From assembly GCA_030390025.1 (NCBI GenBank), contig CM059432.1, positions 50,966,001 through 51,030,000 of the forward strand: a DNA stretch of 64,000 nt, written 5' to 3'. The notes beneath the pieces were generated by a model, which ran no database searches, was not told the origin of the DNA, and saw nothing but the letters and a program-made list of their open reading frames with translations. Below, piece after piece: positions 1 to 64,000 of the stretch. The stretch is from Squalus acanthias. Taxonomy: Eukaryota. How positions within the stretch are numbered: position 1 is the first letter of the stretch; every line of letters starts with the position of its first letter. Position numbers and translations under genes: made by a program.

Positions 1-12
1 TTCACCCTAGGC

Positions 13-430
13 TTTCTTGGGATGTGGGTGGCATTGGCAATGCTGCATTTATTGGCCATCCCTCAGCTACCCTGAGAAGGTAATGGTGAGCTTTCTTCTT
101 GAACCACTGCAATCATTGTGCTGATGGTGCTCTCACAATGATGTTAGGTAGGCATATTGACCCAATGAAGTTGAAGGACCCAATGAAGTTGAAGGAACAG
201 CATAAAAAGATACTGTGCAATTTAGAGTGGTGCTTGGAGGTACCAGTGTTCCTATGATCTTGCTGTCCTTGCCCTTCTTGGTGGTAGCTGTTGAGGGACA
301 GGGAGGTGCTGTTGAAGTAAGCTTGTACAGTTACTGCAGTGCATCCTGGTAATAGCACATACTGCAGCGCCAGTGATGGGGAGGGTGGATATTAAATCCA
401 GTGGCAGAGGCACCAAGCAAGCAGCCCTTA
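13..430 (-). mobile_element. Decayed 3' fragment of LINE-B (family of 53325-59089)
   Basis: Diverged match to the tail GGGATGTGGG...CATTTATTG.CCATCCC...GAGAAGGT..TGGTGAGC seen at 3230, 33905, 53341 and 63696. Confidence 0.7.
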
Positions 431-599
431 TGTTTCAGTGCAAGGCCCTGACCTGGTGGGCCTTTGCAGTACATGCAACCCGGCTATGTTAATGGGCTGG
501 CCCATCAAAATTGGGCACAGTTTGATCCTGGATAGGCCACAGCATACTTCAGGGGTCCAGCACTGTGGCAGAGGAGGGCCAGGAAAACTGGGTCCCATA

Positions 600-1075
600 T
601 TTGCAAGGGGCAATATCTTGTGGAAAATAGACATCATCTGGGCAGGGCACAGAACTTTATTGGGTGGCAGAATTCCAAGAGTACACAGCATCATAGATGG
701 CATCACGTGGCCATCAGGGCTTCAATGGTCTACATGAACAGAAATTACTTCCATTCCACTAGTTTTCAGGTGGTGTCAGACCACAGAAACATTAGGGGTG
801 ATTTTAAGCAAACCCACCCAGCAGGAAACGGACAGGATTGGGTCGGCCGCCTGTGTTACACCCTGCCTGATTTTACTTTCCATTTGAAGTCAATTCAATC
901 AGTTTCCCACTGGGCGGGTTAGGTTAACATTAACCCCGATATCATGCAAGCCAATGCTCGATAACCTGGAAGCATCCATGATGCATTCATTTTGCGCCAA
1001 TCCACTGTGCCTGGATTTTTGAAGGTACAGAAAGACAGGATGGATGGCTGCTGGCTACTTAAGGAAGACCTTCTT
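600..1075 (+). pseudogene. PIF/Harbinger DDE transposase core fragment, split by a MITE
   Basis: Manual translation across frameshifts: PRVHSIIDG..HVAIRA...MNRNYFHS..QVVSDHR, then NAR*PGSIHDAFILRQSTVP...GCWLL; matches the transposase at 24652-25068. Confidence 0.75.
795..937. mobile_element. Short MITE (Harbinger-type), same family as 30977-31107
   Basis: Imperfect TIRs GGGGTGATTTTAA / TTAACATTAACCCC; interrupts the transposase frame; shares interior ATTTTACTTTCCATT...AATCAGTTTCC...GGGCGGG with 30977-31107. Confidence 0.65.
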
Positions 1076-1240
1076 GGTCTGTAGATCCTGGTGAGTGGAT
1101 ATGAGCGAATAGGGAAGAGATTCATTTGTGAAGCCTGACTTTAAGGGCCTCCAACCTAGTTTCTTCCATGTCTTCATCCTTCCTCTTCATCATATAAGAA
1201 TAGAGGTATTCATATTGAGAATCCATATTTACAGTGCAAA
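1060..1240 (-). pseudogene. Harbinger transposase N-terminal fragment (opposite strand to adjacent core)
   Basis: Purine-rich acidic stretch followed by RSYPLTRIYRPRRS, similar to [15 protein letters not shown] near 18707. Confidence 0.5.
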
Positions 1241-1444
1241 GCAGTACTTTGACCAAAACTGAGAGAAACTAGTCGCAAAAGTAATGAAGAGATCGAAATG
1301 CAGGCAACGTAACTTTACCCTTGCGTAGCAGCAACCAAAATGGTCTCCTCAATGTGGCGAACACCTCAGGGATACCTTACTGGTGCTCCGACTGTCACTT
1401 ATATAGTGCTGGTCATTTTTTGAGGAGGAAGTTGGGGGAAACAG

Positions 1445-2409
1445 AGAGTCATAGAGTCATAACGGCACAGAAGGAGGCCATTTGGCCCATTTAGTCCATG
1501 CCGGCTCTCTGTAGAGCAATCCAGTCAGTCCCATTCCCCCACTCTATCCCCATAGCCCTGCAAGTTTATTTCCCTCAAGTGCCTATCCAGTCTCCCCTTG
1601 AAAACATTGAGTGTCTCCGCTTCCACCACTTCCGTCGGCAGCGAATTCCAAGTCCTCACCACTCGCTGCGTAAAAAAGTTTTTCCTCACGTCCCCCCTGT
1701 ATCTCTTGCCCAAAACCTTAAATCTGTGTCCCCCAGTCCTTGTACCATCAATTAGTGGGAACAGCCTTTCCCTGGCTAGCCTATCCAAACCCGTCATAAT
1801 CTTGTACACCTCTATCAAATCACCCCTCAACCTCCTTTGCTCTAATGAAAACAAATCCAGCTTCTCCAACCTGTCCTTGTAGCTAAGATCCCCCATCCCC
1901 GGAACCATTCTGGTAAATCTCCTCTGCACCCTCTCAAGGGCCTTCACATCCTTCCTAAAGTGTGGTGACCAGAACTGGATGCAATACTCCAGCGCTTTAT
2001 AAAGATTCAGCATAACTTCTCTACTTTTGTACTTAATACCTCTATTTATGAAGCCCAAGATCCCATATGCTTTGTTAACCACTCTCTCAATATGTCCTGC
2101 CACTTTCAGGGTCCTATGCACATTAACTCCCAGGTCCCTCTGCCCCTACACACTCTTTAGAACTGTGCCATTAAGTGTATATTGCCTCTCCCTGTTCCTT
2201 CTGCCAAAATGCATCACCTCACACTTCTCTGGATTAAATTCGACCTGCCACTTGTCTGCCCATTCTGCTAGCCTTTCTATGTCCTGTTGCAGTTGATTGG
2301 TATCATCCTCACTGTTTGCAACACCTCCAAGTTTGGTGTCATCGGCAAATTTAGAAATTCTACTCTGTATTCCAATATCCAGGTCATTTATATATATCAA
2401 AAAAAGCAA
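1445..2409 (-). mobile_element. CR1 LINE, 5'-truncated
   Basis: RT C-terminal ORFs 2146-2439 (YINDL...[10 protein letters not shown]) and 1525-2121 (LEQRRLRGDLIEVYKI...WNSLP); short tandem tail AGAGTCAT x2 at 1445-1460. Confidence 0.95.
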
Positions 2410-3221
2410 AAGAGATTTACCATTATGGGTTGACTCCATTTACATGAAGTGGATCAGGCTGCCAGCAGGCCTTAAATGAGACTGATGCTTTTTTTGGGAG
2501 GATAATGCAGGTGTAGATTTTTTGCGATGGATTTAAGGCAGTAACCTCTAAGAACCCATTTTATTCCATTTACCACCCTGAACCTGCCCCAAAATGGACA
2601 GTAATTTGGAAGAAATCAGAGGCCATTGTTTCCTGGGGGATGGCATAAGGTGAAAACAGAGGGAAATAGTAGGATCCAGCTCGCTCATATAGCGGGACAG
2701 GCTGAGTGGGGCAAAATCAATGTTGGGTTCAGTGGAGCAAAATCCTGATACGGTTTTTGTGACAGGGTTTTGGCAGAATGCCTCCTCGCGTAATTTTCCT
2801 TTTATCAGCGCAAAACTACCCAAAAGTGTAAGTGCTGTAATATAAATAAGGCTGTAAACACACCTTCCAAGGCAGGGAACACCACCTCACGAAAGTTCTT
2901 TAATTCATTGCCTCTAGGACCAATTTGACAGAGCTATCATTTTGTTCTGGCCATAGACCAGATACAGAAACATACAGAATTATACGGCTAGATGTAACGA
3001 TTGTATGTGTTCTGCAGGGATTTCGAACAAATTAATTTCCAGCCCCTGACCAAAACTGGATCATTTCAGGTGCCATATTTTACAAATTTGGGTCTGCTAT
3101 AGGTACCTTCTTAAGTTCAGTGTTGCAGTTGCTCTCATAAGTGGTCTAAACATCGTACTTTAATGGGAGTTGACTGAATGCCCTATATCTACTTATGTGA
3201 TACTGTAACCTTTTAAAAAAT

Positions 3222-3535
3222 TTGTTTATGGGATGTGGGCGTCGCTGGCAAGGCCAGCATTTATTGCCCATCCCTAATTGCCCTTGAGAAGGTGGTGGTG
3301 AGCCACCTTCTTGAACCGCTGCAGTCCGTGTGGTGAAGGTACTCCCACAGTGCTGTTAGGGAGGGAGTTCCAGGATTTTGACCCAGCGACGATGAAGGAT
3401 CAGCGATAAACTTCCAAGTCAGGATGGTGTGTGACTCGGAGGATAACTTGGAGGTGGTGGTGTTCCCATGCACCTGCTGCCCTTGTCCTTCTAGGTGGAA
3501 GAGGTCATGGGTTTTGGAGGTGCTGCCGAAGAACC
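3222..3535 (-). mobile_element. LINE-B 3' fragment
   Basis: Close match to 53335-53645. Confidence 0.9.
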
Positions 3536-4908
3536 TGGGTGAAGGGGGAGCGTAACAATAATGCTCCCTTATGAACTGAATTCTGGGCAGTGAGGATCTC
3601 TGAAATTTAAAGGGTCATGCACATTGAAGCAAGGCAAAATAAAATGCACTGATTCAATACCTTTTTCAGCCCTTTCTATCTTTTAAATATTGATTATTTG
3701 TTAAAAGAAGTTCCAAATGTCAATATTCAGCACTTAAAGCTGAATTACCTTCCTTAACTCAACAAATAGGAAAACTGCCTCAGCACTACAGCAAATGGCT
3801 CAGCAAGCCAGGGAAGGGGCACCCAGGGTCTCACACGCAGCACTCCAGCTTTGTCAACACTGCAAGACTGACTTGTGTCAGCTTCACCTCTGACCTCTGA
3901 GCGGTTCGAATCGCTCCCACTCCCTTGGTTCTAGACCTTGGACTTATTTGGGGGTTGTGACAAAAGGTGCAGCAGACAACTGAGTTTGATGAAAGAACTT
4001 CAATCTTTATTAAAAAGGTAAAACACAAATAATAGCACTCTTAATACTCTAAAGGTGGGGAACACTTCGGTACAAGCGAGGGAAATGACAGTAGAACAAT
4101 ACTTCACCCCTCCCAACCCCACTTTACTAGCTAAGTTAGGTTTTGAAGGACCAGGGATAATGCTCACCAATCCTTTGACAGTTGAGCTAAATCGCGGTTT
4201 TGGGGTTTGCTGTTTATGGTGGTCAGTGTCTGCCGTACCCCATACGCGGTAGAGGACTTCACCTGCATATCTGGTCAGTCTTCGCGAGTCCGCTGATGCG
4301 GTAGGGTGTCGTTTTGGATCTATCTGGTGAGTGCCCAATTTCTTTGGTTTAACAGTAGGGTTTAGAGTCTTTGGGGAAAATATTACCCAGGGGTAAGTCA
4401 GGAGTAGATTGTAGAGTGGCAACTTTGCGGTTCTTCAGGTTTTCTTCCCTTGAGTTGGTCTTTGTTGGTCGCGGTGGCCTGCTATTACCCGGTCAGTTGG
4501 GGGTAATATGCGGTTGTTGGTTACTTGAGGCCTTTGGTTTCCGCGATGGTTTTAGGCCTTGTCTAGTGTGTCGGTCAACCTCGTGGAGCTGTCGGTGACT
4601 TGTTGCTGCTTGTTGCTCCAGGTGACTGTGTTGGGACCGTTGTTGGAGGTCCGTCGAGGTGGTATCTTCGCAAGCTGGACTCAGGTGTGTCTGAGTGGTG
4701 AGCGATGCCGACTCGCTTCCAGCTCGGCTTGTCTTCTTCCTTGCTTCTTCTTCTTCTGATGACCACTGACTTTGAACTGCTTAACGGGCCTTCAATTATA
4801 CGGAATTGAAGTGGCCTTATCTACCCGCCAAATCTACTCAGTTCATTGTCTGGTTTTGGCGGGCTCGTAAATCGGTAACGACTTACTAGCGTGTTAACTG
4901 TTTTTTTA

Positions 4909-6743
4909 ACATAAGAACATAAGAACATAAGAAATAGGAGCAGGAGTAGGCCAATCAGCCCTTCGAGCCTGCTCTGCCATTCAATAAGATCATGGCTGAT
5001 CTGATCCTCACCTCAAATCTAAAGAACACAAGAAGTAGGAGCAGGACCTGGCCACTCAGCCCCTGGGCCCGCTACGCCACCCACAGGGCCTCGACCGATC
5101 CGATCTCAGCCTCATGTCCAATTTCCTGCCCGCTCCCCATAACCCCTAATTCCCTTTACTTCTAGGAAACTGTCTATTTTTGTTTTAAATTTATTTAATG
5201 ATGTAGCTTCCACAGCTTCCTGGGGCAGCAAATTCCACAGACCTACTACCCTCTGAGTGAAGAAGTTTCTCCTCATCTCAGTTTTGAAAGAGCAGCCCCT
5301 TATTCTAAGATTATGCCCCCTAGTTCTAGTTTCACCCATCCTTGGGAACATCCTTACCGCATCCACCCGATCAAGCCCCTTCACAATCTTATATGTTTCA
5401 ATAAGATCGCCTCTCACTCTTCTGAACTCCAATGAGTAGAGTCCCAATCTACTCAACCTCTCCTCATATGTCCACCCCCTCATCCCCGGGATTAACCGAG
5501 TGAACCTTTTTTGTACTGACTCGAGAGCAAGTATGTCTTTTCTTAAGTATGGACACCAAAACTGTATGCAGTATTCCAGGTGCGGTCTCACCAATACCTT
5601 ATATAACTGCAGCAATACCTCCCTGTTTTTATAATCTATCCCCCTAGCAATAAAAGCCAACATTCCGTTGGCCTTCTTGATCACCTGCTGCACCTGCATA
5701 CTAACTTTTTGATTTTCTTGCACTAGGACCCCCAGATCCCTTTGTACTGCAGTACTTTCCAGTTTCTTGCCATTAAGATAATAACTTGCTCTCTGATTTT
5801 TCCTGCCAAAGTGCATAACCTCACATTTTCCAATATTGTATTGCATCTGCCAAATCTCCGCCCACTCACCCAGCCTGTCTATATCCCCTTGTAGGTTTTT
5901 TATGTCCTCCTCACTTTCTACTTTCCCTCCCATCTTTGTATCATCTGCAAACTTTGATATGTTACACTCGGTCCCCTCCTCCAAATCGTTAATATAGATT
6001 GTAAAGAGTTGGGGACCCTGCACCGACCCCTGCGGAACACCACTGGCTACTGCTTGCCAGTCCGAGAATGAACCATTTATCCCAACTCTCTGCTTCCTGT
6101 TAGATAACCAATCCTCCACCCATGCCAGAATATTCCCCCCAATCCAGTGATTTTTTATCTTGAGCAATAATCTTTTATGTGGCACCTTGTCGAATGCCTT
6201 CTGGAAGTCTAAATACACTACATCCATTGGTTCCCCTTTATCCACCCTGTACGTTATGTCCTCAAAGAACTCAAGCAAATTTGTCAGACATGACTTCCCC
6301 TTCATAAAGCCATGCTGACTTTGTCCTATTAAATTATGTTTATCTAAATGTTCCGTTACTGTCTCCTTAATAATAGACTCCAAAATTTTACCCACCACAG
6401 ATGTTAGGCTAACTGGTCTATAATTTCCAGCCTTCTGCCTACTACCCTTTTTAAATAAGGGTGTTACATTAGCAGTTTTCCAATCTGCCGGGACCTTTGC
6501 TGAGTCCAGGGAATTTTGGAAAATTATTACCAAAGCATCCACAATCCCTACTGCCACTTCCCTCAAGACCCTAGGATGTAAGCCATCAGGTCCAGGGGAT
6601 TTATTCGCCTTGAGTCCCATTATTTTACTGAGTACCAATTCCTTAGTGATTTTAATCGTATTTAGCTCCTCCCCCCCTAGAGCCCCCTGTTTGTCCAGTG
6701 TTGGGATATTCTTAGTGTCCTCTACCGTAAAGACTGAAACAAA
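4909..6743 (-). mobile_element. Young CR1 LINE, 5'-truncated
   Basis: (TTCTTATG)n tail at 4909-4935; uninterrupted RT frame. Confidence 0.97.
5112..6743 (-). pseudogene. CR1 ORF2 reverse transcriptase, stop-free but 5'-truncated (no endonuclease)
   Basis: About 543 codons with KSPGPDG, NYRPVSLTS, QHGF, YLDFQKAFDKV, GVPQGS, FADDTK; the ORF-track start lies in flanking DNA. Confidence 0.95.
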
Positions 6744-8419
6744 CAGGCCTTCAATCTCACCCATTGAACATGGCCTTATCTACCCGCCAAATCTGCTCAG
6801 TTCATTGTCTGATTTTGGCGGGCCTGTTACCAGTAACTGCTCTGTAAGTGTCAAATGGCTTTTGGGATGGCTTGCATCCTGTCGATCTCCTTGGTTGAGC
6901 ACTGTTGATTGATTTCGTGTTTGGGTTTCTAGGCTGGACTCAGTCTTTCTATAGAATGGACCTGAGTGGGTTTTATTTTGCATGTTTCTGATGGGCCCTG
7001 TAATCGGTTTTGATGGGGCCTGTATTTTGGGTGGGACTGTCTTCTCCCAGGATCTATTGTTCAAATTATAATGTCTGCTGGGGCTTGACATAAGAAGCCC
7101 CAGCAGACATTAACATTTGAACAATAGACCCAGGGAGAAGACAGTGGGGTCATCCCGGTTCCCCAGACAGTGCAATTAACTGCAATAACCAAACTGCTTT
7201 TACAGAGGTCGAACCCACCTCCTTGTCCCTTTACAGGCCCAGACATAGTTTTAAAATGCCAAAACTTGGTTTTTGGTCTTAAATTCCTTAGGTTAGGCCC
7301 AAATGCATTTTTATCACTCTGAGGTAGTTCCAAAGTCCTTTTTCCTTAGGTTTTGGGGATCTGTAAATTTTGGAAACCTTACACCCTCGCTGTTTTCACT
7401 TAAAATATCTGTCTGTCTGCAAAGCAGCCTGTACCAAAAAACCTCTCTCCCAGCCTGTATCCCAGCATTAATCTTATCTGTTCACAGCCAAAATCAAAAT
7501 CAAGGACTTTCCAATACAATGGGCATAAGGTGATTTTTGATTGCTGAGACAGTCAAATAAATTACTTATTTTTAGAAAATGAGGGACCATCATCAAAGTT
7601 AGCATCTTACCCACACATCGTCCCAGCTTTTTATTTAACTTGTCTGAATACAGTATGCTTTAAAAAAACACATTAAAAATATCTTTTACCAAACCTTTCT
7701 GCGGAAAAAGATTCAAAAATCCCAGAATACGACAACTTAGGTTGGATTCTCCTCCACAATCTTGCCCAAAATAGGGCAGGATGGTGGCAGAAAATGCTGG
7801 AAAATTTAGACAGTGAAGCCTACCACCATTGCATTACCCGAGCTGCATTTACCTCACTGGAACCACTGCTGGGTGCTCTTTCCCTGTCCAACATATGCAA
7901 ATAGTGGCGAGGAAGTGGAGCCCCGGTACCTGTTCACTCAGGTTACCTCTGCTTATTGGGGTCGCCAGGGAGAAGGTGGTTGTAAGCCCCAAGAAGCGGC
8001 AGTAACAGCCCTGAGCTGTCCCCATGGAGGGACAGGGCTTTGCAGCAGCCTTTTCTCTCTCCATTCCACCCCCAGAACTTACCCACAAATAGCCCTGGTC
8101 TCAGCTGAGGCCTTCAGTGGGACATGTATGTCAATCTTTCGATCATCATCGTTAATGAAACATCCAGCTTTTCTGGTGCTACAGCAATAGACCTGCTATA
8201 GCAGCAGCAGAATTTCCCCCTTCTGCAGGGTGGGATCCTTCCCTGAGGAAACTGGGTCAGGGTTTTGGAGGTTTTGGAGGGGTGGGCAGAAGTCTTGCAC
8301 TTCTGGAACACAGCCATTGGGAGAATAATCCTGGAGGAAATAGATCCCTCTTTGCTTGTGTGACACCATTGTGTATAACACACCATTAACTTCTCTGCCA
8401 TAAGCATTGTGGGTGAGTA

Positions 8420-8620
8420 TCTGCTATCTGGGATTTAAACCACCGCAACAAATAATAAAAATATTGAAAAACTTCCAGGAGTCTGGCACCTTGTATGTAT
8501 CCATTCTGGTAGCATCTTAGTATAAGTGGAATGACAATCAATATCTGGCAGTATAGTGATGAATGTGCAGGCATTTTCACTAATGTGGGGACAGCCATTT
8601 TCTTTGGCTGCGTTGCTGAC
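8420..8620 (-). mobile_element. Possible very old LINE RT remnant
   Basis: Frameshifted ...MPAHSSLYCQILIVIPL...YKVPDSWK resembles the pre-RT G.VP..WK segment. Confidence 0.3.
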
Positions 8621-9949
8621 TCTGATTTGGTGCTAGAAGCACTTATATCGAAGATCCCTAGCAGTACTCAAGTTAAGCATGCAATCATATTCGCTAGCTT
8701 TGGGCATTGGAGAGAGATGTTCAGGTTGCATGGTGGTCTGGGATGATTTTCACAACAGTTATGGGATGGTCTATTATCCTTTGCCAGTATCTGAACTTAA
8801 AGCCTCCAAAATGCAAAAATAGCACTCCTATTTTCTTACACAAGGTATAACGAACTGTAATTGAAAACCCACTTTTAATTACTAATTGTTGTCCATGTTA
8901 TATTGTTTGAACAGAGGCTCATTGTATCTATGGGAAGTGGCAGTCCTGTTGAAGCTGCTGGCTGTGTCCAGAGCACTGGAGTATTTACAAATGTGAATTT
9001 ATGTTTGTTAAATTAATAATATGAATCTGCTTTTCCATGTAATTGCCAGGCACCAAATGTAGCCAACAGCTCTCTGGCAATTATTAGTGGTTGGATTGAT
9101 ATTAATTCAGCCAGCAACATGCTGGCCTTGAAACAGACGTATAAACATGTTATCTCTTTAGGGACTGCTTGAGTCATATTGAATAGATTAGTATTTCTGA
9201 GGATCATACAAATCAGAAGACATTAGTCCATAATTTCTGAGGAAACAGTTTTGTTGAGTAAGATTAATGTATTAATTTCGTGACAATGGGTAAACGCGAC
9301 TGTGCTATATTGCTTTGTACAAAAATAGCTTATGTTGCATCATATCCGATAATCCTTCTGGATAATTGTTTTAACAGTGACAGACAACAAACAAAACTCT
9401 AATTTGTTGGGAAGATTGTTCCACATTGACCACAACAATTTCATTTGATAGGTGTGCCAGATGTTTTATTTAATTATCTTTAGAAACCATTTCTATTTAA
9501 AAGAAATCACTAGATGTCAGCTTTTGCAAATGTGCTGATGTACAGGAGTGTTTAATCTCTCTCATTTACCCTCCATACTGAAACAGACATCGCTGCATCA
9601 GTAGGATTCAGGAAAGAATAAAGTTGCACTTTGTTTTTTGTACATTGGATGCAGGCCAATTAAGGTTGATTGGACATTAACCTGCAGCAACATTCCGCTG
9701 CCTCAATGACAATTACAGAGAGTTTGTATTGTTTGGATTATTCGTAGAATCCTTTGAAATAACTTTTAAATGGATCTACGTTACTCTCTTGTCCTGTTTG
9801 ATTGTATTTGGTATTAGAAATTCTGAGAAAGTCATCAGTTTAAATCATATTTTACTGAGGCGGAATTATGTTTGTTACATTTATGCTGAAGGTCTGTTTT
9901 TCGAAAATGTAGATTGAATACATTCTGGCTAGCTATTGTCTCTATATCA

Positions 9950-10630
9950 CAACAACTTGCATTTATAAAGTGCCTTTAATGGAGCAAAACACTCCAAAAT
10001 ATTTCACACAGGCAAAAGCAGTGGTAGGAGAGAAGTTAAGGGAGGTGACCAAATGCAGGGTCAAAGAATTTGAGGAAATGTTTGATGGAGGGGAGAAGTA
10101 ACAAAGCAGATGAGTTTTGGGAGAACATTCTAGAATTTGAGGCCAAGACAGTTGAAGACTCTGTCACTGAAGGTGGACCAGAGAATGCAAGGAATGTAAA
10201 AGGAAGCCAGAGTTGGAAGAGTGGAGGTCATGCACTGAAACTTAGGGCTTGACAAGGTTGCACAATAGCGAGGAGCATGGTGGTGGAATCACATGTAAAT
10301 AGGAACAAAGATTTTTAATTCAATGCACTAGGGAACAGGGAACCAATGAAGGTTGGCAAGGACAGGAGTAACAGAAGAGCGGGACTTAGCATGAAATAAA
10401 TTGAGGCAGTGGCGTTTTGGATGAATTATAGTTTAATTAATGCAGAACTCAGGAAGCTGATGAGGATAGTGTTGGTGAAGTCGAGTCTGAAAATGACAAA
10501 AACAAGGATGAAGGTTTCAGTAGCAGTGGGGATGAGATAAGAGAAGTGAGCAAGGTTGCAGAGTTGGAATTAGTCTTGGTGATGGATAGGATATGGGGTT
10601 TGAAGCTCAGCTCAGGGTCAAACAGGATGC
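9950..10630 (-). mobile_element. L2 LINE 3' fragment, diverged
   Basis: L2-like tail ACAACTTGCATTTATA.AG.GCCTTTAA; minus-strand LFDPELSF motif near 10600-10625. Confidence 0.75.
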
Positions 10631-11223
10631 TAATAGTTATTTGCTAACAAGAATTTTACTGCAACCTCAGATATCACCCGGTTTGAACCCATTCCAAATC
10701 ACTTAGTATTTACTGTCCAGACAATGATTTTGTAACATCCGTAAAAAGAACATTGTTAATATCTGTGAACCACTTGCAAAATCAATGCCTTTCATTCATT
10801 GACTGGTGCATCTTGGTGCGGAACATTAACCACAATGTTTGGTACTAAAGGTGCTGATCTCCATGAGATCTGATTTTTACTCATTCTCTGATGGAGAAAA
10901 GTCACATTTTAGCACTAAAATTTCAGAGATCGCTAACTGTTTTGAGTTAACCCTTAAACTGCTGGAAGATACAGAGAAATGACATTTCCCTGGCTGAATG
11001 AATTATAGATTTTCAGATCTGAAATAACATCAATATTGCAGTAATAACACCCCTCAAATTTTAAGAGTAGATTTAATGCTGTAATATTTTCCTTAATCTA
11101 CTGTAACAATTTAGATTTTTGTCTGTGTTGCCTGCATTGAATTTCTAAACTTATAATATTCCTGTATGGTTAAATTTAGCATTTTTCAATAAGCCAGTAG
11201 TCTAAAACCAGAATGGTTATGAT

Positions 11224-11375
11224 CAATGTTCCCGCTAAGCTGTGTGGCCGCACAGTGGTCTGGAGGTCCCGCGCAGGCCGCTCACCAGCTTTTACATGGA
11301 AGAAACCATGCATGCGCAAAAATTTGAATGGGCAGCGCAGCCAGTTAAAGGGGGAAAAAATTAGAGGGAACGATG
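11224..11375. mobile_element. hAT-type MITE
   Basis: TIRs CAATGTTCCCGCTAA / TTAGAGGGAACGATG; 8-bp TSD GTTATGAT / GTTATCAT (7 of 8). Confidence 0.8.
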
Positions 11376-11759
11376 GTTATCATAGTTTTTTGCAGTGATA
11401 GTGTGCAAAATAAAGGTGCGTTCTTTATGTATAATCGCAAGCATTTGAGGGCTTTGTGAGTGGACCAGTCTTTGTGTAGCCTCATGCAGCCAGGGGTCAT
11501 TTCATGCCATTTGCACAGCCAAGGACTTAGCTGAGGTAGACATTTAGGAGACTAGTGCTCACACAACCAGTTTCATTGACAGCTTGGTGGGCTGACCCTC
11601 CAATTTCACAGACTGAAGACAGGGGTCGGAGCAGTCCGCCTGTCTGTCTGAGAAACAGAGGACAAGCTAGCCCTAGCAGGCATCAGCATAAGTTACAATT
11701 TAAAAGTCGGTACTGTCTAACTTGGAATAATTTAGCTAGTAAAGTAAACCTATATTTAT

Positions 11760-12300
11760 GGAGTTAGTTGCTTGGAATTTCCACGGGGGTTCTCAAGGCG
11801 GCTCTCTCCTACTGTTGCTGGTTCTTCATAGGGAAGGGGATGAAGTTGCTTGTTGTAGCAATATATTATTTGCTTAATATATGTGGACTGTAGACTTACT
11901 GATGTTACTGCTGCCTCCGTGGCAGCTGGGAAAAAGCCAGACTTGGAAAGGTTCAGGGTTGAGGGGACCTTGATAGCCTTGATGGGACAATGCTGTGCCT
12001 GCCCTGGAGTTTGGGTGGCAGTCATCTTGCAGCATGCATCTTGTGGCATGCACCACAACTGTGTTGCTGCCTCCCTGGTGAATCTAAGTTTTTGCATGCT
12101 TTGTTAATTGGACACATCGAGATAAGTCGCCATTACAAATAGATGCAGTTGACAGGGCAATGGCGGGTAGGGCTTTTCTCCTGCCACGTAACCAAACTTT
12201 CCTTGCATCCTTGTCCTCGCCTTCCTCCAAGTAACACATTTACAGTGGGATTCCCATAGGATAACTATCGTGTGAAGGGATATGGAGGAAGTAGCAATGA
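11760..12300 (-). pseudogene. Harbinger transposase N-terminal half, decayed
   Basis: KPYPP...YLDVS and KLRFTREAATQL...AIKVPSTLNL..SGFFPAAT, homologous to 24332-24556. Confidence 0.75.
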
Positions 12301-13393
12301 ACAACCCAATGAAGCCCTAAAGAACCCATTGACCTTTACAGTTGTGCAGAAAAGAAAAAAGAAAAAAAGAAAATTCTCCAGCTATTGAAAAACTCTATTT
12401 AAATTACAGGTCTAAGTTGCTGGCTGCCTCTTTAACCATCCTTTTACATAAAGGTGCAATCTAGCAACTGTGAATACCCAATTGACATGAGCAGGATTAG
12501 GAAGGCCCCTGCTGAGAGCCAAGTTGAAAATCACCTGAAGGCAGTAATAGAAGAATGATTACTGCAAAATGTCCAGCAATCAGCCAGTGGGGAATAGGCA
12601 CAGTTGAGTTGCTGTTGTAAAAATAAAGGGGCTGAAAATGCAGCCTGAGCATGCACTGCAGGGGCACTACATGCACCTGCACACAAATGAGCTCACCTCA
12701 CTGGATAAAGTGGTCAGTTCATTTGCATAATTTACTGGCACTCCAGATGCATCTCTCGTGAGCACCAAGGCTGTATTGTTGGGTACTAGCAGCCAGTGAA
12801 GGACTGTTGGCTGCCTGCTGTGCATCAGGCACTATCATGGGAGAAGGGACACTGGGCAGGAGGGCTAAGGGGACAGAGGGGCAGGGAGATCAGGAGGCAA
12901 AGGGCAGGAGTGCTTGAATTTCCCCCCCAATTTTTATTACTGTTTCCCCTTCAATGTCCATTCCAATCATATACAGTGCAGCCAGCCACCTTATTTAAAA
13001 CATTTCAGGGACTTAAAGAGGCCTAGTGCACAACTTCTCTGCAAGCTCCCAACCCCTGCACTCACCACACATATTGATGTGCGCTGAGGGCCAGAGGCAC
13101 ATTGTAAGCCTTAAAATCTGAATGGACACTGAAGGGAGACCTCATATAAAACCTTTATTTTTTTTGTACCTGGCTGGCACCCTCACTGCTATAAAGCCAC
13201 CCTCCCTTCATGACCAGAAATTTTGTTGGCATTGGCAGTCAATTCTTCAAGGAGGTCTTTCCATCTCAAAGGTTACTTGTGGTGAGAGAAATGGCAGCAC
13301 TATACAGCCAGCCAGCCAGCAGCCCTTTCATAACTGCTGGTGGAAAATGATTCCAGCCTCAAACTTCACCCTGCTCCGAGTGTCATACACTAA

Positions 13394-15094
13394 GGGGGGA
13401 ATTTTTTAGGGGGTCAGTGGGCGTGTTCAGTGGCGGGTCAGGTGGGGAAATGTGTTTTTTTTGACAGTGGGTCGGGACCCCGCTGTCAACCTGCCGCCAT
13501 GCGCTTTTCCCAGATGTCGGGTCTGTCAGCTGAACAGACCCGACACGCAGCGGTGGGGGAGGCAATTCAGGTCATTATGACCTTGTTAACAGCCCATTAA
13601 AAAGTATTTTGAGCATTTTACAAGGTCGGCCACGGGGTCCAAGCTGCTCGGGGATCACGTCAGGTAAGCTGGGCGGGAGTTGTATGACCATGGAATCATC
13701 TCATTACTTGACAGCTGCAAATGTGCTATAAAAGCTCCCATCTCACAGCTGTTCACTTTCCAAGCTCAGAAGCTATTGCTTACTGCATTTGGAAGACAGA
13801 TTGAGCTTTATGCAGGTTGCAAGTGTTTGGAGTAAACTCTCTATCCAGTGTCACCTCATTGGAACAATCTCTCTCACCATTGACAGATCGCTTCTGTCAT
13901 CTCAAGTTTGCCTGCCATCTATTACATTAGTATCAGTGCCCTTGAAACTCTCTCATCTTGGTCCTCAGAATCCCACGATGATCAGCCGCGACACCAGCAG
14001 CACCAACAACAACACCAACCTTCTCCGCAATCAACTGATGCTGCACAGGACAGAGGGCATCAGCACCCGACCCCATTGCTGCCCAGGATACCAGGGATGG
14101 CCTCACCATGGCCAGATTTACTTCACTTGATGCTGTACACCCTGGCTGCCACATGATGTGCCAGGTTGACACCACCCTACACCAACACCATAAAGCATCC
14201 CTACAATGCCCAAGCCATTTCTTTCACACTCATGACCATTGCGGGGGTTATCGTTATGTCTCACCATTCACTGCAACTCACTAAGCCACTTCCAAAGGTG
14301 CACACAAAACTGTCCAAGAATGCAAAGTGTTGAAAATAATGATTTCAATGTTTGACAGCACATTACCAGAAACATCACATAAACATTGGCTAAACCACCC
14401 AAGTGCCTACCCTTGTGTGTTGTTAGTTCATATGGTTGGACTAGGATGAGGATGAGTGTGAGGGGTGGCTAGTGAGATGGGGAAGTGATAATGTATATAG
14501 AGAGAGGGGGATGGATGGAGGTGCAAGGTAAGTTGGTGTGAGTAAGGATGTGCAGGAGTAGGGTAGGGAAGGCAGAGTGATGGGGATGTGATGAGTGGCA
14601 CGGCAGGATGAGGTTGAGTGTGGCTTTGCAGTAATGTTTCGTGATCTACTGAGATCATTGAAAGGTTTGCACCACTGCATCCTGGTCCTCCTTCTGTGCA
14701 ATGTGCAACCAGGCTGTGTTGATCTCCTGGGGAGGTCTCTTCTGCCCATTGGAAGGGAAGAGAACCTCCCTGCATGCTGTGACTCCCTCCATGGGAAAGC
14801 CTGGGTGCAGCTGTGCACCTCTGTGCAGTGCTTGTCAGTGTTTGCAGCACCTCAATGCTGTAGAACACTGACAGCACAACTGACAAAGTAAATTTGTGCA
14901 TGGTCCCTTTAAGGAAACCGGCTGATGACGTCAGACCTGCTTCCTTCAATTGGCCGGCAAATGCGCTGGGCGGGCTTAACAAGCCCAATCAGGGGAAAAT
15001 CATTTTGGACAGCGGGCTGGAGCCAGCAGTGGGGTCGGGACCCGCCACCGACGTTGCCCGCCACGGACCCGCCGAGGTTGGTAAAATCCAGCTC
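13394..15094. mobile_element. Non-autonomous Harbinger element with Myb/SANT gene remnant (minus strand, about 14630-14830)
   Basis: TAA TSD (13391-13393, 15095-15097); ends GGGGGGAATTTT / AAAATCCAGCTC shared with 34028-34636; AAPRLS...RTRMQWCKPFNDLSRS. Confidence 0.8.
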
Positions 15095-15938
15095 TAAGTA
15101 GCTGGAGCACCACTACAATATTTAACTGAGTTTACCTTGCAGAATGAATAACTCCTCTGGTTCCTCTGGAAACTGGAGGTTGCATTAGTTCCTTAGTTTA
15201 TTCCAGTTTGTTCCAGGTCTTCAATATGAGATTTATGTTATATAAATCATGATTCAATTCCAATCAACATCAATACTAAAAGGGGCGAGCAGCTGAAGAC
15301 CGGTGGAATTTGCCAATCCAGAGACTTTATTATTCAAAGACATTGCTCGAAAAGGGCAGTTACCCATTATGGACTTTGCTCATTATATTTTTGTGCTGTA
15401 TTGTATCAATAATATTTGACATGAAAAGAGAGAAAATTTGAAGATTGAATTGCAAAGAGTCATTGTAACATAGTTTCTAACATTGGAGTCGATTTTGACT
15501 TTTGGGTGGCCAACCGGCAAAGCAGTTTTGCCCACAGGAATTTTGGTCAGCTGGAACACTGCCGACATCGGTGGGGGGAGGGCGGGGGCGTGGGGGGAGG
15601 GGAAAAGCTGAGAGGGTAAGAGGGTAAGCCTGGGTCGGCAGTGACCCACAGTATTTTTGTGGGGACCAGAGGAGCACTACTTAGCTTTTGAGAGCCTTTT
15701 CAGATCTATCGCCCGTGGAACTGATTGAAGTGTGCATGGCGCACGTTCCAACCAGTTCAATTCTAAAATGGCAATCGGGGTGCTATGTACGTTATAGAAC
15801 CCCATTTGCATATTATAGGGGCCTACCATCTAAAACAGGCAGGCGCATTGGGCGCCCAGCAACAAGCCCCTGTGAAAATCACAGCGGGCTGATTGTTAAC
15901 AGGGCGGTAAAACTACTGTCCCCATTTTTAGGCTCTTA

Positions 15939-16681
15939 GGGGTAAAAATTGAGTCGCGCCCCATTTGGGGCGCTAACCTCGCCGGGGCGCGACTTTTAGC
16001 GCCCCGAAAAAATTAGCGGCCCCGCGCCGGAACTTCAGTGGTTGCGCCCCAAGAGGGAAGCGGGGCGCCACTGGAAGCACCCCGCATCCCTCTTGGGGCG
16101 CTGCGAGTGAATATCCTGGCGCTACGTGCCGCGGTATTGCAGACCTTCCTCCCCTTCTTAAAGGGGAGGGACCCTGTGCAGCGCGAACCGGGGCCCAGCT
16201 GGGCCCCCAGGGATCGGGAGTGCCGGCAAAAGAGCCCGGCACTCAAGAGAAGTGCCGGGCTCTTGGAGCGCAGCCGGCACTTCACGGTGGGGGGGCTTCA
16301 CGGGGGCCGGGGACAGCAACGGGGGCAGGTGCTGGCAGGCGGCCAGCAACAAAAATGGCCGCCTGCCACCTCCCCTTTAAATATCGCCGCCCCGGCCGCA
16401 CGTACGCCTCCCTGAACCCGTCGGACATAGCGTCTGGCGGTAAATCAGGGGGCGCGACTGAAGATCACGGCCGGGGCGCGAGCGGGGTGCTGCGCACGGC
16501 GATGACGTCATCGCCGGCGGCGCAGCGCCACAGGGCGCTACCGGCTGCCGCCGCCGCTAACCTCCCACTAAATTTTTCGGGAGGCGTGGGCGGCGCTGCG
16601 CCCGGGCGTTAGCTGCTTTACGCCCCATTAGCGCCCTCTTAAGGCGCTAACGGGAGGCGCAAGCAGCTGAATTTTTCCCCC
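15939..16681. mobile_element. Young CpG-rich PIF/Harbinger MITE
   Basis: Perfect TTA TSD; TIR GGGGTAAAAATT / AATTTTTCCCCC; termini shared with 43166-44059. Confidence 0.92.
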
Positions 16682-16962
16682 TTACTGTTCTATTAACACT
16701 GATTTTACCAAGTGAATATTGGCCCAGTGAGTGCGTAGTGTTGTAAGCAGAGACCTGAACATAAAGTCAGAAGCATATGTTAAAAATATAGTGGACACAA
16801 AATAAATACATGGGATGTAGACATTCTAGGGGTATGGAGACCATGTGTAATTGACCACTTTGAGTTCATTGGCAAGATATTATGTAACATCAGAATCACA
16901 ACCACATTGTTCTTCAAATGTGACTTTACCAAGATCTTTTCCAATTCAATTTAATGCAGATA

Positions 16963-17559
16963 ACAATTTTTTGAATGCCTGCTCCCTCCCAAACATCCTA
17001 ATTTATGCAACTCAAACAGGAGCCCGCAGAATTCTTTCAGTGTCTGCTGCCTCCTGAGCATACCGATTCAATCGAGATACACGTAGCAGTAATCAGTGAC
17101 CTAAAAATAGACCCTGCAAAGCATTGAATGACTGGCAGTGCATTCAGTATTTGCCAGTTCATCCACTGTCAAATATACAATTCTAAGAGGTCTTGCAAGC
17201 AGTGAGCATGCACCTCACTGAATATATCAACATTGCGGATGGACCTTTCTTCTATGGGGTATGTATAGCAAAATGGTAAACCCACTTATAAAGAATGGGC
17301 TTACAACTTCAAAAGACATGGTGCAGAGAGGAAAACCTCCTGCTGTATCACTTTACACTAATGCAATGGAACCTCAGCATGAAATAATTTCCATCATAAT
17401 CTACTTGCTGGGGAGGGATACAATTATTGCTTATTATGGAGATGAAATCTTACTCTGAATATTTTACATACTGAATATATTTTTAGATCATTGATTGTTA
17501 CTAGGCATACTTTACATAAATTGGTATGTTTGAGAGGGAGCAGGCATTCAAAAAATTGT
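16963..17559. mobile_element. Unclassified element bounded by 48-bp inverted repeats
   Basis: 16963-17010 is the reverse complement of 17512-17559 with about 4 mismatches; no clear TSD. Confidence 0.6.
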
Positions 17560-18009
17560 GAAGAGTCCTGCTTTGTGCTTAATAGACAGCATCAGTTCCC
17601 TTTTGTGCGCTACTGACTCTGACATAGTCTGTTTTCTAAGCACATAGGTTATAAGGCAGTCAGTTTAGAAATTAGGTTGGACCCATTGATATTCTGTTCA
17701 CACTTCCTGTGAATTTGAACCATGAGTATATCTAGTTGCTACATTTCCCTGAACCTGCCATTAATGCCGCCATTGGTCCATTTTTGCAGGTGGCTTCCCT
17801 GGAATTTTGAGAAATAAAGATAAACAGAAAAGGATGAATTTTCAAAAAGTTTATGTGCATGTGTGAAACAGGGTTTACTCATTTGTGTTCAAAATAGTCT
17901 TGTGCATGCAAGATCAATCCCTTCCCCTGTTTCATGCAAGTGCAAAGCTTTTTAAAATGCATTGGCCCTGACCAGTATTAGCCTGGACAAAAGATGGCCA
18001 CCCTAACTA

Positions 18010-19590
18010 GCCTCAACACCCTCAGGGGCCTCAACAACTGCAAGGATCAGTGCTGGGGCCGCAGCTATTTATAATCTATATCAATGACTTAGATGAAGGG
18101 ACAGAGTGTAATAAATCCAAGTTTGCTGATGATACAAAGCTAAGTGGGAAAGTAAGCTGTGAGGAGGGAGGACACAAAGTGGCTGCAAAGGGATATAGAC
18201 TGGTTAAGTGATTGGGCAAGAAGGTGGCAGGTGGAGTATAATGTGGGGAAATGTGAAATTATCCATTTTGGTAGGAAGAATAGAAAAGCGGAATATTTTT
18301 TTAAAAGGTAAGAGTTTAGTTAATGTTGGTATTCAGAGGGATTTGGGTGTTCTTGTATACAAATCACAGGAAGTTAACATGCAGGTACAGCAAGCAATTA
18401 AGAAGGCAAATGGTATGTTAGCCTTTATTGCAAGGGGGTTTGTTTATAAGAGTGAGGAAATCTTGCTGCAATTATAGAGGGCTTTGGTGAGACCACATCT
18501 GGAGTATTGTGTACAGTTTTGGTCTCCTTACCTATTGAAGGATATACTTGCCTTACAGGGGGTGCAACAAAGGCCTCAGGGGCGTCAGCAGCCTCAGGGG
18601 CGTCAGCAGCCTCAGGGAGCAGCGCACAGATACCCTGTGTACTGGGTATGGCTTTCTATGATCAGCGCTAAGACACCAGGTGAGGGAGGGGAGGGGGATG
18701 ATCGTACGAGGCCATATCCAGTACACAGGGTGTACAGACCCAGAATAACGTTCCTGGACCTGACTAAGGAGCAGTGCCGCAGGAGGCTTTGCTTCAGCAG
18801 TCAGACTGTCTCAGACATCTGCAACCTCCTGCAATGGGACCTGCTACATACTACCCACTGTACCAGGGGGCCACACAGGATGGAAGCAGGCTCCTCCATA
18901 CTGTCAGCCATAGTGGTCATATTCCTTGGCAGACCTTCCAATACCTCGTACATCTGGTTGTGTGATTCCAACAGTTTTCTTTTCATGGCTGGGCCCCTGT
19001 AGTCAACTATGTACTCTAGAGCAGAACTGGGTGAGGACCTCGCCCTCCGGTGAACTGTCTCCTGTGCTGTTCCTGCCACCAATACCTGCTGCTGCTCACT
19101 GGTGCTCTGTGACTAACCATGTGCAGATCCCTCAAACTTTATCTCACCCATGCAGAGTACCAGTCTGAGCTGGTGCCTGGGAGGGATGGAACACTTGACG
19201 ATGCATCCTCAGGACGATTATTCTCCTCTCAGGTGTCTTCTTGCGAAGGAAGCTCTTGCTGCTGAGAAGGACCTAGAATAGAGAGAAAAGGGACAAGCTT
19301 CATGATGGGAGATAGAAGCTGCACATTTTCAGGTGATAGTCTTGAGCATATAGCTTGAGGTTGTGCAGCTTGCTGAGGTGAAAGAAAGGTTGTAAGTAAC
19401 ATGCAGACACCCTGCTCTGTATGCTGCCCATCTCGCCTTCCTCGATGGTGCTGGCTCTGCCTGGGTCACTGATCTCCAGGGCATCCTGCTCTGCTTAAGT
19501 GAGGACAATGATGTTCGTTACTCCTCCCCCAGTCTTAATTCTCTCCTTCCCATTGTGCGCTGTCTTGATTTGCAGAAAGAGAGGGGGATG
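18010..19590. mobile_element. Internally deleted Harbinger remnant: transposase N-terminus (+, about 18700-18845) and Myb-gene exons (-)
   Basis: [30 protein letters not shown] on +; KTAHNGKERIKTGGG...LT*AEQDALEIS on - at about 19412-19567. Confidence 0.8.
18041..18573 (+). mobile_element. Internal CR1 RT fragment lacking both ends
   Basis: [17 protein letters not shown]...FADDTKL through [16 protein letters not shown]; no 3' UTR or tail. Confidence 0.9.
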
Positions 19591-19868
19591 AGTATAAAAA
19601 TTTACCTCAAACTGTCTACATCAATGGACCATTCTCTGCTCTTGTTTGAGCTCTGGGCAATGATATTTGAAAACTGCAGTGGATCACTCAAGGTAGAAGA
19701 AAATATGCTTGAATAATAATAAAGGACTCCAATTGTACTCCACTGGCAAACAGAGAACAGTAAGCCAATAGAAAGACTCCACTTGAAGTTTGAACCATTA
19801 AATTAACCTGTCTATCTACAGTTCCTTGCTGCAATACAGATGGTTGTAAAGTATTAGTTAAACATATT

Positions 19869-20619
19869 GGCCCTGAATTTGAGGTCGGAGGTTTCCTGCG
19901 GGCGAATGCCTCTGACCAGCAGAAAATCTACGAACTTACCTGATGGTCCCGGAGCTTCGGAGACTTGCGCTCCTGCGCCTTTATGTGTAGGCCTGTGTAG
20001 AGGCCCATGTATCCCAGGGGCGCAGGCGATTCGCAAGCGCCCCTGGGATCACGTGGGCCGGCCCAACCAATCAAAGAAGGGGGAATCCCTATTCATACTT
20101 ATGGAGGTTCCGTATGTACAGAATCCTCATAGGTATGAGTGGGAATACCACCAAAAATACACGCACACTTCAAATAAATTAAAAAAATATCACATTTAAA
20201 ATTAAACAAAATGGCATTTAATTCAATATTTAAAAAAATGTAATTTTTTGAAAAATAATTTTACATATTTTAAAGGGGCTAAAAATAAACTTATCTTATT
20301 TCACAGGTTTTTAAATGTATAAATTATTGAATTTTTTTTATTTTTCTGTTCTTTAAAAGTCTTACGCTGGTAAAAGCAGGCCATACGCTTTTATCAGGCA
20401 TAAGAATTTCACTGGCATTCGCTGGGCAGAAGTTGGGCAAATAGCCCAACTCTCTGTCCATGGAGGCCCTTTTCCCGGGGAAGCATGTGATCTGTCAAGA
20501 AGATTCTTGACAGATCGCAAGTTCCGGGTTTTAGCGCATGCGCTTCGCATGCTTAAATCCGGAACTTGTGTGGCCCCTACGGGCGCATGCGCACCCGTAG
20601 TGGCTGTAAATTACGGCCC
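19869..20619. mobile_element. Harbinger-type MITE
   Basis: TIRs GGCCCTGAATTT / AAATTACGGCCC; left part homologous (inverted) to 46550-46826. Confidence 0.78.
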
Positions 20620-22279
20620 AGAACGCATAACAAGTGGCATCCCAACATAACTGTTTTTTCATGAACTCCAAAAATTATAAAAGTACCGATTCAAATTTTT
20701 TTTTCTCTGTGAAAACCAACAAGTGTTATAAATAGCCTACGTCAGGGTCCACAATGTCATATTATAAATACTTTCATTCACAAGACTAACCAGAACCTAC
20801 TCGTGGCTTCTTTATCATAGTTATCCAAACTGCTTCATTTAGCAGATATTTAAGATACTTCTAGCCATGGACTAAGGAAGAATTTATTACAGCATTTATA
20901 TAGTGCCTCATCACATCCTCGGGATGTCCCAAGTGCTTCACAAACAAAGCCTCTATGTCGCACTGATCTAAGTCATTGGGATTTGTACTTAAAATGATTA
21001 CAACTCTCGTGTCTAGTGTGTGAATTATGGAGCTTCCCTCCTCAGGAATGAGCAATATAACTGTCTCTGGTGAATGAACCACTACCTCATTACTATTTTC
21101 AAAAGAATACAAGTATATCTGAGAGCATTTTCCAAACCCTTTAAATGATAATTGTAACCTTTCTTCATGCAGTGTAAGTTAGTTCGCTTATCTTACAGGA
21201 ATCAGCTCTGACTTTTGCAGGCACCAGTTCATTTTGGTGCACCAGGGATCTGATAGTACAAAAGGATAAAGCTCACAACACTAATCTAATTATTCTTGAA
21301 ATGCGGTAAAACTGTGGGACAGAAATACCCATAATATCAGCTTTGTTCCATCTCAATTCTTGAGAAAATAGGCTTTGTACTACTACTGCACAGAACTGTG
21401 TGGGCTCATAACCTTATGGCCTGTTACGTGGTCTGTACTGTTTACGAAAACAGCAAAGACAGACTTCAATTATGTGGACCTGGGGTTGGCAGCAGTCAAA
21501 TATTGCAGTGTGCACTGTTTAAGAGGGAAGGCGGCATAATTCTACATTGTACACTATTCTGTGCTTCCTACTGCTCAAGATCAGCTGTTACCTTACCCCA
21601 AATTCGGAATGTCCTACTGCAGTTGGAGCATAAAATTTGTGTCTCTTCACAAAATGCTTGCAAAAATAATATTCTGTACAATTCTAATATTGAACACAAT
21701 GGGGCTGACTATGTGATGCTCGGCAGTGATAGTGCCTGTTGGGCACTAAGGCCTGAAGCCTGCTCTGCATTCATTTTGCACAGCACAGTAATGTGCTGGG
21801 AAAGCATCTGTGGCACCGAGGGCCTGCACAGCAGGCATGCTCATTAAGGCCTCAAAAAAAAAGTTAGTTAGGTCCTTGCACCATAATACAGTCTCAGTGC
21901 TGAACAGCACCACTGGAGTTTAGCATTTAGATATCCAGGCAGTGAATGGTTAGCCCATTCAATTATGTTGGTTCCTATTTCTTAGATGAGAGGCTGCTTT
22001 ATATTTACATCCAGTAGCTGCATGTTGATCCAATGGCATCATTGTTTATTTTACGGTGCCCTTGGGTTTCACTACTGCAATTATCAACACCTTATTAAAG
22101 CTGCACGATCTCAGTGTTGAGTAGGCACAAGACCCACTGTTGGTATATTCTGAACCTTATGTCAATCATCTGAATACGCACTGTCTTGCACAATCTCCCG
22201 TTGTGTGCCATGAGTACTCTGGGCAGCTAATTAATATAAGGATACTATGGCTGGCTTTGGTTAGGTCTGTAAAGTGGCA

Positions 22280-22555
22280 GCGATCTGGGGCGGAGGTAGC
22301 GGTGGCGATCGGGGGGAGGTGGAGGGGTGATCGGGGCGAGGTAGCAGTGATGATCGGTGGGGGTAATGGGGTGATCGGGGGTTAGTGGAGGAGATCGGAG
22401 GAGGTAGTAGCAGTAATCAGGGGGAGGTAGTGGCGGTGATCTGAGGAGATAGCGGTAGCGATCGGGGGGAGGTAGTAGTAGTAGTAATCAGAGGGAGGTA
22501 GCGGTAGTGATCGGGGGTGGTAGCAGTGGGGATCAGGGGATGGAGGTGGCAGCTG
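22280..22555 (+). repeat. Degenerate G-rich tandem repeat (about 21-bp unit GATCGGGGGAGGTAGCGGTRR)
   Basis: Recurring GATCGGGG...AGGTAG units, roughly 12 copies. Confidence 0.7.
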
Positions 22556-22756
22556 ATCTGACTGACCTTTGCCCCTGTGGCATGCTTATTCCCCAAGGGC
22601 AAAGGTTAGGCAAAAGGGGGCAGAAACCCATGACAACGGGATTCCATCCCATTTATGCAGGGGCGGAGCAGCAGCTGCACCTACAAGAGGCACAAGCCCA
22701 ATGTTCTCATTTATAGAAGGCAAGAGAGGGAATTCCCAGCATTCTCACCTGATTTT

Positions 22757-22823
22757 CAGATCAGCCATGATCTCATTGAATAGCAGAACAGGCTCAATGG
22801 CCTACTCCAGTTCCTATTTTCCT
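22757..22823 (+). mobile_element. CR1 3' UTR remnant
   Basis: AGATCAGCCATGATCTCATTGAAT...GGCCTACTCC, as at 52202 and 61557. Confidence 0.65.
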
Positions 22824-24166
22824 GTTGTTTAGCTAGCTAGGGCATCCGTAGCAGATGGTAGAGAGTCTTGCACTTGGCACCCTCTCAAGTAAGAGGGTTA
22901 AAGGGAGCCAAATAGTAGGGCAAGGAATGGTTGGAAAGCCTGCAGCTGTGGTGTTGTTTCCACCACTGTTACCTGGTGCAAATCACTGCCAGGGGTCGGG
23001 CCAGTCCAGGGGTTGTGACCAGGCCATCAAATTCAGTTGCAGTTTGGTCTGGACAGATGCAGCACCTGGGCAAAGGGGACCAGGAAAATCGATCCCACTT
23101 AAACATCGAGCAACAAACCGAAGTCAAATAAATTAACAATCGGGTTGTGAAATGGATGAGAATCATCAGGGAAGATATGTTACTTGAGACCCAAATATGA
23201 TGGCTCAATTTTGTTTTGTGTTTGTGTTATCGTGGCGACTGTACGTTACTGAATAATGATCCACTTCAAGTAAAATATTTTTTTCTTACCTTATATCATT
23301 AGGAGCAATAAGTAAACTTAAAAAATGCTCGATACAGCAAAGACATTACAAGGTGGTCTGAAGGTGATAGAAGTGTAGAGAAGGGGTGGGAACTGAAGCA
23401 ACTAGGTATGTGGCAAGCAGTAGTTCAGCATGGTGCATGGGGGCATGGCTACATGTCATTCTGGAATGTCAACGTGAGTAACCTTCAGCCTCATTGAGTA
23501 AATAAAAGCCCTTGGTGCTTGACAATGAGGCAATGTGATGGTCGTAACTAGAAAGGAGGATTGTTTGCTTTTGGTTGGTTGAAAGTCCTTCATCTGGAAA
23601 GATGTAGAGGGCTATTTTCCCTGCTAAAGTGCTGGTAGTTTAGGTGCTAAAGATTCTCTGAGGTGGCCAAGTTGCGGTCTTGTGCTGCAGCGCCGGGTTA
23701 GCCTATCTTTAGCGCAAGACACCATCTTGGTAAAGGAGTTTAAGCTTGCGCTAAGAACGGCCACCCCGAGGATGATTAAGCCTCTGATTAGCAATTAAGT
23801 TGGCTCCTAATGCTCATTAAAGAAGCTGCGTGACATTTTGCTGACTAGCACTGCAATTAATGACCTCTCCCAACAGCGACCACCTGAACAGGAGTAAAGA
23901 AGTCGTTGGTGAGAATTGCGAGTGCTACTTAAAGCCATGCTCAGCTTTCACTATTCATTTGTTGATTAAGATCGACTGACTGCACTGTGTTTGAAGAGGA
24001 CTTTTGATACACATCGGGAGACTTCCTGAGATACTTTGTCAAGACTTCACCAACACTCTATCAACATTATTTGCAGAAATTCTGTGAGGACTTCACCTAA
24101 AAAGAGTGAGTGCTGTGCTACTCTACCTATTGGAGAACTTCTAGGAGTCACCAGGAGAAAGGGATT

Positions 24167-25297
24167 ATGGGAATCTTGCTAGGGGTCCCCCTTGGTCTTG
24201 AGGAGGAATCAGAGGAGGAGATGAGGCCAGGCAGAGCAGCACCAGCTGCTGGAGGATAGAGGGCGAGGAGGGCTCTCAGCAGGAGGCTCTATCCACCCAG
24301 GGACTTCAGAGAGCACTATTCCTACCGTCACATGACCCAAGACCAGTGTATAAGGAGGCTACGCTTTACCAAGGAGGTCGTCACAGAGATCTGTGGCCTC
24401 GTGGAAGGAAGACTCAGACCTCACAGCACAGCCAGGACTGCATCGCCTGTGGCAGTCAAGGTCACAGTAGCACTTAATCTTTATGCTACTGGAACCTTCC
24501 AGGCTGCCACAGGTGATATCAGTCACATATCACAATCCTCTGTGCACTCTGCATAAGGGAGGTCTCTGCGGCTCTATATGCTCTGAGGAATGACTAAATA
24601 TCTTTCCCTATTGTCAGAGGAGACCAGAGGCAGAGAGCGCTAGGATTTGACATGATTGCAGGATTTCACCATGGGCAGGGAGCCATTGACTTCACACATG
24701 TGACCATGCAAGCCCTTCATTTAAACTCGGAGGTATTTAGGAACAGGAAGGGAACCCATTCCCTCAATGTGCAGCTCTTGTGCGACCACCGGCAACGCAT
24801 CCTGTTGGTGAATGCCTGTTATGCAGGGAGCTGCCACGATGCTTTCATTATGAGACAGTCATCTGTCCCACAGCTCTTTGAGTTTGAGCCCCAATGCAAT
24901 GTGCATGGCTGGCTAGTAGGTGACAAGGGATATCCTCTGCTCCCATGGCTCATGACTCCCATGAGGAACCCTCAGACACCAGCTGAGCACTCATACAATG
25001 AGAGCCACTCTGGCACCAGGAATATCATTGAGCAGACCATTGGGGTCTTCAAGCAGAGGTTGAGATGAGTCAGGAGGTGCCCTGCAGTACTTAGCCAAGA
25101 AGGTCTCCAGAATCGTGCTGACTTGCTGCATGCTCCACAATCTGGTGATCATGAGAGACCAGCCGTTATCACCAACAATTGTAGCAGAGGGTCAAGCTCA
25201 GGAGCCACAAGAGGAGGAGAAGGAAGAAGAGGAGAAAGAGGTTGAGGAGGAGGAGAAAGATGAAGGGGTCCAGGGGAGCACTAGAGGGTCCAGGTAG
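24167..25297 (+). pseudogene. Harbinger DDE transposase (HARBI1-like family) with stops and frameshifts
   Basis: ATG at 24167 in frame with 24332; GAIDFTH, NRKGTHSLNVQLLCD, GSCHDAFI, GDKGYPL, RNIIEQTIGVFKQR, CCMLHN. Confidence 0.92.
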
Positions 25298-25497
25298 ATG
25301 GCCCACACCTGGGAGGGACACTTACCGGCATCTAATTGAGAGATGTCCTCCACCATTAGACTTCGGAGCACTATTACCACATGCCTTACCTTCCACAATG
25401 GAGGATCCATCAAAAAGTCCGCCGTTTGCACTCAATCCTTTCAAACCCTTCCGCATGAAGAACACAATAAAAAAGACCACCAATTCCACCAGTACCC

Positions 25498-28420
25498 CTC
25501 AGGCGTCTGTAGAGCTGTTTCCTTGCTCTCGAGTTGTGTTGCTGTTTCTAGATCAGGAATGCCTAGCGCTTGCGGCTTATTAGCTCCTGGATCTCCTGGT
25601 CGTTCTTGTCAAACCAGTCTTGGTGTTTCCTGGTCGAGTGACCGAGCGTCTCTTCACGGGTTCTGATTATGGCGGTCTTGAGTGTAGACCAGGTGCTGTG
25701 GACACTCTGTGTTTCTGCATCACTGGGAGTTGTCAGATTGGTTGTGAGGCGCAGGCTGAATAGGGCTTTCTTAGCGGGGTCTTTGAGTGCTCCAGCGTTG
25801 ATTTTCCTGCAGCATTGTTTCTGTTGCCGCCGCTGTTTTGGGGCTACATTGATGGAGATGACAGAACGGATTAGGCGGTGGTCTGTCCAGCAGTCGTCAG
25901 CTCCTGTCATGGTGCGGGTGATGCAGACGTCCTTGCGGTCCCTCGCTAGGACGATGACGTAGTCCAGCAGATGCCAGTGCTTGGAGCGAGGGTGCTGCCA
26001 TGAAACCTTGTACTTGTCTCTCTGACGGAACAGGGTGTTGGTTATGACAAGGCCATGTTCTAAGCATTTCGTCAGGAGGAGGGTACCATTGCAGTTGGCT
26101 TTCCCTACCCCCTCTCTGCCGATCACACCTCCCCAGAGGTCTGTGTCCTTTCCAACGCTGGCGTTAAAGTCGCCAAGGAGGATCAGCTTGTCGCCCATTG
26201 GGACTCGGGACAGGGATTGTTCGAGACTGGAGCAGAATTCCTCTTTGGTCTCATCTGTGGCTTCCAGTGTTGGGGCGTATGCACTGATGACCGTAGCACA
26301 CTGGTCGGGCTAGGGTGAGCTGAAGAGTCATGAGGCGCTCCTTTATACCGCAAGGGGAGTCTCTGAGACGCCCAACTAGTTCATTTTTTATGGCGAAGCC
26401 TACCCCATGGAGGTGGTGTTCTTCTTCAGGTTTGCCTTTCCAGAAGAAGGTGTAGCCACCGCCTTGCTCTTTGAGCTGGCCTTCCCCTGCCCGCCGGGTC
26501 TCGCTTAGGGCGGCGATGTCAATGTCGAAACATCTGAGCTCCCGGGCAATGATAGCAGTACAGCGTTCCGGTCTGTCGCTGTTGGGGTTGTCCATGAGAG
26601 TCCTAACGTTCCAGGTCCTGAACTTTATTTTAAAGGGTGGAAGATGCCTGTGCGTGAATTCTTTTAACATGGGGTGGTCGTTGCACACCAGCTACCACAC
26701 AGGCTTGACAGAGCAAGGTCTTGGTCCAATGGCAAGGGGATCCAAGACGATTGGAGACCAGGCTCTGCTACATCGGCCTAGCACACACACACAAACATAC
26801 TCCCACTGTCCTCCTCCCTCCTTCCCGCAGGTCCTCTCTGCCTGGGTTTCCTAGGCTGCATTGTGGTCCTCCCGACCTCGCTGTTGGCCCGTGCCGCACC
26901 TTCCCTGGGCCCCGACCCCGCTGCTGGTCCCCGATGCTGATCCACGCTGCGCCCCTCCTGGGCTCGTCCTCACTCCTGGGTCTCGGCCTCGGACATGAAT
27001 GATGTTGTCTCTCACAAGATCAAATTAGCACTGATATTCTGGTCAAGGTTAGCCGGGGGGAGGTTAGTGGAGCCCCATCAGTTTTTTTGTATTTGTGCCT
27101 GAATGTGTATTTGTATTCCTGGCCCGAGCTCCTCTCGCGATTCCTGGCCCCGAGCTCCCCTCGCGATCCCTGGCCCCGAGCTCCCCTCGCGATTCCTGGC
27201 CCCGAGCTCCCCTCGTGATCCCTGGCCCTGAGCTCCCCTCGCGATCCCTGGCCCTGAGCTCCCCTCGCGATTCCTGGCCCCGAGCTCCCATCGCGATCCC
27301 TGGCCCCGAGCTCCCATCGCGATCTCTGGCCCTGAGCTCCCCTCGCGATTCCTGGCCCCGAGCTCCCCTCGTGATCTCTGGCCCCGAGCTCCCCTCGCGA
27401 TTCCTGGCCCCGAGCTCCCTCGCGATTCTGGCCCCGAGCTCCCTCGCGATCTCTGGCCCCGAGCTCCCCTCGCGATCTCTGGCCCCGAGCTCCCCTCGCG
27501 ATCTCTGGCCCCGAGCTCCCCTCGCGATCTCTGGCCCCGAGCTCCCCTCGCGATCCCTGGCCCCGAGCTCACCTCGCGATCTCTGGCCCCGAGCTCACCT
27601 CGCGATCTCTGGCCCCGAGCTCCCCTCGCGATCTCTGGCCCCGCGCTCACCTCGCAATCCCTGACCCCGCGCTCACCTCGCGATCTCTGGCCCCGAGCTC
27701 CCCTCGCGATCTCTGGCCCCGAGCTCCCCTCGCGATCCCTGGCCCCGAGCTCCCCTCGCGATCTCTGGCCCCGAGCTCCCCTCGCGATCCCTGGCCCCGA
27801 GCTCCCCTCGCGATCCCTGGCCCCGAGCTCCCCTCGCGATCCCTGGCCCCGAGCTCCCCTCGCAATTCCTGGCCCCGAGCTCCCCTCGCGATTCCTGGCC
27901 CCGAGCTCCCCTCACGATCTCTGTCCCTGAGCTCCCCTCGCGATCCCTGGCCCCGAGCTCCCCTCGTAATTCCTGGCCCCGAGCTCCCCTCGCGATTCCT
28001 GGCCCCGAGCTCCCCTCGCGATCTCTGGCCCTGAGCTCCCCTCGCGATCTCTGGCCCCGAGCTCCCCTCGCGATCTCTGGCCCCGCGCTCACCTCGCAAT
28101 CCCTGACCCCGCGCTCACCTCGCGATCTCTGGCCCCGAGCTCCCCTCGCGATCCCTGGCCCCGAGCTCCCCTCGCGATCCCTGGCCCCGAGCTCCCCTCG
28201 CGATCCCTGGCCCCGAGCTCCCCTCGCGATCCCTGGCCCCGAGCTCAGGTAACTTTAACCTTGCAGCTTGAACTTGCAATTAGGGATAAAATGCACCCAC
28301 TATTAGAGCCAGGGGAACTTAAACAGCAGAAGAGAGGAGACTGGGGGGAAAAAGAGCAAAGGATGGCAAAGGAGCTCCCTAGCGAGCTGCCAGCCCAGGA
28401 GCCATCTTGAATCGATGAGA
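25498..28420 (-). mobile_element. RTE-clade LINE 5' portion (long 5' UTR plus endonuclease), 3'-truncated
   Basis: TWNVRTL, DIAALSETR, LILLGDFNA, HLLDYV, WTDHRL in ORFs 26251-26688 and 25563-26198; the UTR extent beyond 26780 is inferred. Confidence 0.85.
27116..28245. repeat. 26-bp minisatellite, about 43 copies (TGGCCCCGAGCTCCCCTCGCGATCCC)
   Basis: Direct tandem units; the 26-aa periodicity in the ORF track equals three units. Confidence 0.98.
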
Positions 28421-28559
28421 TTGGGTACTGAGCCAATTACCATAATCGCTCTTTATCTTACCATAAATAATGAAAACATGACACAACCAACAGCAATTAC
28501 AAATATTAAACTATTCACCCTGGTGCTTACCCTTAGTGGCTATCTATCAGTGCTCTTGC

Positions 28560-28990
28560 CTACTCTGGTGCTTCTACGAAGTGCAACCCGAGTGGCAGTA
28601 GCACGCAAGGTGGATGGCTGCTGAGAATCTGAAGAAGGCAGTCAGATGTCCTCCTGTAATGCCTTCGAGAGGCTGTGGGCCATGATGGCCCCACCTCAGA
28701 CTGCACCATCTCAGCATAGGCTTGAGCAGTCTGGGCTGCCTGGCCGACAGGCAACTGTGAGGACAATGGTGGAGGTGGCGGGGGAGGAAGCAGGAATCCT
28801 GCCATCCGGAGAGAGGCCAGTAAGTTCCTGCTCCATGATTTCCATGCCACTACCTCGGGGCGTCTGTTCAGCCAGCCCTGTGATCTGCTGGAGGACAGAT
28901 CCCTGGGCAGCTGAGACACTCTGCAAGCCCTTTTCATCCGAGGAGCCCAGAGCCACAATGGCAGCTGCCTGAGCTTCCATTGCGGCACTT
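28560..28990 (-). pseudogene. Probable 3' exon remnant of the Harbinger Myb/SANT-like gene
   Basis: MEAQAAAIVALGSSDEKGLQSVSAAQ... open stretch downstream of the Myb exon, inside the element. Confidence 0.55.
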
Positions 28991-29085
28991 TGCCGTTACA
29001 TGGAACATGCTAGGAGTGTAATGGAAGCTGTTTGGGCTTGGGTGGTGCAGTTATTGATAAGTGTGTTTATGAGATGGGATCTTAC

Positions 29086-29336
29086 CTTGACCACTCATGT
29101 TAAATCATTATATTTTTTGCAGCACTGGAGCCATGTCCTGGGGACAGTGCTCCTGGCTGTGACATCCTCGGCAATCTCCTCCCACATCCGTCACATTAGT
29201 TGCCTCTGTGGCCTCCTTTCTCCCCCCCCGCCCCAAGCAGGTACAGGATATCCCTCATCAGCTGTACCTCCTCCACCAGGACCTCCAGTGCTGCCGCTGA
29301 GAAACTGTGAGCCCTCTCCCTCGGTCCCTGAGCCAT
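29086..29336 (-). pseudogene. Harbinger Myb/SANT-like DNA-binding protein exon 1
   Basis: MAQGPRERAHSFSAAALEVLVEEV...WEEIAEDVTARSTVPRTWLQCCKKYNDLT*VVK followed by GTAAG donor; one frameshift and two stops. Confidence 0.88.
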
Positions 29337-29624
29337 TCTGATACATGTCGTTGTCCTGCTCCTTCAGTTTCACTGTCAGCCAAAACACTCCAGACCTTCA
29401 GTGGAACTGTGTGCGTAGAGGCTAAACCTGCAGGTCTCTGTTTTAGTGCCTAAATCACCAATTAGCCCCAAGATTACGGGCTAAATCCAGACTTTTAAAA
29501 AGGCAGGTTTTATGAGCACAGCACGCATCCTTGCCCCCAAATAACCTCCGTAATATTGTTTGAACTGAAGGATTTGATCAAGGCAATTGTTTGTCTGTCA
29601 ACAATTTAAAGAAAGATTGCATTT

Positions 29625-29766
29625 ACATAGAATTACATAGAATGTACAGCACAGAAACAGGTCATTTGGCCCAACATGTCCATGCCAGTGTTTATGCTCC
29701 ACGTGAGCCTCCTCCCACCCCTCTTCATCTAACTCTATCAGCATAACCTTCTATTCCTTTCTCCTT
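29625..29766 (-). mobile_element. Short CR1-type 3' end nested in the SINE tail
   Basis: ACATAGAATTACATAGAATGTACAGCACAGAAACAGG; flanked by duplicated CATTT. Confidence 0.75.
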
Positions 29767-29972
29767 CATTTATATAGCGCCTCTCATGACCTCAGGACTT
29801 TCCAAAGTGCTTTACAGTCAATTAAGTACTATTGAAGTGTAGTCATTGTTGTAATGTAGGAAACACAGCAGTCAATTTGCACACAGCAAGGTACCACAAA
29901 TAGCAATGTGATAATGACCAGATAATCTGTTTTAGTGATACTGGTTGAGGGATAAATATCAGCCAGAACACC

Positions 29973-30463
29973 TGTGACGGAATAAGCCATATAACCTATT
30001 CAGAAAAATACACTATCTTATGAAAGGATTCTGGCCTTATTAAAACATGACAAACTGGGTTAATGTTGCGATTGACTGATTCACCAACTGTAAATTGCAT
30101 GTCGGTTCTTTAATAAATCTATATATTTTTAGAATTGTCTCACATAAGACTTCTGTATCAAAAACTCGCGAACTCAATTTCTGTATACTCTTTGGTGAAG
30201 AGTTACAGTTCTGGGGAGTTTTCCGGACCCTCATAATATCCAGAACGTTACAGTCTAGCTAAACTTATTAAAAGCGCTATCTGGAGGATGGTAACATTCT
30301 CAGGTTGTTCCTTTCCTTTAGGGAGAGATAGTCCAGACCTTTAGATCCAATTAAGTGTCTTTAGGATTCGGCTACCTCAAACTTTAGTTGAAAATGAACG
30401 TCTGAGAAATAAGCCTGATCCGGGGTAGCCCTAAAGGGGCTAGGACTAGTAAATATCCCTTCA
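29973..30463 (-). mobile_element. Solo LTR (491 bp)
   Basis: TG...CA ends; perfect 4-bp TSD CACC; cleanly interrupts the SINE; orientation inferred from TATA and AATAAG order. Confidence 0.85.
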
Positions 30464-30976
30464 CACCAGGGTGAACTCCTCTGCTCTTCTTCAATATAGT
30501 GCCATGGGATCTTTTACGTCCATCTGAGAGGGCAGATGGGGCCTTGGTTTATTGTCTCATCTAAAAGACAACACCTCTGATAGTGCAGCATTGCCTCAGT
30601 ACTGGAATGTCAGCTTAGATTTCTTTGTGCTCAAGTCTCTGGATTGGGACTGGAATTGACAACCTTCTGACTCAGGCAGGAAGGCTACCATTGAGCCACA
30701 GTTGACACCTGTAAAAAATATCCAGGATATTTGTGGTTTTAAACTAGAATTCCCTATACCAGTTACAGTTCTAAATTTACTTTTCAAACATAGATTTTTT
30801 TTAAACATGCTCTACACTAAGGAGCTGCATACACTGGAATACATGGGTACTAGAATATCAGAGATACTGTGTAGCACCTTGAAAATAACAACCGACAATG
30901 ACAGTAAAATGCTTGTTGCAATTGTTTGACTGTTGGAATACTCCAAATCACATAGAACTTTAAGTAGCAAACATAA

Positions 30977-31107
30977 GGGGGGTACTTATGACCTAACCCG
31001 CCTGGCGGGAAACTGAAGGGATTGGACTGGCCAGCCGTTTTACACTCCACCCCATTTTACTTTCCATTGAAATCAGTTTCCTGGGCGGGGAAGTTTGAAA
31101 TAACCCC
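30977..31107. mobile_element. Short Harbinger-type MITE
   Basis: Homologous to 795-937; TSD TAA/CAA. Confidence 0.7.
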
Positions 31108-31311
31108 CAAGGACTTTGCTGTTCCACTTGTCACACCAGGAATGAAAGCAATATTTCAGCTAAAGCAAAGGAATCCACCCCTTCCCACCACAGCTGCAGA
31201 TCAAATAGGAGATTTCAAAGGAACAATTAACAGAAAATGTTTTTCAAATTTTATGTCTTGCAGAACAGCTGCTGTTCCAGTAAAGATAGAATTTAGATAT
31301 GTGGAGCATTT

Positions 31312-33110
31312 GGGGGCGATTTTTGTTTCCGCTGTATAAAGGTGGGCAGCGCGTCTGCTCTGCCTGCCTGAGGGGAGCCCCAATCAATTTCCGTGGTCAG
31401 GCCCTATTGAAATTGAATTGGCAAGGTACCAGTTCCAATCACACTCTTTATAGGGTGCTCACCGTTTGGGATGGCGAGAAATCCAGTGGGGCAGCACTGC
31501 TTAAAGACAGCCTGCAGATGCAGTTTTCAAAGATGGTCAGTGGAGAGCTAGTTATTGAAGCAGCAGGTGACAGTATGTCATCCAGTGTCCCCTGACTCTC
31601 CGATGCATCTGTGGAGATGTTGACTGAGCAGCAGGAAGGTCTTCTTATCCTCCGATGGGCAACAGGCGCCCGTCAAATCAGCCAGCATCAATGGATAGAG
31701 TTGGCTGAGCAGGCCAATGCCATTAGCATTGTTCTCAGGACCTGACTGCATTGCAGAAAGAAATTTAACCATCTGACCAATCTGCCAAGGCAAGGCTCCC
31801 CTTCACATCTCTCTTACTCTGGAGTATTACCCTACATCCCAGGTCCTACATTCTGGCACTGCTGAAGAGGGCAGAGATGCAGATTTCAGGGGACCTGCAT
31901 TTAAAAAAAAAAAGATGCTTTCTGTGTACTACCAATTGCTGAATGCACTGGACTGTCTGCTAGTTAGCTTCCACAACTTGGAGGCGTTCACTGCCAACCT
32001 GCTTGGGGTTCTTGCGCATGGCATTGACATGTCACCTCAATGGAAACTACAGCTGGGCCCGCCTTTCAGGAGTCTATGGCACCAGTAGTAGTATCTCTTA
32101 GGGATGCTCATACTGGGGCCATAAAGTCTCTGGGCTTCACCATCTCCACCTTTGACAGAGTGGGAGACAAAATGGATAGGAGCTTCAATAGGTAAGATAG
32201 CACTTGGGGCTCACACCAGGGTCATAATTAGTTTGTAGGCATTTGTGTAAGCCAGTAAAATGATAAATGTTTTTGAAATCTTTTACAGGAACAGAGAGTG
32301 TTCCTGTAGTAGCTGGTGACCCTGCAATGTTAATTGACAAGAATATTGCTTTTGGTCTTTGGGCACATGCAGCTTATTCAATGTTGGAAGGACTGGGACA
32401 GCTGTTGAACAGACTGGGACAGATGCTGAACATGGCTGTTAACGCAGAGGAGCAGAGAATGTTCAGATGAAGTTTTCTTCAATGAGCTGCTGCTGAGGAG
32501 CTCTGGCTACACGTATGTGTTGGAGCTCTCCCACCTCCTCACCATTCTTTATGTCATTAGTGTCATCTCTCTCACCATGATGAAGGTACTCATCAAATGG
32601 TGGCTCCATGTGTTGTCCCTGTTGCAGAGCAAAATTATACAACATATGCCAACCACTTTCATAGAAGGCACTCTTTAGGGTTTGTGTTGCAAAAAGTCCC
32701 AGACCTGTCCAGGCAGCAGAATCCTTACTTGAGGACTCCAATGGCCTGCTCGACGAGGGCTCTAGTTGAACCATGGATCTGTTTGTAGCATAGTTTGACC
32801 AAGTGTTCCTTCCTGGGAGGAATCATGAGCAAAGTGTGCCTGTCCACAACCATTCATCTCTCTTGTGCTGTGCAGGGGAAAAAAGTGGAGAGATGGAGCA
32901 TTGGCGCAATATAAAAGTGTAATTGCAGCTGACAAGAAAGCAGCACAGATCTACATGATGCACTGCTGATGATCACACACCAGTTGGAGAGGATGCCATT
33001 GAGATTCAAAAGGTAGTGGGGTCGTCAAAAGTTGCCTGCTGGATAACATGGGTGCTGTCAAAGGCATCCTGATCTTGGGGGACACCTGCAATTTATGCGA
33101 ACGCCAGAGC
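31312..33110. mobile_element. Decayed Harbinger: Myb exon (+, about 31580-31790) convergent with transposase C-terminal half (-, about 32463-33110)
   Basis: QWIELAEQANAISIVLRT*LHCRKKFNHLT on +; HGSTRALVEQAIGVLK*GFCCLDRSG and MLYNFALQQGQ on -. Confidence 0.8.
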
Positions 33111-33174
33111 CCTATCCTGTTGCTTCCAGTTATCCATGGGGAAAGTGTTGAAAGTATTTGCTGTAGCAAACATG

Positions 33175-33876
33175 GAGCCAAAATTTGTGGTGGATAATAA
33201 TGGCGTTGACCAATATTACCCCTTTGCAACTGACCGCAACTTCAGGATGTAGCGCATGCGCACCTAAACGTGGACATCCTGAAGTTGTGGTCAGTCATCC
33301 ACTGCTCCGACACTGGCTGCACTGTGCCACCACCAACCCCCCTCCCACATAACCGGCAATCAGTGTAATCAGTGAAACTGATGAAAACTTGGGCTTTTCT
33401 GCGGTAAATACCTCATTAATTGTTAAGCCTTGTCGGATTAGGTGTAACTGGGGTTTTAACAGCGTATTGACTGCTAAACAAATGTTAAGACCCTGAAAAA
33501 ACTCATTTTAATTTTGTGGAGTGTCAAATTTCTCCATTTTAATAAAAATTACAATTTTCAAGCAACTTCTAAAAAAAATTATTTCCCCATGTGAGAGCCC
33601 CAATCTTTGTTTTGCTCTCTGTGACATTTTTAAAAAGTCTGGATAAAAGCAGCTTCTCATTTCCTGGTTCCCTGGCTGTGAGAATTCTGCAATGTATTGG
33701 CTGCTTAGACAGCTTGTTGACGTCACAGCAACATTGCACTAGGGGATTCCCACTACACTGCACTGAAAACACTTGAACTTTGTAAAAGGCAAACTTCTTG
33801 CCACAGAGATCGTGAATTCTCTGTGGGCAGCTTTCTTCGGGGCCTTTGCTTCGCTGCTGATCGCAAATTCAGGGCC
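33175..33876. mobile_element. Harbinger-type MITE
   Basis: 3-bp TSD ATG; ends GAGCCAAAATTTG / CAAATTCAGGGCC; internal 22-bp-stem hairpin at 33229-33295. Confidence 0.78.
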
Positions 33877-33894
33877 ATGGTATTAATTTTTTTT

Positions 33895-34797
33895 AATTCA
33901 TTCTTGGGATGTGGGCGTCACTAGCAAGGCCAACATTTATTGCCCATCCCTAATTGCCCTTGAGAAAGTCGTGGTGAGCCGCCTTCTTGAACCGCTGCAG
34001 TCCGTGTGGTGAAGGTACAGTGAATTGGGGCTGGATTTTATCAATGGGGGTGCGTTGGGGGCGGGACTGCTGGTTGTCGGGTTTCAGTCCAGCCCCCAAT
34101 GACGTCTGGCCAACCCACGTTATTTTCCCTTGATTGACCTTGTTAAGCCCGCCCTGCGAGCTTAGCAGGCCAATTAAGGGAAAGCCGGTGACAGAGAACC
34201 CCAAGGGTTGAAGCCTGCAGGAAGAAACAAAGGTAAGTAAACTTTTTCTAACACTTTCTACTCACCTCCCATATTTACCTCTCCACACTTGCACCCATCA
34301 CTCACCTCCACAGCGCACTTTTCGGCCCCTCTGACCCCCACAGACCCACTGCTCGCCTCGCTGACCCTGGCGGGGTTTCCCGACGTCGGGAAGCCGGCAC
34401 TCGTGTTGGTAAAATGGGGATAAGCCTCTTAACTGCCTGTTAACTACCTGTTAAGTGGCAGTAATCCCCTTCCCTCCTCGAGGAGACAGGTCCCTGTGCG
34501 AGTCGGGGACCCGCCTCCCGGGAAGATGGCACAGAGGCAGGTTGGGAGCGGGTTTGGTACCCGCTCCCAGTTTCTGCCATTTTCCCAGCAGTCCCACCTC
34601 CAAACCCGCCTCCCCAGAGCTGGCAAAATTCCCCCCATGGTAGCGGTTTGGTACAACTGAGTGGCTTGCTAGGCCATTTCAGAGGGCAGTTAAGAGTCAA
34701 CCACATTGCTGTGGGTCTGGAGTCACATGTAGGCCAGACCAGGTAAGGACAGCAGATTTCCTTCTCTAAAGGACATTAGTGAACCAGATGGGTTTGA
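33895..34797 (-). mobile_element. Bipartite deletion derivative of LINE-B (5' leader plus 3' tail), split by a MITE
   Basis: 33895-34018 matches the LINE-B 3' end; 34640-34797 matches the LINE-B leader at 58602-58900. Confidence 0.8.
34028..34636. mobile_element. Harbinger MITE related to 13394-15094
   Basis: Ends GGGCTGGATTTT / AAAATTCCCCCC; left interior is an inverted homolog of 14940-15094. Confidence 0.8.
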
Positions 34798-34847
34798 TAA
34801 TCAGCAGATTATCACCTGCTTAATGCAGACTCACTGATGTTCCTGAT

Positions 34848-35201
34848 TCACCTGTGGCAGCTTGGAAAGGAGGCAAAGAAGTTGAGGGCTGCAGTGACCT
34901 TGACTGCAACAGGCAGTGCAATGGTACCTGTGGCAGCTGGTAATGACTCTTGTTGCAGGAGGTGACACAACTCTGTGATAGCCTCCTTAGAGAAGCTCAG
35001 CCTCCTTATGCACTGCTCCTCAGAGAACTGCAGGTATGCTGGCCTATATACTGTACTGGGAGGGTAAGGATTCCTGCAAGGCCTCCTCTCAGTTGCAGCT
35101 CTGTTTGCTTCTTCCTCCTGTTGCTGCTCCTCTTCCTCTAACCAGAGTGGAATTGCCAAAAGGATTCCTATGAGGAAAAAAGCGCATTGCCAAAAATCCA
35201 C
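34848..35201 (-). pseudogene. Harbinger transposase N-terminal fragment
   Basis: PYPPSTVYRPAYLQFSEEQCIRRLSFSKEAITELCHLLQ...LPVAVKVTAALNFFAS. Confidence 0.88.
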
Positions 35202-37609
35202 TAAAGAGTTCAGAACATTGTACAGCCACTACAAGCACTTTAACCTGGTTGAAGTAGCAAACAACACCAATGTAAAACAAGCAAAATATCTTGCAGGTGT
35301 TTATCCCTTTAAATATTGCTGGCAATGGCCGCCTGACAATTTACGTCGCCCATGGTTTGTGGGTGGGTAAAGGAACTGCTGTTATCAACGTGGGTGGAGC
35401 TGAAATGGCATCAGGGTCCTAACTGTGTCATTTGACTCCATATTTGGGCATAACTGGAGCAGTAGAGACGCAAAAATCATCCCCTAATAAAAAAATAATC
35501 ATCCCCTTTGACTTTTGCAAAGGAATTTTCTTCTAAACTTCCAATCCATGGACATTGCAAAATGACAGCTGAGGTGGGGGAGGGGGAATGGCATTTTCTT
35601 TCCGCGCCAGCAATTCATTTACAGTCATTACAAGTTGAAAAATAAGGATTTGCTATCAGAGCAAGCACACCACTTTTGCTTTATCTTTGTCCCACAAGCA
35701 ATCTAGAGACAGGAAAATGGATAAAGTAGGGGTTTAATGAGAGCCCTCTGTCCATCAGAAGTTAGGTAATACATAGATCAGCTATAAAGCTTTCCCTTTC
35801 CAAATTCAGAGCAAATTACATTAGTGCTATAAAGCCAAGACCATTGGTTACAGAAGTTGAAATGAGGACAGACAGATCTGCTCCTAATTCTTATGTTCTT
35901 ACATAACACCACCCCTGCCAGAGTACGCTGGGTTGGGGGTGGGCACTTAAATTGCATGGGGGCAGCGGGCACCTGCACCACTACAGATACATCTTCGGCA
36001 TCTGCCTGTCCAAAGCTGCTGGGACATCCAACATCCCTTCACAGTCTGCCGGGCAGGGAGATGTTCCAAATGGCCTCCTTTTTAAGGGGGGCAGAGTTTC
36101 AAAAGTTAAAAATGTCCTGTGAACTTTTCGGGGGTCCAGGCCAATTCTTTAACTTGGTTTTCGATGGTGGGGTCCACTTCTGCCCATCAACAGGCCAGTA
36201 CGCATCTTCTTCCGCCATGTGAGGCCAGGGCACAGCAACCTCTTGTGAAGTCAATGGAAATAAAAATCGGGAGAGATGTAAAACAGGCTGCCAACTCACT
36301 GTCACCTGTTTTACAAAATTGCACAAAGTCAAGATCTACCGCTATGCTTTTAAAACCCAATTTTTTTTCCAAATCCTTTCTGTGGAGAAATGGCCAAAAG
36401 ATCCCAAAATGTGACTTGCCCATTCTGACTGACCATCCTTAAATCTTGCATCTATGCTTGATATTCCTCAAGGATCTTTCTTTTAAAACTTGACTCCAAA
36501 CTTGGATCCCAAAGCTTGTCAGCTATAGTCAACAGTGTCTGCCTCCTCATCTTCCACCCTCACATCTCTCGCCTTGTGCTCTGTGCCTCATTATGAATTA
36601 CCCTGTGCATCCCGATCTATTCCCTTCCCCTGACCCACGTCTCTAGGCTGTTGCTTGGGAGGGTTATGGTCAATGATGGCTCAGGCGATGGACTGCTGGT
36701 GTATGAAGCAGAGGAGCTTTTGCTATTCACCTTCCTCCTCTGATTGCTGATAGATTAGCACATGTAGAAGAGGATAAGAAGAAGAGAGATCACAATAGGT
36801 TGCTGAGGACCCCGAGTTGAATGTGAGTTGCAGAGGAAGGATAGACATTAAGGTTTCATTATCCAGATCACGGTCACATTATGTGAGATGCAGCAACATG
36901 AGAAGGAAGAGAAATTGAATGTGAAGATAAATCAGCAATTGCATCTGGCCTCCAAATTCCCCTTCTTCCATGTGCTGCAAGGACCTCCAAGGCTCGCTCA
37001 AATGGATTGAAATGGTGAAGGTTATGGAGACCACCACCTGTGGCCGACCTCCCCCCGTGGTTATGGGCTGTTTTCTTCTTTAAAAAGAATGCAGATCGTG
37101 TAAATGCCCAGTGGCTACCTTGAGATTGGGAGTTGTTCTACCAGGAACACAGTGAAAGAAGTTGTTGAGAACTGACACTCTAGTGCATTCCTGAAAGACA
37201 GGTCTCACTGCTTTTTTTACCTTGGCTGATCTGATAAGGATATTGATTTCTTTTGCAGCATTGAGAACCTATTTAAATAATTCTGGAGATACCAGGACCA
37301 ACTCCTTCCATTGTGTCTACACTTTGCCCTTTGATGGCCTCCTCCTCTCCAAAGCTAACATGGTCTCTCTCCTCTCCTGAGAAGAACCTCTATAGAATGG
37401 TCTGGAAATGTTGGGGCTCTGTGCCGTGCTGTTGATGTTGAACTGATCATTGTTTTGAGCCTTAGGGCTACACTTCCTCCTCCCCTTCCTCCCAGGCTTT
37501 TGGCTCTTAAATCCAGCAGCAGCTTCTATTTCCCATGCCCCCTTCCGGTATTGAGCTCCTTAATAGGAGATAGGAATACCACTGGGAGCCCACCCTTAAT
37601 GTACATAGT

Positions 37610-38272
37610 GGGCTGGATTTTCATAGGGCCGTGGAGTCAGGTTTGGAGGCGGGTGGGGGGTTAAAATTGCGAAAAGTGGCAGGTGGACCTGATCCCGCCT
37701 CCACGCAATTTTGATAAAATTGTGTGCGGTGTTCCCGACTCTGTCCCACCTCCAAGAGGCGGGAGAGGCCATTAGAGCCCTTAACAAGCCCTAAATTGGC
37801 TCTGTAATGCCATTTTGAAACTTTTTAGCTAGTTTAATCCTTTTCCGACGTGAAGCATGCCTGATGTGAAACACGCCAGTGAAACCTGGCGGGAACACAA
37901 GTGGATTGCTGACTCTCAGCTGCTGGTCCACTATTACAACGGAGATGTGATGAAGGTAGTAGTAATATTAGGTCTGAAAGTCGCCTCTGATGCTGCTGCA
38001 TTGAAGGTCTTTACAGACTGCCTGGCCTTTGCTGTGAGAGGACCTGGATGCAAAAAAATTTCTCTCTCTCTCTCTCTCTTCTTAGAGCTGCTGCTCATTT
38101 TGCATCCTCTCACAGCAAAGCCAGGCAGTCTCACAGCAAAACCAGGCAGTCTCTGACCTGCAATGCAGCAGCAATGATGACATCATCAGAGGCGACTTTC
38201 AGACTGAAACCACTAATTGGTTCATGGGTTCCCACATGCTGGAACTCAATTGCCCAATTAAGTTAAAATTCC
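37610..38272. mobile_element. Harbinger-type MITE containing a long foldback
   Basis: Left end GGGCTGGATTTT; inverted arms at about 37972-38056 and 38098-38204; right end uncertain. Confidence 0.6.
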
Positions 38273-39075
38273 ATCAATCTCCCACATCCAATTGCAGTCG
38301 GACAGGGAGATTAGATAACAAAAGAGCCAGTAAGGCAATAGGGAATGGGAGAAAAGACAAACAAGGGGAAGGAACATAAAGTGATACAGCTACTAGTATC
38401 CTACGTTTGCTTTTTTGTCAAGGATTGAGAAAGTCAGTTCCTGCAAACTTTTAAAAACTGCAATTTCTGGCCAGCTGTCAGAAGGCTTACTAGGGAAACA
38501 TTTCATTTCTGGAGACTATTGTACAACTGAAAATTAACCATGGAAGGGCCAATAATGTAACCCGTGTGCAGTGTTGATGGTCTGCCCGCGCCTCAGAGTA
38601 TAATGTTGCTGCATAACGCAAGGTCAAATAATTTGCATGATTTCACAATCTTCCCAGCACACAATGCCCGGCATGAATCATACAATGATACAGCACAGAA
38701 GGAGGCCATTCAGCCCACTGTGCCTGTGCTGGCTCTTTGAAAGAGCTATCTAGTTAGTTCCATTTACCAATACACCTGCAAATTATTCCCCTTCAAGAAT
38801 TTATCCAATTCCCCTTTGAAAGTTATTATTGAATGTGCTCCCACCACTGTTTCAGGTAGTACAGTCCAGATCATGACAATTTGCTGCGTAAAAAAATTCT
38901 CCTCATCTCCCTCTGATTCTTTTGTCATTTATCTTAAATTTATGTCCTCTGGTTACCGAACCTCATGCCAGTGCCAACAGTTTCTCCCTATGTACTCAAA
39001 ACCCCTCATAATTCTGAACACCTCTATTAAATCTCCTCTTAATCTTCTCTGCTCTAAAGAGAATAATCCCAGCTT

Positions 39076-39448
39076 AATAACAACAGAAAACGCTGGAAAA
39101 ACTCAGCAGGCCAGGCAGCATCCGTGGAGAGAGAAAGAGAGTTAACGTTTCAGGTCGATGACCTTTCATCAGAACTGGGAAGAGCCGGAAATCAAATAGA
39201 TTTAAGGCCAGGGTAAAGCTGGGAAAAGGGGGAGGGGATAAAGGAACAAAGGGGGAGATGAAGAGACATTAAGAGATATGCAAGGCTAGAGGTGGTGTTA
39301 ATGTGACAGATTAAGGCTGAATGAGGTGTGAAATCCACTGGCAGAATGAAGGACAGCTGCCAGCTTCTAGGAGGAAAAAAAAGGTGGGGGGGGGAACAAA
39401 TAAAAGGGTGGATAAAATAAAATATAAATGTGATTGGAGCTCAGCTTC
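39076..39448 (-). mobile_element. Penelope-like (pLTR) fragment
   Basis: 10-bp TSD ATCCCAGCTT (39066-39075, 39449-39458); contains a hammerhead motif; homologous to 58647-58801 and 59652-59795. Confidence 0.8.
39140..39176 (-). ncRNA. Minimal type I hammerhead ribozyme motif
   Basis: AGUU-CUGAUGA-A-AGGUC(AUC)GACCU-GAAA-CG-UU-AACU: conserved core, 5-bp stem II, 4-bp stem I, palindromic AACGUU in place of stem III. Confidence 0.8.
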
Positions 39449-40168
39449 ATCCCAGCTTCTCTGATGTCTCCACATAACTGAAGTCCCTCATCCCTGGTAC
39501 GATTCTATTAAATCTCTTCTACACCCTCTCTAAGACCTTGACATCCTTCCTAAAATGTGATGCCCAGAATTGAACACAATACTCCAGCTGAGGCCCAACC
39601 AGTGTTTTATAAAAGTTTAGCATAACTTTCTTGCTTTTTTACTCTATCCCTCTATTAATATAGCCTTGTATCGCCTATGCTTTTTTAACAGCCTTCTCAA
39701 CTTGTCCTGCCACCTTCAAAGATTTGTGTACATACACCCCCAGGTTTCTCTGTTCCCCCTTTAAAATTGTACCATTTACTTTCTATTGCCTCGCCTCATT
39801 CTTCCTGCCAAAATGCATCACTTCACACTTCTCTGTATTATATTTAATCTGCCATGTGTCTGCCCATTTCAGCAGTCTGTCTATGTCCTCCTAAAGTCTG
39901 CTGCAATGCTCCTCACTGTTTACTACATTTCCGAGTTTTGTGTCATATTTACATTCATGATTTATGTACCAGCTGTATATTCATGGTATAATAGCCCTTT
40001 GTCTTCATGAATGGCAAAGTGTTTGGTCTAGTGGCATGTATGGTCTCATGAATGAAATCTTTGATGGCCTTCACTTGTGGGAATATTGCTAAGTGGTAGA
40101 AGTGAAGAGATGGCTCTTTCTTTATATCACAGGAAACAGGTTGAAATCGATGGCCCTGCCAAACAATA

Positions 40169-40860
40169 GGTTAGATTTTGACTCAGGGTAGAATTGGTGT
40201 GAGGTGGTTTGGGGTGAAGTGGGCGGTGGACGTGGAGAAAGGGAACAAAGCCGATTTACACTGTGACCTCATTTTAATGTTGGACATCTTTCTCCTGCCA
40301 GTGGAATTGGTCTCAAGGCCATCAGGTGAAGCCAGAATTGGGGCGGGAGTCAGACGTCACCAGGGATCCAAGGGAACAGTGTTTGGCATAAGTTAAGTGC
40401 GGAGTGGTTGTTTCAGAGCCGATGCTGCTTGGGGGAGGGAGAGGAAAGATTATGGCAGGGGAAGGCCAAGGATTCCTTGCGGGGCCAGAAGGAGGACTCC
40501 TGTTCCTCCCGGCCCGCAAGGAATCCTTCCAAAAATGAATTGAACTTACCTTGGCCACTTCTGGTCACTCTGCTGTCTCCCGCTAGGTTTGTCACCAGGC
40601 GGGCCTCCCCTCTGAGTTCCAGTAAAAAGAACGTTGTAGCGCCGATGACGTCATCGGATTGCAACTTTTACATTTCCAATTAGGCCCCCGCCTGCCTGCA
40701 ATGGGAGCCTTCACCGACTTAAAAGTCAGCGAAGATAAAATGTCGCTGGGCAGGAACAACGCGACCTAGGGGCAATAAGTCGATTCCCCTGATTTCAACC
40801 CCCTTCACCTACCATTTCCACCAAGGGGGATTTGGGGTGGGGGTGGTTAAAATCGACCCC
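40169..40860. mobile_element. Harbinger-type MITE
   Basis: Ends GGTTAGATTTTGAC / GTTAAAATCGACCCC; GC-rich interior. Confidence 0.6.
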
Positions 40861-42584
40861 AGTTGCCTATTTGCTGCAATTGTGAACTGAAGATTGGAAG
40901 ATGCAACTGAGATGTCCTTCACGTGAGCCTGGAAGGAACCTGCCTCAAAAATTCAACATAGCTGTAACATTGAAAGTCAACGAGAGAACCATCTCTGTGC
41001 TGGAACCAATCTTCAAGTCAGTCTGCAGAATTAATTGATGCCTTTCTTTGGTAATTAAAGTTTGCACTGGCAAGTCTCTTCAGGCAGGTTTTAAAAAAAA
41101 ACCTGCCCTCTATGCACACGTGTCAGAAAAAAGTGTCTGTTGGAAGCAGGTAAAGCACAATCTCACCCGTCTTTGATGAATCCTCTGATTCATGTCAGAA
41201 AATGTAAATAGTGAGGTAAGCCCTTAGGAATACCTTATCTGGAATGTGTAGAGCAGTGCAACAACTGCAGTTGTAGGAATGGTCAGTGATTAAAGAAGCA
41301 GCAAAAATGTAGGTAAATATCAGGAATTTTCCAACTAACTTCAAGAACTTCCTTCATATTACAAGACCAAACAGTGTAGAACCAAAGTTACTCACAGAAA
41401 TGTAATGAAAAACATGGAGTCCATTAATAATAAGAACTCAACTAAGTGAACAAGCCTGCCTACCACCACCGGCTTTAAACAGGTGCTCAGCCTATCAGGC
41501 AATTCTTCCATCACCCAATCATGTAATTAAGAGGCCCTGCTCATTTACATCAAATTGTATGGTGTAATGAGCCTTGCACACTTTCAGTGCGCAGGTTTCA
41601 AGTATACGATGCACATCTGCCTCACATTGTGACGTGCTACACTCATCAGGCAAGGAGGCCTGCAATCACCTCCATACCTGATAATATGACAATCCTATGC
41701 CAGATGTGCAATAGCAGATCAGGCAACCGACACTAGATTATTGGCCACAATGTGTTATGCTTTAACCCTCAACAACATATTTTCCACATACCTATACACA
41801 CTGGCCCTGAAAATCCATGGGAAGGATACATAAGCTGAAGAGGCTTCCCCCAGTAACCCTCATATAGCAGGAGACCACTTTAAAAATTCAAAACAAAACT
41901 TTTAACCCTTAACCTTCGATGGATTCAGGCTCCAATCACAACCTGAACCCCTAGGCGGGCACCACGTCTGCTGTGTCAGGGAGGTACGTGCTCTGCCGAT
42001 GCTACACTGGGTCCCAACTGAAGGCCAGGGCATTGGAATTCCCAACTTAAGGAACCCTACATCCGAGCTATATAATTGTCAGGATCCATCTGGCCAGGAT
42101 CTTCGGTGCTGAACATGCCAAAGTTTGGAGGGTCATGGAGAGATCCCTTCATTTAAATGCCAATGGCGGACATTCGCACCACCAGGGCTGCATCTCAGGC
42201 ACTCGCCCATCAAAAGAGGCTGTGTCCTGTGGCGTAAAGTACTGGTTCTGTGAGTGGTGCTGGTGCAACCCCTGAAAGATTACACAAGTGCCCCCTTTAT
42301 AGGGGCAAAAAAGGTTTTATATATTGCCTGGAATCTTCAGGGTCCAGGGCAAGATCTGGACCTGGACCCCAGGTGGTCCTTATTTCTACCATTTAGAGGG
42401 CTGGTACACCTGATCCACCCAGCAAATGAAAGGCTGGGGAAACAGAAACTTCTGGCACTGTGCGTCCCCACTGCAGGCCCAGCCCACTCATACATTGATG
42501 GCCTTGCTTGGGGCAAGCAGTGGTTCCACACCTAAAAAGGCCATCTGGATAATCCCACGTTAGGCCAGGACCCAGGTATGCTGG

Positions 42585-44127
42585 TGTTGGACACCGTGGA
42601 GAGTTAAAGGATTAACAGTCGAACTTCTTTGTATCATGGAGCAATAGGCTTTCCAATATAAACAGGAAGACTTTGAACTATCGTGAGAGGAATGCATAGC
42701 TTGCCTTCTGATATGTAAAGTGCTTGTGCACAGAAATACATGACAGTAATGACGTCATCCATGAGTGATTAAAGTGTAACTTTAGGGGCTAAGGTAATAA
42801 ACATAGGTAGAGGTATCCATTAGCTATAGTATAGAAAGATAACGGTTGATAAAGCCTGTTCTTCAAAGATGTTGGAAACTGTTAGATCAGGAAGTTTCAT
42901 TTAGGGGGAGTAGCTTTGGAGTAAACAACTACAACTGTTTGCATGAATAGACTGTCTTCAAAGGATTTGGGGATAGATACATCATGAGGTCTTATCTATG
43001 ACATGTACCTTTGATGTAGGCAAAATATGGTGTATAAAGGAGCATGGTTTTCAATAGGTCTTGGGCTTGAAAGATACAGAAACCAAAAAGCCACTCTCTG
43101 ATCCAGGTTGGGTTGATCCTTAATCTAGTTATCAATAAAACCAGTTCTGTATACTACAATACAAAGGGGTAGAAATTAGGTCGCGCCCCATTTGGGGCGC
43201 AAATATCGTCTGGACGCAAATATTAGCGCCTGGCGCTAATTATCGGCACTGACTGGAAACTTCACTTTTACCGCCCCGGGAGGTGAGTGGAGCGCTAAAG
43301 CAGGCGCTGCACACCTGTCTTAAGGTGCAAAGGCCAAGGAGTGAGGTGCTAACTCAGAGTGCTGGCGAAGCTCATGTAATGTCAGTCAGCAATGGAACAC
43401 ACACACAATGGCACGGGCCAGTTCTTAAAGGGGATGGTTAATCTTGCTTTCCATCCACATCCTGTTCATTGCAGCCTTGAATCTCGGCCTGGAGAGACTT
43501 GCACATCAAATGTGCTGGAAAGAACAATGGAGAGTACCAGGCAAAGAGCTCAGAGTGCAGCTCCCACAGTCTCTGCTAAATCGATACAAGGAATGGCAAA
43601 TCAAAATGAACCTGCAAAGTGCTGCTCAGTACCCAAAACTCCTTCACACAACGTTGAATCTCTCCAGAAGTCTCTCCCTCTCTCTCTCAGAATGCGTAGT
43701 TCAAAAATGCCACCAACAATAAAAGACAGGAAGAGGCCCCCTTTAAATAGCGCCCCCCCCCAGCCCCACAGCGATTGATAGCGTTCCAGTCTTCTGGTCG
43801 TTGGATGCGCCAGGCGGTAAGGCAGGGGGCGCCACTCAATTTCTGCTCCGGGGCGCCACAAGGGCGTTGCACCATGGAATGACGTCACAATCTGCGTGCG
43901 CAGGTGGTCGCAGCGGTAAGTTTTAGCGCCGCCGCACAATCTCAAGTTAAGTTCTCGAGCGGCGCAAACATCGCTGCGCCCGGGCGTTAGCGGCTTTGCG
44001 CCCCATTAGCGCCCTCTTAAGGCGCTAACGGGAGGCGCAACCAACTGAATTTTTACCCCAAAGAGTCTCCTGTTTACTCAAAACGTGTTGTTGTGAGCCA
44101 CAGAAGGAGGGAGGTTGAATGCTAACA
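42585..44127 (+). mobile_element. Putative solo LTR (about 650 bp net) interrupted by a MITE
   Basis: TGTTGG...CTAACA ends; TATAAA near 43033; AATAAA near 43134; TSD weak. Confidence 0.55.
43166..44059. mobile_element. Young CpG-rich PIF/Harbinger MITE
   Basis: TIR GGGGTAGAAATT / AATTTTTACCCC; 3-bp TSD AAA; last ~85 bp nearly identical to 16597-16681. Confidence 0.92.
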
Positions 44128-44214
44128 GTTGTTTCCTGACTTAACGTGTTGCCCTTCTGACGCACTCCCACGACAAAACTCTGGAATGGCTGTGGAAGTT
44201 CAGCCATGCCAAAA

Positions 44215-44576
44215 ATTGAGTAGAGGAGTGTAATGGTACTAAGAGAAGTATCCCAGAGGTTGGGAGTTCAAATCCCACAATAGCATGTTGTAAAATTGAA
44301 ATCAATAAATTTGTTAAATTATGAGCTAGCACAAAAAAGGAGATGACCATGAAAGCTTCTGGATTATTGTAAAAGCCCAACTATTTCACAAATGTCCTTC
44401 AGGGAAGGGAACCTACCAACACTACAGATAATTTGAGACTCACACAACATGAGTGACTCCTAATGCCCTCTAAAGTGACAATCACAATGTTCAAAATGGT
44501 TCATGGGCCATCTCAGGGCAGCTCGGGCGGGTAATAAATGCAATCTTTCCAGAGTCACCCACATCCCAAGAACAAT
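44215..44576 (+). mobile_element. tRNA-derived SINE sharing head, body and tail with LINE-B (diverged)
   Basis: B box GTTCAAATCC at 44266-44275; body AATGTCCTTCAGGGAAGG; tail AATAAATGC...CCCACATCCCAAGAAC. Confidence 0.75.
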
Positions 44577-46274
44577 TTTTTTTTAAAGAACCCATTCTAT
44601 ATTTAATCTGGGAGTGCTTGAGATTTATATTGAGTTAAAACCTTCTATTCTCCAGAACAAATATTCTCTCCCTTGCTAAACACAAAATTACAGCCAGAAA
44701 TAAAAAATTGAGAACAATGACTACAAACAGTGTCTTAAACTACACTGTTAGGTAAAAATGCTTTCTTGTAGAATGTAGGAATCAGGTTACTCCGAGTAAT
44801 GTAATTAAGCTTATTTCTTGTAATAACATGCATAAAATGTTTATTCTCCATATTCACAGAGGCACGACTCCAGTTGTAGATTCTACAAGCAGAGTTAACA
44901 ATGACATAAAATCCCCTTCTCCACTTTTCCTTCAGGTTACATTCACACTGACATGAAAGTTTGAATTCCCATCTCAATCTACTGGCTAAGCTGTACAATA
45001 TATCACAACATGAATTATTTCATGAACAATAATGTGTAAAATAGAGGAAGTAATTTTCTGATTTGAGCACAGCTTTAGTGAACTAAAATGAGTTTAGTTA
45101 CCTCATGTAGTTCCTTCGGCAATAGTGCACTGAAGTACAGGGTGTGTAAACTGATGTTCAAACATGTACCAGTCAGTATGATGTGCCTAGTATGCAAAGT
45201 AGTTTTTTTTATTTCACACGGTTCTAGACACTCTGAAATGTTTATAAAAATGTAAGAAGTAATTATGAACTTATCTTTATAACCTTTCAACACCATTTTC
45301 TGTTAAACCTCTGCCTGTGGAAAAGTAAACCTTTGGAAATACTGTATTACATTTGAGTATTGACTTTCTAAATGCAATATTTTAACTCTTTAAGAACTAT
45401 TCACATGTATGCACCATTATAAATTAATAACTGCTCTATAATTTCATACATTTATATAATCGGACTTGATCAGGTTTAGAAAAACCAATTGTTTATTTTG
45501 CAAATGTTGTAGGACAGGAAAAATATGTAACAAAAGTTCAAAGGTTTCTCACTACACAGAACATTAACGATAAATGTTAACAGAAGGAATACATAGGTTA
45601 TATCTCTCTTTGCTTTCTTTAATATATTGAATCTAGATTCTAGCTGAATGAATAGTGAATGACTGCTGTAGCTATCTCCAGCACTTCAGCTAAGGTGCCT
45701 TTGTGAACCCCAGCGATACAAGGTGAGACCTTACCAATCTTTCATTGCCTTACACTGGTTAGCCAGTCTGTCTCTGACTAATACTGTGCTTGACAACTTG
45801 ACCAAAACAAGCAACTCATTGTCTGTGGGAAGCACACGTGCAAATGTTCACCAAGCTTAGGATCTGAATCCAGTTCTCCCAGCTGCACAACAGTTTACTT
45901 CACACATTGCACCGCTGGGGCTGAAATGCCAGCGTTAATCACCTTTACACTTAAACTCTGGTACTGTGCTGCGTAAATAAGTAAATACTAATGAAAGTAA
46001 AAGAATCCTGCCTATATAAAGCCTATGAACCAGATCAAACACTTTGCACCTATTAATTGAGACCAATGAAAAATTCACATTAGTAACTTGAGGAGTAGAA
46101 GGAGGCATTCAGCAAATATAAAATTTTCCAGCCACTGCAAAGTTTGAACAATAATTTATACTTTTATATTTTCCTTGTCCTCACTTCAGTTACCTCATTG
46201 CCATAGAGAAAATTAAACAAATAAAATGCTTTTTTCTCCCCTCCTCCGCTCCATATGACAATCTAGTAAATTAG

Positions 46275-46520
46275 AAAGAATGAAAGAACTTACATTTATA
46301 TACCTTCCAGATCCTCAGGACACCCTTCACAGCTAATGAATTACTTTTGAACTGTAGTCACTGTAGTGTTGTAGGCAAATACAGCCAAAGTATGCATAGT
46401 AAGGTCTAAAAAACAGTTATGAGATAAGTGATCAGATAATCGGTGGTGTTGGTTAAGAAATAAATGTTGACCAGCACACCAGAGAACTCCCCTGCTCTTC
46501 TTCAAATAATGCTATGGTAT
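46275..46520 (-). mobile_element. 3' fragment of the Deu-type SINE
   Basis: Colinear with 29767-29972 plus 30468-30507. Confidence 0.75.
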
Positions 46521-46549
46521 ATATTAGGTTGTGTGAAAATGTTTTTTAT

Positions 46550-46826
46550 GTCATTCCTATTATGCTTATGGGGATTCCGTACATGAATGGAATCCCCATA
46601 AGCATAATGGGGATCCCCATTTTGATTGGTTGGGCCGGCCCATGTGATCACAGGGACGTTTGCGAACCGCATGCGCCCCGGGATACGTGGGCCTTAACGC
46701 AGGCGTACGCCTGCAGGCCCAGGACTGCAAAAGTCCGAAGATACGGAGACACCAGGTAGGTGTGTAGTTTTCTTGTGAATCGGAGGCATTCGCCCGCGGG
46801 AAGCCTCCGACTGCAATTTCAGGTCC
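46550..46826. mobile_element. Partial MITE, inverted homolog of 19869-20140
   Basis: GGAGGCATTCGCCCGCGGGAAGCCTCCGAC.GCAATTTCAGGTCC end. Confidence 0.75.
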
Positions 46827-46901
46827 TGTATATTTCAGATATTTCATTCTAGTTCAAAAAGCATGAAATGAAGTGTAGAACAGAAAATTATTCCTAAAAT
46901 T

Positions 46902-47586
46902 GAGGCCCCAACATTTACAGACAGGCGGGGAGGGAGTGGGTGCACATGTTTGTGGGATTGGGGAAATTGCAAAAGCCGGGAACGCGGAGGTCCTGACAAA
47001 TTTAACAGCATTATCAAATTTTTACTCCGTTTCCCGTCTGGCTGGTTGACAGGCTGGCCAGCTGCTGGGCGGGGAAGCCCGCGGTAGAAAGCCGCAACCG
47101 GGGACCATTGGGAACAGTCCCTGGCTACCGGGAAACATCGCGGGTTGGTGTTGAGGGGGGGCGGAATCAGACCGGCAATTAGGAGGGAGGTGGGACCAGG
47201 AGAGATCGCAGGGTTGGTTGGGGGGGGAGGGGGGGGGTGGGCGGATGGAGTCGGATCAGCAATCAGGAGTGAGGTGGAACTGGGAGAGATTGCCGGGATG
47301 GTGGGGCGAGTGGGACTGGAAATTGGGAGGGAGGACCAGGAGAGATCGTGGGTTTGGAGGGTGGACGTCGGCTGATCGCGGCAGAAGATTTGCTTGAGGG
47401 GCTGGGGGAAGCACTCCTGCTCTTCCTGACCCACAGCAGTGCTATAAAAAGCACTTACCTGTTGGATCTGGCTGCTCCCACCTCCCTTTAGCCCTGGGAA
47501 ACCCGGCCGGACAGCGGAAAATTTAAATGGCTGCCAAAATATCATGAACGGAGCCCATTTTGGGATGGTGGGTTAAAACTTCCCCC
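46902..47586. mobile_element. Harbinger-type MITE with G-rich interior
   Basis: GC-rich block ending TTAAAACTTCCCCC in AT-rich context; left end uncertain. Confidence 0.55.
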
Positions 47587-47791
47587 TGAATTTCTGAACT
47601 GGAACAGGGAACGGACATTGACATAATTCCACTGAATATTACTGTGTGTGGTCTTTCATTTATTTTGATTACTACCCAAGATGGTATTCCAATTGTGGAT
47701 TAATGTTTCATTGGATCCAGTCTAGAGCCACCTTAGAGCCCCAGAATCCATGCACGCTTACCATCTACCTCATTCTTGGCTTCATTGGCTG

Positions 47792-47872
47792 TACTTCATT
47801 GGCTGTAAAGCGCTTTGAGACGTCCGGTGATCGTGAAAGGTGCTATATAAATGCAAGTCTTTCTTTCTTTCT
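47792..47872 (+). mobile_element. SINE 3' tail fragment
   Basis: TTCATTGGCTGTAAAGCGCTTTGAGACGTCC...GCTATATAAATGCAAGT(CTTT)n. Confidence 0.75.
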
Positions 47873-49611
47873 TACTGGCATGAGTGCAGCCTATTAGGTT
47901 AGTACGTGGTACATTGATATGTGCAATTTGTGCAACTAGATTAAAGTAGCCATGTACATCAACATCCCAGCCAAAACTTGGAGTAACATTGCAGCTGCGT
48001 AGAAATGTGTGTTTCACAACACAGCAGATGCAGGCATGCATATGTGCAGTAGTGTTATGAGTTTTGAAGTACCCAGTTGTGCCTGATGACTAGATTGCCA
48101 TAACAAGGGCATTAAGATGCAGTTGGCAGCTTGAACTTGAGCTACCCTGCTCCAACAAGCGATCTTAGATAATGTAGAACAGATGAAGCGAGGTTAAGAT
48201 TATCTAGAATACACTCCCACATCGGGTGTAGCATGGATACGAGTTCCCTCTTCACTACAATACCAAGCACTTCCAGGTTAGCTGCAATTAGGAGCTCTCT
48301 CTAGGACCAGTGTCACCATACCTACACTACAACTTCTGTGCATTCACTCCACAGCAGAATGTTTTCAGTACCCTCACCCGGTTTCACTTTGGTGGACAAA
48401 ACAAGTTCCTCATTAAATGTTCAAGAAAGAAATGAAGACTGCATGTACACCCACTATCCTCACTATCATCAGAGATTCTGAAAACGCCAAGCAAGTTGCA
48501 GCTGTCAGTTTGCTGACAAGAGTTTAAAGAACCAGCAAAAACAAATGGCAAATCTCATTACCCAGAATAAACCACCAGACGCGAGAACATATAACCTGTA
48601 AGCTTTTTCTAGTGGTTTCTTTTAAAAGTGTGTACAATAAGGAATAATAAAGATTCAAATATATTACATTCTACTCCTGTTCATTCAGGCATTATTTTTG
48701 CTAAAAATGTTTTTGAATTATTCAGATTTAATAAAACAGCACAATATTTTGCACAACTTTAATTTGAAGGAACAGATGATTCAAATTAATTAGGGGTAAA
48801 CTGAGCTCATGAGCTCTGGGGTCAGTCATAAGCCTATAATATGCAAAGCTGCCTTGACATTTTTTCCAATTATTGTCCCCTGTAATATTGTCTCTCTTTT
48901 AAATATAAAAGTGGTAGAAGATTGAAAGGAAAAATAACCAATAATTACCAATTTGCTTTATCTTTGATTAGAAACATCTCTGGTAGCAAAAGGGAGACAG
49001 AGCTTTGAAAGAAAGCCCAAGCCTGATGAGAACGTGCCTCCTTCTGCCTAAGCTCACACGTGAAGATTAGCCACCTGGGGAAGATGCTGGTGGTTCCCAC
49101 AGAACAATACAGCAACAGAACTATGCACCCGAGGAGAAAAGTGGGAGGAAGAAAGCATTTAGCTTCTTCAGTGGCTCCTCAAAGCTGTTTTGCCTCCTGC
49201 TCTGAGTATCTGCTTATTCCTATGTTAAACTTTGTTCTGGAGTATGGGAAAGCAACAGTAAACGTCTCAAGACAGCTAGGATAGTTTCTGTTGGCAACAC
49301 CTGTCTACATTTGTATAGATTCAAGGTTTTCAGTTCGAAGATGACCGTATAGGACTTTACTTTAGCTGGAAATGTTGCAGAGCTGAGAAATAAAGATACA
49401 CTTACTCATCGAATGTAGCTGTAATCTCCAGCAGGCAGGTCCTGCTGCATTGCATCCCAAATGTAACACATTAAAATGTTACTTTATTATGAATATTCAA
49501 GGCTGAAGCAATGGGAGTGTTCTTCATGAATTCCACTTAACTTTGTGCTGAACTGAAACTTTAGAATGCTAAGCTTATAAATGATTGTTATTTTAATTCT
49601 TTATATAATAT

Positions 49612-52285
49612 AAAGAAAGGCTCTTAGCACCAAAAGTCAAGAAGTAGAATCAGTTTGGGTGGAGCTAAGAAACAGCAAGGGGCAGAAAACATTGGTGGGA
49701 GTTGTTTATAGGCCCCCAAACAGTAGTTGTAATGTAGGGCAGAGTATAATGTAGTGCAGAGTATAAATCAGGAAATTAGAGGCGCATGTAACAAGGGTAA
49801 TACAGTAATAATGGGGGACTTTAATCTACATATAGACCGGGCAAACTAAATTTGCAGTAATAGTGTGGATGACGAATTCATGGAATGTATGCAAGATAGT
49901 TTTCTAGATCAGTATGTTGAGGAACCAACTAAGGAACAGGCTATTTTAGATCTAGTATTGTGCAATGAGAAAGGGTTAATTAATAACCTTGTAGTAAAGG
50001 GGCCTTTAGGGAAGAATGACCATAATATGATAGAATTTTATATTGAGCTTGAAAGTGATTTAGTTAAATCCAAAACTAGGGTCTTAAATCTAAACAAAGC
50101 AAACTACATAGGTATGAGGGGCAAGTTGGCTAAGGTAGATTGGGAAACTACATTAAAAGGTATGATGGTAGACAAGCAATAGCAAGCATTTAAAGAATTA
50201 ATACATAATTTACAATAAATATACATTCCTTTAAGGCACTAAAACCCCACAGGAAAAGTGGTCCAACCGTGGCTAACAAGAGAAGTTAAAGATAGTATTA
50301 GATCAAAGGAAGAGGCTTATAATGTTGCCAAAAAGAGTAGTAAGCCTGAGGATTGGGAGGATTTTAGAATTCAGCAAAGGAGGACCAAGAGATGGATAAA
50401 GAAAGGGAAAATAGAATATGAGAGTAAACTAGCAAGAGACATAAAAACAGACTGTAAAAGCTTCTATAGGTATGTAAAAAGGAAAAGATTAGCGAAAGTA
50501 AATTTGGATCCTTTACAGGCTGAGACAGGAGAAATTATAATGGGGAATAAGGAAATGGCAGAGAAATTAAACAAATACTTTGTGTCTGTCTTCACAGAAG
50601 AAGAAGCAAAAAGCTTCCCGGAAATATTGGAGAACCTAGCGAGAATGAGGAACTGAAAGAAATTAGTATTAGTAAAAAAATAGTACTGGAGAAATTAATG
50701 GAACTGAAAGCCGATAAATCCCCTGCACCTGATGGCCTACATCCTAGGGTTGTAAAACAGGTGGCTATAGAGATAGTGGATGCATTGGTTGTCATCTTCC
50801 AAAATTCCATAGATTCTAGAACGGTTCCCGCAGATTGGAATGTAACCCCACTATTTAAGAAAGGTGGGAGAGAGAAAATGGGGAACTACAGACCAGTTAG
50901 CCTGACATCAGTAGTAGGGAAAATGCTAGAATCTATTATTAAGGATGTGGTAACAGGGCACTTAGAAAATAATAATAGGATTGGGCAGAGTCAACACAGA
51001 TTTATGAAAGGGAAATCATGTTTGACAAATCTGTTAGAGTTTTTTGAGGTTGTAACTAGCAGAATAGATAAGGGGGAGCCAGTGGATGTGGTGTATTTGG
51101 ATTTTCAGAAGGCATTTGATAAGGTGCCACACAAGAGGTTATTAAACAAAATTAGGGCTCATGGGATTGGGGGTAATATACCAGCATGGATTGAGGATTG
51201 GTTAATGGACAAAAAACAGAGAGTAGGAATAAACCAGTCATCTTTGGGTTGGCAGGCTGTAACTAGTGGGCTACCACAAGGATCAGTGCTTGGGCCTCAG
51301 CTATTCACAATCTACATCAATGATTTGGATGAGGGGACCAAATGTAATATATCCAAGTTTGCTGATGATACAAAGCTAGGAGGGAATATAAGTTGTGAAG
51401 AGGATGCAAAGAGGCTTCAAGGAGATATAGACAGGCTAATTGAATGGGCACGAACATGGCAAATAGAATATAATGTGGAGAAATGTGAAGTTATCCACTT
51501 TGGTAGGAAAAATAGAAAATCAGAGTATTTTTTAAATAGTGAGAGATTGGGAAATGTTGGTGTTCAGAGGGATCTGGGTGTCCTTGTACACGAATCACTG
51601 AAAGTTAACATGCAGCTGCAGCAAGCAATTACAAAATCAAATGCTATGTTGGCCTTTATTACAAGAGGATTTGAGTATACGATAAAGATGTCTTATTGCA
51701 ATTATATAGGGCCCTGGTGAGACCACACCTGGAGTATTATGTACAGTTTGGGTCTCCTTACCTAAGGAAGGATATACTTGCCATAGAGGGATTGCAACGA
51801 AGGTTCACCAGACTGATTCCTGGGAAGGGGGAATTGTTCTTTGAGGAGAGATTGAGTAGACTTGGCCTATATTCTCTAGAGTTTAGAAGAATGATAGGTG
51901 ATCTCATTGAAACATACAACATTCTTACAAGGCTTGACAGGGTAAGATGCAGGGAGGATGTTTCCCCTGGCTGGGGAATCTAGAACCAGGGGTCACAGTT
52001 TCAGAATAAGGAGTCAACCATTTAGGGCTGAGATATGGAGAAATTTCTTCACTCAGAGGGTGGTGAATCTTTGGAATTCTCTACTCCACAGGGCTGTGAG
52101 GCTCAGTCGTTGAGTATATTCAAGACAGAGATCAATAGATTTTTGGATATTAAGAAATCAAGAGATATGGGGATAGTGCAGGAAAGTGGAGTTGAGGTAG
52201 AAGATCAGCCATGATCTTATTGAATGGCGGAGCAGGCTCGAGGAGCTGAATGGACTACTCCTGCTCCTATTTCTTATGTTCTTAT
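49612..52285 (+). mobile_element. CR1 LINE, 5'-truncated within the endonuclease, multiple stops
   Basis: ILDLVLCN, NDHNMIEF, RT ORF 50698-51720, tail TTCTTATGTTCTTAT. Confidence 0.96.
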
Positions 52286-52559
52286 AATCTTATATATTTT
52301 TAAAATTAGTACCGCTCTATTCTCACACAATAAAGGTGCGCAGTTCGCTGCTGATACCGTTTCCTGTTTGCGGAGAAACAAGTCATCTAGTCTTGGTTCC
52401 AATCAGAACTTAGAGAAGGTTAAATCAGTGTCTAATAGCACTCTGTGCCTACTACTGATTTTTAAAAATCTATACTCGAACCGAGTTATAGAACAAACAC
52501 AAAGGTAAATTCAACAAAATTAGGAAGTTCATGAACTTGAACACTATTTGGGGTGCAGT

Positions 52560-53324
52560 ATCATAGAATCAGAATGATACAGCACTTCTGAAGGGCAATT
52601 AGGGATGGGCAATAAATGCTGGCCTTGCCAGCGATGCCCACATCCCAGGAACGAAAAAAAAAGCAAGGACTTTATGCTAAACCTTTATAAATCATTGGTT
52701 AGGCCCCAGCTGGAGTATTGCCTCCAATTCTGAGCACTACACTTTAGGAAGAATTTCAAGGTCTTGGCGAGCCAGTTGGCCCATCGTGCCTGTGCTGGCT
52801 CTTTGAAAGAGCAATCCAATTAGTCCCACTCCCCTGCTCTTTGCCATAGCCCTGCAAATTTTTCCTTTTTAAGTATCTATTCAATTCCCTTTTGCAAGTT
52901 ATTATTGAATATGCTTCCACCACCCTTTCAGGCAGTGCATTTCAGATCATGACAACTCAGTGTGTAAAAAGAAATTCTCTTCATCTCGCCTCTGGTTCTT
53001 TTGCCAATCTGTATCCTCTGGTTGCCGACCCATCTGCTGATGGAAACAGTTTCTCCCTATGTACTCTATCAAAACCCTGCATGATTTTGAACACCACTAT
53101 TAAATCTCCCCTTAACCTTTTCTGCTCTAAGGAGAACAACCCCAGCTTCTCTAGTCTTGCCACGTAACTGAAGTCCCGCATCCCTGGTACCATTCTAGTA
53201 AATTTCCTCTGCACCCTCTCCAAGACCTTGAAATTCTTCCTAAAGTGTAGTGCTCAGAATTGGAGGCAATACTCCAGCTGGGGCCTAACCAATGATTTAT
53301 AAAGGTTTAGCATAAAGTCCTTGC
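52560..53324 (-). mobile_element. CR1 3' fragment carrying an inverted templated insertion
   Basis: ORF 52981-53223 (LEQKRLRGDL); 3' UTR ATACAGCAC...GGCCC split by 52584-52771. Confidence 0.88.
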
Positions 53325-53403
53325 TTTTTTTTCCGTTCCTGGGATGTGGGCGTCGCTGGCAAGGCCAGCATTTATTGCCCATCCCTAATTGCCCTTCAGA
53401 AGT
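52584..53403. repeat. About 188-bp inverted repeat (52584-52771 vs 53216-53403)
   Basis: Arms are reverse complements with about 3 mismatches. Confidence 0.95.
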
Positions 53404-54473
53404 TGGTGGTGAGCCGCCTTCTTGAACCGCTGCAGTCCTTGTGGTGAAGCTACTCCCACAATGCTGTTAGGGAAGGAGTTCCAGGATTTTGACCCAGCAG
53501 CGATGAAGGAACGGCGATATATTTCCAAGTCAGGATGGTGTGTAACTTGGAGGGGAACTTGGAGGTGATGATGTTCCCATGCGCCTGCTGCCCTTGTCCT
53601 TCTAGGTGGTAGAGGTCACGGGTTTGAGATGTGCTGACAAAGAAGCTTTTGCGAGTTGCTGCAGTGCATCTTGTAGATGGTACACACTGCAGCCACAGTG
53701 CGCTGGTGTGATGGAGGGAGTGAATGCTTAAGGTGGTGGATGGGGTGCCAACCAAGCGGGCTGCTTTGTCCTGGATGGTGTCGAGTTTCTTGAGTGTTGT
53801 TGGAGCTGCACTCATCCAGACAAGTGGAGAGTATTCCATCACACTCCTGACTTGTGTCTTGTAGATGGTGGAAAGGCTTTGGGGAGTCAGGAGGTGAGAC
53901 ACTCGCGGCAGAATACCCAGCCTCTGACCTGCTCTTGTAGCCACAGTATTTATGCGGCTGGTCCAGTTAAGTTTCTGGTCAATGGTGACCCCCAGGATGT
54001 TGATGGTGGGGGATTTGGCGATGGTAATGCCGTTGAATGTCAAGGGACGGTGGTTAGACTCTCGCTTGTTGGAGATTGTCATTGTCTGGCACTTGTGTGG
54101 CGTGAATGTTACTTGCCACTTATCAGCCCAAGCCTTAATGTCATCCCGGTCTTGTTGCATGCGGGCATGGACTGCTCCATTATCTGAGGAGTTGCAAATG
54201 GAACTGAACACTATGCAATCATCAGCGAACATCCCCACTTCTGACCTTATGATGGAGAGAAGGTCATTGATAAAGCAGCTGAAGATGATTGGGCCTAGGA
54301 CACTGCCCTGAGGAACTCCTGCAGCGATGTCCTGGGGCTGAGATGATTGACCTCCAACAACCACAACCATCTTCCTTTGTGTTAGGTATGACTCCAGCCA
54401 GTGGAGAGTTTTCCGTCTGCTTCCCATTGACTTCAGTTTTACTTGGGATCCTTGATGCCACACTCAGTCAAAT

Positions 54474-55873
54474 CTTCTTCTTCGGCAGTCCCTCGGAACC
54501 GAGGATGACTTGTTTCCACATTAAAAATGAGTTTGCAGGTGACTGATGAGTCCAATGCGGGACCTACAGTCTCCGTCACAGGTGGGGCAGACGGTGGTTG
54601 AAGGGGCCGGTGGGTGGTGTGCTTGGGTTGACGTGCGCTCCTTGTGCTGCCTGCGCTTGGCTTCCGCTTGCTCCCGGCGAAGAGACTCGAGGTGTTCAGT
54701 GCCTTCCCGGATGCTTCTCCTCCACTTTGTGCCGTCTTAGGCCAGGAATTCCCAGGTGTCGGTGGGGATGTTGCACTTTTTCAAGGAGGCTCTGAGGGTG
54801 TCCTTGAAGTGTTTCCTCTGCCCACCTGGGGCTCTCTTGCCGTGCCGGAGCTCCGAGTAGAGCGCTTGTTTTGGGAGTCTCGTATTGGGCATGCGGAAAA
54901 TGTGACCTGTCCATCGGAGCTGATCGAGCGTGGTCAAAGCTTCGATGCTGGGGATGTTGGCCTGAGCAAGAACACTGACGTTGGTGCATCTATCCTGCCA
55001 ATGGATTTGCAGGATCTTGCAGAGGCAGCGTTGGTGGTACCTCTCCAGTGCTTTGAGGTGCCTGCTGTACATGGTCCACGTCTCTGAGGCATACAGCAGG
55101 GCGGGTATCACTCCTGCTCTGTAGACCATGAGTTTAGTGCCGGGTTTGAGGTCCTGGTCTTCAAACACTCTCTTCCTCAGGCGACCGAAGGCTGCACTGG
55201 CACACTGAAGGCGGTGTTGGACAGTAGGCTTCCGAGGTATGGAAAGTGGTCCACGTTGTCCAAGGCCTTGTCGACGATTTTGATAATCGGGGGGCAGTAC
55301 TGTGTGGCGGGGGCAGGTTGGTAGAGGACCTTTGTCTTACGGATGTTTAGTGTAAGGCCCATGCTCTCGTACGCTTCGATGAAGGTGTTGACGATGGTTT
55401 GGAGTTCGACCTCCGAGTGAGCGCAGACGCAAGCATCGTCTGCATACTGTAATTCGACGACAGAGGATGGGACGACCTTGGATCTGGACTGGAGGCGACG
55501 GAGGTTGAACAGTTTCCAGTTTGTTCTGTAAATTAGCTCCACTCCAGTGGGGAGCTTACTGAGGGTGAGATGGAGCATTGCAGCAAGGAAGATCGAGAAG
55601 AGCGTTGGTGCGATGACACAGCCTTGCTTGACCCCGGTTCGCACGTGAATTGGGTATGTGGTGGAACCGTTGGTCAGGATCACGGCTTGCATGTCGTCGT
55701 GAAGCAGGTGGAGGATGGTGACAAACTTTTGAGGGCAACTGAATTTGAGGAGGACACTCCATAATCCCTCATGGTTGACAGTGTCGAAGGCCTTTGTGAG
55801 ATCAAAGAAGGCCATGTACAGCGGTTGGTGCTGTTCTCTGCATTTCTCTTGTAATTGACGTGCGGTGAAGATG
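54474..55873 (-). mobile_element. RTE-clade LINE, 5'-truncated, nested in LINE-B
   Basis: FFDLTKAFDTV, GVKQGCVIAP, LQYADD, C-terminal CRSRIGLISHL; (GAA)n tail; 3-bp TSD AAT. Confidence 0.95.
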
Positions 55874-56901
55874 AATGCTGCCTTGATGTCAAGGGCAGTC
55901 ACTCACACCACGCCTCTGGAATTCAGCTCTTTTGTCAATGTTTGGACCAAGGTTGTAATGAGGTCTGGAGCTGAGTGGTCCTGGCGGAACCCAAACTGAG
56001 CATCGGTGAGCAGGTTATTGGTGAGTAAGTGCCGCTTGTTAGCACTGTCGACGACTCCTTTCGTGACTTTGCTGATGATTGAGAGTAGACTGATGGGACG
56101 GTAATTGGCTGGATTGGATTTGTCCTGCTTTTTGTGGACAGGACAAACCTGGGCAATTTTCCACATTGTCGGGTAGATGCCAGTGTTGTAGCTGTGCTGC
56201 AACAGCTTGGCTAGAGGCGCAGCTTGTTCTGGAGCACAAGTCTTCAGCACGACAGCCGGGATGTTGTCGCAGCCCACAGCCTTTGCTGTATCCAGTGTGC
56301 TCAGCCGTTTCTTGATATCACGTGGAGTGAATCAAATTGGCTGAAGACTGGCTTCTGTGATGGTGAGAACCTCAGGAGGAGGGCGAGATGGATTATCCAC
56401 TCGTCACTTCTGGCTGAAGGTCATTGCAAACGTTTCAGCTTTGTCTTTTGTACTCATGTGCTGGGCTCCACCATCATTGAGGATGGGGATATTCATGGAG
56501 CCTCTTCCTCTGTTAATTGTTAAATTGTCCACCACCATTCACGACTGGATGTGGCAGGACTGCAGAGCTTTGATCTGATCAGTTGGTTGTGGGATCGCTT
56601 AGCTCTGTCTATAGCATGCTGCTTCCACAGTTTAGCATGCATGTGGTGTTCCCCAGGTTGGCACCTCATCTTTAGGTATGCCTGGTGCGGCTCCTGGCAT
56701 GCTCTTCTGCACTCTTCAATGAACCAGCGTTTGTTCCCTGGCTTCATGGTAGTGGTAGAGTGAGGGATATGCCGGGCCATGAGGTTACAGATTGTGGTGG
56801 AATGGAATTCTGCTGCTGCTGATGCCCCACAGCACCTCATTGATGCACAGCTTTTACCTGCGAGATCTGTTCTGAACCTATTCCATTTAGCACGGTGGTA
56901 G

Positions 56902-57818
56902 TGTTAGATTCGAATTTGGAGAAACTCTAGACGGAGACGGAATTGAGGACAAGAACAAAATTTATTAAAACAACTAAGAGAGACTTGTGCACAAGGGGAG
57001 CCACCCAGCTTCCTCAAGCTTGAGGTGTACTCACAAAGGAAAAACAGCGGTTCATTCAAGATATACAGTTCTATAAGGAACGCCCACCTACTACAGAATG
57101 GGGGCGTACACGTACAAACAACGTCACCACAGTTACTCTTTATTGGTTTCGGTGTTTAGTCACTCAACTGTTGGGCCCATCCCCTGAACTCAGGTGCCCC
57201 TCCCCTGCCCATGCTGGACACAGATGTTGGGAGTAACCCTACCTCCACATTCCTGTTGTTATTTCTTCCTCACTATAAGCATAGTTTATTGTTCGAGAGG
57301 ACCGGTTTTACCCTTAACTGCCGACCAAGCACAAAGCCACAGTGATTCATGTGTCCAGCGAACTCGTACCATGTTTGATAATTGGTACCCTTATCTCCTG
57401 GGAGGACAGGCCGTGCTTGGACAGTGACTCCACTCAGGCGCTGTGAATACACATCCCTAAGTTTAATTAGTGAAGAGACGCCTTGCAGCCTGCAAAAGTG
57501 CCTGTTCCTTGCATTTTACGATCCCCTTATCACTTTTACTGGTCTCTGATGTTCAATATTCGACCTCGCTTACATCCCTGCTATCTGTTCCCAGCTGCAT
57601 GTTGTCAGTCTCCGTTTTAATTAAGCCCCATCTTTGAATCTACAGCTATTCCTTACAAGTGCCTTTTTTATGAGAGGGTTAAACATAGTCAAGTATCCGA
57701 GAATTCTTTGGGAACAAGCTGAACCTTTCAGTGAGCTATTTCTTACAGTTACCTTCTTTGGGAGGGTTAAACCTAGCCAAGTATCCCAGAATTCTTTGGG
57801 AACTAGCTGGATCCTTCA
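56902..57818 (-). mobile_element. Solo LTR (917 bp) nested in LINE-B
   Basis: TG...CA ends; perfect 4-bp TSD GTAG; on the minus strand CCAAT (near 57142), TATA-like (near 57073) and AATAAA (56961-56966) occur in order. Confidence 0.9.
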
Positions 57819-58646
57819 GTAGTGCCCCATAACATGATGGAGGGTGTCCTCAGTGTAAAGACTTTGTCTCCACAAGAACTGTGCGATGGTCACTGCTACC
57901 AATACTGTCATGGACAGATGCATCTGCAACAGGTAGATTGGTGAGGACGAGATCAAGTATGTTTTTCCCTTGTGTTGGTTCTTTCACCACCTGCCGCAGG
58001 CCCAGTCTGGCAGCAATGTCCTTCAGGACTCGGCCAGCTCAGTCAGTAGTGGTGCTACCGAGCCACGCTTGATGATGAACATTGAAGTCCCCCACCCAGA
58101 GTATATTCTGTGCCCTTGCTACCCTCAGTGCTTCTTCCAAGTGGTGTTGAACATGGAGGAGTACTGATTCATCAGCTGAGGGAGGGTAGTAGGTGGTAAT
58201 CAGCAGGAGGTTTCCTTGCCCATGCTTGATCTGAAGCCATGAGACTTCATGGGTACCGGAATCAATGTTGAGGACTCCGAGGGCCACTCCCTCCCAACTT
58301 TATGCCACTGTGCTGCCACATCTGGTGGGTCTGTTCTGCCGGTGGGACAGAACATACCCAGGGATGGTGATGGAGGAGTCTGGGACATTGGCTGAAAGGT
58401 ATGATTCTATGAGTATGACTATGTGAGGCTGTTGCTTGACTAGTCTGTGGGACAGCTCTCCCAATTTTGGCACAAGTCCCCAGATGTTAGTGAGGAGGAC
58501 TTTGCAGGGTTGACTGGGCTGCGTGTGTCGTTGTCGTGTCTGAAGCTGGTGCCTAGGTTGATGCTGGGTGGTCCATCCAGTTTTATTCTTATTGTTTTTC
58601 TTAGCAGTTTGGTAGAACTGAGTGGCTTGCTAGGGCATTTCTGAGG

Positions 58647-58801
58647 ACAAAAGCAAAATACTGTGGATGCTGGAAATCTGAAATAAAAACTCTTAACTTT
58701 TTCCAGTTCTGACAAAAGGTCACTGACTTGAAACGTTAACTCTGATTCTCTCTCCACAGATGCTGCCTGACCTGCTGAGTCTTTCCAGCATTTTCTGTTT
58801 T
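58647..58801 (+). mobile_element. Penelope-like pLTR fragment with degenerate hammerhead, nested in the LINE-B leader
   Basis: TSD CATTTC(T/A)GAGG; CTGACAA-AAGGTCACTGACTT-GAAACGTTAAC. Confidence 0.78.
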
Positions 58802-59008
58802 CATTTCAGAGGGCAGTTAAGAATCAACCACATTGCTGTGGGCCTGGAGTCACATATAGCAGATTTTCTTCCACTAAAGGACATTAGTGAACCAGATGGG
58901 TTTATTACAACAAGCCAATATAGTTCTGTGAGTCACCATTACTGATACTAGCTTTTTATTCCAGATTTATATAATTAATTGAATTTAAATTCCACAGCTG
59001 CCGTAGTG

Positions 59009-59089
59009 GGATTTGAACTGCACATATACCCAATCATCCAAGGCTTCTGGATTACTAGTCCAGTATCACAACCACTATGCTACCATCCC
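59009..59089 (-). promoter_or_regulatory. tRNA-Ser-like Pol III type 2 promoter head of LINE-B
   Basis: A box TAGCATAGTGG (59072-59082); anticodon arm CTGGA-CTAGTAA-TCCAG (59047-59063); long variable region; B box GTTCAAATCC (59009-59018). Confidence 0.85.
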
Positions 59090-59651
59090 CAATGGATCTC
59101 ACACACCCAAGAAATGCAGCCTGCCCAGCCAGGGGGGGGGGGGGGGCGGGCAGGGGAGAAGGGGAATGAGAAGGAGGAAAAACACTGTCTCTTGATTTCA
59201 CACTGCCAGCCACCAGCTCCTCAAGATCGACCAACAAGGTCCCCAGTGAAAGTCAGCAGCCTTCCACCAGCTATGCTGCAGCCACTGGATAGCACTGCGT
59301 GACATCAGTAAGATAGGCAAAGGCACACACAAGACAGTCACTAAGGGAATGCATAAGTGTGATGAGTTGATTTCTTGATGTCATATTGGATGGATAGATG
59401 TATAAAGCTGGATTGGAATGCTTGCTTTGTGGTGGCTTTTATTTCAGCATTGTGGCCAAGAGGATGCTGTGATGGTCAATAACAGAGGGAAGGTAAGGTA
59501 TGTACAAATATTGAAAGGGGAATTGGGGTTGTGGTCACTGGTACCTCAGGCAGATGATTCTATCCCGGATATCCTGGCCAGAAAGGGGCTGTCTGGGTTG
59601 CTTCTTTCTTTCTGCTTCCTCCTCTGCTGTGTCGTCCTCTTCCCTCTGCGA

Positions 59652-59795
59652 GCTGATGCTGTAAATCTGAAATAAAAGTGGAAAATGTTGGAACTACTCC
59701 GCAGTTCAGGCAGTATCTGGACATGAGACATGAACTCTGTTTCTCTCTCAACAGATGCTGCCTGACCTGCTGAGTATTTCCACCACTTTCTGTCT
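59652..59795. mobile_element. Palindromic Penelope-like pLTR remnant
   Basis: Two opposed partial copies of CAGATGCTGCCTGACCTGCTGAGTATTTCCA; no hammerhead core. Confidence 0.65.
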
Positions 59796-60240
59796 TCTCA
59801 GAGGCCATCCTTTACCATCCGAGGCCTTGCAAGCGTCCAGCAGCACTTCCTGCACACTTAAATTTTTAACATGTATTGCATCAAAAAAAATCCAGTCCAA
59901 AAGCTTAAATGCAAATTTTTCTGAAAGATGTGTGTGTACCTTTAAGAGGTGTTGACAGCATCTCTGTCAGTCTGCTGAATGCTGGGTTTTCATAGCGAGC
60001 TTAGGACCCAGCGCTTAACTCATCGCTAATGTTGAGGTTTGCTGAGGTGACGTTAAGTTGGCATGCACGTCACCCTCTCCACTTACGTCCATGGTCAGCG
60101 CTGCTGATAGCAGTGCTAAGGCCCTCACCAAAATGGTGGCCACCGAGTCCCGTGCCAGAGAAGTCACTAGAGTAAAGGCCGCCATTTTCTGCCAGGACAG
60201 CGGCGGTAACTCATGGTGGTAAGTGGCCCAATTTCTAGGC

Positions 60241-62205
60241 CACAGAAACTTACAGCATAGGAGGCCATTCGGCCCATCATGCCTGCCCTGGCTCTTGGAA
60301 AGAGTAGTCGTGATAACTCCCACACCCCCACTTTTTGTCCGTAACCCTGTAAGTTTCTCATCCTCAAGTACCTGTCCAACTCTCTTTTGAAATTATTCAT
60401 GGAATCAGCTTATACCACCTTTTCAGGTAGAGCATTCCAGATCCTGAAAAATATTCTCCTGATCTCCCCTCTAGATCTTTTGCCAATGATTTTAAATCTA
60501 TGATCTCCGGTTATTGACCTACTCGCCAAAGAGAATAGTTTTTTCTATCTACTCTATCCAAACCTCTCATCATCTTGAAAACCTCCATTAGGTCACCTCT
60601 TAACCTTCTCTGTTCCAAGGAGAACAGTGTTAATTTTTCCAACCTCTCCTCATAACTGAAGTCCCACATTAATGACCTGGATCAGGGAGTCGGATGCAGC
60701 ATTTCCAAATTTGCAGACGACACTAAACTAGGAGGGGGGGTGGGCTCAGAGGAGGAGACCAGGAAGCTCCAGAGCGATTTGGACAGACTGGGTGATTGGG
60801 CGGATAAATGGCAGATGCACTATAATGTGGACAAGTGCGAAGTTATCCACCTTGGGTGCAGGAAAGGGAGGGCAAATTATTATTTAAATGGCAATAAATT
60901 GGGAGAGGGGGAAGTACAGAGAGACCTGGGTGTTCTTGTACACCAGTCACTGAAGGCGAGCATGCAGGTGCAACAGGCGATCAAGAAGGCAAACGGTATG
61001 CTGGCCTTCATAGCAAAAGGGTTGGAATACAGGAACAGGGATACCTTGCTGCAGCTGTACAGGGCACTGGTGAGACCACACCTCGAGTACTGTGTACAGT
61101 TTTGGTCGCCTCATCTGAGGAAAGATGTTCTTGCCATGGAGGGGGTGCAGCGGCGATTCACCAGGCTGATACCAGGAATGGCGGGATTGACCTATGAGGA
61201 GAGACTATGTAGTTTAGGGATGTACACACTGGAGTTTAGAAGATTGAGAGGGGACCTCATAGAAGTGTATAAAATTCTGACAGGTCTAGACAGACTAGAT
61301 GCAGAAGGAATGTTTCCCTTGGCGGGTGAGAACAGAACTAGAGGACATAATTTAAGGATAAGGGCTAAACCATTTAGGACAGAAATGAGGGGGAATTTCT
61401 TCACTCAGAGGGTGGTGAACCTGTGGAACTCATTGCCACAGAGGGCAGTGTACGCCAGCTCATTAAATATATTTAAGAGGGAATTAGATGTATTTCTACA
61501 GGCAAAAGGGGTTAAGGGTTACGGAGAGAAGGCGGGGACGGGATACTGAATTGGAGGATCAGCCATGATCTCATTAAATGGCGGAGCAGGCTCGAAGGGC
61601 CGGATGGCCTACTCCTGCTCCTATCTTCTATGTATCTATGTATGTATCCCTGGTAACATCCTGGTAAATCTCCTCTGTACCCTTTCTAAGGCCTTTACAT
61701 CTTTCCTGAAGTGTGGTGCTTAGAATTGTCCACAATACTCTAGCTTCGACCTACCCAGTGATTTATAAAGTTCCAGCATGATCTCTTTGCTTTTATATTC
61801 TATGCCTCTATTTACAAACCCAAATAACCCATATGCTTTTTTAACCACCTTATCAACTTGCCCTGCCACCTTTAAGGATTTGTGTATATGGACACCAAGG
61901 TCTCTCTGCTCAGCTACACTTTCCAAAATTGTACCATTTATAGTGTACCATCCTTCCATATTAGTCCTCTCAAAGTGTATCACTTCACACTTCTCTGCGT
62001 TGAACTCCATCTGCCATGCTTCTGCCCATTTCACCACCCTGAAGTCTTCAACTATCCTCATCACTATCTACTACTTTGCAAAGTTTTGTATCATCTGCAA
62101 TCTTTATAATGCTGCTCCATACACCTGAGTCTAGGTCATTTATCAAAATTATAAAGAGCAAGGGACCCAAAACTAACCCTTGGGGAACACCACTGCAAAC
62201 TACCA
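60241..62205 (-). mobile_element. Older CR1 3' part, interrupted by a young CR1
   Basis: ORF 61720-62064; 3' UTR near 60250; host sequence rejoins across 60665/61647. Confidence 0.9.
60666..61646 (+). mobile_element. Young CR1, 5'-truncated, stop-free RT C-terminal frame (60668-61549)
   Basis: INDLDQG...[10 protein letters not shown] through WNSLPQ; (TATG)n tail. Confidence 0.96.
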
Positions 62206-62214
62206 TGCATCAGT

Positions 62215-63650
62215 AGTGTTCAGGACTCCTTTCTTACTCAGTACGCAAGAAGCCCAAGAGAGGAATCACTGCTGGATCTAGTAATGGGAAATGAAACAGG
62301 GCAGATAAAAGTAGTCAGCGTAGGTGAACATCTAGGCAATAATGATCACAACAGTTTAAAGTAATGACTGATAAAGACATAAGACAAAGGCCAAAGTAAT
62401 ATATTGGGAAAAAACTAATTGAGGGGATGAGAATGGAACTAGGAAAGGTAAACTGGAAATAAAAATTGTCATAGAGATAGAACAGCAGTTTGAAATATTT
62501 AAAACAGTGATCAAGAGTGTTCAGGAGAAATATATTCCTCTAAAAACAAGAACAAACTAGTCAATAATGAAACACCATGGGTGAATAAAAAGACAATGGT
62601 AACATTGAAACTAATGAAGAAAGCATACACTAAATACATAGACAATAAGGGAATGGATGACAAAAGGGAATACAAAAAGGTTAGGAAAGAAGTCCAAAAA
62701 ACAATTAGGAAACTACAAAATTTAATTATCAAGGAATATAAAAAGAAACAGTAATGTATTCTACAGACACATCAACAACAAAAGAAAATCAGGATAGAGA
62801 TAGGGCCACTAAGGGATGCACAACCTAAACTCATAGGTAATGATAGCAAAACAGCAGAAATATTGAATAGTTAGTTTGCCTCAGTATTTACCAGGAAGAC
62901 TGACAAGGTGGGTATGACAGTAGAAGAAGAGATCAAAAAAGATAAAGACATTTAAGATAGAAAGGGGGAGATAATTGATAAACTAATCAAACGTAGCGAG
63001 GATAAAACATCTGGTCCGGATGGATTGTATCGCACATATTAAAAGAAATTAGGGAAGAGATAGCAGAGGCACTATTACATATATATATAACAAATCATTA
63101 GAAAAGGGAATAGTACCAGAGGACTGATGGACAGCTAATATTATTCCTATATTTAAAAAAAGGGAGATGAAACAAGTCCAAGGAAATATAGACCAGTTAG
63201 CATATCGTCGATGGTAGGAAAGATAATAGGATCTTTACTCAAAGATGTAATAGAAAAACCATCTAGAAACCATAACTATAATAGAGTAGTCAACACGGAT
63301 TTCAAAAGGGAGGGTTATGCTTGACCAACCTTATTGAATTCTTTGAAGAAGTTAACAGGAAGAGCAGACAAGGGTAATGTAATAGATGTAATATATTTGG
63401 ATTTTCAAAAGCCCTTATATTAGTAGACTCATGACTTAAGGTCAGAGCATGTGGAGTAAGGGGACAGGTGGCAAGCTGGCTGCAAAACAGAAACAGAGAG
63501 TAAGGGTAAAGGGTAGTTACTCAGACTGGCAAAAGGTGGGAAGTGGTGTTCCACAGGGATCAGTGCGGAGAACACTGCTGCTCAAAATTTACATTCCCGA
63601 TTTGGGCTCCGGAATCGTAAGTACAATTTGCAGATGACACCAAATTGGGG
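62215..63650 (+). mobile_element. Decayed CR1 fragment (endonuclease end to RT core)
   Basis: LLDLVMGN, NDHN, YRPVS, YLDFQK, GSGVPQGSV and ADDTKLG remnants with many frameshifts. Confidence 0.88.
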
Positions 63651-63686
63651 GGGGGGGGCGGTGGAGGGAGGTGTAGTTTTTTAAAA

Positions 63687-64000
63687 TTTGTTTACGGGAT
63701 CAGGGCGTTGCTGGCAATGCCAGCATTTATTGCCCATCCCTAGTTGCCCTTGAGAAGTTGGTGGTGAGCCGCCTTCTTGAACTGCTGCAGTCCACGTGGT
63801 GAAGGTACTCCCACAGTGCTGTTAGGTAGGGAGTTCCAGGATTTTGACCCAGCAACGATGAAGGATCGGCAATATACTTCTAAGTCAGGATGGTGTGTGA
63901 CTTGGAGGTGGTGGTGTTCCCATGCGCCTGCTGCCCTTGTCCTTCTAGGTGGAAGAGGTCGCGGGTTTTGGAGTTGCTGCAGTGCATCTTGTAGATGGTA
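63687..64000 (-). mobile_element. LINE-B 3' fragment running off the window
   Basis: Close match to 53335-53680 with small deletions. Confidence 0.9.

Follow-up and report, generated by a model that had tools for sequence, protein, structure and literature searches.

LINEs are generally taken to be RNA polymerase II genes, and tRNA heads are taken to define the non-coding SINEs. Small RNAs joined to LINE sequence reportedly occur as well, in chimeric retrocopies of the U6-L1 type. UnaL2 is a LINE of the L2 clade with a single ORF. Its partner UnaSINE1 is a tRNA-derived SINE that has a 3' tail in common with it, and the HE1 SINE and HER1 LINE (V-SINE) form another such pair in sharks and rays (PMC3747384). 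In some SINEs the middle derives from the 5' end of a LINE and the tail from its 3' end, and internal deletion gives rise to bipartite non-autonomous LINEs; it has been proposed that a template switch adds the head to a Pol II-transcribed element which had already undergone deletion (Kojima, 2018; PMC5786205).

The window, a stretch of 64,000 nucleotides from Squalus acanthias, contains a decayed copy of an element that resembles each of these systems and differs from each. As in pairs of the UnaSINE1/UnaL2 type, the exact 5' end is occupied by a tRNA-related head bearing an A and a B box and a 3' hairpin tail is common to short and long elements, and the ~400-nt derivatives found here fit that class fully. 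In those pairs, however, only the 3' tail (or the tail and a piece of the LINE 5' UTR) is common and the LINE has no small-RNA head, whereas here the partner LINE itself bears the head and the body. The short elements also consist of a 5' and a 3' part of the LINE joined by repeated internal deletion, as do those described by Kojima (2018), but in contrast to the model proposed there the head sits on a full-length coding element, so that the deletions would follow the gain of the head. U6-L1 chimeras likewise have a Pol III-type RNA sequence 5' of LINE sequence, but they are one-off products with variable joints which cannot propagate, while here the junction is constant in every copy examined, across subfamilies of differing age. 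The tRNA-headed autonomous LINE is a real lineage, and a full-text literature search found no earlier report of one.

Structure and coding capacity of the element

The window element runs on the minus strand from 59089/59090 to 53325, and its joined length is 3298 nt once three insertions are excised. The original observation, that such excision leaves a colinear element of ~3.3 kb, is borne out by BLAST against six other copies. The alignments with five uninterrupted copies (L033, L035, L036, L037 and L040; 3259-3311 nt) skip exactly three blocks of the window copy, and L034, which is colinear apart from one extra insert of ~190 bp, likewise skips them. The order first read, of head, leader, APE endonuclease, reverse transcriptase (RT), short 3' end and A tail also stands by Pfam and sequence reading, and the joined element has no space for an ORF1.

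All parts lie on the minus strand. The tRNA-related head forms the extreme 5' end (59007..59090; placed by the Rfam tRNA model, the motif pair and the common first base), with the A box TAGCATAGTGG at 59082-59072 and the B box AGTTCAAATCC at 59019-59009. The first part of a SINE-type body follows (58802..59006), colinear with the other copies and ~19 nt shorter than in them, and is interrupted by insertion 1, an unrelated 152-bp repeat (58650..58801) flanked by CCTCTGAAATG and CCTCAGAAATG, an 11-nt target duplication with one mismatch. The end of the body and then an Arg/His-rich in-frame stretch occupy 58504..58649 by sequence reading and copy comparison; what had been described as a leader of ~400 nt is actually ~230 nt of SINE-type body and then ~110 nt which continue the endonuclease frame. 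This segment holds an ATG at 58638-58636 followed by a TAG at 58632-58630, and a TAC replaces the second stop found in most copies. The first block of the APE endonuclease region, which starts KVLLTNIWGL, extends over 57819..58503 (Pfam on the homologous frame of L070; colinearity) up to insertion 2, a 915-bp LTR-like block (56904..57818) with ends TG..CA and a target duplication of 4-6 bp. A linker and the N-terminal part of the RT come next (55874..56903; colinearity, and RVT_1 on the homologous frame of L040), then insertion 3 (54474..55873), a 1.4-kb piece from a different LINE family with an RT of its own; tblastn gives an RT match at 55213-55873, and L002 holds a copy of 91% identity. 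The three insertions are real in that other copies skip each of them, while the earlier labels of Penelope-like for the 152-bp and RTE-clade for the 1.4-kb block are unconfirmed. The rest of the RT and a C-terminal region with a WNSLP-type end (53385..54473; relatives' C-terminal consensus and colinearity) finish with the stop codon TAG at 53387-53385.

The last 60 nt (53325..53384) consist of a nested hairpin and A8, recognised by the fold and by their presence in short derivatives. GCTGGC CTT GCCAGC is nested within GGGATGGGC..GCCCACATCCC, and the 3' end folds at -23.7 kcal/mol (z -1.74, with 12 of 200 shuffles equally good). An AATAAA hexamer lies ~45 nt before the 3' end, in some copies at the end too, which would fit Pol II 3' processing and counts against transcription by Pol III.

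As in other APE-type LINEs, endonuclease and RT are found in one element: Exo_endo_phos_2 matches the frame of L070 (Pfam, E 4.7e-14) and RVT_1 that of L040 (E 4.2e-37), within a single ORF of ~940-980 codons. The majority sequence of 29 copies has no stop across 464 codons, and that of eight copies has one in 936, a TGA where other copies have CGA, which indicates that the ancestral ORF was open. In most copies the sole in-frame ATG is followed by stops at codons 3 and 9. The element resembles single-ORF LINEs of the jockey/CR1/L2 kind in its two Pfam domains and in its C-terminal end of the WNSLP type, as in the relatives' consensus; the best full-length relatives are 908-995 aa long, one of them bearing the source name 'from mobile element jockey'. 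The relatives are, however, at most 49% identical to it, and the 80 examined have T4+ runs and no upstream A/B box pair.

Many copies are 5'-truncated and have a common 3' end, as is usual for LINEs, and sequence depth declines from the 3' toward the 5' end in all four runs. Among 27 independent copies the 5' ends range over element positions 1 to 266, with clusters at positions 197-206 (six copies) and 34-40 (four copies) that could mark other start sites. Plausible target-site duplications of 7-10 nt are present in three of nine copies, adjoining the head in L034 and L040 and lying 10 nt upstream of it in L039; the others, the window copy included, have none. The window also holds a second family member, a 5'-truncated short derivative with an insert (33888..34795, minus strand), in which body (element positions 185-339) and tail (3169-3299) are separated by ~620 bp of unrelated DNA. 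Further tail copies lie on the minus strand at 3219..3542 (5'-truncated, element positions 2968-3292, 94% identity), 63678-63980 and 18-368 (70%), and on the plus strand at 52585-52662. The family is an abundant, fairly young LINE of ~3.3 kb without ORF1, of which the window holds one decayed copy. Its retrotransposing unit opens with a tRNA-derived head of ~95 nt, and the SINE-type body of ~230 nt comes after it.

The tRNA-related head, its junction and the short derivatives

The likeness of the window head to a tRNA is weak (Rfam tRNA model, 13.6 bits, E 2.5), and ARAGORN called no tRNA in it. The head of the young copy L044 scores 21.7 bits (E 0.059), below the gathering score of 29; the model recognises its D, anticodon and T arms, and the acceptor stem is poor in the alignments of both heads. 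A near-match to the tRNA-Ser(AGA) arm had been suggested, but the triplet at the anticodon position in the Rfam alignment is AGT. The A box fits TRGCNNAGTGG at +9 to +19, with the B box 53 nt downstream, and the pair occurs in 28 of 29 loci of the family itself that were selected as the best matches to a LINE-borne head (one duplicated pair among them). The same pattern upstream of the ORF is found in none of 80 related LINEs, and the head appears to be a gain specific to this lineage as compared with them.

The expectation that full-length copies start at the head holds to one base: 28 of the 29 head-selected loci have the same start, reading GGGAACGG or differing from it by one base, and a perfect A box follows 8 nt downstream; the DNA upstream of this common start is unrelated between loci. 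Judged from its sequence, the common 5' end sits at the start position expected of a type-2 Pol III promoter. SINE2 elements likewise open, from their first bases, with a tRNA-related head carrying both boxes, the tRNA score here being below gathering. The other feature of SINEs, to be short and non-coding, is absent from the 3.3-kb endonuclease-RT element and found only in its ~400-nt deletion derivatives.

The junction between head and LINE is a feature of the family and no chance juxtaposition of a SINE and a LINE. In 39 copies other than that of the window, chosen by leader and endonuclease start and scored with a query of head and leader, the SINE-like module lies directly upstream in 38, of which 13 reach query position 13 or less; the 39th copy (L011) carries the SINE-type body too, and none of the 39 has an alternative 5' sequence. 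From the other side, when loci are chosen as best matches to a LINE-borne head, 27 of the 29 run on into the body of the LINE, and short derivatives are absent from the set. The 27 heads nearest to a LINE-borne one thus all sit on LINEs themselves, so that such heads form a lineage of their own. The rare, variable junctions of template-switch chimeras are not what these 39 copies and 27 of 29 loci present, the junction being constant.

The ages of the two parts go together. Divergence of head and body is 1-4% and 2-5% respectively in most young copies, 6-9% and 5-7% in older ones, and 13.6% and 7.7% in the window copy; young copies differ by 1-6% from the sample majority in both parts, with one outlier in the body. 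The leader diverges by 1-15%, and the CpG-rich stretch after the body decays fast and resembles LINE 5' regions. These patterns indicate that the head has been inherited with the coding body and was not re-acquired.

The ~400-nt derivatives consist of head, body and the last ~85-120 nt of the LINE, and an exact pattern search gave 539 matches. They share element positions 1-328 with the LINE, and the 60-nt 3' end is common to L154 and L155; in two derivatives examined, the head is only 87-89% identical. Several different deletion joints are seen among the 100 matches listed, and in each of the four runs the depth of the head and body bins is several times that of the leader bin beside them. 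The LINE lineage is the parent of SINEs as well, by many different internal deletions.

T runs on the sense strand and the source of the template RNA

The 5765 nt of raw sequence contain 10 sense-strand T4+ runs, all of them within the three insertions, and the joined 3298-nt element has none as against 16 A4+ runs. The count first given, zero T4+ and about 15 A4+ runs, was close, and base composition would give 5.5 T4+ runs (dinucleotide shuffles 2.9, P(0) = 0.043). The deficit extends to the family, whose 120,936 nt of copies hold 13 T4+ runs where 173.6 would be expected (ratio 0.075), at differing places and none recurrent (two entries repeat loci already listed); the family being one lineage, these 120 kb amount in effect to observing one T4-free master once. 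Over this sequence the ratio is 0.51 for T3, 0.88 for T2 and 1.03 for A4+. Other LINE fragments of the same genome have 86 T4+ runs against 68.1 expected in 24,297 nt (ratio 1.26), the longest T4-free fragment being 936 nt, and 80 related LINE ORF regions from metagenome contigs have 1274 against 1029.5; their lowest single ratio is 0.48, and none of the 42 relatives of at least 2.4 kb is T4-free. The masters of the family had no sense-strand T4+ run, and the depletion is specific to the family.

Depletion as compared with composition and with other LINEs stands, while it is weak against the codon-shuffled controls. In the ORF, 1.91 T4+ runs are expected under synonymous-codon shuffles (P(0) = 0.11) and 1.80 under codon-order shuffles (P(0) = 0.13); dinucleotide shuffles of single copies give 1.6-3.0 (P = 0.03-0.26). 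There are 11 T|T codon junctions, where 24.8 would be expected. Since codon-aware shuffles expect only ~1.9 runs, the depletion lies mostly in T-poor codon usage and avoidance of T|T junctions, and codon composition alone, without selection for read-through, could yield it.

The best reading of the family, to which we give about an even chance, is that Pol III makes the full-length template RNA, the exact 5' end and the T4+ deficit being indirect evidence for it. Two factors, TFIIIC and TFIIIB, would occupy the boxes of the head, and RNA polymerase III would initiate at the first base of the element. Without a T4+ terminator in 3.3 kb, it would run through the ORF into the short A tail and beyond, stopping at the first flanking T run, and the family RT would recognise the 3' hairpin and copy the RNA into a new site, as for the short derivatives. 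No in-frame AUG is usable in most copies, and an unconventional start is therefore proposed for making the protein from the uncapped RNA. Against this reading, uncapped RNA is poorly translated and natural Pol III transcripts several kb long are not known; the tRNA scores below gathering and the further 5'-end clusters count against it too. Alternatively, other copies could supply the protein in trans through Pol II read-through transcripts. This bolder form, a two-polymerase cycle with a full-length template from Pol III, may apply, and the stops that most copies have at codons 3 and 9 would agree with it. The fuller history, in which a coding LINE gained a tRNA-type promoter, purged T4+ runs from 3.3 kb, repeatedly shed its ORF to give SINEs and propagates via Pol III transcripts, is put forward tentatively, as falling a little short of even.

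The strongest competitor, appreciably less probable but to be taken seriously, is an ordinary Pol II LINE in which a tRNA-derived SINE-type module became the 5' UTR, possibly through recombination or a single template switch involving a SINE that shared the LINE's 5' UTR, and has been carried along since. The module may be part of an internal Pol II promoter, and B2 SINEs are able to provide such promoters. The lack of T runs would then be a by-product of T-poor, C-ending codon usage, and zero T4+ runs are indeed unremarkable under codon-aware shuffles (P = 0.11-0.13), while the depletion of T3 suggests a general avoidance of T runs which is not specific to T4. The AATAAA hexamers, the LINE-like decay of the CpG-rich stretch and the secondary 5'-end clusters at 197-206 and 34-40 also speak for it. 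However, it leaves to coincidence an exact 5' end that precedes a perfect A box by 8 nt, as expected of a type-2 Pol III promoter. A comparable T4+ deficit is absent from the other LINE samples (1.26; 0.48 for the lowest of 80; 0 of 42 T4-free), and the T|T junctions point to avoidance beyond codon choice.

It is improbable that the head is an RNA-processing signal, with RNase P cutting a host Pol II read-through transcript at the 5' side of the tRNA-like fold and so setting the 5' end, much as ribozymes define the 5' end of R2-type elements. The exact end at the mature-tRNA 5' position and the arms seen by the tRNA model agree with such cleavage, which would also explain how an element without a usable promoter persists; the poor acceptor stem does not, the T4+ deficit is left without a reason, and the short derivatives with the same head resemble standard Pol III SINEs. 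Least probable are repeated accidents, in which the RT switches within the shared 5' region to abundant SINE RNA and leaves dead-end chimeras, for while the derivatives are numerous and share positions 1-328, the head/body bins are the deeper ones and small RNA-LINE chimeras are known, no other 5' sequence occurs in 39 leader-containing copies, the 27 heads nearest to a LINE-borne one all sit on LINEs, with no short derivative among 29 loci, and head and body ages agree.

Implications for SINE origin

The family crosses the line between LINEs and SINEs, as a coding element and its SINEs have one common head. The formation of SINEs from a headed LINE by repeated internal deletion is a testable route of SINE origin, in contrast to the usual model of a head joined onto a deleted LINE. 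The question can be addressed directly on natural copies, since the young ones are so close to the sample majority, the one body outlier apart. If the propagation of the family through Pol III transcripts is true, it would represent a surviving intermediate in the birth of SINEs. If Pol III makes the 3.3-kb RNA, this would exceed every other natural Pol III product in length by a wide margin and would code for protein, which would raise questions of cap-independent translation and of host silencing.

Organization of the joined element and its tRNA-related head

Removal of three insertions had been predicted to leave a colinear 3.3-kb element, and comparison with other copies bears this out. 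When the window element (minus strand, 59089/59090 to 53325) was aligned by BLAST with 29 other genomic loci and then with 12 longer stretches, the blocks 58801-58650, 57818-56904, and 55873-54474 were skipped by the other copies; hence the element was joined correctly. Five copies (L033, L035, L036, L037, and L040) run uninterrupted from head to A run over 3259-3311 nt, and L034 has one additional insert compared with these. The opening words of the 152-bp repeat in the window copy (58650-58801) recur in the DNA just upstream of the head of another copy, L046, which implies that this repeat is itself common in the Squalus acanthias genome. In contig C1560, a single 5'-truncated copy with identical flanks is present three times (L006, L007, and L008) at ~14-16 kb spacing, which points to a tandem segmental duplication.

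The majority sequence of 28 copies, covering the 5' 724 nt, opens with GGGAACGG at position 1, followed by an A box, TAGCGTAGTGG, at element +9 to +19 and a B box, (G)AGTTCAAATCC, ~53 nt downstream of the A box. The body, AT-rich and then mixed, extends from ~96 to ~328 and includes an ATG, at 303, that is in frame with the endonuclease; an in-frame stretch rich in Arg and His lies 3' of the body, and the endonuclease starts at ~440 (KVLLTNIWGL...). The expected coding content was recovered with Pfam, Exo_endo_phos_2 and RVT_1 being found on open frames of two copies, and the 3' UTR is as short as anticipated, with the ORF ending in ...LLKGN and its stop ~60-70 nt from the 3' end. This end folds as a nested hairpin (-23.7 kcal/mol, z -1.74; 12 of 200 shuffles were equally good).

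The description of the head as tRNA-like holds for the A and B boxes and is weak by the model scores, which stay under the Rfam tRNA gathering score of 29 both in the young copy L044 (21.7 bits, E 0.059 in 601 nt) and in the window copy (13.6 bits, E 2.5). The Rfam model aligns the D, anticodon, and T arms, and the variable region holds a 22-nt insert. The proposed tRNA-Ser(AGA)-type arm is not there, the anticodon position reading AGT instead. ARAGORN called no tRNA gene in the window; it reported tRNA-Ile at 3 of 24 family loci, starting at element +23 and thus in a shifted register, and these hits were treated as artefacts. As the Rfam scores are below threshold and ARAGORN is silent or off-register, the head reads, by its sequence, as tRNA-related in the manner of SINE heads and not as a tRNA gene.

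Inheritance of the head and the coding frame

The association of head and LINE was followed through the 3.7-Gb genome (3882 contigs), whose repeats probably resemble those of cartilaginous fishes, with counts that rest on the best-scoring candidates. With the window head, leader, and endonuclease start as query (best 40 of 12,844 candidates scored), a SINE-like upstream match was found in 38 of 39 non-window copies; in the 39th, L011, the body is present and carries a deletion. A second search used the L035 head and body (best 40 of 3,931 candidates scored, 29 loci cut out); here the LINE body follows the head in 27 of 29 loci, and the remaining two are a duplicated pair ending at element 387. 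In both samples the head therefore travels with the LINE body, and a chance juxtaposition of SINE and LINE does not account for it. The 5' end is exact: as the original prediction required, copies start at the head, GGGAACGG or a one-base variant occupying the same position in 28 of the 29 head-selected loci, and the DNA upstream of this shared start is unrelated among the 28.

The divergence of head and body from the sample majority rises jointly. Most young copies differ by 1-4% in the head and 2-5% in the body, the head values being biased downward by selection on head similarity; older copies differ by 6-9% and 5-7%, and the window copy by 13.6% and 7.7%, respectively. L040 and L039 are intermediate between the young and older groups, and L063 is the outlier of the young set with a body divergence of 12.7%. 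When 31-letter words were sampled from a young copy, 22-82% of them were present in sequencing runs X1-X23 from nine coded organisms (A to I); near-identical family members thus occur in several related species.

The ancestral ORF was intact. The majority of 29 copies gives 464 codons without a stop, and that of eight copies gives 936 codons with one stop, a TGA at which other copies read CGA. UnaL2 is an example of a single-ORF LINE, of the L2 clade. No intact copy of the present family was found among the best 89 of 681,463 candidates (longest open frames 882, 803, and 793 aa), a number too small to imply that intact copies are absent; L153, 5'-truncated at element 221, has a 727-aa frame. 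The ATG at element 303 is the only one in the endonuclease frame ahead of the endonuclease, and 23 of 28 copies keep it in frame. Most copies, short derivatives included, then have a stop at codon 3 (TAG) and another at codon 9 (TAA); in several, one of the two stops is replaced by a sense codon, and in L067 and L037 both are. In the window, the ATG and then TAG are at 58638-58630 (family element 303-330). An ATG at 358, considered as the start of an overlapping short ORF with a frameshift into the endonuclease, was set aside, since 9 of 26 copies have ATA there and in 23 of 26 it is out of frame.

Truncated copies and short derivatives

The 5' ends of 27 independent leader-selected loci, realigned to a young copy, fall at element 1 (five copies), 7 (two), 14, 15, 34, 38, 40, 40, 94, 111, 114, 132, 154, 197-206 (six), 247, 248, and 266. 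This spread is the usual 5' truncation of LINEs, reaching into the head. The clusters at 197-206 (L005, L011, L012, L015, L029, and L030; 6 of 27) and at 34-40 (L018, L019, L021, and L023; 4 of 27) could be pause sites of reverse transcription or other RNA starts.

The headed LINE has also given rise to deletion derivatives. A pattern consisting of the end of the body, 10-70 nt, and the start of the tail has 539 exact matches vs none for the reversed control. Among 100 matches listed the joints differ (for example, GTTGT/CAAGAAGG, GTTGTAT/AAGG, and GTTGTAT/TCAAGAAGG), and the longer ones retain up to ~30 extra LINE nucleotides. Two derivatives that were inspected, of ~400 nt, begin at base 1 of the head and fuse element 1-328 to 3202/3214-3299. 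Similar joints occur in Logan contigs of four public runs (X1, X5, and X8, putatively RNA, and X18), which carry no information on starts, strand, or expression; their depth drops from tail to leader and climbs again over body and head. Because the joints are many and independent, repeated deletion of a headed LINE fits better than transfer of the head from one SINE to a LINE. Formation of the headed LINEs as repeated LINE-SINE chimeras is very improbable, since no short derivative is present among the 29 closest relatives of the LINE-borne head (best 40 of 3,931 scored). In the window, a short derivative on the minus strand (33888-34795) has body and tail separated by ~620 bp of GC-rich unrelated DNA, which may be an insertion or mark another kind of derivative.

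Thymidine runs, transcription, and relation to known elements

Pol III terminates at T4, and the sense strand of the family is poor in such runs. The predicted lack of T4+ in the joined window element (3,298 nt) was confirmed, with 0 runs vs 5.5 expected (ratio 0); the raw element of 5,765 nt has 10, all within the three insertions. Relative to expectation from base composition, 82 family segments with duplicates removed (120,936 nt) have 13 T4+ vs 173.6 (ratio 0.075), compared with 86 vs 68.1 (1.26) in 26 other LINE fragments of the same genome (24,297 nt), 779 vs 570.6 (1.37) in the remaining DNA of the same sources (137,957 nt), and 1274 vs 1029.5 (1.24) in 80 related LINE ORF regions from metagenome contigs (~175,000 nt). 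The family thus differs from the other LINEs sampled. Two of the 26 fragments are T4-free, the longest being 936 nt. The ratio falls no lower than 0.48 in any of the 80 relatives, and none of their 42 regions of at least 2.4 kb is T4-free; the relatives have a higher T fraction (0.21-0.35 vs 0.20 in the family). Shorter runs follow in the family sequence, T3 numbering 342 vs 665.6 expected and T2 2841 vs 3227, and A4+ runs number 605 vs 587. Apart from two entries that repeat loci represented twice, the T4+ runs listed for the family lie at differing places; therefore, the masters had none.

On this evidence, the A and B boxes would guide Pol III to initiate at base 1, the polymerase would pass through 3.3 kb and terminate in the flank, and the 3' hairpin would then be used by the reverse transcriptase; jointly, these steps have about an even chance of being right. 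The main rival, which we regard as possible, is a Pol II LINE with an inherited SINE-type 5' UTR that is T-poor by composition. B2 SINEs can supply Pol II promoters, and uncapped RNA is translated poorly. Against read-through by Pol III, dinucleotide shuffles of single copies expect 1.6-3.0 runs (P(<=observed) 0.03-0.26), and shuffling codon order in the majority ORF expects 1.80 (P(0) = 0.13). The suggested control of synonymous-codon shuffling did not single out the deficit in this ORF either (1.91 expected, P(0) = 0.11); under equal synonymous usage, 5.2 runs are expected (P(0) = 0.002). The deficit is located in T-poor codon positions 1 and 3 and in the use of TTC over TTT (15 to 3), and a scarcity of T/T codon junctions (11 vs 24.8 expected) is part of it. 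The deficit is unusual among LINEs and statistically non-decisive for one lineage. Ribozymes set the 5' end of R2-type elements; an RNase P-type signal defining the 5' end here is a minor and improbable rival.

None of the 80 metagenome relatives has a tRNA head upstream of the ORF, many of these contigs possibly lacking true 5' ends. The sole A and B motif pairs among them, on the metagenome contig L078 at ~6405-6458 (plus strand) and in the last ~80 nt (minus strand), are downstream of the ORF and probably represent flanking tRNA genes or SINEs. HE1/HER1 was considered as a candidate identity of the LINE family and is not relied on here. SINEs assembled from 5' and 3' parts of LINEs have been described, with the proposal that heads join elements already deleted (Kojima, 2018; PMC5786205); the relevant passages of that paper contain no head on a coding LINE, whereas the Squalus acanthias family carries one. 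A table in another study pairs SINEs and LINEs with common tails (PMC3747384). The full-text literature searched, to which any claim of absence from print is confined since Repbase, Dfam, and most subscription journals lay outside it, contains no report of a tRNA-headed or Pol III-transcribed LINE. Pol III transcription of the LINE is a plausible candidate, unproven and testable. The lineage itself, an autonomous LINE that has a tRNA-type head and SINE offspring, is genuine and apparently undescribed within that literature.

Follow-up and report, generated by a model that had tools for sequence, protein, structure and literature searches.

The Zenon copy and its surroundings

The stretch of DNA analysed here, referred to as the window, comprises 64,000 nt of the dogfish Squalus acanthias (contig CM059432.1, positions 50,966,001 to 51,030,000). 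On its minus strand lies a broken copy of a Zenon element, which runs from 59090 down to about 53340 and is interrupted by three nested insertions. This copy is dead, since it carries stops within the endonuclease in addition to the insertions. Family positions are numbered from the A of an ATG at window position 58638 (minus strand), taken as +1.

The 5' end of the element is a tRNA-derived head (58997..59090, minus strand), which holds an A box (~59082-59072), a B box (~59020-59009) and a duplicated anticodon-like arm, and matches the Rfam tRNA model in family copies (30.2 bits). A second anticodon-like hairpin is found between both boxes (~59050-59020; also L101:1754-1832); its stem differs among species yet stays paired, and its loop retains TRATG, a stop-start-like pentamer (partly by eye). 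The upstream part of the 5' leader follows (58806..58996, minus strand) and contains most of a core of ~160 nt that is conserved from sharks to rays, as judged by copy comparison and partly by eye. The leader is then split by an unrelated palindromic insertion of 156 nt (58650..58805, no strand assigned), and the ATG at 58638, the only in-frame ATG of a previous sequence-only reading of the window, lies in the 11-nt duplication that this insertion made. Related copies of the palindromic repeat are found at 39076-39184 and 59655-59807, and we assume a resemblance to the terminal repeats of shark Penelope-like elements.

Beyond the insertion lies an anticodon-like hairpin (58618..58643, minus strand) with a 7-nt loop, CTAGCAA (58633-58627), whose anticodon-like triplet is AGC (58631-58629). 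The hairpin's 5' stem and loop are shared with an ATG-NNN-TAG (58630..58638, minus strand), an unusable start that reads GTG in an older subfamily and is followed by a stop at codon 9 in most copies. A linker of 12 nt (58606..58617, minus strand) connects the hairpin to GCT(A) at 58602..58605, which is in the frame of the ORF, is complementary to (T)AGC of the loop and marks the 3' limit of cross-species conservation (partly by eye). The linker has a fixed length (12 nt in 98/99 copies) and a variable sequence, with subfamily variants at +27 to +29, comparable to the variable loop of pseudoknot I (PKI). From there, an Arg-rich, Met-free N-terminal extension of ~33 codons (58504..58602, minus strand), under purifying selection in the endonuclease frame, leads into the APE endonuclease portion of a single ORF (57819..58503, minus strand), broken in this copy and matching PF03372 and PF14529 in a family copy.

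The remainder of the element is found beyond two further insertions. An LTR-like insertion of 915 nt (56904-57818), with TG...CA ends and a 4-nt duplication, lies within the ORF and precedes the ORF middle and the start of the reverse transcriptase (RT) (55874..56903, minus strand; domain search and copy alignment). A 5'-truncated LINE of another kind (54474-55873; RVT_1), which we take to be RTE-like, is nested in the RT, and the remaining RT, the 3' UTR and the poly(A) end lie beyond it (53340..54473, minus strand; copy alignment).

A second copy of the leader core lies at 34640..34795 (minus strand). It has an intact hairpin (34682-34657), ends at GCTAC and has no ORF after it, so that it is not the second copy of the LINE ORF that it had been read as; in lacking the endonuclease and ending at GCTAC it resembles internally deleted derivatives of the family. 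Sequence comparison places a 3' tail of the same family ~620 nt past this copy (33895..34018, minus strand), which is probably its own, separated from it by other sequence. The coordinates and letters of the sequence-only reading hold at both places: the ATG at 58638-58636, the TAG at 58632-58630 and TGCTA at 58606-58602 on the minus strand, a frame that is open and Met-free into KVLLTNIWG (K at 58503), and, in the second copy, ATG-GCC-TAG-CAA (ATG at 34677) and GCTA (34644-34641), the TAG-to-GCT spacing of 27 nt being identical. Self-comparison of the window also reveals a GC-rich tandem array at 27115-28247, with a unit of ~26 nt.

Identity and structure of the element

By sequence comparison, the element is an elasmobranch Zenon LINE of the CR1 group, closest to SquAca_Zenon-1. 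Over its first 400 nt it agrees with the Zenon consensuses published for sharks and rays (nine Zenon consensus rows, compared by eye). Elements are ~3.3 kb long and consist of the tRNA-like head, a leader of ~300 nt, a single APE-RT ORF and a poly(A) tail, with no ORF1; the tail is present in 19/20 long copies, and most of the 19 tailed copies have A-rich ends after it. The same length, single ORF, poly(A) tail and lack of ORF1 are described for elasmobranch Zenon-1 by Stuart et al. 2026 (PMC13343379), with no sequence difference in the available part of that source. The words "tRNA" and "start codon" are absent from its main text, which thus says nothing of the head, of the lack of an AUG or of the leader. 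CR1-Zenon has also been noted in the whale shark (10.1101/443036).

A first look at the 3.7-Gb genome gives 83,466 candidates for the Zenon endonuclease. The element truly begins with the head, as 46 of the 111 LINE-type copies start in two bins there and their flanks are unrelated; no clear target-site duplication was found in four full-length copies. The copy sets used throughout were picked by similarity or by pattern and are not an unbiased sample. Duplicates at six loci (L007, L008, L031, L054, and L076/L077 or L045/L059) were removed before counting, and 25 metagenome loci were excluded.

Relatives of the family outside the elasmobranchs look different at their 5' ends. Two invertebrate Zenon-like relatives, L112 (400-560) and L114 (700-760), lack a tRNA head and have a normal AUG ~30-50 codons ahead of the endonuclease, and L114 holds a splice-acceptor-like tract directly before this AUG. 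Nor is a tRNA-like head seen at the start of the Zenon consensuses of coelacanth and hagfish (by eye). Because of these relatives, the change to a tRNA head and an AUG-less ORF looks specific to sharks and rays. In the available part of PMC6740152, the 5' ends of Persaeus, which derives from lepidopteran Zenon, and of lepidopteran Zenon itself are likewise without a tRNA head or Pol III promoter. A search of viral contigs with the endonuclease returned no related locus, and one of metagenome contigs with a single protein returned none, while an alignment query of the latter gave 25 distant loci; none of the three 5' flanks inspected among these has a convincing tRNA head. The hairpin-plus-GCTA pattern has 25 matches in viral contigs, none of them similar to the element, and these are taken as chance.

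A reading frame without a usable AUG

The lack of a usable AUG, which had been claimed for the window copy, extends to the whole family. In the family majority, the frame that begins at the ATG meets stops at codons 3 and 9 and is then open for 973 codons; it holds no in-frame AUG free of these stops ahead of the endonuclease, and its first in-frame Met comes only past the endonuclease, at codon 296. TAA occupies codon 9 in 75/97 copies and in ~68 of the 100 genome-order matches listed. This second stop was invisible to the sequence-only reading because both window copies carry the minority TAC. Among the 111 LINE-type copies, 55 have the ATG and both stops, and 9 have the ATG with neither; the losses of the two stops co-occur at the rate expected by chance (9 seen vs 7.7 expected). 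Only 2/103 copies are open from the ATG into the endonuclease. A further nine AUG triplets lie upstream of the ATG at +1.

The stretch ahead of the endonuclease is coding. Subfamily-level variants from +58 to +112 are synonymous in 6/8 cases in the endonuclease frame and in 2/8 in the +1 frame, so this linker region is read as coding in the main frame; within the endonuclease, 10/18 such variants are synonymous, vs a neutral fraction of 0.30. The spacing between GCT and the endonuclease preserves the frame in 82/99 copies and, by eye, in the consensuses of four other species. Past GCT, the consensus published for the dogfish is off the frame by one base, a shift that is not seen in the copies measured here and that probably stems from merged subfamilies; the by-eye comparison of species carries such consensus errors. 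Since the second stop lies upstream and the linker region is coding in the main frame, translation would start between +28 and about +75.

The near-cognate codons in this interval are ACG (+37) and AAG (+52). The codon after GCT is ACG in 56/99 copies, ACA in 31/99 and ATG in 7/99, and in the consensuses of other species the codon after the GCTA-conserved block is ACA in three and AAA in the stingray (by eye). Because this codon varies among ACG, ACA and AAA, no near-cognate start is conserved after GCT in these sequences. An out-of-frame AUG is found at +56 (window ~58583), where it opens a 49-codon +1 ORF over the start of the endonuclease in 40/111 LINE-type copies; it is present in five species' consensuses (by eye) and absent from the window copy.

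The hairpin, its loop and GCTA

The hairpin of the second copy folds as had been drawn, with -7.4 kcal/mol, an ensemble frequency of 0.71 and a z-score of only -1.09. The window copy at 58.6 kb does not adopt the hairpin (-1.2 kcal/mol) and carries two stem changes, G4>C in the inner stem and T-4>A in the outer stem, rather than the single mismatch reported earlier. With G at +1, as in one older copy, the fold reaches -11.6 kcal/mol (z -2.22). Most copies have A.C at the stem pair +1/+17; 30/155 have G-C there and the stingray consensus has A-U (by eye), and the pair +4/+14 turns into G.U in 30/159 copies. With these compatible and compensatory changes in its stem, the hairpin is, on comparative evidence, real.

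Sharks and rays share both the 7-nt C-U-NNN-A-A loop and the in-frame GCT(A). The Zenon-1 consensuses of five shark and ray species retain CTAGCAA and GCTA, down to the wobble T of GCT, and with them the complementarity between loop and codon (5/5, by eye). Neither of the two sequence-based refutations set out with the original claim, an in-frame AUG ahead of the endonuclease in the family consensus or a loop-codon complementarity that is not conserved, came about. The core from -120 to +37 differs at ~5-10 of 157 nt among the five species, and divergence begins right after GCTA, past which four of the five consensuses retain the reading frame (all by eye). Within the dogfish genome, the leader core varies about as much as the third positions of the endonuclease. 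In a by-eye tally of the 100 matches listed out of 5,270 pattern matches, the anticodon and the non-CpG codon positions vary at 2-5%, which is the background, and +7, +14 and +27 to +29 vary at subfamily level. About one copy in four has C or G at loop position +7, the equivalent of U33. Seven other public runs and one raw-read run have the same family variants and, among the rows listed, no change in loop or codon; X21 contributed only 8 reads.

The pairing itself was claimed to reach 5 bp at 58.6 kb. Across the family it amounts to 4 bp, 3 of them in frame, because the fifth pair of the window copy is created by CpG decay (C33>T), which is seen in 17/107 LINE-type copies; in the PKI of CrPV there are 5 pairs. 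When the 30 nt after the hairpin are shuffled, a 4-bp match anywhere has p=0.17, an in-frame match to the anticodon triplet p=0.046, and such a match plus the fourth pair p=0.02; these values are modest and post hoc. The fourth pair (U7-A37) is broken in 28/123 copies and, by analogy with the pair adjoining PKI, which has a +1-frame effect (PMC4132737), would favour the +1 frame. Covariation between loop and GCT, the check proposed with the original claim, yielded an invariant pairing: no matched change occurs in any data set, and the 100 listed matches contain one double change vs 0.6 expected. That the six loop and codon positions escape variation is not significant alone (about p=0.24-0.37, hand calculation). 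The pseudoknot thus fits a PKI-like domain and is unproven, because the pairing is invariant and no covariation was found.

The rest of the leader and signs of Pol III transcription

Across species, the leader helix -86/-68 alternates among A-U, G.U and G-C (by eye), and no variant within the dogfish genome breaks the two long-range helices -137/-22 and -93/-1. Folding z-scores of the leader are near 0, and a permutation test of a multi-helix model, with 5 compatible and 5 breaking changes, gave p=0.06-0.16, which is post hoc and not significant. An Rfam scan of three family copies returned no IRES family up to E=5 and no ribozyme family. At -146 lies a U(G/A)ACC resembling the L1.1a motif (PMC10275262), for which no closing helix was found. 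A PKIII like that of the intergenic region (IGR) IRESs (UAGG/CCUA) was rejected, as variants at -91, -88 and -54 break it, and an apparently compensatory pair at -111/-39 was set aside, as 9 copies change one side only. The PKII/PKIII ribosome-binding domain of a type 6 IRES is therefore not recognisable in the leader sequence. Of the likeness to an IGR IRES that had been proposed, the conserved loop and GCT stand, and what falls short is an invariant pairing of 3-4 bp with no reliable PKII or PKIII.

The signs of Pol III transcription are those of a type 2 promoter, namely the A and B boxes in an Rfam-matching, tRNA-like head at the 5' end of the element. In addition, the sense strand of the family majority contains no TTTT in 3,309 nt vs 4.1 expected (p=0.017), and 8 TTT runs vs 20.8 expected (p=0.001), with runs of A, C and G near expectation. 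With a shuffle that preserves codon usage, the value for TTTT becomes p=0.12; the lack of TTTT is thus partly due to a T-poor choice of codons, which may itself be an adaptation. Two invertebrate relatives hold 11 and 21 TTTT, and 12/20 long natural copies of the dogfish family have none in the ORF region. The head and the lack of TTTT fit the uncapped Pol III RNA of the sequence-only reading. We infer the transcription itself from these features, and the lack of a cap would follow from it.

Candidate mechanisms of initiation

An AUG-less ORF in a vertebrate LINE needs some way to start even if the pseudoknot fails. The frame, the two stops and the conserved core together suggest that initiation is probably independent of AUG and set by the leader near GCU. 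The best single mechanism for this would be a pseudoknot that mimics an anticodon paired to its codon, to which we would give slightly less than even weight. Pol III would make an uncapped RNA of 3.3 kb, whose conserved leader core of ~160 nt would recruit ribosomes. The hairpin loop would then pair with GCU in the P site, as in the tRNA/mRNA mimics of type 6c-6f IRESs, and decoding would start at ACG, ACA or AAA, giving ~33 basic residues followed by the endonuclease. An extension of this length is similar to that of the AUG-started invertebrate relatives.

Another fold of the leader could instead drive a cap- and AUG-independent start near GCU, which would be the first decoded codon or pair with the tRNA head or with a UGGUU segment, while the hairpin would be structural or serve RNP assembly. 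Several helices of a length equal to or greater than that of the loop-codon pairing involve +30 to +37, and the segment ACCGCTA pairs with the tRNA head as well as with the loop or better (7 bp). Its fifth pair is lost in 2/5 species (by eye), and the constraint on the A box explains this pairing. The helices -137/-22 and -93/-1 absorb all within-genome variants unbroken, most non-coding derivatives keep the leader through the hairpin, and type 6a-6d IRESs most often have GCU as their first codon, according to PMC12221177. The 7-nt loop, however, is invariant across species, and no hairpin loop offers GGU to pair with the ACC that precedes GCU. We regard this alternative as rather unlikely, yet as the most probable of the rivals.

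A start with the initiator Met-tRNA at a near-cognate codon, either the ACG just after GCU or an AAG or AGG, reached by scanning or by reinitiation from the short ATG ORF, appears improbable. The ACG has a purine at -3 in addition to its frequency, and it lies ~33 codons ahead of the endonuclease, as does the real AUG of the relatives L112 and L114. Against it, ACA is so much more frequent than ATG at this codon that it marks a subfamily rather than CpG decay alone, and copies with ACA have 11 synonymous to 10 non-synonymous shared changes vs the neutral fraction of 0.30, while other species have ACA or AAA there. The sole other in-frame near-cognate before the endonuclease is AAG, a very poor initiator, and starts at AGG are weak too. 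Scanning would also have to pass the nine upstream AUG triplets, and reinitiation, which had been offered as an alternative to an IRES, finds no conserved downstream start and is further opposed by the second in-frame stop and the GTG subfamily.

Quite improbable as well is a start at the out-of-frame AUG at +56 followed by frameshifting, or at an AUG spliced on from a Pol II transcript. The Zenon-1 consensuses of all five species contain the AUG at +56, and several of the changes among species in the linker region are synonymous in the +1 frame (by eye); this AUG is absent, however, in 57/111 LINE-type copies, which have the same synonymous excess (7:5), there is no slippery site before the endonuclease, and the subfamily variants of the linker region favour the main frame. 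In the case of splicing, the sequence leading up to CTAG looks like a 3' splice site, the relative L114 has its acceptor-like tract, and +7 stays a pyrimidine more often in LINE copies (G in 6/108 vs 12/61 derivatives, p=0.008). An acceptor at +9 or +21 would still meet the TAA at codon 9, and no GT..AG joint was found among the joints listed (including 15 of 783 in one set).

Readthrough from the ATG is largely refuted and very improbable: an ATG-GCC-TAG-CAA conserved in the ORF frame in five species, a leaky UAG-CAA context and the nine copies with neither stop speak for it, and against it stand the frequent second stop, the chance co-occurrence of stop losses, the GTG found instead of the ATG in one subfamily (2,211 exact matches), the 11-nt linker of the whale shark consensus, which puts the ATG out of frame (one consensus, by eye), and the ready explanation of ATG and TAG as stem and loop bases.

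Relation to known systems

The closest counterparts of the pseudoknot mechanism are the type 6c-6f IRESs (PMC10275262, PMC10516663, PMC12221177), with which the Zenon leader shares a non-AUG ORF and the order of hairpin, variable linker, paired triplet and first codon, the last two as predicted, as well as a conserved core of ~150-160 nt and a Thr-type first codon. Type 6e/6f IRESs commonly begin decoding at ACA or ACU (PMC12221177, PMC10516663); in most IRESs of type 6, decoding begins at GCU, which is then not part of the mimic. Unlike these IRESs, the leader has only 3-4 loop-codon pairs, no covariation, no Rfam match and no reliable PKII or PKIII, and it sits 5' behind a tRNA head, whereas type 6 IRESs lie between two viral ORFs. 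The leader may therefore work like a type 6c-6f IRES, yet it is not classifiable as one.

Among non-LTR elements, R2 and L1Tc are likewise single-ORF elements whose uncapped RNA is thought to use an IRES-like leader (review PMC6765202). Their RNAs are Pol I or polycistronic co-transcripts freed by an HDV-like ribozyme (PMC6765202), whereas Zenon has a tRNA-type promoter at its 5' end and no ribozyme family in the Rfam scan. A commentary from 2013 raised the idea of IGR IRESs in non-LTR elements, in the part available without an example (PMC3894237). Initiation by a factorless tRNA mimic has so far been known in RNA viruses alone, and where it came from is treated as an open question (PMC12221177). 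In the literature covered, with most subscription journals and Repbase Reports outside its scope, no report was found of a tRNA head, of Pol III transcription or of a non-AUG start in Zenon, nor of an IGR-type IRES shown in a LINE.

The full combination would be a full-length coding RNA made by Pol III and translated from a factorless, tRNA-mimic, type 6-like IRES in a vertebrate genome, with no cap, AUG or initiator tRNA, kept since the shark/ray split and present in tens of thousands of copies. We consider it tentative and, with all its parts joined, rather doubtful. If true, it would explain how a Pol III transcript, normally untranslated, can encode an enzyme of 970 residues. The leader provides a concrete candidate of 160 nt with a predicted start codon.

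Internally deleted derivatives

Zenon resembles tRNA-derived SINEs and bipartite LINE derivatives (PMC5786205) in its tRNA head with A and B boxes and its LINE tail, and it sheds derivatives of head, leader and tail by internal deletion; unlike SINEs, the full element encodes its own enzyme. Other shark SINEs are covered in PMC5499810. If the mechanism proposed above is true, the element would be a protein-coding SINE-LINE hybrid that blurs the divide between both classes.

The end at GCTAC seen in the second window copy recurs in 11/49 unselected derivatives, the only count free of selection, since derivative ends at +38 are otherwise selected by the query. The hairpin at 34657-34682 may resemble the central hairpin of the CORE-SINE domain. 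An older SINE-like subfamily (L166-L195), the one in which GTG replaces the ATG, consists of head, leader and tail, with several different junctions to the tail.
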